64,000 bases of DNA from Gammaproteobacteria bacterium (GTDB lineage Bacteria; Pseudomonadota; Gammaproteobacteria; Eutrophobiales; Eutrophobiaceae), in assembly GCA_965243205.1 (NCBI GenBank), contig CBDEUK010000001.1, forward strand, positions 384,001 through 448,000, read 5' to 3'. A program made the translations under genes and the position numbers. The notes beneath the pieces were generated by a model. That model had not been told where the DNA came from, ran no database searches, and saw only the letters and a list, made by a program, of their open reading frames with translations. Positions 1 to 64,000 of the stretch are shown here, piece by piece (within the stretch, counting starts at the first letter, position 1; every line of letters begins with the position of its first letter).

Positions 1-377
1 AAGAATGAAATGATCGTTGTTATTTCAGGACTATCTTTAAACTGGTTTATTAAAAAAAGTAACGGAATACCTATGATACCAAATAGGCTGCCACACCCAG
101 CGATTGCGGCTGTACTTTGCCGCCAGCGATTAGTGAAACCACATATCAATAAACAAAAAAAGACAAAGCTCATCAATAAAAAAATATCAATAAAGGCAAA
201 CGGTATGGCGTATTCTGAAGATAAATATATATATGCAGTAATAAAACTAATAACAAAATAAATAATTAATAAGCTTGAAAATTCATTATGAGAAATTTTT
301 ATATCTTGTGGCTTCTTTTTAAAAAATAAGATTTCAAAAAAATTCTGATAATGTGCTATTAGCTTTTGAACCAACAT
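1..377 (-). CDS. Hypothetical integral membrane protein (partial, runs off the left edge)
   Basis: Manual translation of the minus strand from ATG at 377 gives an open frame to the edge: MLVQKLIAHYQNFFEILFFKKKPQDIKIS...RWRQSTAAIAGCGSLFGIIGIPLLFL, with several hydrophobic segments. It is absent from the ORF track because no stop lies in the window. Confidence 0.7.
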   Translation of the reverse strand, partial: MLVQKLIAHYQNFFEILFFKKKPQDIKISHNEFSSLLIIYFVISFITAYIYLSSEYAIPFAFIDIFLLMSFVFFCLLICGFTNRWRQSTAAIAGCGSLFGIIGIPLLFLINQFKDSPEITTIISF

Positions 378-431
378 GTAACTAACAATCTCCAACAATC
401 CTAATACATTCAATTGTACCATTAATAAATG

Positions 432-468
432 ATAGATATTTACTATCGATTTTATATATTTTATTTAA
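432..468 (+). promoter_or_regulatory. Putative OxyR binding site upstream of dps
   Basis: ATAG-N7-CTAT (432-446) followed by N7-ATAT-N7-TTAA. This fits the OxyR ATAG-N7-CTAT-N7-ATAG-N7-CTAT pattern, and dps is a classic OxyR target. Confidence 0.6.
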
Positions 469-530
469 TATATTTAAATTCAAAACCAGCTAAAATACGC
501 AAAACTAAACAGGATTAACGGAGAAATACT

Positions 531-998
531 ATGAAAATCGATATAGGTATCAATGAGTCTGATCGCAATGATATAGCACAAGGCTTGGCAAAATTACTTG
601 CTGACTCTTACACTTTGTATTTAAAAACGCACAACTTTCATTGGAATGTAACTGGACCAATGTTCAGTACTTTACATACATTATTTGAAACTCAATATAC
701 TGAACTGGCAACTGCTGTAGATGAAATCGCTGAACGCATACGGACATTAGGTGTAGCAGCGCCAGGCTCATATAAACAGTTTTCTGAACTTTCAACCATT
801 GAAGAAGAAACCGCGGTTCCTAAGGCTGAAGAAATGATTAAACAATTAATTGTTGGTCAAGAAACCATCATTCAAACTGCTCGAGAAATTTTTCCACTCG
901 TCGAGAAAGCGAATGATGAACCAAGCGCGGACCTTTTGACTCAAAGAATGCAAATTCATGAAAAAAATGCCTGGATGTTACGTAGTCATTTAGAATAA
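531..998 (+). CDS. dps: DNA starvation/stationary phase protection protein Dps
   Basis: Ferroxidase motifs LYLKTHNFHWNVTGPMF, LHxLFExQY, DEIAERI and HEKNAWML; GGAG RBS. Confidence 0.95.
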   Translation: MKIDIGINESDRNDIAQGLAKLLADSYTLYLKTHNFHWNVTGPMFSTLHTLFETQYTELATAVDEIAERIRTLGVAAPGSYKQFSELSTIEEETAVPKAEEMIKQLIVGQETIIQTAREIFPLVEKANDEPSADLLTQRMQIHEKNAWMLRSHLE

Positions 999-1100
999 CT
1001 AAACAGACCTACACGGATGTAGCTGTCTTTTACAAAAATTTTATTGTCATTAATGCAAATGTTATCCTTGATAAATCTTAAGACCAATAAGGCTGAACTA

Positions 1101-1589
1101 ATGCGACTTATTATAAAACTATTTACCTTACCCTTTTTAATTCTATTTTCTACTTTTTCCATCGCTATGGAAGAAACCTCTACTTATTTAGAGCCTCAAG
1201 ATATATCTGATGCGGAATGGAATAACATCAATGGAAAAGTAAGAGTCTACAACGGCTGTCTTAATCAAGAAATGGTCAAATGGGTAGGTCAAGGCACTGA
1301 CCCAAGAGCTGTATCTGATCAAGTGTTGGAGCTATGCAGCTTCCATTTAATCGAATTAGAAAAAGAAATGGGTGATAAAAACATTAATCCTGAGTTTACC
1401 AAACGTTTTATTTATGCCAGTAAAAACAAAGCTGCAAAAAAAATGCTTGGTACGATTATGATGTTAATGTCACAATCTCAACAAGCAAGAGAAGCTGGTA
1501 TACAAGCACAAGAATCGGCTAATGCAGAAGAACAAAACCCATCACCAGTAAATACCAAACCCCATATAACCGTTATCAAACAAAATTAA
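1101..1589 (+). CDS. Hypothetical exported protein
   Basis: Open frame; probable start at ATG 1101 (MRLIIKLFTLPFLILFSTFSIA) is signal peptide-like; two Cys. Confidence 0.6.
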   Translation: MRLIIKLFTLPFLILFSTFSIAMEETSTYLEPQDISDAEWNNINGKVRVYNGCLNQEMVKWVGQGTDPRAVSDQVLELCSFHLIELEKEMGDKNINPEFTKRFIYASKNKAAKKMLGTIMMLMSQSQQAREAGIQAQESANAEEQNPSPVNTKPHITVIKQN

Positions 1590-1595
1590 ACGGAA

Positions 1596-2084
1596 TTAAA
1601 CGGAATTTATATTTTTACTAAACAAAGGCCTTAATTGTTTTAAGGCCTTTTGATATACCGAACGTTTGAAAGACACAACGTTGTCAACAGGATACCAATA
1701 ATCTACCCAACGCCACTTATCAAATTCAGGTGTATCACTCTGATCAAAACGAAAATCAGACTCAGATGACTTAAGTTTAACTAAATACCAGACTTGTTTC
1801 TGACCGATACAGACTGGCTTCACATTATGACGTATAAAACGTTTAGGTAATTTGTATCTTAACCATCCATCAGTACAACCGATGATGTCAACCTGCTCGG
1901 GCAACAAACCAACTTCCTCATTTAATTCTCTAAACATCGCAGTTTCAGCCGACTCTTTAGCCTTAATACCACCTTGTGGAAACTGCCATGCATCCATACC
2001 AATACGCCTTGCCCAGAATAATTTTCCAGAATCATTAGAAATAATGATACCAACGTTTGGCCGATAACCATCTTTATCAATCAT
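1596..2084 (-). CDS. rppH: RNA pyrophosphohydrolase
   Basis: [14 protein letters not shown], Nudix box WQFPQGGI..E....[31 protein letters not shown]. Confidence 0.96.
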
Positions 2085-2213
2085 GCTAATTCAGGCCTAA
2101 TTTTATTTATAACTTATTTTTCCATAATAATGACTGACTTGGCAATTCATAATATCTAATTCGTCCAAACTGCTTTAAACTCAGCGCTAAATTTTTAGTA
2201 TGAATTATATTTT

Positions 2214-2870
2214 ATGAAGTTAGCATTATTTGATTTAGATAATACCTTAATCGCCAATGACAGCGATTATCTGTGGGGAGAATTTCTGACCGAAAATGGT
2301 TATGTCGATGGTAATAGTTATAAAGAAGGTCATGATCGTTTCTATGAAGATTATCTCAACGGCGTTTTAGATATTGATGAATTCTTAAAATTTCAATTAC
2401 ACCCTCTTTCAACTCAACCTATTTCAGTACTTGAAGAATGGCGTGAACGTTACCTCGAAGAGAAAATTCAACCATATATGTTGCCTGCAGCAAAAGAATT
2501 GATTGAAAAACATCGCCAACAAAACCATATTTTAATGATTATCACGGCAACAAACCGTTTTATCACTCAACCAATTGCAAACATGCTCAATGTTGAACAT
2601 CTAATTGCCTGCGAACCAGAAGTTAAAGACGGTCGTTATACAGGTGACTATGTTGACGTTCCTTCTTTTCAAGAAGGTAAAGTCACTCGTTTAAATAACT
2701 GGTTAAAACAACAGGAGCAGGAATTAACTGAAAGTTGGTTTTACAGTGATTCTCGTAACGATATCCCTTTGTTAGATATAGTCGATCATGCAACGGCTGT
2801 TGACCCAGATGAGACTTTAAAAAACTACGCGATTGAAAAAGATTGGCCCGTTATATCTTTACGTAAATAA
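2214..2870 (+). CDS. HAD-IB family hydrolase (histidinol-phosphatase/SerB-like)
   Basis: FDLDNTL motif I, ITAT motif II, FYSDSRNDIPLL motif IV; divergent from rppH, as is common. Confidence 0.88.
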   Translation: MKLALFDLDNTLIANDSDYLWGEFLTENGYVDGNSYKEGHDRFYEDYLNGVLDIDEFLKFQLHPLSTQPISVLEEWRERYLEEKIQPYMLPAAKELIEKHRQQNHILMIITATNRFITQPIANMLNVEHLIACEPEVKDGRYTGDYVDVPSFQEGKVTRLNNWLKQQEQELTESWFYSDSRNDIPLLDIVDHATAVDPDETLKNYAIEKDWPVISLRK

Positions 2871-2873
2871 CAT

Positions 2874-2900
2874 AAAAAAAGCACCATTCGGTGCTTTTTT
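2874..2900. terminator. Bidirectional rho-independent terminator
   Basis: A7-GCACC-ATTC-GGTGC-T6 between the convergent HAD and mdh genes. Confidence 0.85.
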
Positions 2901-2923
2901 GAAAATTAAATCCATATCAAAGG

Positions 2924-3907
2924 TTATGATGGTAATAAGTGCGCTATAGCACTCCTTTCTTCCTCAAGTTCTTGAAGAGTGATATCCATTTTCTGCCGAC
3001 TAAACTCATTTACATCAAGCCCTTGAACAATATGATACTTACCATCAGAACAAGTCACTGGAAATGAATAAATCACTTCCTCAGGAATACCATAACTACC
3101 ATCACTTGGTACTGCCATACTAACCCATTCACCATCTGTAGTACCAAGCGTCCAGTCTCGCATGTGCTCTAAAGCTGCGTTTGCAGCGGATGCGGCACTT
3201 GAAGCACCTCGAGCATCGATAATTTCTGCTCCACGCTTAGCAACACGAGGGATATATTCATTTTCATACCAATTCGAATCAACTAAACCAGGAGCGGAAT
3301 CTCCATTGATAGTCGCATGAGAGATATCAGGATATTGAGTTGGCGAATGATTTCCCCAAATACACAAATTATTAATAGCATCGACAGTAGAGTTTGTCTT
3401 ATTCGCTAATTGAGCTAAAGCTCGATTGTGATCCAGTCGAGTCATTGCAGTAAAATTTGCTGAGTTCAAATCCGGAGCATTTTTCATTGCTATATAAGCA
3501 TTTGTGTTAGCAGGATTCCCTACTACAAGCACTTTCACATCACTGGAGGCATTGTCGTTTAAAGCCTTTCCTTGTGCATTGAAAATCGCAGCATTACCTT
3601 CTAGTAAATCAGCCCGTTCCATACCTGGCCCACGTGGTTTAGCGCCGACCAACATTGCATAATCAACATCTTTAAAAACCACATTAGCATCATCACCTGC
3701 TACAAAACCCTGGCATGTTGGGAATGCGCAATCCTCTAACTCCATGATGACACCTTCAACGGCTTTTAAAGCCGGTGTAATTTCTAACAAGTGTAAAATC
3801 ACCGGCTGGTCTTTACCTAACATTTCCCCTGCGGCTATTCGAAATAGCAACGCATAACCGATTTGACCTGCAGCACCTGTAACGGCTATACGAACGGGTT
3901 GTTTCAT
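2924..3907 (-). CDS. mdh: Malate dehydrogenase (MDH type 2)
   Basis: [12 protein letters not shown]-like Rossmann start, [33 protein letters not shown]. Confidence 0.96.
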
Positions 3908-3936
3908 ACTATTTTTCTCCAGTTTTGGTTTTAATA

Positions 3937-5232
3937 CTATCCTCGTTTATCTATCGGTACATAATCCCGTTTTTCAGAACCAATGTATAACTGTCTTGGT
4001 CGACCGATACGGAATTCAGGATCTTCCATTAACTCTAACCACTGAGAAATCCAACCAACAGAACGTGCAAGAGCAAAAATGACTGTATACATACTGGTCG
4101 GAATGTTTAGAGCTTTAAGAATAATGCCCGAATAGAAATCCACATTTGGATATAATTTACGTTCAATAAAATAATCGTCTTTTAATGCAATTTCTTCTAA
4201 TCGCATAGCGGTTTCAAACATTGGTTGATCAATGCCTTCAAGTTCACCTAATAAATCATGACACGCTTTGCGAATGATAGTGGCTCTAGGATCAAAGTTT
4301 TTATATACACGATGACCAAATCCCATTAAACGAAATGGGTCACTTTTATCTTTTGCTCGATCAACAAATTGTGAAATATTTTTAGCATCACCAATTTGAT
4401 CAAGCATATTGATCACGGCTTCATTAGCGCCGCCATGAGCTTTACCCCAAAGAGTAACAATACCTGCTGAGATACACGCAAATGGATTCGCTTCAGCACT
4501 ACCGGCTAAACGTACAGTTGAGGTAGAAGCATTTTGTTCATGATCAGCATGAAGGATTAATAATAAATCTAATGCTTTAATTGCTACTGGGCTTGGTTCG
4601 TAATTACGACATGGTATTGAAAACATCATATTTAAAAAGTTTTCAACATAACTCAGATCACTTCGTGAATAGACAAATGGATGACCAACAGAATGCTTAT
4701 AACAGTGAGCAGCAAGAATAGGCATCTTTGCAATGACTCGTTTCGCAGTTAAATCGCGATCTTCAGGATCATTCAGATCCATCGCTTCATGATAGTAAGA
4801 TGATAATGCCCCTGTGACACCGATTAAAATCGACATTGGATGAGCATCATGCAAATAGCCAGAATAAAAACGCTCTAAATGCTCATGCACTAAATTGCGG
4901 CGATTCAGTTCAGAGCGAAACTCCGTAAATTGCTGCTCAGTTGGTAGTTCGCCATAGAGCATTAAATAACATACTTCGAGGTATGAACTCTGTTCTGCCA
5001 ACTGATCAATTGGATATCCACGGTGCAATAGAATACCTTCTTCACCATCTAAATATGTAATTGAACTGCGGCATGCAGCGGTAGTGACAAAGCCTGGGTC
5101 AAACGCAAACATTCCTAGTTCTTTATATAAGGCTTTAGTATCAATCACTGGCGCACCATAGGTACCGGTCATTACCGGGCATTCCAGTTCTTTGCCTGTG
5201 TCTTTGTCTTTAATAATCACAGTTTTTGACAT
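3937..5232 (-). CDS. gltA: Citrate synthase (type II)
   Basis: [46 protein letters not shown]; start placed at ATG 5232 behind a GGAGAG RBS. Confidence 0.96.
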
Positions 5233-5307
5233 TGAACAACTCTCCAAAGGTCTATTTCGTATATTTTTTACGACGTATAAATTTTTTTATAAACCATTAA
5301 GCATACA

Positions 5308-5439
5308 GGGCAGTGCAACAAACTAGCAAGGAAAAATCTCTATGTAATCTCCTTATAACTCTCGCACTATTAAATATTTTCATATATAACAATAATTTAT
5401 ATTTGTTAGCTGAAAAAAATTTATTTTGCTATGCAACAT
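5308..5439. promoter_or_regulatory. Two PhaR-type boxes in the gltA/sucA divergent promoter region
   Basis: GGCAGTGCAACA (5309-5320) and TTGCTATGCAACA (5426-5438) resemble the boxes upstream of phaA and phaP. Confidence 0.4.
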
Positions 5440-5542
5440 TTTTTAGTCTATCATAACATTGAAACAATTAAGAGTAACAACTCACCTCTAGTGGAGAATC
5501 GCCATAGATGTGAAGCAATTTGTGTCGGTTTATGCCGTGTAA

Positions 5543-8371
5543 ATGAATAATCATCGTAAAACATCCCATTTATTTTCCGCAAATCTCGAGTTAGTCGAGT
5601 CCTTATATACAGAGTTTTTAAAAGAACCTGAGTCAGTATCGGCTGAATGGCAGGAATACTTCAAAAATTTTGATGAAAACGTCATACAGCCAAAGCAAGC
5701 TCCTCGAGCAAATAAAGCTCGTGTAGCCGCAAATAACCACTTTCAACCTGTTAATCAGGCTGGACTTATAAGAAAACAAGTATCTGTTTTGCAACTTATC
5801 AATGCCCATCGATTTCGCGGTCATCGTGAAGCTAATCTAAACCCTCTTCAATACAGGGAACGCCCCAAAGTCGATGAACTGGATTATCACTACCACGATT
5901 TAACCGAAGACGATCTAAATACCCAATTTAATACAGGTTCATTAGTCGGCTCAGAAACCGCCTCATTGAAAAACATCATTGAGCAAGTTAAACAAACATA
6001 CTGTGGTTCAATTGGTGCAGAATATATGCACATCAATGACACAACTCAAAAGCGATGGATTCAACAACGTTTAGAAAGTTGTCGTGCTCAACCTAATTTT
6101 GATCGGAATATGCAATGTAATATTCTGGAACGCATAATCGCCGCAAATGTTCTCGAGGAATATCTACATAATCGATACGTTGGGCAAAAACGTTTTTCAC
6201 TTGAAGGTGGCGAAAGCTTAATTCCTTTACTCGATCATATTATCGAAAATGCCGGTGCAACCGATATTCAAGAGGTAGTCGTCGGTATGGCTCATAGAGG
6301 CAGGTTGAATGTCTTAATTAATATTCTAGGCAAAGATCCAGCGATTTTATTTGACGAATTTGAGGGTGCTCATACCCAAGAAAGTAGCTCTGGCGATGTA
6401 AAATATCATTTAGGCTATTCTTCCAATATCTCCACTGAAGCTGGTAGTTCAGTACATTTAACATTGGCATTTAATCCATCTCATTTAGAGATCATCGATC
6501 CTGTGGTAGAAGGTTCAGTAAGAGCTAGACAAGATCGAAGAGAAGATATTGAACATAAAGAAGTTTTACCTATTTTGATCCATGGCGATGCTGCATTTGC
6601 TGGACAAGGTGTAGTCATGGAAACGTTTAACTTATCGCAGACTCGCGGTTATAAAACTGGCGGCACTATACACATTATTATCAATAACCAAATTGGTTTC
6701 ACCACCAGTGACCCATTAGATTCCCGTTCGACATTATACTGCACCGATGTTGCAAAGATGGTACAAGCGCCTATTTTTCATGTGAATGGCGACGATCCTG
6801 AAGCTGTAGTATTTCTAACTAAGCTTGCGGTTGATTATCGAAAAGAATTCAAAAAAGATATCGTGATCGACATGATCTGTTACCGCAAACACGGTCATAG
6901 TGAAGCTGACGAACCTGCCACGACTCAACCCATGATGTATAAAAGTATTCGTAAACACCCAGGCGTTCGCGATAAATATGCTGCAAAATTGATCAATGAT
7001 AATGTCATTACTCGAGTCAATCTCGAGCAGATGGAAATTGATTACATCAAATCATTAGAGAACAATGAAACCGTTTCAGCTCCGAAACTCAATGAATTCC
7101 AATCCAATTATTTGATCAATTACGACCGTTACAAAAATCAAAATTGGAATATGGATGTCGTTACGACGATTTCACAAGGCTTAATCGATGAAATAACCTC
7201 AATCATTACGACTACACCAGAAGGTTATCAATTACATCCTGCAGTAGAAAAAATTCTAACTGGTCGTAAAAAAATGGCGCAGGGTGAGATTCCTTTTGAT
7301 TGGGGTTTTGCTGAAATGATGGCTTATGGCAGCTTGATCGATCGTGGTTATGCAATTCGGATCTCAGGGCAAGATAGCTCTCGTGGTACTTTTTTTCATC
7401 GTCATTCTGTCATACATAATCAAGCTAACGGTGAAAGTTACGTACCACTTCAGCATATGAAGCCTGAACAACCACAATTCATGGTGATTGATTCTACTTT
7501 GTCTGAGGAAGCAGTCTTAGCATATGAATTTGGCTATAGCAGTTCTGCACCTGAAACATTAGTGATTTGGGAAGCGCAATTTGGCGACTTCGCTAATGGC
7601 GCCCAAGTAGTATTTGATCAATTCATTAGCTCCTGTGAAGCCAAATGGGATCGCTATTGTGGATTAACCGTTCTCCTACCCCATGGTTATGATGGTCAAG
7701 GTCCCGAACATTCATCAGCAAGATTAGAACGTTTCTTACAATTATGCGCGCAAGAAAACATGCAAATTTGCATTCCAAGTACTGCTGCACAAATGTTTCA
7801 TATGTTACGTCGTCAAATGATAAGGCCTTATCGAAAACCGTTAATTGTGATGAGTCCAAAAAGCTTATTACGCAATAAACTTTCCTGTTCTCATATTGAT
7901 GAACTAACAGACGGTGAATTCCAGTTGGTCATCAATGAACAAGATGATTTGGATCCAAATAAAGTTTGCCGCCTCTTATTTTGTACCGGTAAAGTTTATT
8001 ATGATTTGTTAAAAGCTCGTCGTGAAAACGAGTTACTTAATGTCGCTATTGCTCGTATTGAACAACTATTTCCATTCCCAGCGGAGGCAGTACGATGTGT
8101 GATACAAAATTATCCAAATTTAAAAGAAGTTGTCTGGGTTCAAGAAGAACCTAAAAACCAAGGCAGTTGGTACTATATGCAATCTCGTAGAACCATGATT
8201 GGTGTTTTGGATGATCATCATCAATTTGGTTATGCAGGTAGACAATATTCAGCTTCACCTGCAGCAGGGACAATGGCGATGCATCTCGAACAACAACGCC
8301 AACTAATTGCCGATGCATTAGAGTTAGATAAGCTTGAAGTCACCCATAAAAAGAGTATTTTACAAACATAA
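5543..8371 (+). CDS. sucA: 2-oxoglutarate dehydrogenase E1
   Basis: GQKRFSLEGGE, GMAHRGRLNVL, GDVKYHLG, HGDAAFAGQG (TPP motif), WEAQFGDF, GQGPEHSSARLER. Confidence 0.97.
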   Translation: MNNHRKTSHLFSANLELVESLYTEFLKEPESVSAEWQEYFKNFDENVIQPKQAPRANKARVAANNHFQPVNQAGLIRKQVSVLQLINAHRFRGHREANLNPLQYRERPKVDELDYHYHDLTEDDLNTQFNTGSLVGSETASLKNIIEQVKQTYCGSIGAEYMHINDTTQKRWIQQRLESCRAQPNFDRNMQCNILERIIAANVLEEYLHNRYVGQKRFSLEGGESLIPLLDHIIENAGATDIQEVVVGMAHRGRLNVLINILGKDPAILFDEFEGAHTQESSSGDVKYHLGYSSNISTEAGSSVHLTLAFNPSHLEIIDPVVEGSVRARQDRREDIEHKEVLPILIHGDAAFAGQGVVMETFNLSQTRGYKTGGTIHIIINNQIGFTTSDPLDSRSTLYCTDVAKMVQAPIFHVNGDDPEAVVFLTKLAVDYRKEFKKDIVIDMICYRKHGHSEADEPATTQPMMYKSIRKHPGVRDKYAAKLINDNVITRVNLEQMEIDYIKSLENNETVSAPKLNEFQSNYLINYDRYKNQNWNMDVVTTISQGLIDEITSIITTTPEGYQLHPAVEKILTGRKKMAQGEIPFDWGFAEMMAYGSLIDRGYAIRISGQDSSRGTFFHRHSVIHNQANGESYVPLQHMKPEQPQFMVIDSTLSEEAVLAYEFGYSSSAPETLVIWEAQFGDFANGAQVVFDQFISSCEAKWDRYCGLTVLLPHGYDGQGPEHSSARLERFLQLCAQENMQICIPSTAAQMFHMLRRQMIRPYRKPLIVMSPKSLLRNKLSCSHIDELTDGEFQLVINEQDDLDPNKVCRLLFCTGKVYYDLLKARRENELLNVAIARIEQLFPFPAEAVRCVIQNYPNLKEVVWVQEEPKNQGSWYYMQSRRTMIGVLDDHHQFGYAGRQYSASPAAGTMAMHLEQQRQLIADALELDKLEVTHKKSILQT

Positions 8372-8411
8372 TTAAACTATGCTTTTATAAACTTTAGGAG
8401 ATTCTTTTTCA

Positions 8412-9707
8412 GTGTTAATAGACATTAAAGTTCCAATGCTTGCCGAGTCAGTTTCGGAGGCAACCTTAGTTAACTGGCATAAAAAACCTGGCGAAGTAAT
8501 TAAACGTGGCCAAAATCTTATTGATATAGAAACCGATAAAGTTACATTAGAAATTACTGCTCCTGAAGATGGCGTTTTAGAAGAAATACTGAAGGAAGAT
8601 GGTATGGATGTTTCCAGTGATGAAATCATTGCTCGCATTAATCCCAATAGTTCAGGATTACAACAAGAGGATGAATTACAACTAAAACAGACAGAACTTC
8701 CTGTTCTTGATGAATCACAAGTTGTGGATCTTAATGCGCATGAAGATTCACCAAATTTTCAAGATATTAAACTTAGTCCTGCTGTGCGAAATATGGCCGA
8801 AAACTTTAATGTTGATTTAACTCGTGTCGATCATGAAAAAGATCGTATCACTAAATCAAATATCATCGATCATGTTTCAGAAAATAAATTAGAACAGTCA
8901 AAAGACTTTGACTCAACGTTAGCTTTTACTGCTGTCGATAAAAGCCTGGAAAACTCTGAAACTGTTCAACCAATTAATACTACGACCATAACTCACAATG
9001 TTAACGATGAGGCAGAACATCGAGTTCCAATGAATCGTTTACGACAACGGATAGCAGAGCGACTATTAAACGCTCAGCAAGAAAATGCTATCTTAACTAC
9101 ATTCAATGAAGTCAACATGCAGCCTGTAATGGATTTACGCAAACGCTATAAAGATGAGTTTGAACAAGCGCATGGTGTAAAACTTGGTTTCATGTCTTTT
9201 TTTACCAAAGCCGTTATTGAAGCATTAAAAAAATTTCCTGTATTGAATGCTTCAGTAGATGGAACTGATATCGTTTACCATAACTATTATGATATTGGCA
9301 TCGCTGTCAGTTCTCCCAAAGGATTATTCGTTCCTATCGTACGTAACGCAGATGAAAAAAATTTAGCCCAAATTGAAACAGAAATTCGGCAATATGGTGA
9401 TAATGCACAGAATGGGCAACTGGATATACAAGATATGCAAGGAGGGACTTTCACTATAACAAATGGTGGTGTATTCGGATCGTTACTATCCACTCCTATT
9501 CTTAACCCTCCACAAAGTGCAATACTCGGTATGCATAAAATTGAAGATCGGCCGATAGCAGAGAATAATCAAGTTGTGATTCGACCCATGATGTATTTAG
9601 CACTATCTTATGATCACAGAATTATTGATGGACGCGAAGCAGTACAATTTTTAGTCGCGATTAAAGACCAACTAGAAGATCCAACAAGATTACTACTACA
9701 AATATAA
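8412..9707 (+). CDS. sucB: Dihydrolipoyllysine-residue succinyltransferase E2
   Basis: Lipoyl motif IETDKVTLE; catalytic [10 protein letters not shown]; follows sucA; GTG start with AGGAG RBS. Confidence 0.96.
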
Positions 9708-9711
9708 ACTT

Positions 9712-11133
9712 ATGAAAAATTACGACGTTATTGTTATCGGTGCCGGCCCAGGCGGTTATGTTGCAGCTATTCGAGCAGCACAACTTGGTTTTAAAACCGC
9801 ATGTATTGAACGCTGGTTAAACCCAAATAATATGCCCTCATTAGGCGGTACTTGTTTAAATGTTGGATGCATACCTTCAAAGGCACTTTTAGATTCATCT
9901 CACCTTTTTAAAAGCATGCAAAAAGATGCTCAACAACATGGCATCACGGCTAACAATGTTTCAATTAATGTTGAAAAAATGATGCAACGAAAAGATCGCG
10001 TTGTGCATATGCTCACTCAAGGCATCGCAGGCCTGTTTCAAAAGAATAATATCGATTGGCTACAAGGTAGCGGTAAACTAATTAGTCATAACCAAATTGA
10101 AATTACGCCTGTAACGGCTGATGGTGAAAAAGAAACTGTTACTGCAAGCAATATCATTATTGCCACAGGTTCTAGACCAACTGTGATCCCAGTTGCCAAT
10201 GTTGACCAAGATCGAATTGTAGATTCAACAGGTGCTCTTTCGTTCGATAAAGTACCAGAAAGACTCGGAGTGATTGGTGCTGGAGTAATTGGTTTAGAGC
10301 TTGGTAGTGTTTGGAAACGCTTAGGCTCTGAAGTGACAGTTCTTGAAGCGACCGAAAGCTTCTTGCCAACTGCGGATAAAGACATAGCTGCCGAAACTCA
10401 AAAGATTCTTCGTAAACAAGGCCTTAAGATCTTACTTGGTGCTAAAGTTACGAATACCGTCAGCAACGATGAAGTAGTGACCATTGAATTTGAACAAAAT
10501 GGCGAATCACAAACCATCGAATTTGACAAAGTCATCGTAGCAGTAGGCCGTTCTCCTAATACCGATGGCTTAGGAGCAAATGAAGCTGGTTTAAAGCTCG
10601 ATGATCGTGGTCGAATTGAAATCGATGAAAATTTTAAAACTTCTTTACCTAACGTTTATGCCATTGGCGATGTTGTAGCAGGACCTATGTTAGCCCACAA
10701 AGCGTCTGAAGAAGGTATCGCAGTTGCTGAAATTATCTCAGGCAAAGTCAGACATCTAAATCACAATACAATACCGTGGGTTATTTATACCTGGCCAGAA
10801 GTGGCCTGGGTCGGCAAAACCGAGCAAGAATTAATAGCCGATAATATTGAATACAAGTCGGGTGACTTTCCTTTCTCGGCCAGCGGTCGTGCTAGGGCTA
10901 TGGCTGAAACTCAAGGCCTAGTAAAAGTACTAGCCGATACAAAGACTGATCGAATCCTAGGTATTCATATCGTAGGTCCAAACGCATCTGAACTTATCAC
11001 TGAAGCGGTTACGGTTATGGAATTTGATGGTTCTGCCGAAGATATTGCACTTACGATTCATGCTCATCCAACCCTAGCTGAAGCCATCCACGAAGCAGCG
11101 TTAGCAGCCGATGATCGAAGAATCCATCTATAG
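9712..11133 (+). CDS. lpdA: Dihydrolipoyl dehydrogenase E3
   Basis: GAGPGGY, GGTCLNVGCIPSK redox disulfide, HAHPTLAEA. Confidence 0.97.
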   Translation: MKNYDVIVIGAGPGGYVAAIRAAQLGFKTACIERWLNPNNMPSLGGTCLNVGCIPSKALLDSSHLFKSMQKDAQQHGITANNVSINVEKMMQRKDRVVHMLTQGIAGLFQKNNIDWLQGSGKLISHNQIEITPVTADGEKETVTASNIIIATGSRPTVIPVANVDQDRIVDSTGALSFDKVPERLGVIGAGVIGLELGSVWKRLGSEVTVLEATESFLPTADKDIAAETQKILRKQGLKILLGAKVTNTVSNDEVVTIEFEQNGESQTIEFDKVIVAVGRSPNTDGLGANEAGLKLDDRGRIEIDENFKTSLPNVYAIGDVVAGPMLAHKASEEGIAVAEIISGKVRHLNHNTIPWVIYTWPEVAWVGKTEQELIADNIEYKSGDFPFSASGRARAMAETQGLVKVLADTKTDRILGIHIVGPNASELITEAVTVMEFDGSAEDIALTIHAHPTLAEAIHEAALAADDRRIHL

Positions 11134-11206
11134 AACTCTTAAAAATATGTTGAGAAATGCCACAGAACGCTAGAATCAGCAAAAACTTTCTGCTAAGATT
11201 CTATTT

Positions 11207-11220
11207 TTGTGCAGTGCAAC
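11207..11220 (+). promoter_or_regulatory. Putative PhaR box upstream of phaA
   Basis: TTGTGCAGTGCAAC (TGC-N3-GCA), nearly identical to the half-sites upstream of phaP. Confidence 0.6.
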
Positions 11221-11308
11221 GTAAATAAAATCCTTCCTTTTCTTATCTGTTCTTAGATTAGCGATGGTTATTTGACAATCAAAACATAAATTTGGGAGAT
11301 GAATATCC

Positions 11309-12490
11309 ATGTCAGAAAACGTCGTAATTGTTGCAGCAGGCAGAACCCCTATTGGGAATTTTGGTGGTGCTTTATCATCTGTTCCAGCACCTCAACTTGG
11401 GGCTAAAGTCATTGCTGCATTATTAGATAAAACAAATATAAAACCAGAACAAATTGATGAAGTAATCCTTGGCCAAGTATTAACTGCTGGTAGTGGGCAA
11501 AACCCAGCAAGACAAACAGCTATTGCCGCCGGCTTACCTGAAAGTGTTCCATCTATGACGATTAATAAAGTTTGTGGTAGCGGTTTAAAAACTATCCATC
11601 TAGCTGCTCAAGCCATTAAATGTGGTGATGCCGAAATTATTATCGCAGGCGGGCAGGAAAATATGAGTCTATCACCTCATGTACTGCCTAAGTCACGTAA
11701 CGGTACTAAGATGGGTGATTGGAAACTGCAAGATTCTATGATTGTTGATGGCCTTTGGGATGCCTTCAACAATTATCACATGGGCATTACTGCTGAAAAT
11801 GTTGCAAAAGAATATGATATTTCACGACAAGAACAAGACGAATTTGCAGCCGCTACCCAGCAAAAATGCGAAGCCGCAAGAAATGCTGGAAAGTTTGTTG
11901 ATGAAATCATCCCTGTCGAAATTCCTCAACGCAAAGGCGACCCTATTATTGTTGATAAAGATGAATTTCCTCGAGATGGCGTAACTGCGGAAGGCCTTGG
12001 CAAAATGCGTCCAGCTTTTGATAAAGAAGGAACAGTAACCGCCGCTAATGCCTCTGGAATTAATGATGGTGCTGCTGCAGTTATTGTCATGTCAGAATCC
12101 AAAGCTAAAGAACTTGGCTTAACTCCATTAGCCACAGTCAAAGCGTACGCAAGTGCTGGCGTTGATCCAAAAATAATGGGTACTGGGCCTATTCCAGCTT
12201 CGACTAAATGTTTGGAAAAAGCTGGCTGGGACAAAGACGAATTAGATCTAATAGAAGCCAATGAAGCATTTGCTTGCCAAGCCATTTCAGTGAATAAAGG
12301 CATGGATTGGGATACAAGCAAAGTAAATGTTAATGGTGGAGCTATTGCTATTGGGCATCCTATTGGTGCTTCTGGATGCAGGGTATTGGTCACTCTTTTA
12401 CATGAAATGAATCGAAGCGATGCTAAAAAAGGTTTAGCAACCCTATGTATTGGTGGTGGTCAGGGTGTGGCATTAGCTGTAGAAAAATAA
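11309..12490 (+). CDS. phaA: Acetyl-CoA C-acetyltransferase (beta-ketothiolase)
   Basis: [30 protein letters not shown]; in the pha cluster. Confidence 0.93.
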
Positions 12491-12508
12491 GAACTCGAGG
12501 AAAACATA

Positions 12509-13258
12509 ATGAAAACTGATTTAACGGATAAGGTAGCACTTGTCACTGGTGGGACTGGTGGCATTGGAGCGGCTATTTGCGAGCAATTAGCTAGCTCTGG
12601 CGCGAAAGTGGCTACTAACTATCGAAATAAAGATAAAGCTATTGCTTATCAAAAAGAAATGAAAAAGAAAGGTCTAGACATTGCTATTTATCAAGTTGAT
12701 GTTACTGATTTTGACGGCTGTAAAGAGCTTATTGAAAACATCGAAGCGGATTTAGGGCCTCTCGATATTATTGTAAATAATGCAGGCGTAACTCAAGATA
12801 CTACATTGAAGAAAATGTCGAAGGAGCAATGGGATACCGTATTGGATATCAATCTTGATAGCTTATTTAATATTTGCCGAAATGCAGTTGAAGGCATGAC
12901 TAATCGCGGCTTTGGTAGAATCATAAATATCTCTTCTATCAACGGCCAAAAAGGTCAGTTAGGACAAACCAATTACGCAGCTTCCAAAGCAGGTATGCAT
13001 GGTTTCACCATGGCTTTAGCTCAAGAAGTTGCACGTAAGGGCGTTACCGTCAATACAGTATCACCTGGTTATATCGCGACTGAAATGGTAATGGCGGTTC
13101 CCGAAAAGATTCGTGAGCAAATTATTGGTCAAATCCCAGTAGCACGTTTAGGTCGACCAGACGAAATTGCTGCCATTTGTGATTTCTTATGCTCTGAACA
13201 TGCGGGTTTTATCACCGGCGCAGATATTGCTGCGAACGGTGGCCAACATATGATGTAA
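12509..13258 (+). CDS. phaB: Acetoacetyl-CoA reductase
   Basis: SDR TGGTGGIG, ISSINGQKGQ.GQTNYAASKAG, GVTVNTVSPGYIATEMV; directly after phaA. Confidence 0.93.
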   Translation: MKTDLTDKVALVTGGTGGIGAAICEQLASSGAKVATNYRNKDKAIAYQKEMKKKGLDIAIYQVDVTDFDGCKELIENIEADLGPLDIIVNNAGVTQDTTLKKMSKEQWDTVLDINLDSLFNICRNAVEGMTNRGFGRIINISSINGQKGQLGQTNYAASKAGMHGFTMALAQEVARKGVTVNTVSPGYIATEMVMAVPEKIREQIIGQIPVARLGRPDEIAAICDFLCSEHAGFITGADIAANGGQHMM

Positions 13259-13303
13259 TGAGTTCAATATAAATTATTATTTCTTAATCAAAGGTTTAGA
13301 AAC

Positions 13304-13768
13304 ATGAGCAAGGTAAGAATTATAAAAAAATATCCTAACCGTCGTTTGTATGATACGGAAATCAGTAAATACATCACGATGGAAAACCTCAAAAACCTAG
13401 TGCTTGAAGGAATCGATTTCAAAGTTATTGATGTTAAATCGGAAGAAGATCTAACGCGTAGCGTATTGCTACAAATCATCGCGGAACAAGAGCATGGTGG
13501 AGAACCTATCTTCTCCACTGAAAGCTTAACGAAGATAATTCGTTTTTATGGTGATTCAATGCAAGGTATGGCTTCTGATTATCTCAACCAAAGCCTAGGT
13601 TTATTCGCTGAACAACAAGAAGCTCTTCAAAAACAATTTGAATCAGCAGTGGATGGCACTCCGTTAGAATCTATAGCAGACCTAACGAAGAAAAACATTG
13701 AGTTATGGACTCAAATGCAAAAGAGTTTTTTTGATGCAACCGGTTTTAATACAAAGAAAAAAGACTAA
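13304..13768 (+). CDS. phaR: Polyhydroxyalkanoate synthesis repressor
   Basis: RIIKKYPNRRLYDTEISKYIT...EDLTRSVLLQIIAEQE, the hallmark PhaR N-terminus. Confidence 0.95.
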   Translation: MSKVRIIKKYPNRRLYDTEISKYITMENLKNLVLEGIDFKVIDVKSEEDLTRSVLLQIIAEQEHGGEPIFSTESLTKIIRFYGDSMQGMASDYLNQSLGLFAEQQEALQKQFESAVDGTPLESIADLTKKNIELWTQMQKSFFDATGFNTKKKD

Positions 13769-13810
13769 CAACTCTGCAAAAGCCTGCGAGAAGATTACGA
13801 GGATTATATT

Positions 13811-14818
13811 ATGAGTAAAAATGGTAACGATTTTTCACAAATACCATATTTTAATAATGATGATTTAAAAAAGGCTCAAGAAAAAATGTACAACCAATGG
13901 TTTGATACCATGGATACTTTCTTCGGTACCGTCAATCAATTTGCGGATGCAACTCAAACAGCATTTAACATGGCACAAGAGACCCATAACGAGTCAATGA
14001 AATATTTCATGCCAAATGCCAATAACTTTTACTTCAAACCAACAACTGATAGTGCGACAAGCCTACAGACACAACACACAGGGCATATCGCTATTGTAAC
14101 TGGTGGTGTTGGTGGTATCGGTACCGCGATCTGCGAGCGTTTGTACGATGATGGTAACCAAGTTATTGCTACTTATATCAAACCAGAAGAAGAACGCGCT
14201 AAAGAATGGCAACAAGAGTATGCTACTAAAGGCTACTTATTTGAAATTGTTGAATTAGATGTAACTGATTTTGATATGTGTAAAAAAGTTGCTAGAAAGA
14301 TGAATAAAGACTTTGGTCATATCGATATCTTAGTTAACTGTGCAGGCATTACTCAAGACGCGACCTTGCGTAAGATGGAAACTACACAATGGCATAAGGT
14401 AATTGAAACCAATTTAGACAGTGTATTTAACGTAACAAAAAGTTTTCTCGATGGTATGTTAAAACGTAAATATGGTCGTATCGTTAATATTTCTTCAGTT
14501 AACGGTCAAAAAGGCCAGTTTGGTCAAACCAATTACTCAGCCGCAAAAGCCGGCATGATTGGTTTCAGCCGTTCTTTAGCAATTGAATTAGCTGAAACTG
14601 GTATTACCGTAAACACAGTTTGCCCAGGCTACGTTGGTACTAGTATGGTTGAAGCCATTCCTAAAGAAATCTTAGATGGAATTATCTCTAAAATACCAGT
14701 CGGTCGTTTGGCTAAACCAAGTGAAGTAGCTGATACCGTTTCGTTTCTATCATCAAAAACCAGTGCTTATATCACTGGCTCTGAAATTTCAGTAAATGGT
14801 GGCTTATATACTGGTTAA
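13811..14818 (+). CDS. phaB: Second acetoacetyl-CoA reductase with ~90-aa N-terminal extension
   Basis: Residues ~92-335 form a PhaB SDR (TGGVGGIG, SSVNGQKGQFGQTNYSAAKAG). A GAGG RBS precedes the upstream ATG, so the extension appears to be translated. Confidence 0.85.
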   Translation: MSKNGNDFSQIPYFNNDDLKKAQEKMYNQWFDTMDTFFGTVNQFADATQTAFNMAQETHNESMKYFMPNANNFYFKPTTDSATSLQTQHTGHIAIVTGGVGGIGTAICERLYDDGNQVIATYIKPEEERAKEWQQEYATKGYLFEIVELDVTDFDMCKKVARKMNKDFGHIDILVNCAGITQDATLRKMETTQWHKVIETNLDSVFNVTKSFLDGMLKRKYGRIVNISSVNGQKGQFGQTNYSAAKAGMIGFSRSLAIELAETGITVNTVCPGYVGTSMVEAIPKEILDGIISKIPVGRLAKPSEVADTVSFLSSKTSAYITGSEISVNGGLYTG

Positions 14819-14844
14819 TAAACGCATTTATTTTTCATTTATTC

Positions 14845-14878
14845 AAAACCCATAATCATTCATGATTATGGGTTTTTT
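14845..14878 (+). terminator. Rho-independent terminator ending the pha(A-B-R-B2) operon
   Basis: AAAACCCATAATCA-TTCA-TGATTATGGGTTTTTT, a perfect 14-bp stem ending in a U tract. Confidence 0.88.
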
Positions 14879-14905
14879 ATTTGTAATAACATTAAACTTG
14901 ATAAC

Positions 14906-15343
14906 ATGAATTCACTGACACCGTTTCATTTAGCCATACCAGTACGTGATATTGATGAAGCTCGTGAATTCTACGGCAACAAACTCGGTTTTCCTGAGGG
15001 ACGATCAGCCGGAAAATGGATCGATTTTAATTGTTTTGGCCATCAACTTGTTACTCACCTAGACGATACCATTGGAAAAACTGGAAAAGTAAATAGAATT
15101 CATAACCCTGTAGATAACGAACAAGTACCTATTCCACATTTTGGTGTAGTAATGGAAATAGCACAATGGAAAGATTTTTGCACAAAATTAGAAAGCATTG
15201 ATTGTGAATTTATTATAAAACCAAGTATTCGCTTTCAAGGCCAGGTAGGAGAACAAGCCATTGTGTTCTTTTATGATCCTAGTGGTAATGCTTTAGAATT
15301 TAAAGCATTCAAAAATATCGATGAACAATTATTTACTAAATAG
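14906..15343 (+). CDS. VOC/glyoxalase family protein
   Basis: PFHLAIPV, EGRS...WIDF..FGHQLVTH, PHFGVV, DPSGNALEFKAF. Confidence 0.88.
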   Translation: MNSLTPFHLAIPVRDIDEAREFYGNKLGFPEGRSAGKWIDFNCFGHQLVTHLDDTIGKTGKVNRIHNPVDNEQVPIPHFGVVMEIAQWKDFCTKLESIDCEFIIKPSIRFQGQVGEQAIVFFYDPSGNALEFKAFKNIDEQLFTK

Positions 15344-15361
15344 ATTAAGTTTAGACAATAA

Positions 15362-15952
15362 ATGAAAAATTTTTTCATAATCGCTTTAATCCTTCTAGCA
15401 TTTTGGCAAATAGAACAATCTAGAGTTACTTCTCTTGGACCAGGGGTTAAAGCACCAGAAGTCCCCAAACAAGATTCCATTAAGAACGCAAAGCCATTTA
15501 ACTTTGAAGGCTATCAAATTACACCGTTAGCCGATTTTTCCTTAGAGGCAAAAGTATTATCGAAAGAAAATTATTCTTTAGGTAGAGAAGCCGATTTATC
15601 ACCTGTTGATTTAGCACTCGGTTGGAAGAACATGTCAGATGAAGCTGTGATAGAAAAAATTTCTATACGACAATCAGGTCGCTGGTACCGTTGGAACTCT
15701 AAAGATTTTCCAATTCCTAGAAGAGAGATAGAAACATCAAGTGCTAATATGCATATGGTTCCTTCAACAGATGCAATTCATTCAACCTTAAAAAAAGTTC
15801 GTAAAGGTGATTTGATAACGCTGCAAGGAAAACTTATAAGAGTTAATTCTAGTGACGGTTTTAGATGGCAAAGTTCGTTAACTCGTAACGATACTGGCGA
15901 TGGTGCATGTGAATTGATTTGGGTAGAACAACTATCGATACAAAATCAATAA
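15362..15952 (+). CDS. Conserved hypothetical exported/membrane-anchored protein
   Basis: N-terminal hydrophobic segment; LSPVDLALGW, SANMHMVP and SSLTRNDTGDGACE motifs of an uncharacterised family. Confidence 0.7.
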   Translation: MKNFFIIALILLAFWQIEQSRVTSLGPGVKAPEVPKQDSIKNAKPFNFEGYQITPLADFSLEAKVLSKENYSLGREADLSPVDLALGWKNMSDEAVIEKISIRQSGRWYRWNSKDFPIPRREIETSSANMHMVPSTDAIHSTLKKVRKGDLITLQGKLIRVNSSDGFRWQSSLTRNDTGDGACELIWVEQLSIQNQ

Positions 15953-15965
15953 ATTCAATTTTTCT

Positions 15966-17027
15966 CTAACGTTTAGATAACCAATCACCTACTGTGGGCG
16001 GAATCATCTTTTGTGCTTTACCACTAACATAGATACCAATATGACCACCTGGAAATTCTAATGCTGTGTAGTCCTTAGTACCTACACAACCCTCCAATGC
16101 TTTAGATGAATCTGGCGGCACAAGATGATCATCCGCTGCATAAATATTTAAGATAGGCATTTTTAAATTGGCTAAATCAACTGTATCTTCACCAATTTTA
16201 ACAGTACCTTTGACTAAACCATTTTGCTGATAGAACTGTTTTATGAACTGTTTATAGGCTTCTCCAGCTTGATCAGGACTATCAAAAATCCATTTTTCCA
16301 TACGCATAAAATTCATGGCTTTATCAGAGTCATTAAGAATATTCACAACGTCAACATACTTTTGACCGATTAAGCGAAACGGCTTTAGCGATAAAAAAGT
16401 TGAATTTAATAATTCACCAGGCACATTACCCATTGAATCAACAATTAAGTCGATATCAACATGGCGTACCATATTACTCAAGAGATCATCTTTGGTATGA
16501 AAATCAACAGGTGTCACTGTTGTAATAAGGTTTTTTACTTTATCTGTATGTAAGGATGAATAACATAAGCTAAAGGCACCACCTTGACAGATACCTAATA
16601 AATTTATTTTTTTAAGGTTATGTTCTTGTCGAATAAAATCGACACAATTATTAATATAACCATTGATATAATCATTAAGGTCCAAATATCGATCAGAACT
16701 ATCTGGGTAACCCCAATCAATTAAATAAACATCTAAACCTGCATCTAAAAGTCCTTGAATCATTGAACGTCCATCTTGTAAATCAGCCATATAGGGACGA
16801 TTCACCAGCGCATAAACCACAAGCAATGGAACCTTATGCTGCGATTTAGTACGTGATTTATAATGATATAAAACAATTTTATCTTCTGAATAGACCGCCT
16901 CTTTCTCAGAAACACCGACATCAATTTCATTTAAATCAGATAAGGTATCAATACTTTGAGCTAATTTAGTATTAAATTCTAAAACCTCTTCTTGAATATC
17001 TTCTGGTGTAAACTTAAATGGATTCAT
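15966..17027 (-). CDS. phaC: Class III poly(R)-hydroxyalkanoate synthase subunit PhaC
   Basis: 353 aa; YALVNRPYMADLQ, lipase box LGICQGG, MEKWIFDSPDQAGE, DHLVPP, GGHIGIYVS. Confidence 0.96.
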   Translation of the reverse strand: MNPFKFTPEDIQEEVLEFNTKLAQSIDTLSDLNEIDVGVSEKEAVYSEDKIVLYHYKSRTKSQHKVPLLVVYALVNRPYMADLQDGRSMIQGLLDAGLDVYLIDWGYPDSSDRYLDLNDYINGYINNCVDFIRQEHNLKKINLLGICQGGAFSLCYSSLHTDKVKNLITTVTPVDFHTKDDLLSNMVRHVDIDLIVDSMGNVPGELLNSTFLSLKPFRLIGQKYVDVVNILNDSDKAMNFMRMEKWIFDSPDQAGEAYKQFIKQFYQQNGLVKGTVKIGEDTVDLANLKMPILNIYAADDHLVPPDSSKALEGCVGTKDYTALEFPGGHIGIYVSGKAQKMIPPTVGDWLSKR

Positions 17028-17039
17028 GGTAACAGTTCT

Positions 17040-18233
17040 TTAAAATTTTATTTCAATCACATTGTTATTAGTATTCGGACTAGTTTGGCGAGTAGATTTT
17101 CTTACTTTTTTTTTACTTACCGTCTTTTTTCGAGCCGTTGTTTTTTTCTCAGCTAAATTTGGGCTTTTGACTTTAGTTTTTGCTTTCTTCTTTTTTTTCC
17201 TAGCTGTAACAGAAGATGTATTAGTCACCTTTTTGTTTAAAACCAGATCACGAAGTTCTTGAATTTCTTTTTCAAGTTTATTGACTTTCTGTTGTTCTTG
17301 TATATTTTTTTGTTCTGCTCTTTTCAGTTTTTGTTTTAGTTGATGTTGTTCTTTTGCTAATTCATCAAACTCATTTTTAGATGTCATGTTGTAGGTGCTA
17401 TAAACTTCATTCATAAGTTCAGCACTGTCTTTTTTAAAGGCCATTAAGGCATTGACAACATTTCCATATAACAGTGAATACTCTTCACCAAGAACATATT
17501 CGCCGTAAGCTTCTTCGTTACAATCAACCCATAAATCATAGGCAGCTCTTAATGATTCAATTTTTTCTTTGTTCTGAGCTAAAACAATCAGTTTATCTTT
17601 TAATAAATCTAAACCACTCGAGGCAACTTGTGCCATTGCATCGTTATATTGTTTATTAGTTTCCTGAAATCGTTTAAATGATAAAACAGTGTGTTGAATT
17701 TTTTCCTGTAATTCTCTATTTAGGCCAAGACCAGGCATCGAAAGATATTTTTCAATATAGTCTTGAATCTCAGAATCACTAACACTTTCATCCAATATTT
17801 TTTCAAAACCAGGAATAAAGTTAACTGACGACTTCAATGCTTCTTGATTAATCTTCCATTCAGAAAGCAAACCATCTTGAAAATAATTTGACTGCTCGTT
17901 ATATGCTTGCTTCATCACTTCAATTTGTTGTTCAAGCATATTCATCCAATTTTTTTTGGTTTTCTTTTGAGAAGAAAGTAACTCTAATAAAGTTGATAAC
18001 TGTTCTCCAAGGAAATAAAAAGACTTGCCTTGATTCATGACTTTATTAAAGACTTCGAATTGATCCATAGGCATAGAAACATCATTGGATTTCCACCAAT
18101 AATTCATCGCCTGTTCCCATGGGTTTTGCGGTTTACTTTGACCAGAAATGAAGCTGTTTACTGATTCAATGTATTGTTTTTGTAGATCTGACCAATTCAT
18201 TGAATTCCAATCTTGATTAAAAAATTTATTCAT
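17040..18233 (-). CDS. phaE: Class III PHA synthase subunit PhaE with Lys-rich C-terminal tail
   Basis: Directly upstream of class III phaC; MPGLGLNRELQE, SLRAAYDLWVDCNEEAY, coiled coil. Confidence 0.88.
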   Translation of the reverse strand: MNKFFNQDWNSMNWSDLQKQYIESVNSFISGQSKPQNPWEQAMNYWWKSNDVSMPMDQFEVFNKVMNQGKSFYFLGEQLSTLLELLSSQKKTKKNWMNMLEQQIEVMKQAYNEQSNYFQDGLLSEWKINQEALKSSVNFIPGFEKILDESVSDSEIQDYIEKYLSMPGLGLNRELQEKIQHTVLSFKRFQETNKQYNDAMAQVASSGLDLLKDKLIVLAQNKEKIESLRAAYDLWVDCNEEAYGEYVLGEEYSLLYGNVVNALMAFKKDSAELMNEVYSTYNMTSKNEFDELAKEQHQLKQKLKRAEQKNIQEQQKVNKLEKEIQELRDLVLNKKVTNTSSVTARKKKKKAKTKVKSPNLAEKKTTARKKTVSKKKVRKSTRQTSPNTNNNVIEIKF

Positions 18234-18350
18234 GTTGCCAATGCTTTATATTTTTTTAATTGTATTTAAATCCCTTGTATAACAATAGTCTGAATATTCA
18301 AAGATACCAAACTATTCAGATTAATCGAAAATAACTAATCTTACTTACTG

Positions 18351-18773
18351 TTAACTGGCTTTAGATTTTGCTTTGGTCTTAGCTTTTGAAACTTTACGTT
18401 TAGTCACTGGTTTCTTTGGTTCTTCTGGAATCACAGAATCAAATTCAGTCATTTTAGGTAATTCATTACTGAACCAATTTGTTACTTCATCTTGTGAAGA
18501 ACTAATGACTGCACTTGCTTGTTCTGCAATCTTAATCACTTTATCTTGTACTTCGCTAGCAAACTGAGCTTCGGCACTAATAAATTCATTATAGTCTTTA
18601 ATATTACTGACTAATTTGAATTGCGCTAAACCGCTCTCAAAACTGATATTGGCAAGGTTCATCTGAATAGTGGCCAATTCATTTAATGTGGTTGTATTAA
18701 TATCAGTCAGCTTTTGGATTGCTTCGTAGGAAGCCTTACTGGCGTTGGTGATTTCTTCAAAGGTTGTATTCAT
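18351..18773 (-). CDS. phaP: Phasin family protein
   Basis: 140 aa, helical and Ala/Gln-rich, phasin_2-like pattern, upstream of phaEC with a PhaR-type operator. Confidence 0.75.
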   Translation of the reverse strand: MNTTFEEITNASKASYEAIQKLTDINTTTLNELATIQMNLANISFESGLAQFKLVSNIKDYNEFISAEAQFASEVQDKVIKIAEQASAVISSSQDEVTNWFSNELPKMTEFDSVIPEEPKKPVTKRKVSKAKTKAKSKAS

Positions 18774-18836
18774 GATGGGTATCTCCCAGATTTATAGCCG
18801 ACAACCAACATCCGGCTATGAAAGTTATATAATCAA

Positions 18837-18872
18837 TATTGTGCACTGCAATACTTATTGCAATGCACAATA
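18837..18872. promoter_or_regulatory. Palindromic double PhaR operator upstream of phaP
   Basis: TATTGTGCACTGCAATA-CT-TATTGCAATGCACAATA: 17-bp arms matching at 16/17, each containing TGC-N3-GCA. Confidence 0.8.
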
Positions 18873-18920
18873 GTCTAGTTCAACGTCAATGTCAACTATT
18901 CATGAATACAGGAAGGTAAA

Positions 18921-19469
18921 TTAGAAATGAGGTTTTTCTGGTAAATCTTGATATCGTTTCATTGAATCAACGATTTCTTGTTTCGCAGCATCCGCCTCAC
19001 GCCAACCATCGACTTTTACCCATTTTTCAGGTTCTAAATCTTTATAATGTTCAAAGAAATGAGTAATTTTATCTAATAAGGCTGGCTGTAAATCACGAAA
19101 ACTGTTCACATTGCGGTTAAATTTAGACACCTTATCGATAGGCACAGCTAGAACCTTTCCATCATCGCCTGCTTCATCAGTCATATCTAAAATACCAATG
19201 GGTCTACAGCGCATAACGGCACCAGGAATGATAGGCATAGGGGTTGCGATTAGTACATCCACAGGATCGCCATCCAATGCTAATGTGTGAGGGACATAAC
19301 CATAGTTACATGGATATACCATAGAGGTATTCAGATACCGATCAACGAACATCGCTCCAGTGTCTTTATCTAATTCGTATTTTACTGGATCGCCATTGAT
19401 GGCTATTTCAATGATCACATTGATCTCTTCTGGCGGATTTTTGCCAGGTCCTACTCGGTCTAAATTCAT
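18921..19469 (-). CDS. ppa: Inorganic pyrophosphatase (family I)
   Basis: KYELDK, VDR, YPCNYGYVPHTL..DGDPVDV, HFFEHYKDLE. Confidence 0.96.
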   Translation of the reverse strand: MNLDRVGPGKNPPEEINVIIEIAINGDPVKYELDKDTGAMFVDRYLNTSMVYPCNYGYVPHTLALDGDPVDVLIATPMPIIPGAVMRCRPIGILDMTDEAGDDGKVLAVPIDKVSKFNRNVNSFRDLQPALLDKITHFFEHYKDLEPEKWVKVDGWREADAAKQEIVDSMKRYQDLPEKPHF

Positions 19470-19498
19470 TAGAGCTCCTAATTAGTTAGTATTTACTA

Positions 19499-21439
19499 TT
19501 ATTTATTCGCTCGATTCTCAATGAGTTCATCTACCACAGTAGGATCAGCTAGAGTACTGGTATCACCTAAGTTCTCCAATTCATTAGCCGCAACTTTTCT
19601 GAGAATTCGACGCATAATTTTGCCAGAGCGGGTCTTCGGTAAACCAGGAGCCCATTGAATGATATCCGGACTGGCTATGGGTCCAATCTCTTTACGGACA
19701 TGACTAACCAATTCTTTCTTTAATTCATCTGATGGATCGGTACCGGCCATTAACGTGACATACGCATAGATACCCTGCCCTTTGACATCATGAGGATAGC
19801 CCACGACTGCGGCTTCCGCGACAGTGTCATGCAAGACTAATGCACTTTCAACCTCTGCAGTCCCCATACGGTGACCGGAAACATTAATAACATCGTCTAT
19901 TCGACCTGTGATCCAATAATACCCATCTTTGTCTCTTCTAGCACCATCTCCTGAAAAATATTTTCCAGGAAACATTTTGAAATACGTATCAATGAAACGT
20001 TCATGATCGCCAAATACGGTACGCATCTGGCCTGGCCAAGGACGTTTGATACATAAAGCACCTTCAGCTTCTCCTTCAAGTTCATTACCTTTATCGTCCA
20101 CCAAACAAGGTTCAACACCAAAAAATGGTAACGTAGCTGATCCAGGTTTTAGTGCAGTCGCTCCAGGCAAAGGCGTAATTAAATGACCACCTGTTTCTGT
20201 TTGCCACCAAGTATCAACTATCGGACATCTGCCATCGCCTACGACATTGTAATACCACTCCCAAGCTTCAGGGTTAATGGGCTCACCTACCGATCCAAGA
20301 ATGCGTAAGCTACTGCGATCATGCTTTGCTACAAATTCATCACCTTGTCCCATTAACATGCGTATTGCAGTCGGTGCAGTGTAAAATGAATTCACCTTAT
20401 GTTTTTCAACTATCTGCCAGAAACGGCCGACATCAGGATAATTTGGTACGCCTTCAAACATTAAACTAATCGCGCCGTTTGCTAATGGCCCATAAACAAT
20501 ATAGGAATGCCCAGTAACCCAACCTACATCAGCGGTACACCAATAGATCTCACCTTCCTGATAATCAAAAACATATTTATGTGTCATTGCTGCATAAAGC
20601 AGATATCCACCTGTAGTATGCAAAACACCTTTGGGCTTGCCCGTTGAACCTGAGGTATACAAAATAAACAATGGATCTTCTGCATCCATTTCTTCAGGCT
20701 CACAATCAGTAGAAGCGTTATCAACTAATTCGTGATACCAGACATCTCTATCACCGTTCCAATCAACATCATCTCCAGTTCTTTGAACAACGATACATGT
20801 ATGGACATTAGGACAACCGCTTAAACCCTTATCGGCATTGGCTTTAAGAGGAATATGTTTTTTACCACGTAAACTATAATCGCTGGTGATAACAACCTGA
20901 CAATCAGAGTCATTAATGCGGTCACGTAAAGCATCAGGAGAAAAACCTCCAAACACAATAGAATGAACTGCACCAATTCTGGTACACGCTAACATCGCAA
21001 CTGAGGCTTCAGGAATCATTGGCATGTATAAACAGACTCTATCCCCTTTTTTTACCCCACGAGATTTTAAACCATTAGCAAAGCGACAAACCTGTTCATG
21101 AAGCTCTTTGTAAGTAATTGTTTTATCTTCTTCAGGATCATCTCCTTCCCAAATGATGGCTGTTTGATCACCACGAGTATCTAGATGTCGATCCAAACAA
21201 TTGTATGAAACATTTAGCTTGCCACCTTTAAACCAATTAATATCGACATTATCTTTGCCAAATTCCCAATCCTGTACTTGGTCCCAAGTTTTAAACCAAG
21301 AAATAAATTCATTAGCCTGTTGTGCCCAGAAATTATCTGAATCATTAATCGATTGCTCATACATTGATTTATATTGTTCAGCATTTATATGAGCAGTATT
21401 TGAAATAGATGTAGGTACTTTATAAGTCTTATCTGACAT
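19499..21439 (-). CDS. acs: Acetate--CoA ligase (AMP-forming acetyl-CoA synthetase)
   Basis: [49 protein letters not shown]. Confidence 0.97.
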
Positions 21440-21482
21440 AAGTCCTTCCCTCGTTTATAGAATATTTTTTATAGTTATAGTT

Positions 21483-22631
21483 TTAATTTGACTTCAGTAA
21501 TTTAAGTCGTCGATAGATCGTCGTACGATTAATCCCTAAGATGCGCGCCGCTTTAGAAATGTTTCCATTCGTTTTCTCCAACGCCTCTTTGATCATCTGA
21601 TCACCTTGTGATTTAAAATCAATTGTTTGATTGGTAGAAATGAAATTTGAATGTTCAAAAAAACTATCTTGAATCAAAATCGCTCCTAAGCAAACATTTG
21701 ACTCCATGATAGGTTCAATAATAAATCTTATTTCTTTATTTTCATTGATATTGATCAATAATTCATCGCTTATCCCTTTATGTAAAATAGATTCAATGGA
21801 ATCCCATATCCCTGTTTGAAGATTATATTTTGAAATCTTTGATAAATTTTGACCTGCAAAAAAATTCATTAATGATTGATCACACTCTAAAACGCATCCC
21901 AGAGAATCAATTAAACAACTCGAAACATTACTTAATTGAAATTTTCTCTCTCGATATAGTTGTCTTAGTTGTTCACGTTTTTGCAAACGCATGACATTCA
22001 ATTCAGACTCAACAGAATGTGCTAATGAGACTGCTAATGACATCGTTTGCATAGAGAGATGATTGGCAGGACCAGTAATATCAATCGCACCGATCACATC
22101 ACCTGCTAAATTATGAATGGGTGATCCATAACAAGCCCAAGGTTGCCAAGCCTCACAATAATGTTCACTACCATAAATCAATTCAGGTTTATCAAATGCG
22201 ATAGGAGTACCAACACCATTTGGTCCAACTTGATCAATATCCCAAGAACCACCTGGCATAAAATTAATTTGTTCCAATTCCGCCTGAACGGCTTTATGAC
22301 CAACGGAATATAAAATCTGACCTTCAGCGTTCGCTAAAACCATAATGTGTTTTGTATTGAAGGTTGAATCGGCAACCCGTTCTAAAACAGACTTACCAAC
22401 AATGCCTAACTCGTTATTATTAATTTGTTCATCGAGTTCACTTTGCTCTAAGGCAGTGCTAGCTCTTTGTATATTTGGATCAATGCCTTTGTCTCGGCTT
22501 TGTCGCCAACTGTCTAGAATCAGTTGTCGCGGTGTAGAGCGTGTACTGTGTCCTGTATCAACGAACTCTTCCCATGCTTTTTTAATCGCTAAGGAGTTAG
22601 TCCCTTGTTCTTCTAAGGTGGGGTTCATCAA
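21483..22631 (-). CDS. AcoR-like regulator: GAF + PAS-like + Fis-type HTH, without sigma54 AAA+ domain
   Basis: N-terminal AcoR-type GAF (SWRQS, GGSW..VGPNGVGT, EHYC, WACYGSPI, GAIDITG) and C-terminal HTH_8 (GNISKAARILGINRTTIYRRLK). No Walker A (GESGTGK) or GAFTGA in 382 aa. Confidence 0.8.
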   Translation of the reverse strand: MMNPTLEEQGTNSLAIKKAWEEFVDTGHSTRSTPRQLILDSWRQSRDKGIDPNIQRASTALEQSELDEQINNNELGIVGKSVLERVADSTFNTKHIMVLANAEGQILYSVGHKAVQAELEQINFMPGGSWDIDQVGPNGVGTPIAFDKPELIYGSEHYCEAWQPWACYGSPIHNLAGDVIGAIDITGPANHLSMQTMSLAVSLAHSVESELNVMRLQKREQLRQLYRERKFQLSNVSSCLIDSLGCVLECDQSLMNFFAGQNLSKISKYNLQTGIWDSIESILHKGISDELLININENKEIRFIIEPIMESNVCLGAILIQDSFFEHSNFISTNQTIDFKSQGDQMIKEALEKTNGNISKAARILGINRTTIYRRLKLLKSN

Positions 22632-22826
22632 GATTCCTCTTCGGCAATTCTTAATATATTTACAATTATTTAGATACTAAAAATTGTAACAAAGATGAAT
22701 AATAAATCTATAAATATAGGCTTTTTTTAATTAATATGATTGTATTAGACGTTGCTTAATGCAACAAAGAAGTAAACTATCGCATACTTTTAGTGCAAGA
22801 AAAGAAATTTTGAAGCTATAAAAATT

Positions 22827-23561
22827 TTACTGCCTAAAAACCTTCTTTAATAATTCAGTTGTTCGAGCAGCTGGATTTGTCCTAATCAATTTTTCTTCAT
22901 CTGCCAAAATAGAAAATAAACCATCCATTGTTTTATTGGTGACATACTTATCAAGATCCAAAGCTTCTGTATCGACTAGATTTTTCATGAAACCAAGATT
23001 ATCGATCATATTTTTATAATTATTTGTCACACCCGTTTTTTCGGTTGCTGCTTGCACAATCGGTAACATTTTTTCAAATAAGCGACTGCCACCTGTGCTA
23101 CGAAAATACTCTGTAGCTGCATTATCAGGCCCGTTTACAATTGCTTTCGCATCATCAAAGGTCATTTGTTTAATAGCATCACCTAGAATATTAGCGGTTT
23201 CTGGAATGGCTTGCTCAGCGGCTCGATTCATGGTGAGAATGAATTCATCGGCGTATTTATCTTGACCTATTTTACGTAAGCCACTTTCAATTGATTGTAA
23301 TTTTTCTGGCATTCGGATCTTCACTTTATTATTAGCAAAGAAACCATCGGTCTTACCTAAAGATTGGATCGCGTTTTTGGTTGAAACCGATAAGGCTTCT
23401 TTTAACCCATCAATCATATCGGAATTACTGAGTGCAGAAAGAGCAGAACCCGAACTTTCAGAATCTCCTCCAAAGACATCTTTTAATAAATCGCCCCAAC
23501 CAGCGAAGGCAAATTTACCTGGCATTAATACTAAAAGTATGATCAATAAAAATTGCTTCAC
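22827..23561 (-). CDS. DUF4197 family exported protein
   Basis: GLKEAL, DGFF.N..VKI, MNRAAE.A.P, DA..I..G.D.AAT.YF, IRTNPAARTTELLKKVF; probable GTG start at 23561 behind AGGAG. Confidence 0.85.
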   Translation of the reverse strand: MKQFLLIILLVLMPGKFAFAGWGDLLKDVFGGDSESSGSALSALSNSDMIDGLKEALSVSTKNAIQSLGKTDGFFANNKVKIRMPEKLQSIESGLRKIGQDKYADEFILTMNRAAEQAIPETANILGDAIKQMTFDDAKAIVNGPDNAATEYFRSTGGSRLFEKMLPIVQAATEKTGVTNNYKNMIDNLGFMKNLVDTEALDLDKYVTNKTMDGLFSILADEEKLIRTNPAARTTELLKKVFRQ

Positions 23562-23577
23562 GAATCTATCTCCTGAA

Positions 23578-24828
23578 TTAAGCATCGGCTGTAGCAGATT
23601 TACTTGAGTAACGTTGTTCTACGTAATTATCAACGATTTCTTTGAACTCAGCAGCGATGTTATCGCCTTTCAGAGTGACTGTTTTTTTGCCATCAACGAA
23701 AACTGGCGCTGAAGGCGCCTCACCTGTTCCAGGAAGGCTGATACCAATATCTGCATGTTTACTTTCTCCAGGGCCATTAACCACGCAACCCATTACCGCA
23801 AGATTCATATCTTCAACGCCTTCGTATTTTTCACGCCAGATTGGCATTTGACTACGTACATATGCCTGAATGTTATCTGCTAGCTCTTGGAAAACCGTAC
23901 TGGTCGTCCGTCCGCATCCTGGGCATGCTGTTACTAATGGGGTAAATGATCGTAATCCCATCGTTTGCAACATCTCTTGTGCAACAATGACTTCATTAGC
24001 GCGGTCACCGCCTGGTTCAGGTGTTAGAGATACACGAATCGTATCGCCTATCCCTTCCTGTAATAACACGCCCATCGCTGCAGTGGATGCAACAATACCT
24101 TTTGAACCCATGCCCGCTTCGGTAAGACCTAAATGTAATGCGTAATCACAGCGTGACGATAAATCTCGGTAAACGGAAATTAACTTCTGTACACCACTGA
24201 CTTTACATGACAACACAATTTTATCGCGGCCAAGGCCAATCTCTTCGGCTTTTTTAGCACTGGATAATGCGGACATGATCAAAGCCTCGCGCATAACATC
24301 CTCGGCTTCTTTTGGTTCAGCCAATTGCGCATTTTCATCCATCATTTGCGCGAGTAAATCTTGGTCCAAACTGCCCCAATTCACACCAATACGTACGGGC
24401 TTATCGTACTCAATGGCCTTTTCGATCATGGTGCCAAATTGCAAATCTTTTTTACGACCAAACCCAACATTGCCTGGGTTGATTCGATATTTGCCTAATG
24501 CCTCAGCACATTCAGGGTATTTTGTGAGTAATTGATGCCCGTTGTAATGAAAGTCTCCCACAATTGGCACCATACAGCCTGTCGCAGCCAACATATCTCG
24601 AATTCGGGCGACTTGTTTGGCAGATTCTTCATTATTCACCGTTATCCTGACCAGTTCAGAACCAGCTGCAGCTAACTGTTGAATTTGTTTGGCTGTGGCT
24701 ACAGCATCGGCTGTATCGGTATTGGTCATGGATTGCACAACCACAGGACTTGAACCACCAATGGTCACAGAACCAACTTTGACTCCGACACTAGTTCGTC
24801 GAAGATGAGGACCGGGGATGAATGACAT
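23578..24828 (-). CDS. ispG: (E)-4-hydroxy-3-methylbut-2-enyl-diphosphate synthase
   Basis: [43 protein letters not shown] (Fe-S cysteines). Confidence 0.96.
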
Positions 24829-25075
24829 ACTTACTATAAACCTTTGATAAATGATTAGGCTGGCAGTCTACTTGGCAAGCGGTTGCTGTCAAGAAAATCA
24901 CCATGTTTCGTCTTTTACGCCTAAATAACAACAATTTCGAGCAATAAAATGTGACATTTTATTGGGACGAATTCCTGTTCCGTGCGATACTTCGCACCTA
25001 ATTTATATCAGCAAAAGAAAAATAAACAAATACCTTCCAGTAACCCATCGCTGCCAGGTTTTTGAAACTAACCGT

Positions 25076-25618
25076 ATGAACCAACCAGAAAAACAATATT
25101 TATTTGATAGAAAATCTCATTATACCTACGATGAATTACTAGACTGTGGTCTTGGCAAAATGTTCGGTGATGGTAATGCTCAGTTACCTCAACCGCCGAT
25201 GCTCATGTTTGATCGCATCGCAGAAATTAACGAAACAGGCGGCGAACACCAAAAAGGACAAATCATCGCTGAAATGGATATAAAACCTGACTTATGGTTC
25301 TTTGACTGCCACTTCACCAATGACCCGGTTATGCCAGGATGTCTTGGACTCGATGCCATGTGGCAATTAGTTGGCTTTTATCTCGGTTGGATGGGAGCAC
25401 CAGGCAGAGGCCGTGCACTAGGCTCAGGGGAAGTTAAATTTACCGGCCAAGTCACTCCAAAAAATGAATTAGTCAGCTATGAAATTACTATGAAACGCGT
25501 TATTTTACGCAAGCTAGTAATGGGGGTGGCCGATGCCGTCATGAAAGTAGACGGTAAAGAAATTTACGCTGCAAAGGATTTACGCGTTGGCCTATTTCAA
25601 TCAACTGAAGATTTTTAA
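25076..25618 (+). CDS. fabA: 3-hydroxyacyl-ACP dehydratase/isomerase
   Basis: [54 protein letters not shown]; start placed at ATG 25076. Confidence 0.95.
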
Positions 25619-25643
25619 TCAATTCTATAACTAAAACTATAAT

Positions 25644-26858
25644 ATGAAACGAGTAGTCATCACCGGTCTCGGCATTGTATCGAGCATTGGAAATAATCAA
25701 GAAGAAGTTATCGCAAGTTTAAAAGCAGGTAAATCAGGCGTTCAACGCTCTGAAGAATATGCCGAACTGGGTTTTCGTTCGCATGTGTATGCGCCTATCA
25801 ATATTGATATCAACGAGCATGTTGATCGTAAAATGAAACGCTTTATGGGCGATGCAGCGGCTTATGCTTCCATCGCTATGAATGAAGCTATACAAGATGC
25901 CAATCTAGCAGATGATTTAGTCTCAAATCCTCGTACTGGTTTAATCGTAGGCTCAGGCGGTTCTTCAACCGATAACATGTTACAAGTCACCGATACCGTT
26001 CGAGAACGCGGAGCAAAAAAAGTCGGCCCAACCATGGTTCCAAGAATCATGAGTAGTACTGTCAGTGCTTGCTTAGCCGTTGCCTATAAAACCAAAGGCA
26101 TCAATTACTCTATCAGTTCTGCTTGTTCTACTAGTGCACACTGTATTGGCAATGCCTACGAACAAATTCAAATGGGTAAACAGGATATTATCTTTGCAGG
26201 TGGTGGCGAAGAATTGCACTGGACCAGTAGTGTGTTATTTGATGCGATGGGCGCACTTTCTTCTAAATACAACGAAACACCTGAAATTGCATCACGGGCT
26301 TTCGATGCTAACCGAGATGGCTTTGTGATCTCTGGTGGCGGCGGCATTGTTGTGGTTGAAGAGTTAGAGCATGCGCTTGCACGTGGCGCTAAAATTTATG
26401 CCGAAATTACGGGTTATGGCGCAACCAGTGACGGTTTTGATATGGTTAAACCATCAGGTGAAGGCGCATTTCGTTGTATGCAAATAGCTAAACCTGAAGG
26501 CGTGGATATCGATTACATTAACGCCCATGCAACTAGCACCCCTGCAGGCGATGTGGTTGAACTCAATACGATTAAAACGTTATTTAAAGATACACTGCCT
26601 AAAGTCAATTCCACTAAATCCTTAACAGGGCATGGGCTTGGTTGTGCAGGTGTTAACGAAGCAATCTTTTCCCTTCTAATGATGCAAGAAAACTTCATTG
26701 CTGCTTCTGCAAACATCGAAAACTTAGATGATGCTGCAGAAGATTTACCGATTGTCTTAGACCGAATTGATAACATTGAATTAAACGCCGTTATGTCGAA
26801 TAGTTTCGGCTTTGGTGGAACTAACGCCACATTAGTTTTTCAAAAACTCCAACAATAA
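25644..26858 (+). CDS. fabB: Beta-ketoacyl-ACP synthase I
   Basis: [40 protein letters not shown]; follows fabA. Confidence 0.94.
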
Positions 26859-26874
26859 CGAACTACGGTCATGT

Positions 26875-27312
26875 ATGGATCCAGCTACTGCAAATATGGT
26901 AAAAATTTTGATGAGCTGGACCGTACATTTAGCAACGGCATATAGCCTTCCAGAAACATTACCTGAGCTTGTTTACGAACCACGAGAATATTTTGTTAAT
27001 ACCGTTTGTGGCGGTGTTGAAAAGAAATGTGATGCCGTTGGTTGGTACGATAACAATGGCACTATTCATATTGACGATAGATTGAAAGGCAATGAAGATC
27101 CTTATACCCGAAGTCTAATCGTGCATGAACTTGTACATTACCTACAAGACATCAGCGGTAAATTTGATAATAAAAGTTGTGAAGATTATGTTTTCAAAGA
27201 ACGTGAGGCCTACAGCATACAACGTCAGTATTTGAAACGTATCGCGCAGCGTTATGTGGCTATCTATCAAAACTATCCACCTTGCCAATGGCATGAAACA
27301 ACAGATGAATAA
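26875..27312 (+). CDS. Small HExxH protein (DUF6647-like putative zinc metallopeptidase fold)
   Basis: SLIVHELVHYLQ...SC.....EREAY..Q..YL. Confidence 0.65.
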   Translation: MDPATANMVKILMSWTVHLATAYSLPETLPELVYEPREYFVNTVCGGVEKKCDAVGWYDNNGTIHIDDRLKGNEDPYTRSLIVHELVHYLQDISGKFDNKSCEDYVFKEREAYSIQRQYLKRIAQRYVAIYQNYPPCQWHETTDE

Positions 27313-27900
27313 ATGAACTGGTTAAAAGATTTTTCACCTTTTGTTTTTATTAGTTTATTTTCTATAAGCGCACTTTCTGAAACGGAAATAGAATTTACCA
27401 CGCGAGAATACCCTGTTCCTGAACATGGTTTGTTAAGTTTAGAAGTTCCAACAGAATGGAATGTCACTTATTACGAACCCGCCGATATAAAAGCACCTAT
27501 TATCATTTTTTATCCGCAAGAAAAACCACATAACTTTCAATTAACGGTTTCACCACTTTGGGATGAAGGTTATTTAAGAAACATTACTGAACCCGAATAC
27601 ATAAAAAAATATTTAGAATCGGTTGGTACTGATATTTTGCAATATTCTGATCAAGATGAATTAGAACTTAAATTATTAGATGGCAAACAAGGTGATGGTT
27701 ATTATTTTCAAGTTTCAGATCAATCAGCACCCGATTCTGAATTTAAATATTTAACTCAAGGCGCCATCGCGGTAGGAGAAATATTGGTGGTTTTTTCGTA
27801 TTTTAGTAATCAAGTAAATGATCAAAATACCGATATCATTCTGGAAATGATGCGTAAAGCTGTGCAGAATCATCAACGTCAAGTACACTTATTTTACTAA
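27313..27900 (+). CDS. Hypothetical exported protein
   Basis: Signal peptide-like N-terminus (FVFISLFSISALS), acidic, abuts the previous gene. Confidence 0.65.
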   Translation: MNWLKDFSPFVFISLFSISALSETEIEFTTREYPVPEHGLLSLEVPTEWNVTYYEPADIKAPIIIFYPQEKPHNFQLTVSPLWDEGYLRNITEPEYIKKYLESVGTDILQYSDQDELELKLLDGKQGDGYYFQVSDQSAPDSEFKYLTQGAIAVGEILVVFSYFSNQVNDQNTDIILEMMRKAVQNHQRQVHLFY

Positions 27901-27921
27901 TCTAATAAGAAAATACTTAAC

Positions 27922-29709
27922 TTGGACACAATTTCTTCTCTCTCGCTGATTGTCGTATTGGGCATCACCTGCCAGTGGTTGGCATGGTGGGCTCGCTTAC
28001 CTGCTATTTTATTCTTACTGATCACAGGCATGCTCATAGGGCCAGTAACGGGTGTTTTAAATCCTGATCAATTATTTGGTGATCTTTTATTTCCCATGGT
28101 GTCTCTCTCCGTAGCCGTCATCTTATTTGAAGGCAGTTTGACCTTAAAATTTGATGAGATTAGAGGCTTGGGTTACGTGGTGCGTAACATGATCAGTATC
28201 GGCACACTGATTACCTGGATCGGAACCGCATTAGTCACTCATGCCTTATTGGATTTTCCATATGAGTTATCGTTTTTGTTTGGCGCAGTTGTTATCGTAA
28301 CTGGTCCTACTGTGATTGTTCCAATTCTAAGAAGTGTTAGGCCCAATGCAAAAATCGCTAATATCCTGCGTTGGGAAGGTATTACCATCGATCCCATTGG
28401 CGCTTTAATGGCGGTCTTGGTTTTTGACTTCATTATTTCCAAACAAAACGAATACGTATTTAGCAATATTCTGATCGTGTTTGGAACACTCATCTTTGTC
28501 GGCACTGTCGTTGGCATAATCGCAGCTCTCGCACTTAACTATGTTCTAAAACGTCATTTAATACCTGAGTATTTACGCAATGTATTTGCCTTAGCGTTGG
28601 TTTTTGCAGCATATGCTGTTTCCGATCTATTTGTTCATGAGTCAGGCTTATTAGCCGTCACCGTTATGGGTATTATTCTGGCCAACATGAAAGAAACGGA
28701 TATCGAAGACATACTTGATTTTAAAGAGACATTGAGTGTTCTACTCATATCTGGATTATTTATTATTTTGGCTGCACGTATTGAGTTTGAACAATTCCAA
28801 CAACTGGGTTTTCGATCGTTTGGAATTTTATTAGCGCTTATGTTCATCATTCGCCCGCTTAAAGTATGGATCTCGTCTATTGGCTCGGACTTAACCGTAG
28901 CTGAAAAAATGATGATTTCTTGGGTTGGGCCAAGAGGTATTGTAGCAGCAGCCATCGCTGCATTATTCGCTATTCGACTTGAAGAAGCGGGGTTTCCTGA
29001 AGCATCTTTATTAGTACCACTGACATTTCTTATCATTATTGGCACTGTCGTAATCCAAAGCTTAACCTCAAAACAAATTGCTAGCTGGCTAGGTGTACGT
29101 GAACCTGCTGCAACAGGAGTGTTGATCATTGGCGCGGGTAAAGTCGCAAGAGTGATTGGCAAAGCTATTCAAGAACAAGGATTTAAAGTCGTCATGACTG
29201 ACAGTAACTGGGAAAATACCAGTCTTGCACGTATGGAAGGCTTAATGACGTATTTTGGTAACCCTATATCTGAACATGCTGACCGTAATCTAGATTTAGT
29301 TGGCGTAGGTTCAATGTTGGGGCTATCTGGGCGTGCCAACCTTGATACATTAGCAGCTCTTCGCTTTCGTAACGAATTTGGTTCGAATAGCGTTTATGAA
29401 GTAAAAACTAGCCGTGAAGATATTGTTGGTGATAAACATATTGTTTCGACACGTCATCGTGGCTTCCAGTTATTTTCTAATGATATTACCTATGGAACCT
29501 TAGCTAACTGGATAGGCAATGGTGCTGAAATTAAAAAGAATCAATTAAGTAATACCTTTGATTACTCAAATTTTCAAGATAAATATAAAAACAATTCCAT
29601 TCAATTATTCGCAATTGATCCTAAAGGAAAATTACATTTTTACGTTGCTGAAAAAGAACTTAAACCTGAAGCCGGTTGGAGTATCATCAGTTTGATTCAA
29701 CCCGCATAA
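27922..29709 (+). CDS. CPA1/NhaP-type cation:proton antiporter with C-terminal TrkA-N-like domain
   Basis: About 12 TM segments, ILFEGSLTL, VTGPTVI.P, LRWEGI.IDPIGA, GPRGIVAAA, GVLIIGAG; TTG start. Confidence 0.9.
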   Translation: MDTISSLSLIVVLGITCQWLAWWARLPAILFLLITGMLIGPVTGVLNPDQLFGDLLFPMVSLSVAVILFEGSLTLKFDEIRGLGYVVRNMISIGTLITWIGTALVTHALLDFPYELSFLFGAVVIVTGPTVIVPILRSVRPNAKIANILRWEGITIDPIGALMAVLVFDFIISKQNEYVFSNILIVFGTLIFVGTVVGIIAALALNYVLKRHLIPEYLRNVFALALVFAAYAVSDLFVHESGLLAVTVMGIILANMKETDIEDILDFKETLSVLLISGLFIILAARIEFEQFQQLGFRSFGILLALMFIIRPLKVWISSIGSDLTVAEKMMISWVGPRGIVAAAIAALFAIRLEEAGFPEASLLVPLTFLIIIGTVVIQSLTSKQIASWLGVREPAATGVLIIGAGKVARVIGKAIQEQGFKVVMTDSNWENTSLARMEGLMTYFGNPISEHADRNLDLVGVGSMLGLSGRANLDTLAALRFRNEFGSNSVYEVKTSREDIVGDKHIVSTRHRGFQLFSNDITYGTLANWIGNGAEIKKNQLSNTFDYSNFQDKYKNNSIQLFAIDPKGKLHFYVAEKELKPEAGWSIISLIQPA

Positions 29710-29736
29710 CAAAGTGATCACTTGCAATAAATAAAC

Positions 29737-29768
29737 TGTGATCTAGTTCCCATTTCAAACAAGTCACA
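29737..29768. promoter_or_regulatory. CRP-type boxes upstream of sRNA candidate 1
   Basis: TGTGA-TCTAGT-TCCCA (29737-29752) and a weaker TTTCA-AACAAG-TCACA (29753-29768); TAAAAT -10 candidate at 29803-29808. Confidence 0.55.
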
Positions 29769-29812
29769 ACTAGAAATTCATATTCGCTTAATAGATCCTA
29801 TCTAAAATTATA

Positions 29813-29907
29813 GGTGTAGCTTTCCATGTGTAGTGAAGTAGTGAAACAGCATGGGGTTACTCTTAATCCCTCCTCCCCAAGAGTAGCCCCAAGCTTTTAA
29901 CTTTTTT
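29813..29907 (+). ncRNA. Putative small RNA 1 with CCUCCUCCCC loop
   Basis: 13-bp stem TGGGGTTACTCTT/AAGAGTAGCCCCA (29852-29891) with loop AATCCCTCCTCCCC, then T-rich tail; -10 and CRP-type boxes upstream. Ends are approximate. Confidence 0.55.
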
Positions 29908-29947
29908 ATGTCTAACATTAATAGTGAAAAAATAATTGTTGACTTTA

Positions 29948-30022
29948 TGTGATTTAAATCACGCCTTTACGGCTCATTTTGTGAGAATAATCACAGATAT
30001 CCTGATCATGAATTACTAGACT
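29948..30022 (+). promoter_or_regulatory. Tandem CRP-type boxes and -10 (class II geometry) upstream of sRNA candidate 2
   Basis: TGTGA-TTTAAA-TCACG (29948-29963), perfect TGTGA-GAATAA-TCACA (29980-29995), TAGACT -10 (30017-30022). The second box centres at about -41.5 for a start near 30029. Confidence 0.7.
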
Positions 30023-30028
30023 TATTAC

Positions 30029-30107
30029 CGAAGACATCAATACCTCTCTATGCAAATATGCAGATCGGGATTGGCCACCCCCCCCCAGGCTGATTCCGAT
30101 TTTTTTT
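30029..30107 (+). ncRNA. Putative small RNA 2 with poly-C loop terminator
   Basis: 13-bp stem ATCGGGATTGGCC/GGCTGATTCCGAT (three G-U pairs, so + strand) with loop A-C9-A and a T8 tail. Confidence 0.6.
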
Positions 30108-30242
30108 ATCAAGCAATCGTTCAATTAAACCGCTATCAGGATATAATGTATTACATAATAATTGATTGTTAATACATTATTATTTATCAAAATGATGTGT
30201 AATAGACTACTATTAGTATTTTAATTTATTTGTTTCTCGATA

Positions 30243-32150
30243 ATGAACAATAGCAACTACAACAATGCATTAGCCATTGATACTGAATTACTTTGGTATC
30301 GAATAGAAGGGGTACTTGGCCAAGGTGCGTTTGGTATTACCTATTTGGCGCATGATATTTATTTGGATAGAAAAGTTGCGATTAAAGAATACATGCCTGG
30401 TGCGTTTTCAATGCGCATGGATGATCTAAATATTGAACCAATTTCCAGTGATCTCACTAATGATTATAAATCTGGTTTAGAACGTTTTTTAAGTGAAGCC
30501 AGAACTCTTACTAAATTCAAACATCCAAATCTCGTTCAAGTTTTCAATATATTTGAAGAAAACAATACCGCCTACATGGTAATGAGTTATGAACAAGGCC
30601 GTAGCTTAAAACAAATTTTAAAAACCAGAAAATCATTATCAGAAACAGAACTGATGAATTTATTAGTGCCGCTAATGGATGGCCTCGAAATGATGCATGA
30701 AAAAGGTTTTATTCATCGTGATATCAAACCAGGAAATATCTTTATCCGTGAAGATAACACGCCTGTACTACTGGATTTTGGATCGGCTAGACAAACTCAT
30801 TATTTCCTTAGTGATGATGATGAAGAGTCACAAGTAAAAACGCTAACAAATTTTGTTTCTCCTGGTTATACACCGATTGAACAATACAGTGGCAAGAGTG
30901 ATCGCCAAGGTCCATGGACAGATATTTATGCTTTAGGCGCTACATTATATAAATGTATTACTGGCAGAATGCCAATTGAAGCAGTGGAACGTAGTGAAAG
31001 CATTGTTCACGTCAGTAAAGATGAATATGTGAGCCTTTATGAAATTGCCCAAGGTAAATATTCTAAATCATTTCTAAATGCAATTGATCATTCCCTCGAA
31101 TTCAAAGCACAAAACAGACCTCAAACCATCAAAGAATGGCGAAGCGAATTTGGTATCTCGATTGAAGAGTTCGATACTATTGAGTTACCAGAAGAAAATA
31201 CAGATGAATTACAAAGCCCTCTGGATATTAATACAGAAAATTTAGAAACATTAGAAGCAACCACTTATCAAAAAACCATACCTGAAAATCATGAAGCTAC
31301 TACTGTTGCTGCTGAAAGCCGTTTCGTTAAGAAGAAAAATTCATCAATAAAATCATTTATAACTTATGCTACCGCAGCTACGTTATTAGTAAGTGTATTT
31401 GCTATCACTTATTATCAAATTAATAAACCTAATGATGAGATTAGCGAGACTGTTACTCAACGATTAAACACTATTCCAGATCCAATCATAATAGAAGAAC
31501 GGACTCCACCAGTTACTGAGCCAAATACATTAACAGAAATAACCATTCAAACTACTCCAATCGGAATTGATGAAGAAATAGAAAAAACTAACACCTTAAA
31601 AGAAAGAATCGCCAAACAAAAATCTGATAAAAAAGAAGAAATCGAGATATTACTTCGTTTGGCCGCTAAAGATATTCAAGCTAAACGATACACTTTACCT
31701 GAAAATAATAATGCTTATGAAAAATATCAAAAAGTTTTGGCAATAGATGTATCTAATGAAGATGCTAAAAATGGTATCTTATTTTTAACGGATAAGTTTA
31801 TGATTGCAGCTTATAGAGAAATTGAAAAAAATAATTTCGATGGTGCAAAGGAAAATATAGCCAAGGCTGATACCTTATCTCCAAACTTGGATGCCGTGAA
31901 ACGAGCTAAAGAACATCTACAAAGGAAACAGCGCCAATATTACGCTGCCCAACGTGCCGCTCAACGACCACCTGAATCTCAAGTTAGTAATGTTCCTTCA
32001 AACGAACCAACCGTGAGTTCAACAAATACAGCAAACGATGGTGTTAAAGTCGTCGACTTATCCAGAGATGTTCCTAGCAAGCAAAAAGATTCTATTCCTG
32101 ATAACGAAATCGACCGTACTATTAAGTCTATTCAAACTTTGTTTGACTAA
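30243..32150 (+). CDS. Hanks-type Ser/Thr protein kinase, single TM, periplasmic TPR-like domain
   Basis: LGQGAFG, VAIKE, HRDIKPGN, DFG, GYTPIEQY, DIYALG; TM near residue 375; C-terminal NAYEKYQKVLAID..N..A repeats. Confidence 0.9.
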   Translation: MNNSNYNNALAIDTELLWYRIEGVLGQGAFGITYLAHDIYLDRKVAIKEYMPGAFSMRMDDLNIEPISSDLTNDYKSGLERFLSEARTLTKFKHPNLVQVFNIFEENNTAYMVMSYEQGRSLKQILKTRKSLSETELMNLLVPLMDGLEMMHEKGFIHRDIKPGNIFIREDNTPVLLDFGSARQTHYFLSDDDEESQVKTLTNFVSPGYTPIEQYSGKSDRQGPWTDIYALGATLYKCITGRMPIEAVERSESIVHVSKDEYVSLYEIAQGKYSKSFLNAIDHSLEFKAQNRPQTIKEWRSEFGISIEEFDTIELPEENTDELQSPLDINTENLETLEATTYQKTIPENHEATTVAAESRFVKKKNSSIKSFITYATAATLLVSVFAITYYQINKPNDEISETVTQRLNTIPDPIIIEERTPPVTEPNTLTEITIQTTPIGIDEEIEKTNTLKERIAKQKSDKKEEIEILLRLAAKDIQAKRYTLPENNNAYEKYQKVLAIDVSNEDAKNGILFLTDKFMIAAYREIEKNNFDGAKENIAKADTLSPNLDAVKRAKEHLQRKQRQYYAAQRAAQRPPESQVSNVPSNEPTVSSTNTANDGVKVVDLSRDVPSKQKDSIPDNEIDRTIKSIQTLFD

Positions 32151-32152
32151 AT

Positions 32153-33364
32153 CTATTTACAAGATAACGGTAAATATTTGGTTGGGATATTCTGACCATA
32201 ACAGTCCCATTTAACAGCGCCTTCTTCGACGTAAGGCTGAATAATAATAAATTTTTCTTCACCCTCCGTTGTGTTACCTACATACACGCCTATAATCCCG
32301 TTTTCATATATTCCAATATTGTATTTATTTTCTGGACCTATGATCTTATCTGTTTCACGCCCAAGATCTTTCATACTCACAGGCCAGTTCTGGTAAATAG
32401 TAGCGTAGTTTTCCACTTCAGGCTTAAATGACTCTGCTTCATAAACGTAACCTGTATACTGGACTCGTAATGTATAATCTTGATAAGCAGGAATGGCTAT
32501 CGCAGCAAGGATACCAATCAATGCAACTATCATTATCAAGGAAGTAAAACCACCAGCACCTAACCCAAACCTAGGTATAAACATCGCGAGTAACCATGCA
32601 AATTTATTCCGTGAAGGAAGTTTAATCGCCTTACCTTGCTTCATAGCCAAAGCGTTAACTAAGCGCTTAACTAACCAAGGGTAGTCACTGGTTAACTCAT
32701 TAAATGACATCCAAAAACCCGAAGTTTCTTTCACTTGCTGAGTATAAGCTTTGGTATTTAACGTTTTCCAACGAGTATCACCTGCCGCTATAGTTGCTAT
32801 AGCCGCAGTAATATCTTCCTCAATATCACAGCAAGCTACACCATATCTATCACAGGTATATTCTTCGGCTCGACAAAGCGCACTGCCTAATAGTGGTAAA
32901 AATTTAGCTGGTGCTAGAAACCACCCCCATAGCAAATGTTTTCTATTAATATGTCCTAACTCATGTCCTATATAAAAATCAACCGCACCTGGCTTATCTT
33001 CCAATGCATCGACAACATCTGTAAATAAGACAATATAATTTCGCCCAAGAAATCTGGTTGCTAAAGCGTTAAAGAAATCTGTGCGTAATAAATAGGCTTC
33101 AGGTACAGTCTCTTGTTCAATCGTATTACACGCATTAATGAGTTTTTTGTATAAATCAGGAAATTGATCTTGTGTGATTTTGACCCCTGTGCCCTTCACA
33201 TATGAAATAAATTGAGAATGTGCAAACAAACCCAATATATAAAATATAAGCAAGAAAATAAGCAAGGTACCAAAACTAACCGCTAATAGAGCAAGCCATA
33301 TAATTGAAGAAATGACTAATGCGATAAAAAATAATTTTTTCTCGTTTTTATATACAAGTTCCAA
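32153..33364 (-). CDS. M48 family zinc metalloprotease fused to a C-terminal type IV pilin-like domain
   Basis: FNALA, GHELGHI, EEYTCDRYG, YPWL..R (M48), then GFTSLIMIVALIGILAAIAIPAYQDY and C-terminal WDC...LPLSCK (pilin). Confidence 0.82.
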   Translation of the reverse strand: MELVYKNEKKLFFIALVISSIIWLALLAVSFGTLLIFLLIFYILGLFAHSQFISYVKGTGVKITQDQFPDLYKKLINACNTIEQETVPEAYLLRTDFFNALATRFLGRNYIVLFTDVVDALEDKPGAVDFYIGHELGHINRKHLLWGWFLAPAKFLPLLGSALCRAEEYTCDRYGVACCDIEEDITAAIATIAAGDTRWKTLNTKAYTQQVKETSGFWMSFNELTSDYPWLVKRLVNALAMKQGKAIKLPSRNKFAWLLAMFIPRFGLGAGGFTSLIMIVALIGILAAIAIPAYQDYTLRVQYTGYVYEAESFKPEVENYATIYQNWPVSMKDLGRETDKIIGPENKYNIGIYENGIIGVYVGNTTEGEEKFIIIQPYVEEGAVKWDCYGQNIPTKYLPLSCK

Positions 33365-33441
33365 GTTTAAACTCCAAAATTTTTATTTATCGTCATGGAT
33401 AACAAATAAATATTACAATTTAATGACGCAAGATTATCTCA

Positions 33442-36400
33442 TTAGTTCGACCACTCTCGCCAGCCTCTCAGTAATGGAAAATATAAACCAAGGCGAATTT
33501 CTCGATTAGATTCGCTTGAATTCATGTGTTTCATAATATGCGCGTAGCGGTTTAATTGGCTTTCATAACGAATTTTTTCTTGTTCGAGAAAATCATCAGT
33601 ATCGGCTTGTTCATGTCGACTGGTTTTATAATCGATTATCCAACGTATGCCATCCTTATCAATGAAAGTCCTATCTATTTTAATATTCACAATTGAATTA
33701 TTATATAAACCCGTTAGAGCATATTCATTTTGTGCATCAATATGTTGTTCACTCATTATCCATTTTCCTTTGGGATCAGAAACGACATTCATCAATGCTT
33801 CTTGAACTCGCTGACTGGTCCAGTTTAAATCCTTTTCTTCTACGCCCAATAATTTAAGATAATTTTGAAAATGTTTGCTGTATTTTTCTATTTTCTCTTT
33901 ATTCCACTCCGCTAACCCTTGTATAGCGATTTCCTGTAGATAACGATGAACTGTTGTTCCTATATGTTTAATATTGTCACTCGCCCATTCGTATTCGATG
34001 ACAGGTTCTAATTGTTGTATTTCAGTACTGTTAGTATTTATTAGTATTTCATCTTGATATTCTCTAGTAACACAATCATTACTTATTCGACGCAAACGCT
34101 GATCAATCATCAAAATCTCTTCAGTCGCATTAATTTTTTTATCCGATTGTAGTTGTTGATCAAATTTAGATTCAGCATATTGCCATAGATGTTGCAATAA
34201 ACTATTACTGTTGGCTTGACAATAAATATCACCCTCTTTGTTTTCTTTAGCATTTGCATGGCCATAAAGATGTAAAGAATTTTTAGCTCTAGTCGTTGCT
34301 ACATATAATAATCTGGCATCTTCATAATGATTTTTCGTTTTCTCAATCTGCTTTAAATATTGATAAACAGCATTTTGAGTACTACCAGATTGTTTTATTG
34401 GAGCCATGATCATTCTCTGCTCCGATAAATCAGAAACCATTGTCCATTTCATTAATTCATCTTTTGAAATATTTGTTCTCTTTCCTAAGCCTGGTAACAA
34501 TACATGATCAAATTCTAATCCTTTGGATTTATGCATACTCATAATATGCACTTGTATAGCATCATCGGAATCCGAGCCAGCGTATAATTTATTGACGGCA
34601 TTGTTTAGCTCAGAAATATTTGATAATTCACCGCCTTTGTCATAATCATCTAATAAATAAAAGAATCGTTGTACATCTTGCAAATGATGCTCATTTTCTA
34701 AAGTAGCAGGCCCACCCAACTTCAGCCAGAGCGACTCTATAATTTCATGTATCGATCGACGTTGTTTCTGAGTTAAATGTTCTCTAAAAATTCTAATAAA
34801 TCGTTCTAAACGAACTTGTTCACCATTTTGCAACCGAGATATATTTGATTGTTCCTGTAAAACATTCCAAACTGTATTATTTTTTGAGTAACTAAATAAT
34901 TGCGTCATTGAATGTAAACTTAAACCACACCAAGGTGCTCTCAAGATAGAAAACCACGCAACTTTATCTGCAAAATGCGAATAGGCTTGCGTTAGTGCCA
35001 TGAGGTCTAAAATATGACTTTGATTGGCTAAAGGTTCGATATCGACCGCTTTGAAAGCAATGTTTTCTGATTTTAAGATCGGTATGATTTGACGTAAATG
35101 CGAACGACTTTGTACTAAAATAGCAATGCTTTCATCTTTGTTTGTTTGAATAATCTGTTTTATTGTTTCAACAATGCTTGTTGCTTCTTCAGTATCAGAA
35201 CGATTTAACATTGCATGAAATTTAATATCCGTCTCATCGCCACTTATATTTTTTGCTACTGATGGATTAAAACTTACTGCACTCTCACTGACATTATCAT
35301 GTTTAGGCATGATTTTTGTGAAATGATAATTTATCCAATTCACAATCGACTGACTAGAACGAAAATTTAATTCTAAACGCAATGGCCTTAGTTGAATTTG
35401 ATTAATTCTTTGTTCTTGCCATGTTTGAATAAAAATACCAACTTCAGCTTCACGAAATCGATAAATTGATTGCATGGGATCACCAACTAAAAATACTGAA
35501 TTTGTTTCTTCTGTCGACCAACCAGCAATTAAACGATTAAGTAATACATATTGGCTAACAGAAATATCTTGAAACTCATCAACTAATAAATGGCTTATTT
35601 TATGATCGATATACAAAGCCAAATCAGTCGGTTCATCGTCGTCACCTAAAGCGGTTATGGCAGCTTGAGAAACGGCGGTAAAGTCGAGTTTATTCTGCGC
35701 CGAAAAAACTAAACGTAATTCTGCTTCTGCCAAACGTAATAAATTAAGCATAGCGCCAATGATTTCCCAATCATTGGATTCATATTCTGCTGAAGGAAGA
35801 TAATCTAAATCACTTAATAAAGCTTGAACTTCAGAATGAGCTTGCAAGGCTTGTAATAAGTTTTGCATTCTTTCTTTCATTGACTTACGTAATTCAGCTT
35901 CTGATTTTTTTTCAGATGGTGCGGGAAAACCTATCTTTTTTGTTACTTGAACTCGCCAAGCTGCTTTATCGGTTAATAATAACGTTCTTAACGCTTGCCA
36001 TTTATTTAAATCCTGCCAATTTGAACTAGGTAAAGATCGCATATCATGACATTGACTAATGATATTATCTGGATCTGCTTGTAATAATTGTTCTGCGGCA
36101 TATGACAATAACTCACATAACTCGTTACTTAACTCTTGTGGAAAACTTTGCTCTAACTTCGTTAAATGCGACTCGATGATATGTTTTAATGTGGCTTCCA
36201 TATCATTTCGATCATGCTCTGACACCACATAACGAATCCATTGATCTCGCTTATACAACATTTGGATCAATAGATTTTTTAATCGCGGAATATCATTGTC
36301 TAAATAAATTAATAAATTAGCTAAATCATTCGACCAAGAACTTTCTTTTTCTAATTGCTTAATGACATTATTAACTGCGAGCTCAAATAAATATATAGGA

Positions 36401-36828
36401 TCATCAACCGTCTCCGCTCTTGAACCTAATTGTGCTAGCACAGGCATTTGATAACATAAGTTTGCACATAATGAATCAATCGTCTGAATTCTTAGCCTGT
36501 TGGGGTTTTCTTCCAAATTCCATTCAAACTGTTTATCATGTTCTAATACTTTACTTGCTAACTCTTGAGTTAATAATTCATGTTCTGTTACTGCAGAAAT
36601 TTTTTGCCGAGCCTTATCTAATGCCGATAACACACGAGTTTGCATTTCCGAAGCAGCTTTTTTTGTAAACGTAATTGCAATAATTTCTTCGGGAGATTCA
36701 ACTAAAGACAGTAATTTTAAATATCGTTGAATTAATAATTCAGTCTTACCTGAACCAGCAGGAGCTTGAACAATAAATGATTGTTCAGGATTTATAGCGT
36801 CTTGACGTTGTTGAAAATCAGCGATCAT
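33442..36828 (-). CDS. addA: AddA/RecB-type UvrD helicase-nuclease
   Basis: APAGSGKT, AITFT.KAA.EM, LVDEFQD, VGDPMQSIYRFR, HKSKGLEFD, LLYVATTRA, C-terminal IDR...WIIDYKT nuclease. Confidence 0.85.
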   Translation of the reverse strand: MIADFQQRQDAINPEQSFIVQAPAGSGKTELLIQRYLKLLSLVESPEEIIAITFTKKAASEMQTRVLSALDKARQKISAVTEHELLTQELASKVLEHDKQFEWNLEENPNRLRIQTIDSLCANLCYQMPVLAQLGSRAETVDDPIYLFELAVNNVIKQLEKESSWSNDLANLLIYLDNDIPRLKNLLIQMLYKRDQWIRYVVSEHDRNDMEATLKHIIESHLTKLEQSFPQELSNELCELLSYAAEQLLQADPDNIISQCHDMRSLPSSNWQDLNKWQALRTLLLTDKAAWRVQVTKKIGFPAPSEKKSEAELRKSMKERMQNLLQALQAHSEVQALLSDLDYLPSAEYESNDWEIIGAMLNLLRLAEAELRLVFSAQNKLDFTAVSQAAITALGDDDEPTDLALYIDHKISHLLVDEFQDISVSQYVLLNRLIAGWSTEETNSVFLVGDPMQSIYRFREAEVGIFIQTWQEQRINQIQLRPLRLELNFRSSQSIVNWINYHFTKIMPKHDNVSESAVSFNPSVAKNISGDETDIKFHAMLNRSDTEEATSIVETIKQIIQTNKDESIAILVQSRSHLRQIIPILKSENIAFKAVDIEPLANQSHILDLMALTQAYSHFADKVAWFSILRAPWCGLSLHSMTQLFSYSKNNTVWNVLQEQSNISRLQNGEQVRLERFIRIFREHLTQKQRRSIHEIIESLWLKLGGPATLENEHHLQDVQRFFYLLDDYDKGGELSNISELNNAVNKLYAGSDSDDAIQVHIMSMHKSKGLEFDHVLLPGLGKRTNISKDELMKWTMVSDLSEQRMIMAPIKQSGSTQNAVYQYLKQIEKTKNHYEDARLLYVATTRAKNSLHLYGHANAKENKEGDIYCQANSNSLLQHLWQYAESKFDQQLQSDKKINATEEILMIDQRLRRISNDCVTREYQDEILINTNSTEIQQLEPVIEYEWASDNIKHIGTTVHRYLQEIAIQGLAEWNKEKIEKYSKHFQNYLKLLGVEEKDLNWTSQRVQEALMNVVSDPKGKWIMSEQHIDAQNEYALTGLYNNSIVNIKIDRTFIDKDGIRWIIDYKTSRHEQADTDDFLEQEKIRYESQLNRYAHIMKHMNSSESNREIRLGLYFPLLRGWREWSN

Positions 36829-39461
36829 TCTTCTTCCAAATAAGCATCGATGCGTTCATTGATCCTACATAAAGTTGGAAATTCGCAATAACGGCAAGCA
36901 CCTGGCATTGGATCAACAATCACTTTGCCTGCTTGAAATTCTAAAGCTAAACTCGCTAAATTAGATTGCCAATCTTTTAGACATTGCTGCCATTGTTCAT
37001 GCGGTAGAGCTTTTATTTTTGGAATAAGAACATCTGTATCCGATATTCCAAGATAACGATAATCACCAATTTTTAATTTAGCAAATGCTAATCCAGCAAC
37101 TTCTCCTTCTGTCGTAATAGCATAGAGTGGTAATTGAGGGTCTTCTGGCCGTTCGCCAAACCATGAATTAGGAGATATTTCTCCTGTTTTATAATCAATG
37201 ATGATTAAACGACCATCTTTTAATTGATCGAGCCTATCGATACGCATATGTAAAGTAATTCCATGGAATGAAATATGATGGCCTTTTTCTACTGCATTAA
37301 CAGTAAATACTTCTCGTTGCCTTTCTATCTCTATCCAATTTTTTAATACTCTTGAAAGACGCTCCCGTTCGATTTCTATAAAGCGTTCTCCTAAGGAATC
37401 AGAAAAAAATTGTTTTTGTTCATCAAGGCTATTATTTACAGATTCTTTAATTCTCCGATCTAACACATTTTCAGATAAATATTTTAATTGGTCTGAATGT
37501 TTAATTTTTTCCCAGAAAAGTTGTAACACCCGATGAATTAGAATACCTCTATCGATTGCATTTAATCCTATTTCAACATGATTCAAACTATCGGCATACA
37601 AACGATGTCTCGCAAAGGCTTTAAAAGAGCATGCTGCCTGATCTTTAAATAAAGCTGCTGTACCGTTGATTGATTGATCAGCTTTTATTTCAGGAGCTAC
37701 GTCCGTTTCCATATATTCTATTTTACGTTTTGCATATAACTTTTCTGCAAAACCTATTCTTAAGTCAATATTATTTTCCTTAAACGGAATATTTTTTAAT
37801 AAAGGGCTGGGTCTTAACTCATTATCATTTTCATTAGTTGAATAACTGAATAGAATATTTTTGGTTGAAGCAATTAAAGATTCTGTTAGCTGTTGGGCAT
37901 ACTTTAAACTAATATTCGCTGTACAACCTGGCATTTCTAATTCACGTTGCAATTCATAAGGTAAAAATGGATTAGGTATTGTATTTTGCGGCCAAGCATT
38001 GTCATGTGCATCAGCAAACCAGCAATAATCAAATTGCATTCCACTGGCACCTTCAATACCCATAATAAAAATATTTTTATCTTCAGTTTTCGGTTGAAAC
38101 TGTATTTGACCACATAGATGATTTAATAGATTCAAAGCTGAATAAAAATCATATTTAGCAGATATAATATTTAGTGAGGCCAATTTTTCTAAACAGTCTT
38201 GCCAAGCTTCCCAAGTCTGATAATCATCAGAATTTAATTTTTCATCACCTGGCCATAAAAAAAACTTTAAACATTCTGAAAAAATAGAAGGCCATTCTTT
38301 TAACGATTTACTGTTTAGGTTTTCCTGTTTAAAGGAAAAATACTGTTGTAATTTATCAATCATAATCGGACATTGATTTTCTTCGTCCAATCTTTCATGA
38401 ATATGCATAATCGTCTCAAATCGTATCGAAGGTTGACCAAGTTTTTTTAACTCTGCATCTAATATGTGACGTTGATTTAATTCACTCTCATAACCCGTAA
38501 TAAAAACTGAACGTAGCACTAAACTTAAACGATCTAAATCTATTCTAAATACGTTTAGAGATAAAATAGTCAAAGCAATATTTATCATTGAATAATCCGT
38601 TAATGCTTTGCCTAATGAAATGGTAAAAGGAAATTGATTTTGCACAGAGTTATGCAAATATTGTTTTATAGATAACCGTTTGCTCAATTCAGTTTGAAAA
38701 AGTGATTTTTTTGAATTCAAATTTGGAACAATGATTCCTATTTTTGCATTCGGCTGTGTGTTTGAACAATCAATGAGCCAATCCGCTATAGCATCCACTT
38801 CTTTCGTTTCATCTTCGAAAGCTATTTTTTCCGTTAAATTATTTTGTTTCGAAGGGCTTAAACAATCAATTTGTATATTTTGATTTCTTAAATACGTTAG
38901 AAACGACTGCTGTCTAGGCATTAGATCATCAAATGCATAAAATATGTATTTGTTAAATTTAGTTTGTGATGGATTAAAATTATGTTCTATGAACGTTATG
39001 ACATTCGCTTGATCCAACCAATTTTTTGCCTTACATCTTAACTGATACGATTCCATCCAAAGTTTAAACGCAAACACATCTTGATTAATAAAATACTCGT
39101 CTGGAATCGATTCTATGTTCCAATCTTTACATAAACGATATGCTGCTTGCACTTGGCGAGCTGTTGCATCAATTTGCAACAACTGTTTTGCATAATTTGA
39201 TGACTCAATCACCTTAGACCATAAAAGCAGAGACTGATGCCTTGTCAATAATATCGGCGGAGAATCATGCTCAAGACATTGCTCTTGCCATAATTGATTT
39301 AACCAAATATTCCAAGAAAGAACATTTGCTGAAGGCCATGATTGCTTACCCGTTTCTATTTGCTGCGCTGCATACTCAGAATGTAAATGGTGAGCTAGAC
39401 CTTGTGTGGGGGTTATAATGATATTTCCCTGCTCGATGCGTGCTAGTATTTCCTTATTCAT
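36825..39461 (-). CDS. addB: AddB-like inactive-helicase/PD-(D/E)XK nuclease subunit
   Basis: 4-bp overlap with addA; RIDRLD..IIDYKTG, PQLPLYA; Fe-S staple cysteines (QAACSF ... CRYCEFPTLC). Confidence 0.78.
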   Translation of the reverse strand: MNKEILARIEQGNIIITPTQGLAHHLHSEYAAQQIETGKQSWPSANVLSWNIWLNQLWQEQCLEHDSPPILLTRHQSLLLWSKVIESSNYAKQLLQIDATARQVQAAYRLCKDWNIESIPDEYFINQDVFAFKLWMESYQLRCKAKNWLDQANVITFIEHNFNPSQTKFNKYIFYAFDDLMPRQQSFLTYLRNQNIQIDCLSPSKQNNLTEKIAFEDETKEVDAIADWLIDCSNTQPNAKIGIIVPNLNSKKSLFQTELSKRLSIKQYLHNSVQNQFPFTISLGKALTDYSMINIALTILSLNVFRIDLDRLSLVLRSVFITGYESELNQRHILDAELKKLGQPSIRFETIMHIHERLDEENQCPIMIDKLQQYFSFKQENLNSKSLKEWPSIFSECLKFFLWPGDEKLNSDDYQTWEAWQDCLEKLASLNIISAKYDFYSALNLLNHLCGQIQFQPKTEDKNIFIMGIEGASGMQFDYCWFADAHDNAWPQNTIPNPFLPYELQRELEMPGCTANISLKYAQQLTESLIASTKNILFSYSTNENDNELRPSPLLKNIPFKENNIDLRIGFAEKLYAKRKIEYMETDVAPEIKADQSINGTAALFKDQAACSFKAFARHRLYADSLNHVEIGLNAIDRGILIHRVLQLFWEKIKHSDQLKYLSENVLDRRIKESVNNSLDEQKQFFSDSLGERFIEIERERLSRVLKNWIEIERQREVFTVNAVEKGHHISFHGITLHMRIDRLDQLKDGRLIIIDYKTGEISPNSWFGERPEDPQLPLYAITTEGEVAGLAFAKLKIGDYRYLGISDTDVLIPKIKALPHEQWQQCLKDWQSNLASLALEFQAGKVIVDPMPGACRYCEFPTLCRINERIDAYLEEE

Positions 39462-39615
39462 AACTGTAATCTTTCAATGGATTAATAATGATTATTTGGA
39501 ATTTTGTCATTATATTCTTGTCTTAATCGGGCATGATTAACATGGTAAAATCGTTCATGTTAATTTTTCTCGTATAAATTAAAAATTCACACTCAAATCT
39601 ATCAATGGACTAGCC

Positions 39616-40605
39616 ATGCGAAGAACAAACAAACCGGCCGAATGTTTAACCGTGGAGCCTACCCAACAAATAGCAAGTTTGAATGAAGATATTCTGAATA
39701 ATTTTCTGCATCAACCTCGCTCCTTATCCCCTAAATACTTTTATGATGATCGAGGTTCAGATTTATTCACTCAGATATGTGATACTCCAGAATATTATCC
39801 CACACGCACTGAAGATTCATTACTTAATCAATACTGCATCGATATTATCACGAAATCTCAACCTAACCAGATTATTGAATTAGGCAGTGGTAATTCACAA
39901 AAAACCCGCCATCTTTTTAATGCGTGCGAGACATTAGGCACTTATTGTCGTTATTTACCATTCGATGTATGCGAATCCATTTTAGTTGAAAGTAGCCAAG
40001 AATTGCATGAAGAATATCCTTGGCTAGACATACAACCTTTGCAGGGTGATTTTTACGCTGGCCTAGGCAATCTCCCCCAAAATCACAATAAAAATTTATA
40101 TATTTTTTTAGGTGGCAGTATTGGTAACTTTACTCCAGAAAAAGCTGGGCAGTTCTTAAAAGAATTATATCAAACCATGAATGATGGCGATTTTTTCCTA
40201 CTTGGTGCTGATAGAAAAAAAGAACCTTCCGTATTAAATGCTGCTTATAATGATGCTCAAGGGATTACTGCAGAATTTAATTTAAATGTACTAAACGTCA
40301 TTAATCATGAATTAGATGCAAACTTTAACATTAATGAATTTGAACACAGTGCTCATTTTAATGACATGCTAGATAGAATTGAAATGCATTTAATTTCTAA
40401 AAAAGATCAAACTGTCGACCTTAATCGCTTGAATGAACAAGTTGAAATTTCCCAAGGAGAAAAAATATTAACGGAAATAAGCTGTAAATATAGTTTTGAT
40501 AAATTAGAAACTTTATTACGTAATGCCGGTTTTAATATAGAACAACACTATCAACCCATTAACAATTATTTCTCATTGGTCTTAGCTAAAAAGAATATTA
40601 CTTAA
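39616..40605 (+). CDS. egtD: L-histidine N-alpha-methyltransferase (EgtD family)
   Basis: [65 protein letters not shown]. Confidence 0.88.
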
Positions 40606-41009
40606 TGTCGAATATAAAAATTAAAAAAACCGAACAAGAGTGGCGTGAGCAACTTTCAGACGCTGAGTTTAATATTTGCCGAATGAAAGGTACTGAACGT
40701 GCATTTACTGGTGAATATTATAATTGTAAAAATGATGGTATTTATACTTGCACTTGTTGTGGTGCTGAATTATTTGATTCCATCGCTAAATATGATTCTG
40801 GTTCAGGTTGGCCAAGTTTTTTTCAACCGATACAAGATGAAAACATTATAGAAAATATTGACAAAAGTCATGGTATGACTCGTACAGAAATTGTATGCAG
40901 TGATTGCGACTCACATTTAGGTCACGTCTTTTCTGATGGTCCTAACCCAACAGGCTTACGTTATTGCGTAAATTCTGCTTCATTAAAACTCAAACCGAAA
41001 AGTGATTAA
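40605..41009 (+). CDS. msrB: Peptide-methionine (R)-S-oxide reductase
   Basis: [38 protein letters not shown]; TAATG coupling to egtD. Confidence 0.96.
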
Positions 41010-41385
41010 GACAATCACTCGGTGTACCACTAGAATGTTATTCATTTTAGTAATTGGAAATCCCGTGATAGCAAATGAGGCTGATGTCTTATCATGCAAG
41101 GTAGAATGCAGTAATAATTTTTGCCGTTTTGAAGTCACTGTAAAACATAATGATGAAGGATGGGAACATTACGCAAAAGGAATTGAGATACTGAATCTGG
41201 ATAAAACGAAAGTGTTAGGATTTAGACCTCTGCGTCACCCACATGTCAAAGAACAACCCTTTACACGAACGATTTCTGTTTTATTTTCTGAACCTACTGA
41301 CAGAGTCATAATTCGCGCTTATGACTCTGTACATGAGTTTGGGGGAAACGAATTAGAAGTCGTATTACCGAAGTTTAATCAGTAA
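41002..41385 (+). CDS. Conserved hypothetical exported protein with clustered His motifs
   Basis: Signal-like N-terminus; [37 protein letters not shown]. Confidence 0.7.
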
Positions 41386-42084
41386 CTATTTTCTTCGTGA
41401 CAAACTAAATAAACCGAAGATTGCTGAACCGAATAACCAAACAGCTGCAGGAACGGGTACTACTGTCGCATTAGCGCGCCCAAACGCATCACCATCGGCG
41501 ACAGCCCAACCATAAAAGTAAGTCTCAAAATTCTTAGGGATTAACCCTTGGCTAAGATCCGCTGATGCAAATGCGTATGCGCTTGCTCCTGAAGAATCTT
41601 CGGACCAATACCCAACTAAGTTTTGAATATTACTAAAAGCTGATTCGCCTGCACTTGGAATCGAAGCAAAACTGAATCCGCTAGCATTCGAGGTTAAATT
41701 CGAAGTTGGAGTCCTACCAAAGTATTCGCTAAACAAAAATAATATCTCACTGCCATTTGACCCTATAATAGAAGGCAATCGCCATGCATCAAAACCTAAA
41801 TAGTTTTGTGAGTTCATTCCAGCAACCCAATTCATGGCTTCGTTCCAATTCATGGCACCATTAGCACCGATCCCACCAACTCCAAAATTGTTGGAACTGG
41901 CTAAATTGGCATCAGCTAACCAAGTAATATCCAAAATATCATCATAGAAAGCTTCATATGTGGATGAATCACCGTCTATATCTCGACCAACTAAAGCCGC
42001 AGACGAAGAAAAAGATATCAATATAAGTAACAAGCCCGCAATACTGCTAATAGCATCACGACTTAGAGGATCTCTAAGCTTCAT
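41386..42084 (-). CDS. VPLPA/PEP-CTERM sorting-domain protein (DUF1566/Lcl-like region)
   Basis: Signal peptide; YD..LDITWLADAN, M.W.EA..WV, WRLP; C-terminal VPVPAAVWLFGSAIFGLFSLSRRK; ATG 42084 with AGGGG RBS. Confidence 0.85.
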   Translation of the reverse strand: MKLRDPLSRDAISSIAGLLLILISFSSSAALVGRDIDGDSSTYEAFYDDILDITWLADANLASSNNFGVGGIGANGAMNWNEAMNWVAGMNSQNYLGFDAWRLPSIIGSNGSEILFLFSEYFGRTPTSNLTSNASGFSFASIPSAGESAFSNIQNLVGYWSEDSSGASAYAFASADLSQGLIPKNFETYFYGWAVADGDAFGRANATVVPVPAAVWLFGSAIFGLFSLSRRK

Positions 42085-42338
42085 TATTAAACCCCTACAA
42101 AACAACATCTGCGCAAAGCATGGTTTCCTTAGCTTTGAACGGATTAATATTATTATTTACTGTTAGATAATGAACATTCTAAATATTTAGGAATATTCAT
42201 TCGTTAGAGATAATCGTGTTAGGCAAGTCAATTATACATATTATCAGTAATTTGTAATGCATTTTTATACAATTTAATTAAATTGTAATAATTCTTTTTC
42301 TATTAAATTCTTATAAATATTATATTGTTTTCAATGGC

Positions 42339-43730
42339 TTATGAGTTTTCATTAAACCAGGCCAGTTTTTCGTTTAAAGCAACCACCTCTCCTATAATGA
42401 TTAGGCTAGGAGGTCGGATATTTTCTTGTTCTATTCGCCCAGGCAAAGACTGAATAGTCTCGATAAATACTCTTTGGTCATTTAAAGAACCGCGCTCAAC
42501 CAAAGCCACTGGGGTTGAGCTAGACATACCATGTTCAATTAGTTTATTACATAATGATTCAGCTGCGGCTACACCCATGTATATGGCTAATGTTTGATTT
42601 GGCTGGACCAATGATGGCCAATTTAAATTTAAATCGCCGTCTTTCATATGTCCTGTCACAAAAATACAGCTTTGAGCATAATCTCTATGAGTTAATGGTA
42701 TACCGGCATAACTTGCGCAAGCAGCGGCAGCAGTAATTCCTGGAACAATTTGAAAGGACACCCCAGCTTCCGAAAGCTGTTCAATTTCTTCCCCACCTCG
42801 GCCGAAAATAAATGGGTCACCACCTTTTAAGCGTAAAACACGTTTTCCTTCTAAAGCGTACTTAACCAGTAAATCATTTATTTCTTCCTGTGGCACCGTA
42901 TGTTGATCGCGTTTTTTTCCAACGTAAATAAAATCGGCATCTCGACGGGCTAAATCCACTATATCCTTAGAAACTAAGCGATCATAAATGACGACCTCGG
43001 CTTGTTGAATTAATCGCAAGGCACGAAACGTTAATAAATCTGGATCGCCTGGCCCACCACCTACCAAATATACCTCTCCTTTGCTTTCATAAGATGGAAT
43101 CTCTTGTTCTAATTCATTCTGTAAAGCATCAAGGCCTGCTTTATCTTGTCCAGCTAAAAACATCTCTGTGATAGGGCCATTCAGAATCCGCTCCCAAAAA
43201 CGTCTTCGCTCATCGATACTAGGAAACTTTTGCTTCACTTGTTCGCGAAAATCACGCATCAAAGCACCTAAGCGCCCAAACCCAGAAGGAATAAAAGTCT
43301 CTAATCTTGAACGTAATAACCTAGCCAATACAGGAGAAGCACCACCAGTTGAAATAGCTATTTGCACTGGATGTCGGTCAATTGTTGAAGGAACAATAAA
43401 GCTGCACAGCGCTGGATCATCAACCACATTTACAGGAATACATTTAGCCTGAGCCTGTTGTGAAATCTCTTGATTAACTTGATTATCCGATGTTGCGGCC
43501 ACTACAATCTGTTTTGAATTTAAGTGTGAAGAATCATATTTTTCAGCTAAGTGAGTGATTGCTTCTTGTTCAACTAGACGTTGTAGAGGCTCACAAATTT
43601 CTGGCGCTACGACAGTTATACAGGCTCCCGCCTTGCGTAGCTGATTGACTTTTCGTGAGGCAACTTCACCGCCACCAACCACCAAACAATCTCGGTCTGT
43701 TAATTTTAAAAATATCGGGAAATAATCCAC
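42339..43730 (-). CDS. cysG: Siroheme synthase
   Basis: MDYFPIF..L..R.CLVVGGGEVA.RK, STGGASPVLAR, LVGGGPGDPDLLT, RLKGGDPFIFGRGGEE. Confidence 0.96.
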   Translation of the reverse strand: MDYFPIFLKLTDRDCLVVGGGEVASRKVNQLRKAGACITVVAPEICEPLQRLVEQEAITHLAEKYDSSHLNSKQIVVAATSDNQVNQEISQQAQAKCIPVNVVDDPALCSFIVPSTIDRHPVQIAISTGGASPVLARLLRSRLETFIPSGFGRLGALMRDFREQVKQKFPSIDERRRFWERILNGPITEMFLAGQDKAGLDALQNELEQEIPSYESKGEVYLVGGGPGDPDLLTFRALRLIQQAEVVIYDRLVSKDIVDLARRDADFIYVGKKRDQHTVPQEEINDLLVKYALEGKRVLRLKGGDPFIFGRGGEEIEQLSEAGVSFQIVPGITAAAACASYAGIPLTHRDYAQSCIFVTGHMKDGDLNLNWPSLVQPNQTLAIYMGVAAAESLCNKLIEHGMSSSTPVALVERGSLNDQRVFIETIQSLPGRIEQENIRPPSLIIIGEVVALNEKLAWFNENS

Positions 43731-43838
43731 AAGCTTACCTGAAATAGATTAGAGTTTTCAAAACCTTACCTCCTGAAACACTAAAGAGCCAGTATTTTTT
43801 ATCATCAGTAAAATAAGTCATTTTTTTAGATAAAAATG

Positions 43839-43865
43839 TAAAGTTTGCTGAAAAAAAACCGATAT
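43839..43865 (+). promoter_or_regulatory. Putative sigma-28 (FliA) promoter
   Basis: TAAAGTTT-N11-ACCGATAT versus consensus TAAAGTTT-N11-GCCGATAA, about 65 bp upstream of the stator genes. Confidence 0.75.
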
Positions 43866-43931
43866 TAAATTTAAATAATTTCTAATTTTATGTCCCTCAA
43901 AGCAGAGACAGTCGGTTTTAGGAGGTAAAAA

Positions 43932-44687
43932 GTGGATCTCGCAACAGTCGTTGGCCTATTAGTCGCATTTGGAATCATCATGGCATCTATTTTCATGGGT
44001 GGCAGTGTCATGACATTTGTAAACATTCCTTCACTCTTAGTGGTTGGAGGGGGAACCATTGGTGCTGTGCTTATGCAATTCAGTTTGGCCCAATTCCTTG
44101 GTGCTGTTGGGGTGGCGATGAAAGGCTTTTTTAATAAGTCCCAAGACCCACAAGAGTTAATCGACATTACTGTTGACCTTGCTGATACCGCTCGTAAAGG
44201 TGGTTTATTAGCATTAGAAGAAAAAGATACTGGCATTCCGTTTTATCAAATGGGTATTCAAATGATGGTTGATGGTCATGAACCCGAAGTAGTTCGTAAA
44301 ATGATGATTAGCGAGATGAACTTAACCGTTGAACGTCATGACATTGGCAAAAAGATTTTCAAATCCATTGGTGATATGGCTCCTGCAATGGGAATGATCG
44401 GAACCTTAATTGGTTTAGTACAAATGTTATCAAACATGGAAGATCCAAAATCGATTGGTCCTGCTATGGCCGTTGCATTGTTAACAACATTATACGGAGC
44501 AATGATTGCCAACGTCTTTGCTCTTCCTCTTTCTGAAAAACTTGGTCTACGTAGTGACGAAGAACGCATGACAAAATCGATGATAATCGATGGCGTAACT
44601 GGCATCCAAGAAGGTAGAAACCCAAAAGTCATAGCCAGCATGCTACAGACGTATCTTCCTGGTTCTAAACGTCCAACCGAAGAATAA
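43932..44687 (+). CDS. pomA: Flagellar stator protein PomA/MotA
   Basis: MDLAT..GL, ARKGGLLALE, APAMGMIGTLIGLV.ML.NM.DP.SIGPAMAVALLTTLYG; AGGAGG RBS. Confidence 0.9.
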   Translation: MDLATVVGLLVAFGIIMASIFMGGSVMTFVNIPSLLVVGGGTIGAVLMQFSLAQFLGAVGVAMKGFFNKSQDPQELIDITVDLADTARKGGLLALEEKDTGIPFYQMGIQMMVDGHEPEVVRKMMISEMNLTVERHDIGKKIFKSIGDMAPAMGMIGTLIGLVQMLSNMEDPKSIGPAMAVALLTTLYGAMIANVFALPLSEKLGLRSDEERMTKSMIIDGVTGIQEGRNPKVIASMLQTYLPGSKRPTEE

Positions 44688-44705
44688 TTAAGTATTTAAA
44701 ACCTT

Positions 44706-45962
44706 ATGAGTGACGAAGCTCCTCCAAAAAAAGAAGAAGGTGGTGGTGCACCAGCCTGGGTAATGACCTTTGCCGACTTAATGTCGCTGCTCATGTGTTT
44801 CTTTGTGTTGTTATTATCATTTGCAGAAATGGATTTATTAAAATTCAAACAAATTGCAGGCTCGATGAAAATGGCCTTTGGTGTCCAACGAGATATCAAA
44901 GTCAAAGAGATGCCTAAAGGTACCAGCGTTATTGCTCAAGAGTTTAGTCCAGGAAAACCAACTCCTACACCTGTCGCTGAAGTTAGACAACAATCCGTTG
45001 ATGAAACCAAACAGACTTTAGAGTTTACTGATGCAACAAATGAATCTGATGATAATCGTAGTGGGCAAGATAACGATAACAGTGAAGATGCTCCCGTTCA
45101 AAAACAGCCTGATTCATTAATACCAAACGATGTTCAATTGGAACAGAACTTACAAGAGCTTACGGAAATGGTATCTGAAATGGAGCAAACAATGGAGGCT
45201 CTTACAGAAAGTGTTGCGGATAAATTAAGCCCAGAGGAATTAGCGATACTAGAAGAAGCTCAAGTCCAACTTGAGAACATTGATGATAAAGTCGAAGAAA
45301 TAGTAGCGCTTGAAAAAACACTAGAAATAAAAGAAGTTGTTGTGCAACCGAGTTATGAACAAACTAATGAAGATGCTCAAAAACTATTACAAGCATTAGC
45401 TCCTGAAATTGAAAAAGGTTTAGTCGACGTTGAAACTGAAAAAAATAAAATCCTAATACGAATTAAAGAAAAAGGTTCGTTCCCTTCAGGTTCTTCTACA
45501 CTTGAAGGAGGTTTCTTACCTGTTATTAATAAACTTAAAATCGCACTTCATGCTATTAACGGCAAGATTGTTGTTTCAGGCCATACTGATAACATCCCTA
45601 TAAATACTGCAAGATTCCGGTCGAATTGGGAATTATCATCTTCTCGTGCAGTGACTGTGGTACACGAAATTCTTAAGAACAGTAAATTAAGTGAACGTCG
45701 ATTTAAAGTTGAAGGACAAGGCTCCGCACACCCTATCGTGCCAAATAACTCTTCTGAAAACCGTGCAATTAACCGTCGAGTTGAACTACTTATCATTCAA
45801 AACGATGGTGATAAAATTGAAGAAGTCGATGCCGAGGAACAGCTTGGTGATTCTAAAGAAGAACCTGTTCTCGATAAACAAGAAACAGAAATTATTGATA
45901 CTACAGGATTAAAATCAAAACTTGATCTTATTTCTGGCCCACTGACTGAGCCAGAAGGTTAG
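44706..45962 (+). CDS. motB: Flagellar stator protein PomB/MotB
   Basis: W..TFADLMSLLMCFFVLLLSF.EMD..KFKQIAGSMK.AFGVQ, plus OmpA-like domain GHTDN.PI...SNWELS..RA...NRRVE. Confidence 0.9.
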   Translation: MSDEAPPKKEEGGGAPAWVMTFADLMSLLMCFFVLLLSFAEMDLLKFKQIAGSMKMAFGVQRDIKVKEMPKGTSVIAQEFSPGKPTPTPVAEVRQQSVDETKQTLEFTDATNESDDNRSGQDNDNSEDAPVQKQPDSLIPNDVQLEQNLQELTEMVSEMEQTMEALTESVADKLSPEELAILEEAQVQLENIDDKVEEIVALEKTLEIKEVVVQPSYEQTNEDAQKLLQALAPEIEKGLVDVETEKNKILIRIKEKGSFPSGSSTLEGGFLPVINKLKIALHAINGKIVVSGHTDNIPINTARFRSNWELSSSRAVTVVHEILKNSKLSERRFKVEGQGSAHPIVPNNSSENRAINRRVELLIIQNDGDKIEEVDAEEQLGDSKEEPVLDKQETEIIDTTGLKSKLDLISGPLTEPEG

Positions 45963-45971
45963 AAGTATTAA

Positions 45972-46199
45972 TTAATCATTTTCCCATTTGATTTGAAATT
46001 CAATTTCTTCATTTTTTCCTTCACGTTCGTGTTCTATATTAAATATCGCTTTTGCAGGCACGTAAATTCTCTCGCCAGCAATTTGGATATTAAAACGTTT
46101 TTCTTTTTCTAAAGCATCAGCTAATCGTCTTAACTTAGCAACGAATTGTGAAGTCGTATAAGATTTTTCAATATCTCTTTGCTTTTTCTTCTTAACCAT
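45972..46199 (-). CDS. Amphi-Trp domain-containing protein
   Basis: KLRRLADALE...IQIAGERIYVP...EHERE...EIEFQIKW; probable ATG at 46199. Confidence 0.75.
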   Translation of the reverse strand: MVKKKKQRDIEKSYTTSQFVAKLRRLADALEKEKRFNIQIAGERIYVPAKAIFNIEHEREGKNEEIEFQIKWEND

Positions 46200-46352
46200 A
46201 ATATTTCTCATCGAGCTCACGAAAATAAAATTTTCTGTATCATATAATCAAAATATGATTCAGGTAGACATAAAATCTAATATATTTAATATCAATGTCA
46301 TAAAATTTAAATAATATATAGAATCACTATATATTCTATAAGGAAATTATTC

Positions 46353-46994
46353 ATGAAACATATAGTTAGTATATTTTTAATATGCTTCTCTCAACTTCTA
46401 TTTAGTACTATGGCTAATGCCGAAATCATATATTTTGATTTTAGTGGTAATATAAATGCCATATCTGATAATGCAGGTATCACACAAGATCAAGGGGTTA
46501 CTATAAATTCTCCCATCAATTTAGTAATAGCTATCAATCAATCTATAGATGCTTTCACTATTAGCAATGCAGGTGATACAACTATCCTCACAGAATCAAT
46601 TCCATCGAATCAAGATTATATTTATTCAGAACTAATATCTGGTAGTTTAATTCAAGAAAAGGATGGCGGTTTTTTTAACAATCCTGATAATATCGCTCAT
46701 TACCATTCTTTTTTTGTTTTTTTTACTTTTGGCGGAGCTTCGGGAGTTTTTACTCTAGGTTCAGATAATAATAAAATTGAGTTGTTCTGTATTTTCCCTT
46801 TAGATTCACAATCAGCACCATGTGGTGGTTCACAAAGAGCCTTTAATTCAAATGGAAAATCTTCGACAATAGATTTTAATGGTAATCTTGTAACAACAAC
46901 CATACCAATACCATCTTCTTTTATATTACTATCATCTTCGCTTTTTTTATTAAGAAAGAACTATAAAAACAATGTTAGGTCTTTGGCAAAGTAA
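46353..46994 (+). CDS. Exported protein with degenerate PEP-CTERM/VPLPA-type C-terminus
   Basis: Signal peptide ending ANA-E; C-terminal [19 protein letters not shown]; very AT-rich. Confidence 0.65.
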
Positions 46995-47541
46995 CGCCTT
47001 TCTGCCCTTGATACTTACCATCACGATCTTTGTATGAGGTTTCACACACCTCATCAGATTCTAAAAAGATCATTTGTGCAACGCCTTCATTCGCATAGAT
47101 CTTTGCTGGTAAGTTAGTGGTATTAGAAAACTCTAAAGTAACATGACCTTCCCATTCAGGTTCTAACGGTGTGACATTTACAATGATGCCACAACGCGCA
47201 TAGGTTGATTTGCCTAAACAAATGGTTAAGACATTTCTTGGAATACGGAAGTATTCAACGGTATGAGCTAATGCAAATGCATTCGGTGGGATAATGCAAT
47301 AATCGGCTTCTACATCAACAAAACTTTTTTCATCGAAATTTTTTGGATCAACCGTTGCTGAATGTACATTGGTAAAAATTTTAAAATGATTTGCGCAACG
47401 TACATCATAACCATAGCTGGATGTACCATAAGAAATTAAACGGTTGCCATTATCATATTTAATTTGGTTTGGTTCGAAGGGCTCGATCATCCCTTCTTGC
47501 TCCGCCATTCGACGGATCCATTTATCACTTTTTATTGTCAT
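46975..47541 (-). CDS. dcd: dCTP deaminase
   Basis: [46 protein letters not shown]. Confidence 0.96.
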
Positions 47542-47556
47542 TGTTATTTATTTTAT

Positions 47557-48648
47557 TTAGTTATTTTCGATTACAATCTTTGGAAACTTACTTGAAAAAT
47601 CTTTTTGCTGTAAAGCTAATTTTGCAGACATCTTTAATGCAATTTCACTATAAGCTTTTGCAATATCTGATTCGGGTTCTAATGCGACCGTTGGTTTTCC
47701 ATTATCTACACCCTCTCGAATACGAATATCCAAAGGTAATTCACCTAACATATCAACCGCATATTGTTTACTCATCACTTCACCGCCACCAGAACCAAAA
47801 ATATGCTCTTCATGACCGCATTGACTGCAAATATGTGTACTCATATTCTCGACCAATCCTAATACTGGCACATTCACTTTTTCAAACATCTTTAGGGCTT
47901 TACGAGCATCCAACAAGGCAATGTCTTGTGGCGTCGTAACTATCACCGCGCCGCTTAAAGGAATCTTTTGCGATAAAGTTAATTGGATATCACCTGTACC
48001 AGGTGGCAAATCAATGATTAAATAATCGATATCACGCCAATTGGTTTCGCGAATCATTTGTTCCAACGCACTGGTTGCCATTGGCCCACGCCATATCATC
48101 GGTGTTTCTTCATCTATCATGTAACCAATCGACATCGATTGAAGCCCATAACTCACATTCGGCTCCATGGATTTGCCATCTTTGGTATCAGGTTTTCCTG
48201 AATAGCCCAACATTCGTGGTTGGCTTGGGCCATAAATATCCGCATCTAAAATGCCAACTTTCGCACCCTCAGCTTGTAGTGCTAAAGCAAGATTAATCGA
48301 AGTCGTAGACTTACCCACCCCACCTTTACCTGACGCAACGGCAATTGTGTTCTTAACGCCTTTAAGGACATCTACTCCACGTTGTACTGTACGAGCAGCA
48401 ATATTTTGGTTTAGTTGAATATCCAAGGTAGAAATACCTTCTATGTCATTCAAGCTATCTTTAATGCCTTGCTGAATTTCCAACTGATAATTTTTGATTG
48501 GGAAACCCATATCGCAAACAATAGTCACAGAACCTCCATCAATCTGAATGTCTTTAATGGATTTTGATGAGACTAAATCTGTTTCCAAAAAGGGTACTGT
48601 ATAGCCGTCGAGCGCGGTTTCGATGTCTTGTTTTTGAATATCAGGCAT
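47557..48648 (-). CDS. apbC: Fe-S cluster carrier ATPase ApbC/Mrp
   Basis: VASGKGGVGKST, LDADIYGPS, WRGPM, DLPPGTGD, VTTPQ, ENMS.HICSQC. Confidence 0.95.
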   Translation of the reverse strand: MPDIQKQDIETALDGYTVPFLETDLVSSKSIKDIQIDGGSVTIVCDMGFPIKNYQLEIQQGIKDSLNDIEGISTLDIQLNQNIAARTVQRGVDVLKGVKNTIAVASGKGGVGKSTTSINLALALQAEGAKVGILDADIYGPSQPRMLGYSGKPDTKDGKSMEPNVSYGLQSMSIGYMIDEETPMIWRGPMATSALEQMIRETNWRDIDYLIIDLPPGTGDIQLTLSQKIPLSGAVIVTTPQDIALLDARKALKMFEKVNVPVLGLVENMSTHICSQCGHEEHIFGSGGGEVMSKQYAVDMLGELPLDIRIREGVDNGKPTVALEPESDIAKAYSEIALKMSAKLALQQKDFSSKFPKIVIENN

Positions 48649-48721
48649 TTTTAAAACTCAATAACATATGAAGGCGGCGTATCATACCACAAGCCGTTAT
48701 ATGCATTGAATGTAAATTGAA

Positions 48722-49408
48722 TTAGTTTGAATCGAATCGATAGCCTGCGCCGTGCACTGTTGCAATAATTAACGGATTTTGAGGATCGATTTCGATGCGT
48801 TTTCTAAGTTTGGAAATATGTTGATCCAGTGTCCGACTACTGGGTAAATAATCATGCCCCCAACATTCATTCGAGAGTGTATCACGATCGACTACCTGTC
48901 CTTGTCTTAGAAATAAAGTTTGTAGAATTTTAATATCACGTAGACTCAGTTCAATAGATTCTGTATCTCGATAAGCACGCAGTTCTTTAGGGATTACCTG
49001 GAGTGAATTCATTGTAAAACTATTGTCTTTGTTCGAGTCATCTTCACTTAAACAACGACGAGTAATGGCTCTGATACGTGCAATCACTTCACGAGTCCCG
49101 AATGGTTTTACAATAAAATCATCCGCGCCAAGTTCCAAACCAACCACACGGTCTATCTCTTCTGATTTTGCACTCAAAAATATAACAGGTACTTTAGTGT
49201 TATTCTCTCGAATGGAGCGACAGACTGAATACCCATCTTGCTTTGGCATCATAATATCCAGTATTACAAAACTAGGTATTTCTTCTAAAAATAATGCCAG
49301 CGCCTCTTCGCCATCTTCAGCAGCTATGACATCATAGCCTTCTGACTCAAGTAATGTTTTTAAGCCTTCACGAATATATTGGTCATCTTCGGCAATAAGT
49401 ATTTTCAT
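48722..49408 (-). CDS. OmpR/PhoB-family response regulator
   Basis: AEDD, LDIMMP, FLSAK, GADDFIVKPF; winged helix SRTLDQHISKLRKRIE..TVHGAGY. Confidence 0.93.
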   Translation of the reverse strand: MKILIAEDDQYIREGLKTLLESEGYDVIAAEDGEEALALFLEEIPSFVILDIMMPKQDGYSVCRSIRENNTKVPVIFLSAKSEEIDRVVGLELGADDFIVKPFGTREVIARIRAITRRCLSEDDSNKDNSFTMNSLQVIPKELRAYRDTESIELSLRDIKILQTLFLRQGQVVDRDTLSNECWGHDYLPSSRTLDQHISKLRKRIEIDPQNPLIIATVHGAGYRFDSN

Positions 49409-50997
49409 GATTTAGTTTCCGTAACAGGCGTTGATAAATTTACTTCAAAACAACAACCTTTCTGAGTTGATTTTAAAAACACATCACCTCCATGCAGTTG
49501 TGCTAATTCACGTGCGAGATTCAAACCAATTCCAGTTCCAGCAACACCTTCATTAATTTTATCGCTTACACGATAAAATGGTTGGAAGATTTTTTTCATG
49601 TCTTTTTTAGGTATACCTGAACCTTTGTCGATTACCTTAATGATTGTTGTTTCATTATTTTGTTCATGTTGAATTTCCAAGTACTTTCCATTAGCGGCAT
49701 ACTTTTCTACATTACTAATTAAATTATTTAATATTTGCTCAAGAACATCTGGATCAAATATCACTTCTGGAAACTCTTGTTCTTGATAAACAATAGTAAA
49801 TTGTTTTTGTTCTAATGAAGGACTGAATGTATCAAGACATTTATTAATGATATGGCTTACCTTGCCTGAACGAGTTTGTATGGATAGTTTATTTCGCTCG
49901 TAACGACCGAAAGATAAAACGTTTGCAATAAGCCTTGATAGTCGTTGACTCTCTGCCACTATCACATTTAGATAATGTTTATTTTGTGAATCCTCTTCCG
50001 ATACATTATCCTCTAGCAATTCCGCATACATTCGTATATTTGTTAATGGTGTTTTAAGCTCATGAGAAACTTGATTCACAAAATTAACTCTTCTCGCAGC
50101 ATTTTCTGTTTCTCGACGGGATTCTTTATATAAATACATCGCTAAAAAACCTGACAACAACATAAACAAACTGATCATCCCAAGCGCATTAAATTGTTGT
50201 GCCGATAAAAATGTTTTTTTATCCGAAACATAATATTCCAAACTCCAACCATTCAATGGAGAAGACAATGGTAATCTCTGAATAGGTTTTAAATCGTCGT
50301 TTTCGCTTAACGTCCCCCACTGATAAATTAAGTCACCACCACTATCCATGAATTTAATTAAATCGTTTGTTTCAATTTCTGAAGAGGTGTGAGGCAAGAT
50401 TGAAATCAAATCCGATTTTATTCGCATTACATCCAAATCAGCGCCAATGGTCGTTCCATTTGCAGCTTGAATCCAAAATACTAAATTCAAACCATTACCC
50501 CAAAACCAACTGTACCAACCGTTTTTACTAGGCTTTAGTACTTTTCGTTGTAACGATGAAAAGTAACGAGATTTTTCCTCTTCATAATCATTTATCGAAG
50601 TACTTTTGTATAATTCATTTCCTTGCCAAAGAATATTACTGCGTTCGATAAATTGTTTTTCTTGCTTAGTAAATTCTAAGTTTTCAGAAGGATAAACTCG
50701 GTCACCCTCTGAATTAATTAAAAATGTTTGTCGTATAAGAGGATATTTTTCTGATACTGTACGCCAATCATTTAAACCGTCCATCCGACTTAAGACCAAA
50801 CCCAATTCCTGTTGTTGTTCGATCATGTAACGTAGAATATCTTCATCTAAATTTCTTAGTTGCTCAATCACAAGCTTATTCAATCGAACTTCTTGAATGG
50901 AACTTTCTTGCATCGACATGCGGTAACCAAACCAGGACAGCAATACACCTGGCGTGAGCACCAACAGAAAAAGCAATAAGATAAATCGTCTATTCAT
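49405..50997 (-). CDS. Sensor histidine kinase (2 TM, periplasmic domain)
   Basis: VSHELKTPLTNIRMYAE, NLISNVEKY, D.G.GI, GTGIGL; 4-bp overlap with the response regulator. Confidence 0.93.
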   Translation of the reverse strand: MNRRFILLLFLLVLTPGVLLSWFGYRMSMQESSIQEVRLNKLVIEQLRNLDEDILRYMIEQQQELGLVLSRMDGLNDWRTVSEKYPLIRQTFLINSEGDRVYPSENLEFTKQEKQFIERSNILWQGNELYKSTSINDYEEEKSRYFSSLQRKVLKPSKNGWYSWFWGNGLNLVFWIQAANGTTIGADLDVMRIKSDLISILPHTSSEIETNDLIKFMDSGGDLIYQWGTLSENDDLKPIQRLPLSSPLNGWSLEYYVSDKKTFLSAQQFNALGMISLFMLLSGFLAMYLYKESRRETENAARRVNFVNQVSHELKTPLTNIRMYAELLEDNVSEEDSQNKHYLNVIVAESQRLSRLIANVLSFGRYERNKLSIQTRSGKVSHIINKCLDTFSPSLEQKQFTIVYQEQEFPEVIFDPDVLEQILNNLISNVEKYAANGKYLEIQHEQNNETTIIKVIDKGSGIPKKDMKKIFQPFYRVSDKINEGVAGTGIGLNLARELAQLHGGDVFLKSTQKGCCFEVNLSTPVTETKS

Positions 50998-51000
50998 AAT

Positions 51001-51031
51001 AAAAAATCAGCCTACAATATTTGCAGGCTGA
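51001..51031 (-). terminator. Intrinsic terminator between the VWA and kinase genes
   Basis: Minus strand TCAGCCTGCA-AATAT-TGTAGGCTGA-TTTTTT, ending a few bases before the kinase ATG. Confidence 0.7.
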
Positions 51032-51049
51032 ATAATGTAATTATTAATT

Positions 51050-52393
51050 TTATTTATACGACTGTTTTGAACGTTGATATTCTTTTTCCTTAAGTTGTTT
51101 ACGTTTCATATTCCAATTAGCGTCATCCAATTCCTCAGCATCCATTTCAGTTTCTGCCGCTTGCTGCTCCAATTTCTCAGATTTTAAAAGTCTTGCATTA
51201 GAAGACAGATAACCACCTACAGCGCCTAAAGCAGCCTTAGCCTCTTCAACAAAACCTTCGTCACGAAGTTTTATCGCCTCTTTGTTTTTTTCAACCGCAA
51301 TTTGCTCCACCGCAGACACCATTACTTCGCGATTGGTATTGGTTTCTACCTTTGATTTTGAATTTGAAAACTCAGCAGAAGCCGTCGAATTCATTTTAAT
51401 AGAACGTCCTTGGTAAATATCATTATAAGCAACATCCACATCAAGTAGTTTTTGTTGAGCGCCATCATTACCTGCAGGCACTTCTACTTCTAATAAAAGA
51501 TATTTTTCTTGTGAACGATAAAGCTGTCCAATTTTGGTACGCACCGTTTGACCTAAAATATCCGATTCACGACCAATGACTCTAATCGGTTTAATATCTT
51601 GATGACAATGGATTGTAATGATCGCCTCGTTTCCAACCACTGATAAAGCATTTTGTAATTCTCTATCGAAAATTTGCGCTAAGTCAGTCGCATTTTCAGC
51701 GAAGCTATGATTACCATCACTGTAACCTGCCAAGTCTGTCATTAAGTCTTCATTGTAGCCTAAACCTAAACCTATCGTGGTAACACTAATACCCTCTTTA
51801 CCCAACGACATACCTAGCTGTGCTAACTCATGTGGTGACTTTGGCCCTACATTGGCTAAACCATCTGATAATAAAATTACGCGATTCACATTTTGCTTTT
51901 CTAAAAACTTACGAACTTCTCCAGCACCTTTACTAACACCTGCAAATAGAGCAGTACTGCCGTTGGCATCGATACGACGAATAGCATTCATGATAGAACG
52001 TCTATCCGTTACTCGGGTTGCTGGCCAAACCACTTCAACCGTATCATCGTAAGCAACGATTGAAACAATATCTTGGCTTGATAATCTTTCTACAGCCATG
52101 ATTGCAGCTTGTTTTGCTTGCTGCATTTTCTGACCTTGCATAGAACCAGACTTATCCAAAACAATAGAAAGATTCATTGGTGGACGGTGTTCAACTTCAC
52201 CAATATCCAAACCCGTTAAACCTACTTTAATCACAGCCGTTTGTGCTTGTCCTGCTAATAGTACTGGCTGACCAACAGCAACCTTTAATTCAACGGTTTG
52301 AGAATTATCGGATAATACAGCCCAGCTTTGTTGGGATAGTATAGTGAACAAAGCTAAGCCTATAATCGTTACAGTATTTAATAATTGTTTCAT
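51050..52393 (-). CDS. Exported VWA (MIDAS) domain protein
   Basis: Signal peptide; LDKSGSM (DxSxS), GSTAL, LLSDGLANVG, GLG.GYNEDLM; YfbK-like. Confidence 0.88.
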   Translation of the reverse strand: MKQLLNTVTIIGLALFTILSQQSWAVLSDNSQTVELKVAVGQPVLLAGQAQTAVIKVGLTGLDIGEVEHRPPMNLSIVLDKSGSMQGQKMQQAKQAAIMAVERLSSQDIVSIVAYDDTVEVVWPATRVTDRRSIMNAIRRIDANGSTALFAGVSKGAGEVRKFLEKQNVNRVILLSDGLANVGPKSPHELAQLGMSLGKEGISVTTIGLGLGYNEDLMTDLAGYSDGNHSFAENATDLAQIFDRELQNALSVVGNEAIITIHCHQDIKPIRVIGRESDILGQTVRTKIGQLYRSQEKYLLLEVEVPAGNDGAQQKLLDVDVAYNDIYQGRSIKMNSTASAEFSNSKSKVETNTNREVMVSAVEQIAVEKNKEAIKLRDEGFVEEAKAALGAVGGYLSSNARLLKSEKLEQQAAETEMDAEELDDANWNMKRKQLKEKEYQRSKQSYK

Positions 52394-52464
52394 TTCAGAT
52401 TCACTCCAAATTTATAATTAACATAGTCTGTAACGATTACTGTATTAGTTTAGGGTTAATCTCT

Positions 52465-52502
52465 GGTGAGATTTGTGTAAATCAAATGTAAAAAAAATGT
52501 AT
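52465..52502. promoter_or_regulatory. OmpR/PhoB-type direct-repeat operator upstream of the VWA-HK-RR operon
   Basis: GGTGA (52465), TGTAA (52476), TGTAA (52487), TGTAT (52498) at exact 11-bp periodicity. Confidence 0.55.
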
Positions 52503-52584
52503 TCGTACATTCTTAGATATCAATATGCAGATAATAAAATAAATGATACCTTTCGTCCTTTTTTAGATATGAGATAATGCTCGG

Positions 52585-54612
52585 ATGAGTGAAGTAAAGC
52601 GAAAGATTTTAGTAACCAGTGCCCTGCCTTATGCCAATGGTTCCATCCACATTGGACACTTGGTTGAATATATTCAAACCGATATTTGGGTACGTTTTCA
52701 GAAAATGCATGGCCATGATTGCTTGTATGTCTGTGCCGATGATAACCACGGCACACCTATCATGTTGAAAGCGCAAAACGAAGGTATTACTCCAGAGCAA
52801 TTAATCGCCAATATCTACGAAGAACACAAAGCGGACTTCGTTGACTTTGCTGTAAATTTTGATAATTACCATCAAACCCATTCTGAAGAAAACCGTGAGT
52901 TGTCGGAATTAATCTATACTCGCTTGCGTGATAAAGGCCATATTAATAAACGCACCATCACTCAATTATTCGATCCTGAAAAAGAGATGTTTTTACCTGA
53001 TCGATTCATCAAAGGCACTTGTCCTAATTGTGGCGCTGAAGATCAATATGGTGATAATTGTGAAGTTTGTAGTGCAACCTATTCACCCACTGAATTGATT
53101 AATCCTGTTTCAGCCGTTTCTGGTGCTATACCCATTGAAAAAGAATCCGAGCATTACTTTTTCAAACTGCCCGATTTTGAATCATTTCTAAACGAGTGGA
53201 TTAATGGTGGTCATGTACAACCCGAGGTGAGTAATAAACTCAATGAATGGTTTGAAGAAGGATTGCAAGAATGGGATATCTCTCGTGATGCGCCCTATTT
53301 TGGCTTTGAAATTCCTGATGCACCTGGTAAATATTTTTATGTCTGGCTCGATGCACCGATAGGCTATTTTGCTAGCTTAAAGAATTACTGTGATAAAAAC
53401 GGATTAAACATTGAAGATTATTTAAGTCCTGATAGTGATACAGAGCTTTATCATTTTATCGGTAAAGACATTATCTATTTTCATACTTTATTCTGGCCAG
53501 CGATGTTACATGGTAGTGACTTTAAAACACCAAACGCCGTATTTGCGCATGGTTTCTTAACCGTTGATGGTCAGAAGATGTCTAAGTCTCGGGGTACGTT
53601 TATTAAGGCACGTACATACTTAAATCATTTGGAACCAGAATATTTACGTTACTACTTTGCTGGGAAACTAGGTTCTGGTGTTGATGATATTGATTTGAAC
53701 CTAGAAGATTTTCAAGCCAGAGTAAATTCAGATTTGGTCGGTAAGGTCATTAATATTGCTAGTCGTTGCGCAGGGTTTATTAAAAAACGATTTGATAACC
53801 AATTAAGTTCTGAAATTCACAACCAACAATTATTCGATGAATTTTCTTCCGCCAGCGAATCAATCGCTGAGCTTTATGAAAAACGCGAATTTTCCCGTGC
53901 GATGCGTGACATCATGGCTTTAGCTGATAAAGCGAATCAGTACATCGATGAATATAAACCATGGGTGATTGCCAAAGAAGAAGGTCGTGATGAGGAGCTA
54001 CATCAGATATGTTCTATGGGTATTAATTTATTTAGAGTACTGGTTACTTATCTAAAACCTGTCTTACCTTTAATCGCAGAAAAATCAGAAGAATTTTTAA
54101 ATATTGAAGTATTAAGCTGGGATGATGTGAAATCACCTTTGATAAATCATTCTATCAATAAATTTAAACCATTAATGACTCGTATTGAACAAGAAAAGAT
54201 TGACGCCATGATTGAAGATAGCAAAGAAGATTTACAAGCTGCTCAAGCAACTCCGACGAATGAACATTTACAACGTGATCCTATCGCTGCTGAAATTAAC
54301 TTTGATGATTTTATGAAAGTAGATTTACGTGTGGCAAAAATAGTCAACGCAGAACATGTCGAAGGTGCCGATAAATTATTGCAATTAACGTTAGATATTG
54401 GTGAGTCGCGAAATGTATTTGCAGGTATTAAGTCGGCTTATAACCCAGAAGACTTAATAGGCAAACTAACTGTGATGGTCGCAAACTTGGCGCCTCGAAA
54501 AATGCGTTTCGGCATGTCAGAAGGCATGGTGTTAGCTGCAGGCCCAGGTGGTAAAGACTTATTTATTATGCATCCTGATTCTGGTGCAGAACCAGGCATG
54601 AAAATTAAATAA
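52585..54612 (+). CDS. metG: Methionine--tRNA ligase
   Basis: [13 protein letters not shown], zinc knuckle CPNC..CEVC, KMSKS, C-terminal tRNA-binding domain. Confidence 0.97.
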
Positions 54613-55256
54613 TGACTGCAGCCACTGTCGAGGACATCGAACGATTATTACCACAAACACAATGTGGTCAATGTGGTTACGATGGATGCAAACCTTATGC
54701 AGAGGCATTATCCAAACAAGAAGCCGAAATCAATCAATGCCCTCCTGGTGGCCAAGAAACCATAAACGTTTTATCAACCCTATTAAACAGGCCTGTTCTA
54801 ACATTAAACTCTGAATTTGGTGTTGAACGAGATTATCTCATAGCAAAGGTTGATGAAGAACAATGCATTGGTTGTGTTAAATGCATTCGTGCTTGCCCAG
54901 TTGATGCCATCATTGGTGCGGCTAAACAAATGCATATTGTAATCAATGAATATTGTACGGGTTGTGAACTCTGTATTGCACCATGCCCAGTTGATTGCAT
55001 TGATATGGTTAAACCACCAGAAAAACAAACCGCTTGGTTCAACGGTTATTCAGAAGATAAAGTTCATATCCGTCTGCAAGCAAAATCGCGTTATGAAAAA
55101 AGAAGCAATCGTCTTGCCATCAAGGAAGAAATTAAACAATTAGAACGTGAAAAGAAACAAGCAGAAAAAGATAAACAAAAAGACTTAAAACAAAAACAAT
55201 CGTTTATTGAAGCAGCAATAAAGCGTAGCAAAGCTAGGCGTTCCAGTAGCACCTAA
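54612..55256 (+). CDS. rsxB: RnfB/RsxB-type Fe-S protein (stand-alone)
   Basis: [54 protein letters not shown]. Confidence 0.88.
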
Positions 55257-55321
55257 ATCTTATAAATCAATATTATCATTGATTGTTTTTTTGTGTATAG
55301 TATTTTCTATCGATAGTAACT

Positions 55322-56035
55322 ATGTGCAATGTTATGACTATTGTTAGAAAACCTTCTGATAATCTAGACTTGGTTATTGAATACCTTGAAAGTCATCCTG
55401 ACTTTTTTACTCATCAACCTGAGTTATTGAAACAGTTAGATATCCCGCATGATCTTGGTGTTAACATTCCTTCACTAATCGAATATCAAGTTAAACAACT
55501 TAGACAACAAGATAGTATTTTAAAAGATAAACTAAAATACTTTCAGCAACGACATCAATCAGTTTTACAATTATCCGATGTAATTCAAGAACAACAAAAT
55601 ATTATTCTTGAATGTGATTCAATCGAAAAACTATATGATTCGTTTTATCAATTTCTGAATCAATATTATAGCGTGAATTACTTACTGTATTTTGTTTTTG
55701 TAAATAAACGAACATACGAAGACTATCGAGGTTTACGTTTTAGAAAATCAAATTCTAAAGTCCAGAATTTATTTACCAGCTTATTCAATCACAATAAGCC
55801 TTTGTGTGATTGCTTACAGGATGATTATCTGGAATTCTTATTTGGTAAAAAAGCAAGCACGATTCGTTCAACAGCTGTATTTCCTGTACAGAATGTAAAG
55901 AACGATGGACCAATTGGATTAATGATTACAGCAAGTAGAAACGTCGACCAATTTGAGCAAGGATTATCGTTAAACTTATTAAATCAATTGAAATCGTTAT
56001 TTATTCATCAATTGTTTCGGATTATTTGGAATTAA
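55322..56035 (+). CDS. DUF484 (YigA-like) family protein
   Basis: V.EYL..HPDFF...P.LL..L.IPH...SL.E.QV..LR; C-terminal GAF-like region (S.A..P...GL....SR...F). Confidence 0.8.
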   Translation: MCNVMTIVRKPSDNLDLVIEYLESHPDFFTHQPELLKQLDIPHDLGVNIPSLIEYQVKQLRQQDSILKDKLKYFQQRHQSVLQLSDVIQEQQNIILECDSIEKLYDSFYQFLNQYYSVNYLLYFVFVNKRTYEDYRGLRFRKSNSKVQNLFTSLFNHNKPLCDCLQDDYLEFLFGKKASTIRSTAVFPVQNVKNDGPIGLMITASRNVDQFEQGLSLNLLNQLKSLFIHQLFRIIWN

Positions 56036-56046
56036 ATCAGTTTATA

Positions 56047-57897
56047 TCAACTATTCGACTGCCTTACGCCATAGAGCTTCGCATAGAGACCATCTTGTGA
56101 CAGTAATTCTTTATGACTACCCTGTTCACTAACTTGACCAGATTCAAACACATAAACTCGATCAGCTTGTTTTATAGCGCTTAAACGATGCGCGACAATA
56201 ATTGTGGTACGTTCTTTTAAGAAATCACTTAATGCAGTATGCAACTGATATTCGGTTTCAGCATCTAAAGCAGACGTTGCTTCATCCAATATAACAACCT
56301 TAGGTTCACTCAGAATCATTCGTGCAATCGCTAAACGTTGACGTTGTCCGCCCGATAGACGAACACCTTGTCGACCAACGATCGTATCAAGGCCTTCGGC
56401 CATTTTTTCAACTGTTTCTTTAAGTTGAGCTATCTCTAAGGCTTGCCATAACTTTTCATCATCAAACTCTTTGCCCAAAGTTAAATTAGTTCTTACTGTA
56501 TCGTTAAACAATGCAGGGTTTTGTAAAACGGTTGCCACGTTTTCTCTTACAACATCAAGACCTATTTTATTAACTGGTTTATTTCCGTAATAAACCATGC
56601 CAGATTTTGCTGAATATAAACCAATTAAGATCGATACCATTGTAGATTTGCCACCACCACTAGCACCTACTAATGCAACTTTATCTCCAGCATTGATATC
56701 AAGATTCACACCACTTAAAACATCTGGTCCATCGCCGTATGAAAAATGTATGTCTTCTATATTTATCCCAACAGTGGTTGTATCTTCAAAAGGGTTTTCA
56801 AAATGTGGATACTCAGGCTCTTCTTCTAATTCCATAAGATCATTAATACGTTTTAATGCGGCCTTTGCTGAATAATATGCATACTGAATATTTAATACTT
56901 CTTGCACTGGCCCCATCATGAACCAAAGATATCCAAACACAGCAAACATCTTTCCTATAGTGAGCCCTGAAAAAATCACCATTAACATGGCAACAGCTCT
57001 AAACACATCAAAGCCAAACAAAAAGATCACAAAACTGAGTTTGCCCGCTGCTTCACTCTTCCAGGCAAACTGACCACTGAAATCTTTCACTGATCTAGCT
57101 TGATCGATAATTTGATGAATGTAATGTTTTTCTCGATTACTGGCGCGTATTTGATGAATAGATTCTAAAGTTTCCGTTAATGATTGTTGAAAAATCGCAA
57201 AGGCCGAGTTTTCATCTTTTTTAAGTTCTTTAACTTTGTTGCCTAAGATCATCGTAAAATAAATGACCAATGGATTAGCAAATAAAATTAATAACGCAAG
57301 CTGCCAATGCATCCATAATAAAATGATAGCCACACCAATAATGGTTAAAACAGCAACTAATAATTTACTAATGGTCGTACCAACGAATTGATCCACTGTT
57401 TCTAAATCCGTCACGAAATACGAAGAAACCGTACCGCTACCCAAGGTTTCATATTCAGACATTGAAACGCGTTCTAAACGTTGTAACAAAGCAGCTCGAA
57501 TTCGAAAAATCACATCTTTGGCAACAAGGGTGAATTGCCGTGATTGCCAAACATTCAGTACCAGTGATACTAACCTCAAAATTAAGGTAATAAATAATAT
57601 GGAAATAATGTACAGAGCAGGAACCTGCCACGTTTCTGGTGTGTAGTTATTTATCGTATTAACAACTGGACCTGGTTGATTCAAAAGAACTTCATCAACC
57701 AATAATGGCATCAGTAATGGTAAAGGCACACTGGTTATAGTACCCAGTATTGCAATCATATTAGCCAGAAAGATTTCTCGCTTATGTTCTTTAGCTACAT
57801 TCCAAATATAATTCCAGTTATAGGTAACCGGTTTATTTTTTTCTGTTTGAGAAGAAATAATGTCTCTTGATGGGGAATTGTCTAATACGCTACTCAT
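56047..57897 (-). CDS. ABC exporter, fused permease/ATPase
   Basis: TM domain plus GASGGGKS, LSGGQRQR, ILDEATSALD, VAHRLS. Confidence 0.93.
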   Translation of the reverse strand: MSSVLDNSPSRDIISSQTEKNKPVTYNWNYIWNVAKEHKREIFLANMIAILGTITSVPLPLLMPLLVDEVLLNQPGPVVNTINNYTPETWQVPALYIISILFITLILRLVSLVLNVWQSRQFTLVAKDVIFRIRAALLQRLERVSMSEYETLGSGTVSSYFVTDLETVDQFVGTTISKLLVAVLTIIGVAIILLWMHWQLALLILFANPLVIYFTMILGNKVKELKKDENSAFAIFQQSLTETLESIHQIRASNREKHYIHQIIDQARSVKDFSGQFAWKSEAAGKLSFVIFLFGFDVFRAVAMLMVIFSGLTIGKMFAVFGYLWFMMGPVQEVLNIQYAYYSAKAALKRINDLMELEEEPEYPHFENPFEDTTTVGINIEDIHFSYGDGPDVLSGVNLDINAGDKVALVGASGGGKSTMVSILIGLYSAKSGMVYYGNKPVNKIGLDVVRENVATVLQNPALFNDTVRTNLTLGKEFDDEKLWQALEIAQLKETVEKMAEGLDTIVGRQGVRLSGGQRQRLAIARMILSEPKVVILDEATSALDAETEYQLHTALSDFLKERTTIIVAHRLSAIKQADRVYVFESGQVSEQGSHKELLSQDGLYAKLYGVRQSNS

Positions 57898-57957
57898 GAA
57901 TATGTTTGATTAATTATTATCCATTTATATGTGCACAGCTTATGCCAGTTGCTGCAT

Positions 57958-58947
57958 CTAAGGCAACCATTCTAATGGAGGCTCTTCTAATAAAGCGGCC
58001 TGCTCTCTTAAATTCAAAATATGCTCTTCCCAGTATTTTTGGCTATTGAAGTGCGGAAATGCTAGAGGAAATGCAGGGTCAGTCCAACGTCTGGCGATCC
58101 ATGCAGCAAAATAGATCAGCCTGTAGGTACGTAATACTTCAATTAAACCTAATTCCTTAGTATTGAAATGTCGAAACTCAGTATATCCTTCTAAAAAATC
58201 GTATAACCGTGCTGTCATGTATTGCCTATCACCTGATAAAAACATCCAGATATCCTGAATTGCTGGACCTGTCCGTGCATCGTCGAAGTCTAAAATCATC
58301 GGCTTTTCGTCATACCATAATATATTTCCCGGGTGGGCATCACCATGTAATCTCAGTTGTTGAACATCGCCAATATTGGTTAATACACCTTCTATGCGTT
58401 GTACAATATCTTCAATAATCGTTTTATAGGTATATTCAAGTTCAGGTGGTAAAAACTGATTGGTAATTAAATAATCGCTTGCCTGTAAGACATAAGACTC
58501 CAAACTAATCTCAGGCCGATGCTGGAAAGAGTCTGTTTCACCAATTGAATGTATGCGAGCAATAAATCGACCAATCATTTTTAAATGCTCGGAATTATCT
58601 AGTTCAGGAGGTCTTCCACCAACACATGGGTAAACGGCAAATCGATATGCCCCATCATGTAATAATGTATTTCCATTTGAGGAAACTATAGGAGCAATCA
58701 CAGGTAACTCTTGCTCGACCAATTCTTGGGTATAAACATGCTCCTCTTGAATTGTTTCATCACTCCAACGCTTAGGTCGATAAAATTTAACCACTATTGG
58801 TGCTTGTTCATGCAAACCAATACGATAAACTCGATTTTCATAACTATTTAACGCCGTTATACATCCATCCGTGTCATAACCGGCCAATTCTAAGATGGTT
58901 AAAATTTCATTCGGGCCTAATGATAAAAAAAGTTCTGATTCATCCAT
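57958..58947 (-). CDS. srkA: Stress response kinase A (RdoA/YihE)
   Basis: LNSYENRVY, KFYRP.RW, RLHGDAHPGNILW, LDFDD, PAIQDIWM, RRW.DPAFP.AFP. Confidence 0.93.
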   Translation of the reverse strand: MDESELFLSLGPNEILTILELAGYDTDGCITALNSYENRVYRIGLHEQAPIVVKFYRPKRWSDETIQEEHVYTQELVEQELPVIAPIVSSNGNTLLHDGAYRFAVYPCVGGRPPELDNSEHLKMIGRFIARIHSIGETDSFQHRPEISLESYVLQASDYLITNQFLPPELEYTYKTIIEDIVQRIEGVLTNIGDVQQLRLHGDAHPGNILWYDEKPMILDFDDARTGPAIQDIWMFLSGDRQYMTARLYDFLEGYTEFRHFNTKELGLIEVLRTYRLIYFAAWIARRWTDPAFPLAFPHFNSQKYWEEHILNLREQAALLEEPPLEWLP

Positions 58948-59016
58948 TGCTGTACCATTAACGTTTCTGCATAATTTGTCCAGATATAATTAAAATAATT
59001 CAATGACTGTATAATT

Positions 59017-59700
59017 ATGAAACGGCTAATTCTTATAGCACTATTGTTCACATCTTTTTCGTTGAGTAGCCAAGAAACAGAGCAAGACTTAACGGAACCC
59101 AAAAATAATACCGATATATACAAAGCATTTTGGAAGAAACTGTATGCAAATGGCGGTTGGTCACTTTATTGTGGCTTTCGATTTAATCAGAATGGTGAGA
59201 CCGAAGATAAAGGACGAATTCAAATCGAACGTGTCTATCCTTTGCAATGGATTATTGAAACACTCACGTGCAAAAACCGTTTAGATTGTCATCAATCAGA
59301 ATCAAAGAAATTTAAAGCCATTGAGTCAGATTTGCATAATATCTACCCTGTCTGGTGGGAAATACAAAGTACAAAGTTTGATTCAAGTTATGGAGAACTG
59401 CCTGGTGAAGAAAAACGTTTTGAAGATTGTGATTTTGAAAGAAGTAAAAATATTACTGAACCAAGAGAAATTGCCAGAGGCAATATAGCCCGTGCAATTT
59501 TTTATATGCATAATCACTATGGCTTACCTATTAAGCCCGAGCTTTTAAAAACTTTACTTAAATGGAATAAAGAAGATTTGCCGAGCGAACAAGAAATCTA
59601 TCGAAATAATATTATTGAAAAGATTCAGGGCAATCGAAATCCTTTTATCGATAACCCTAATCTTGTAAATAAACTAAAAATTGTTAAGCGCACTGACTAA
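59017..59700 (+). CDS. Endonuclease I (EndA/Vvn) family homolog, catalytic residues apparently substituted
   Basis: Signal peptide; LYCG..F, ESDLHNIYP, EPR..ARGNIARAIFYM, E..RN..IE.IQGNRNPF. The EH motif reads ER. Confidence 0.8.
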   Translation: MKRLILIALLFTSFSLSSQETEQDLTEPKNNTDIYKAFWKKLYANGGWSLYCGFRFNQNGETEDKGRIQIERVYPLQWIIETLTCKNRLDCHQSESKKFKAIESDLHNIYPVWWEIQSTKFDSSYGELPGEEKRFEDCDFERSKNITEPREIARGNIARAIFYMHNHYGLPIKPELLKTLLKWNKEDLPSEQEIYRNNIIEKIQGNRNPFIDNPNLVNKLKIVKRTD

Positions 59701-60520
59701 CGCGTTTGATATGCGCGCTTGAAAAGCTTACACGTTCTCCTTTCTGCTTTAAATATTTGGCTTCTAGATTATATGCCAAGTGTTCTAATTTATTCTTACA
59801 TGATACTTGTTCGTCATGATCATTTTCATATTGAACATAATGAACCAACTCATGCAATAAAATTGATTTACCTTTTTCTGTATTAAGATCAATCGAATCC
59901 AACAAATAAACCGTTTTGTTTTTGTAATTATATAAACCAAAAATTTGCATATTTTTCTGACTCATTGCTCTTGGCATATCTTTACCAAATGCAATTTTAA
60001 ACATCTGTCTAGAATTTACTTTTTTCACTTCAGGCATATCACCTGTCATTTTAACACCTACACCTTTGACTTCCGCATAAACCCAATTCAAAAGCTCATT
60101 AATTTCTTGTTTTTGTTGTGCGTTATAATCACTTTCCTCGTGAATTTGTTCTTGGATTGAATAATGATGACTGTGATCATGGTGATGATCATGACTTTTT
60201 GTAGCAGCAGCGACGGTTTGAGATAGTAAAGAAGCGCCTAATACCATCATAGGCATTACCTTCCTTCTTCTATCATTTTTAACCGTTTGGAAAGAGTCCC
60301 GTTGGTCCTCTTTTAAGAAAATACTATTTTCTTTGGCAAACTGATTAAGTTGCGCAAAAAACACCGGGTTCCTATCACGCAACCCTTTCTTGTAGACAAT
60401 AGCTTCTTGGCCGTTGATGATACACGGGTGTACAACGTTATCTGATTTATTGAATTTTTTATTATTCAGAAAAAATAATCTATCAAGCCAACCAAATGAT
60501 CGAAGTTTTAATTGAGCCAT
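59684..60520 (-). CDS. DUF6647-like HExxH protein with N-terminal extension and His-rich linker
   Basis: SILLHELVHYVQ...SC...LE.LAY; internal signal-like RRRKVMPMMVLGASLLSQTVAAA; SHDHHHDHSHH; AAGG RBS. Confidence 0.7.
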   Translation of the reverse strand: MAQLKLRSFGWLDRLFFLNNKKFNKSDNVVHPCIINGQEAIVYKKGLRDRNPVFFAQLNQFAKENSIFLKEDQRDSFQTVKNDRRRKVMPMMVLGASLLSQTVAAATKSHDHHHDHSHHYSIQEQIHEESDYNAQQKQEINELLNWVYAEVKGVGVKMTGDMPEVKKVNSRQMFKIAFGKDMPRAMSQKNMQIFGLYNYKNKTVYLLDSIDLNTEKGKSILLHELVHYVQYENDHDEQVSCKNKLEHLAYNLEAKYLKQKGERVSFSSAHIKRVSQCA

Positions 60521-60687
60521 TTATCACCTTTAACATTAATTTAAGACATAGATAACTTAATCTTTAGCGACTTTAAAACTTTAAAACTTAAGTTTTATTG
60601 TCTATTTGAGAGTGGAGATGTGAATAAGTCGTGGTTTATTTTAAACCACCATTGCAATGTTTTTTTGAATAACCGATATGTTGCTAA

Positions 60688-62811
60688 TTAGAAACCCGTT
60701 TCTCTAATAAACACAGCAAATATTTGTTGTTTCACACGGTTATAGATTGATATAGGTTTAGTCTCAACATGTACTGTGCCACGCAATACATGCATAAAAT
60801 CTAGATTAGGTTGAGTTGGCTCCAGAACAACTTTATAAGTAGCAGATTCAGGTATTTTTTCTTTATCTGAATTATTGCGAGTAACTATTTCACCCCCAAA
60901 TTCATGATTTACATAATCCGTTTCTAAATTTTTTACATTGGAAGTCTGTATTTCATTAATCTTAACTTCAAATTTACTGAGTTCGATATTTTCTGGATAA
61001 AAATGTCCATATTGCTCTATGGCAATACGTGAAATTTCTTTTTCTGATACAAAGGCAACGACTTGGTTATCATGCTCATCTATAATATTCATTAATGGTA
61101 TTTCTTGATTTATCCATCTTTCAGTATGGAGATTGTCATAAACGTCAATCACTTTACCTTTGATTGGTGAATAAATATTTAGCAATTCTGCTTCATTCTC
61201 CAAACCTATTTTTTTTGAATTTAATTCATCAAGACTACTTAACATAACATGAATATCTTTTAGCCCTTCTTTACTCGAACTTAAACGTTTAATTTTTAAC
61301 TCTAGCGCTTCAATTTGTTTTTGAGTTTTTGCTAGTTCTTCAGTTAAAACAGGCGAATCTAATTTTAATAATAATTGATCTTTTTCGATTAGTTCTCCTT
61401 CTGAAACAGCTAGCTCTACAATTTGCGATTCAACTGGTGAAAAGATAGTGATATTTTCAGTGCTTTCTATAATTGCAGGCAATCGGATAGTCGAACTCCA
61501 AGGCAAAAATAAAACATATAAAAAATTTATAAATAACGCCAAAGCAATGTAAAAACGCCTTGATTTAAGGATATTAGTTTTCATACCCCACCACTGTGAA
61601 ATTTCTCGATAAACAGGCAATAAAATAAACCAAACAATTTCTATTAAAAATAATACGATGCCTAATAGTTTGATAAAAAAATGATAGACCAATAAAGCGA
61701 TACCAAGAAATAAAAAAAAACGATAAACCCAGGTAAACCAAGCATAAAACACCATTTTATTCATCGTGGATTTAGGTAAGTTTTCTGGCTTTGGTAAACC
61801 CAACCCAAATAGTATTTCACGCAATTTCCATTGCCCTAACTTAAATGCTCTACCTTGTAAGTTTTCTACACTCCAATAATCAGACAACAAATAATAACCA
61901 TCGAATCTCATAAATGGATTTAGATTAATTGCAACTGACATTAACCAACTACTCGTGGCTAAAAGAAAAACTATGCTTCTAAATACTCCATCATCTAAAA
62001 AAGACCAAACTAAAGTAGCAATACATGCAATATATATTTCAATCTGCATTCCAGCAGCACCAATATGTAAACGCTGTTTTCTTGATTTTATTTTCCAAGA
62101 ATCACTTACATCCGTATAAAGAACTGGAAACATTATTAAGAAAGCAACACCTATCGTGCTTACTTTTGTACCATATCGAGTAGCCGTATAAGCGTGTCCT
62201 AACTCGTGAAATATTTTTAAAAAACAAATTGAAATTAAATAAAGTACTAAACCATTTAAATTAAAAAAATATAAAAAAGAATTTACAAATACATCCCATT
62301 GCCTAGCAACCAAATAAAAACCCAGTATTCCTATTAGAAAAATAAAATAAAAAAATGTTTTGCTATATAAAGGTTCAACGATAGAGAGTGTATTTTTAAG
62401 AAATTTATCAGGCTTAACGAGAGGTATTCTAAAATACAAGTAATTATGCACAATCTGAGAAGCCCAACTTTTTTTAGACTGTTCGTATTGCTCAATATAA
62501 TCATCAATGGTGCCATGCGGCGATAATACTGTTAAACCGTTTCCTTGAAGAAATGTTACAAACTGTTTTATATCGTCTTCTGTAACCCTACAAACTGTTT
62601 CTGCATTCACTTTTTCAATCAAAGTATTTATTGTACCAACAGACCACCTTGAGATAATCTGAAATGCTGACCAACCGATTTTATAATATCGATTTCTTAT
62701 TGGATCGAAGATATTCCAGGTTGGAGAACCATCATATGCTGAAGAAGCCTCTATCAGTTGTAAGTCTTCTCTGATTTTTGGTAATGGTATATCTTCAACA
62801 ATAACGCTCAT
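60688..62811 (-). CDS. M50 (site-2) protease-HlyD membrane-fusion hybrid
   Basis: N-terminal LR.DL...W.I.DP.R..YY.IG, multi-TM core with FHELGHAY and NLNPFMRFDGYY, C-terminal lipoyl/coiled-coil/beta-barrel adaptor region. Confidence 0.85.
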   Translation of the reverse strand: MSVIVEDIPLPKIREDLQLIEASSAYDGSPTWNIFDPIRNRYYKIGWSAFQIISRWSVGTINTLIEKVNAETVCRVTEDDIKQFVTFLQGNGLTVLSPHGTIDDYIEQYEQSKKSWASQIVHNYLYFRIPLVKPDKFLKNTLSIVEPLYSKTFFYFIFLIGILGFYLVARQWDVFVNSFLYFFNLNGLVLYLISICFLKIFHELGHAYTATRYGTKVSTIGVAFLIMFPVLYTDVSDSWKIKSRKQRLHIGAAGMQIEIYIACIATLVWSFLDDGVFRSIVFLLATSSWLMSVAINLNPFMRFDGYYLLSDYWSVENLQGRAFKLGQWKLREILFGLGLPKPENLPKSTMNKMVFYAWFTWVYRFFLFLGIALLVYHFFIKLLGIVLFLIEIVWFILLPVYREISQWWGMKTNILKSRRFYIALALFINFLYVLFLPWSSTIRLPAIIESTENITIFSPVESQIVELAVSEGELIEKDQLLLKLDSPVLTEELAKTQKQIEALELKIKRLSSSKEGLKDIHVMLSSLDELNSKKIGLENEAELLNIYSPIKGKVIDVYDNLHTERWINQEIPLMNIIDEHDNQVVAFVSEKEISRIAIEQYGHFYPENIELSKFEVKINEIQTSNVKNLETDYVNHEFGGEIVTRNNSDKEKIPESATYKVVLEPTQPNLDFMHVLRGTVHVETKPISIYNRVKQQIFAVFIRETGF

Positions 62812-64000
62812 AGGCCAATGTATTGTCTTACAGTAGAAATAGGTCGTCGGAACAAAAAGAAAAATAATGGTACTTTTTCGCCATAAATTTTTGCAGTTCC
62901 TTGCAAACCTATACGCAATTTATTTTCAGGGTTATCAAACTCAGCATATAATCGATACGCTAAAACATTGCTTGGAGTAACTTCAGCGTTATAAGTTGTC
63001 TCAATTAGTTTTGCACTTAATGAATCTAAAGGCGAAATATCCAGAAAAATATCAACTCGAGCATTTTCTTTGAGTAAAATTGAATCAGCAACAGGTAAAT
63101 CAATTTTTAATTTAATTTTTTCTGGGTTTGCAATCTCCATAATACGTTCACCAACTCTTACAGATTTTCCAATCCAATCATCCTTATCCGAATAAATTAA
63201 TAAACCATCTTTTTTTGCTTTAACAACAACCTGACTTAATAATTCCTTTGAGTAATTAAGTTCAGCTTTTCTTAAATCCACTTCTGATTTTAATAATGCA
63301 ATTTCTGCCTTACTTTTTTTATCTCCGAAAGCCGCTTGTTTTACTTTTTTTAATTCAGAAACTGTTACAGATAATGCTTTTTCTGCTAATTCAAATTGAT
63401 TTCTTAGATTAGTATCTTCAAAAATAAATATCTCATCATTTTCTCTAATATAATGATTAGGTTCGTGATTAATCTTTGCAATAACACCATCAATAGGTGC
63501 ACTAATAATCACTGGATCCTTCGCTACTATTTCGACAGGTGCTAAGGCTGACATTCTTACTGGAATTAAACCAGTTAACATCAAGCATGCGGCGATAAAA
63601 TATTTTTTATAATTTTTTATTTTGCTAATAGCAGAAAAAGAATTTTTACCGACTAACGCGCCCCATGCATGCGCATATGTATCAGAAAGATGTTTTATTA
63701 AGGTAATTTCATTATCTTGCCATGCTGTTTCTCTCGAAAACCAAATACCTCCTATTTGTTTACCGTTAGGTATTTTTAATGGTACCCATAAAGCAAATGG
63801 CAAGGAATATTCTTTCCATTCATCTTTAAAATCGGCAGGACAATTATTCCCATGTATCTGAAATACAGAATCAAGCTTGCTATCTTTCTTTAAGAAATTC
63901 GCCAAGCGAGTTAACCAATCTATAAAAGGTGTGTTTTGATCAATGATAGATAAACTGGATACAGCTTCGATGCTTAGTGGTTTATTTTTATTTCCTCTAG
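62808..64000 (-). CDS. HlyD/efflux periplasmic adaptor with N-terminal GAF-like domain (partial, runs off the right edge)
   Basis: Frame stays open to 64000 (..SIEAVSSLSIIDQNTPFIDWLTRLANF..); APIDGV, W.GK.VRVGERIM.IA.P, RIGL.GTAK.YG, RRP; 4-bp overlap with the M50 gene. Confidence 0.85.
   Translation of the reverse strand, partial: RGNKNKPLSIEAVSSLSIIDQNTPFIDWLTRLANFLKKDSKLDSVFQIHGNNCPADFKDEWKEYSLPFALWVPLKIPNGKQIGGIWFSRETAWQDNEITLIKHLSDTYAHAWGALVGKNSFSAISKIKNYKKYFIAACLMLTGLIPVRMSALAPVEIVAKDPVIISAPIDGVIAKINHEPNHYIRENDEIFIFEDTNLRNQFELAEKALSVTVSELKKVKQAAFGDKKSKAEIALLKSEVDLRKAELNYSKELLSQVVVKAKKDGLLIYSDKDDWIGKSVRVGERIMEIANPEKIKLKIDLPVADSILLKENARVDIFLDISPLDSLSAKLIETTYNAEVTPSNVLAYRLYAEFDNPENKLRIGLQGTAKIYGEKVPLFFFLFRRPISTVRQYIGL

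Follow-up and report, generated by a model that had tools for sequence, protein, structure and literature searches.

The 533-bp ORF-poor gap at 29710-30242, in the 64,000-nucleotide stretch of gammaproteobacterial DNA analysed here (the window), most probably holds two tandem paralogues of a trans-acting sRNA gene, predicted to be CRP-driven and to carry anti-Shine-Dalgarno loops, that diverged after duplication; we put the probability of this reading at roughly 70%. On comparative grounds, both units are members of one conserved, uncatalogued sRNA family and are diverged tandem paralogues of a gene that is usually single-copy, and the family members are very probably real RNA genes. Alignment of these members shows an independent gene unit in which one or two in-phase putative CRP boxes are followed at class II spacing by a −10 element, then by a 5′ hairpin whose loop is CU-rich and a terminator hairpin whose longer loop is C-rich. 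The gap is bounded on its 5′ side by a cation/proton antiporter gene, which is the final gene of a run of fabA-fabB, two hypothetical genes and the antiporter, and on its 3′ side by a Ser/Thr kinase gene. The parts of the locus are as follows.

27922..29709, + strand: cation/proton antiporter gene, usual upstream neighbour of the sRNA element
29737..29752, unstranded: CRP-type box with 1 mismatch, centred ~70.5 nt upstream of the putative unit 1 start
29753..29768, unstranded: degenerate CRP-type box with 2 mismatches and an intact right half-site, with no class II-spaced −10 element behind it
29803..29808, + strand: candidate unit 1 −10 element, TAAAAT, tentatively assigned at a spacing off the family norm
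29815..29907, + strand: unit 1, putative sRNA of ~93 nt from a predicted start, with a diverged 5′ half and family hairpin 1 lost
29830..29845, + strand: 8-nt stretch duplicated in tandem within the 5′ part of unit 1, which is not conserved; the duplication is missing in a same-genus genome
29852..29907, + strand: unit 1 terminator hairpin, with the canonical anti-Shine-Dalgarno family loop (29865-29878) and a T tail
29948..29963, unstranded: unit 2 distal CRP box with 1 mismatch, three helical turns (32 bp) upstream of the proximal one
29980..29995, unstranded: proximal CRP box of unit 2, perfect, at the class II position (centre ~−41.5)
30017..30022, + strand: unit 2 −10 element TAGACT, fitting the family consensus TAGA[C/A]T
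30029..30107, + strand: unit 2, putative sRNA of ~79 nt, its start predicted from the promoter spacing
30030..30049, + strand: 5′ arm and CU-rich stretch conserved in unit 2, corresponding to the left arm and loop of family hairpin 1, right arm gone
30063..30107, + strand: unit 2 terminator hairpin with C9 loop and T8 tail
30243..32150, + strand: Ser/Thr kinase gene, downstream and outside the sRNA element

The features listed in the first-pass annotation of this DNA, including the gap, boxes, hairpins and duplication, were all recovered where it had placed them, and its proposal of two putative sRNA genes on the + strand is supported. The unit 1 hairpin pairs arms 29852-29864 and 29879-29891 (13 bp, one G-U) around a 14-nt C-rich loop (29865-29878) and is followed by an interrupted T tail (29895-29907), and the unit 2 hairpin pairs arms 30063-30076 and 30088-30101 around an A-C9-A loop (30077-30087), with the T8 tail at 30100-30107. 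Folding z-scores against shuffled sequences were about −3.0 for each unit and −7.0 for the unit 1 hairpin alone, and the 11-nt loop motif of unit 1 occurs only once in the 2.79-Mb genome. The stretch is identical in two contig sets of one sample, which are possibly its own source. Separately, a perfect 12-bp palindrome lies directly after the antiporter stop codon (29712-29723) and was not seen in the same-genus genome. The further claim that one module is present twice needs correcting: neither box of unit 1 has a −10 element behind it at class II spacing, so the module is not intact in two copies. Likewise, the stems do differ, as had been noted, and the two units are nonetheless related by descent rather than sharing architecture only.

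Evidence for a family comes from the homolog search in related genomes that the first-pass annotation had proposed. A plain DNA search reached only the same-genus genome, which has both units and keeps the unit 1 loop letter for letter on a rebuilt stem. Reading behind antiporter orthologues located the element in 29 of 30 fetched loci, and at the thirtieth an insertion shifts it by ~3 kb. A covariance model (R1), built from 32 units including both window units, matched 66/126 genomes of the host's family across 26/34 genera, mostly in single copy, and 4/149 genomes from other gammaproteobacterial families; these genome counts are samples in which kin are not independent. A second model (R2), built from 39 two-hairpin units with this genus left out, gave matches in 14 of 60 apparent non-carriers, five of these with a CRP-type unit, and was positive in 6/7 genomes of one of those other gammaproteobacterial families, where three of five new copies have a perfect box with TAGACT at 21 nt. 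Among 50 of 80 named genomes searched, R2 also finds the element in Methylohalomonas lacus HMT 1, in canonical family form and behind the same antiporter. Here, its genome-wide scores were 26.8 bits for unit 2 (E 0.034) and 20.9 bits for unit 1 (E 0.78). One other genome carries equal-scoring copies on separate contigs (G141:C2:432792-432888 and C6:43000-43096), possibly an assembly duplication.

Structurally, the usual family RNA is ~85-105 nt long, comes from a single-copy gene, and has two hairpins with C-rich loops: hairpin 1, at the 5′ end, has a CU-rich loop with CCUCCC, and hairpin 2, the terminator, has a longer C-rich loop. Covariation analysis, also proposed beforehand, found 12/14 terminator pairs changing on both sides (0.437 versus 0.232 shuffled, slid controls ≤0.222) and 16/24 pairs for the two-hairpin structure (0.275 versus 0.149 shuffled), these structures having been named by hand so that the pair counts lean towards them. 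Covariation of hairpin 1 is modest, with 3/6 inner pairs and changes shared among kin. One row of alignment A5 is missing its 5′ hairpin owing to a coordinate slip, and RNAalifold on a MAFFT alignment returned only 5 pairs because stem lengths differ. The loops are kept while the stems change, as had been anticipated: the terminator loop is 89% conserved by column versus 49% for the upper stem, and this loop with its anti-Shine-Dalgarno motif is predicted to be unpaired.

The promoter offers an independent test, since the models contain no promoter. The 41 R1 matches outside the training set (from 32 of 37 untrained family genomes plus 4 genomes outside, one reverse-strand duplicate dropped) included 35 with a CRP box of ≤2 mismatches followed after 20-22 nt by TAnnnT, and the pattern is missing in the other six; random places in the same loci had it in 20/6574 cases. 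The G and C that separate CRP sites from FNR sites are invariant in 32/32 boxes, which had been picked for CRP likeness (≤2 mismatches), and control by FNR was rejected, its site (TTGAT-N4-ATCAA) being unlike these boxes. Second boxes are found further upstream, at 32, 41-43 or 48-53 bp, close to three, four or five turns of the helix, and similar phasing occurs in promoters co-activated by two CRP dimers. Within this genome, all six perfect boxes are intergenic, and 30/68 boxes with ≤1 mismatch are intergenic against ~9% intergenic DNA (binomial 6e-14); this excess argues that the CRP motif is in use in the organism. A box with ≤1 mismatch and a −10 element at 21 nt occurs at five sites genome-wide, and only that of unit 2 is then followed by a C-rich run. 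The perfect box of unit 2 at class II spacing and its second box 32 bp upstream are as first described; the 21 nt from perfect box to −10 element equals that of E. coli cyaR, and, taken with the family-wide promoter pattern, these features make CRP activation of unit 2 highly likely. Class II control of unit 1 is not supported in this genome, unit 1 being the sole one of 32 aligned units without a −10 element within 1 nt of class II spacing.

Could the locus be something more ordinary? Both hairpins would terminate transcription well, convergent genes often have their ends a short way beyond them, and in this genus the kinase gene is on the same strand, so that ordinary or bidirectional terminators, or an attenuator in the kinase leader, with the CRP boxes serving a neighbouring gene, had to be considered. 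A terminator needs no conserved 11-nt loop, no second hairpin and no fixed promoter. At loci without the antiporter, the element is still found, following fabB or the hypothetical genes; in 7/7 non-carriers read downstream of the antiporter, neither boxes nor hairpins are left; and the next gene downstream varies and is convergent in 51/64 loci. The convergent neighbour, the antiporter-independent position and the joint loss argue that the element is neither an operon terminator nor a leader, and we regard this explanation as very improbable; a leader of the kinase gene specifically was rejected, the downstream gene being variable and mostly convergent. Another suggestion is that the minus strand encodes a small protein, with the C-rich stretches acting as Shine-Dalgarno sites of its gene; in many members, the 5′ part read in reverse complement does give a G-rich site and then ATG. 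The minus-strand frames have no common length (1 to 200 codons) or sequence, 8/41 loci have no such ATG, and the family promoter points the opposite way, by which the suggestion is largely refuted.

Evolutionarily, tandem pairs are found in this genome (G000), in G001, G019 and G123, and again in genus g17, and both window units match one model. Seven of the eight units of G000, G001, G019 and G123 share a decamer at their 5′ start, either exactly or with one letter changed, the exception being window unit 1, and a tree of 31 units was too weakly supported to give the order of duplications. Both window copies have lost family hairpin 1. Unit 2 retains its two-box promoter along with the hairpin's left arm and loop, now predicted to be unpaired; unit 1 retains the canonical terminator loop and has a diverged promoter and 5′ half. 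In G001, G019 and G123, the second copies likewise keep the 5′ arm without its partner arm, which suggests that the arm is under selection as a seed.

The least secure part of the tandem reading is unit 1. Only unit 2 may be active, with unit 1 decaying and its hairpin either ending the fabA-fabB-antiporter transcript or being processed from its 3′ end. Unit 1 lies on the operon's strand directly behind it, differs from the 31 other aligned units in having no class II −10 element, carries a private duplication, and has the most diverged 5′ half (39-50% identity to other units). Against decay stand the unchanged loop in the same-genus genome despite the rebuilt stem and the 1-mismatch box ~70.5 nt before the TAAAAT-defined start, a working distance for CRP class I activation. 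We consider a decayed unit 1 the less probable account, though one that deserves weight, and give slightly better than even odds to unit 1 still using a promoter of its own in this genome; the box ~70.5 nt upstream may drive it, or the RNA may be made from the operon 3′ end.

Regarding the regulator, the genome encodes CRP (334 bits versus a curated cut-off of 266) with the recognition helix SREMVGR, an FNR-like protein and Hfq, as well as five cyclase-domain matches (one class I and four class III). PTS EIIA-Glc had no match in the genome. The genes behind other CRP boxes (24 scanned) include pilin, GspH/FimT-like, PilT-like ATPase, PilZ and GGDEF/EAL genes, together with cNMP-binding proteins, a cyclase and a malic enzyme. 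Such a CRP gene set resembles that of Pseudomonas Vfr more than catabolite repression. The 30 intergenic CRP-type boxes likewise sketch a regulon with many pilus, c-di-GMP and cNMP-binding genes, in which a PilT-like gene has class II geometry. Control by carbon status, which the first-pass annotation had proposed, is therefore unsupported: there is no EIIA-Glc match, and the genes behind the other boxes are mixed. Four of five outside-family copies with scanned neighbours adjoin a ROK sugar kinase gene, which points weakly back to carbon. These CRP-type RNAs (L259, L260, L261 and L284) lie beside a fructokinase-like ROK gene, twice with an OmpR-family regulator as well. As for CRP itself, no orthologue was found by the query used in four of five non-carriers (97-99% completeness), and the fifth keeps CRP. 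These near-complete family genomes without a CRP orthologue by this query (G010, G006, G113 and G030) suggest that CRP has been lost repeatedly in the host's family.

No named Rfam family reached its gathering score on the window or on 20 member loci, in line with the initial failure to assign one; the best result on the window was MicF, at E 5.5. Searches of openly available article text turned up no description of the family, which supplements or subscription journals may nevertheless contain as an unnamed sRNA. The closest likenesses are ErsA/Pseudomon-1 (RF01719), anti-hemB (RF02837) and sX13 (RF02232), which share C-rich loops and a near-identical terminator module with the family; best scores on the 20 member loci were 27.5 of 50 bits for Pseudomon-1 and 21.7 of 49.5 for anti-hemB, and RF01719 had no match in this genome. 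ErsA lies near polA and engB. The ErsA/sX13-like look-alikes have three hairpins, sit near polA or engB, and carry a sigma-E-like promoter in 17/24 cases (control 109/3635), whereas family members have two hairpins and, in place of a sigma-E (AlgU) promoter, the CRP class II pattern. A look-alike model (R3) covers family members only over ~60-118, the terminator, at ≤22.6 bits, and weak R2 matches elsewhere in the class score up to 49.8 bits as anti-hemB and 33.9 as Pseudomon-1/ErsA. The CRP-type RNA and the three-hairpin RNA coexist in several genomes, and in this one the polA/engB-type position is filled by a separate ErsA/sX13-like RNA rather than by the window pair (G000:C2:1875012-1875132, − strand, L368:3013-3133), which matches the look-alike model over its full length at 44.2 bits. 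It has three hairpins and a sigma-E-like promoter, is flanked by an M48-type peptidase gene and an engB-like gene, and is probably an ErsA/sX13-type RNA that Rfam misses here; a 2-mismatch CRP-like box lies upstream of it. More broadly, the three-hairpin type is widespread in Gammaproteobacteria (L262-L279, L285-L297, L349-L361), and its members score partly as anti-hemB, Pseudomon-1, ar14 and sX13, a mixed scoring which suggests that these four overlap in one superfamily. The similar first loop and terminator make a common ancestor possible, so the family and the three-hairpin RNAs may share one, or may have converged. A more specific version, which we rate as unlikely, is that the family is a CRP-rewired ErsA/sX13-type paralogue that lost its middle hairpin, with the same G-rich start sites coming under both envelope stress and cAMP; a further duplication in this lineage would then have let one copy free its 5′ arm as a seed spanning Shine-Dalgarno site and start codon at once.

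Other known RNAs resemble the family in part. Enterobacterial CyaR is CRP-activated (PMC9765468). With CyaR (RF00112) the family shares a CRP box at class II spacing (21 nt), length (~87 nt), C-rich loops and a U tail, and it differs in loop size (6 nt in CyaR versus 11-20) and neighbouring genes; E. coli CyaR scored 6.4 bits against R1 (E 1.3), and RF00112 had no match on the window or the 20 member loci. The cuckoo RNAs (CcsR1-4, RF02791; ar14, RF02344) have two to four hairpins with a CCUCCUCCC loop, variable stems and tandem copies (PMC4615179). That CCUCCUCCC motif is found in the family's terminator loop, with the 5′ loop having CCUCCC only and the window copies lacking the 5′ hairpin; further, the cuckoo RNAs have an alphaproteobacterial host and share a transcript with a small upstream gene, unlike the family's gammaproteobacterial hosts and own promoter, and the best scores were 23.1 of 58.8 bits for RF02791 and 17.6 of 65.3 for RF02344. 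The Neisseria tandem siblings NmsR-A and NmsR-B repress translation with two anti-Shine-Dalgarno motifs (PMC5362039). They differ in having three stem-loops and 70% identity between siblings, PMC5362039 does not mention CRP, and no Rfam or sequence match to NmsR was found here. The Burkholderia double-hairpin 'toxic' sRNAs (RF02278) are likewise short hairpin RNAs with CU-rich unpaired stretches (PMC5688073). This description fits SuhB/MmgR (RF00519) and the family as well; the best scores were 16.5 of 50 bits for RF02278 and 17.6 of 41 for RF00519, and the target ranking gave no SuhB/MmgR-like link to PHB.

Functionally, we propose that cAMP-CRP switches the family RNA on, and that the resulting ~90-nt RNA would display both C-rich loops unpaired. 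By analogy with sX13, NmsR and ErsA, these loops would base-pair at G-rich ribosome-binding sites and keep the 30S subunit from loading, probably assisted by Hfq on the U tail, and many mRNAs with unusually G-rich sites would be dampened rather than a single one. Xanthomonas sX13 represses mRNAs with G-rich start regions via C-rich loops (PMC3771888), and ErsA, with Hfq, represses algC and oprD (PMC8395346). Duplication followed by divergence of the copies in this genus would have left unit 2 as the CRP-driven copy, with an unpaired 5′ arm able to cover both a Shine-Dalgarno site and a start codon, plus the C9 loop, and unit 1 with the canonical loop and a remodelled promoter. By that analogy, action through pairing with ribosome-binding sites is likely. 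A competing explanation accepts the RNAs as real and CRP-driven and takes them for decoys, with the C-rich loops binding a protein or a G-rich RNA such as another sRNA. No target was validated among those ranked and compared, and sibling sRNAs are known to be sponged in carbon-starved Caulobacter (PMC12559287). The loops are the complement of the Shine-Dalgarno sequence and resemble the genome's own 16S 3′ end, and RNAs of the same build repress G-rich or Shine-Dalgarno sites (sX13, PMC3771888; NmsR, PMC5362039), which speaks against decoys; we hold this to be improbable, and translational repression remains our preferred account.

Candidate targets were ranked over 2630 genes from our own gene caller, some with wrong starts. 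The targets suggested initially did not emerge: phaA, the phasin-like ORF and acs ranked 244, 244 and 118 of 2630 for the unit 1 loop, and phaB, phaR, phaC and phaE were likewise at rank 118 or worse. Apart from this ranking, the window carries a PHA cluster at 11309-18773 (phaA, two phaB-like genes, of which one is N-terminally extended, phaR and class III phaEC) beside TCA genes and acs. The best matches for the unit 1 loop were a CspD-like gene, amtB and two PQQ methanol/ethanol-family dehydrogenase genes, which we take to be XoxF-like and which are the only 2/2630 genes with a GGAGGAGG site. Both dehydrogenase genes (G000:C2:209642-211609 and 537780-539765) share a doubled Shine-Dalgarno site that is unique to them in the genome and conserved across the family, and weak anti-hemB matches lie directly behind both. 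Comparison of loci gave no separation of carriers from non-carriers, neither for the dehydrogenase G-rich sites (11/13 carrier versus 8/12 non-carrier loci) nor for those of the CspD-like gene (7/8 syntenic loci in each), leaving these candidates unsupported. An ErsA-like RNA with similar loops is present in 5/5 genomes tested, two non-carriers among them, and the comparison is blunt because non-carriers hold this second C-rich-loop RNA. Orthologues of amtB have G-rich sites in 4/4 carriers and none in the one non-carrier, too few to weigh. For the 5′ arm of unit 2, gltA ranked 23 by duplex energy and 15 with accessibility; a FocA-like gene, the top unit 2 match, was dropped, having no counterpart in 5/5 relatives. 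A genome-wide scan for C-rich-loop terminators returned 7 versus 7 in a G-rich control and missed unit 1, giving no enrichment. Two further loci in this genome were noted in passing: an sRNA candidate between convergent genes, with a hairpin, a long CU-rich anti-Shine-Dalgarno-like loop and then a separate terminator (G000:C2:450835-450927, + strand, L257), and, ahead of a cytochrome c-like gene, an AG-rich stretch that has a CCUCCUCC motif and two hairpins together with a terminator loop rich in C (G000:C2:2141600-2141710, + strand, L370).

The anti-Shine-Dalgarno loop mechanism is already well known, which limits the surprise; the interest lies in a family outside all Rfam models, mostly from uncultured Gammaproteobacteria, with unusually clear wiring, in that its CRP promoter persists in at least 26 genera and has disappeared together with CRP from several genomes. 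The named strain Methylohalomonas lacus HMT 1, with its canonical form, makes the family testable. The repeated tandem duplication with uneven loss of parts would be a natural case of sRNA sub-functionalisation, and the family would represent a CyaR-like circuit far from the enterobacteria and a readout of what cAMP means where the glucose PTS has no match. If the less likely reading of the family as a CRP-rewired ErsA/sX13-type paralogue were true, the candidates for such dual control would be the two PQQ dehydrogenase genes, the ammonium transporter and the CspD-like gene, and one-carbon oxidation would be under cAMP-driven translational control in bacteria seemingly without glucose PTS signalling.
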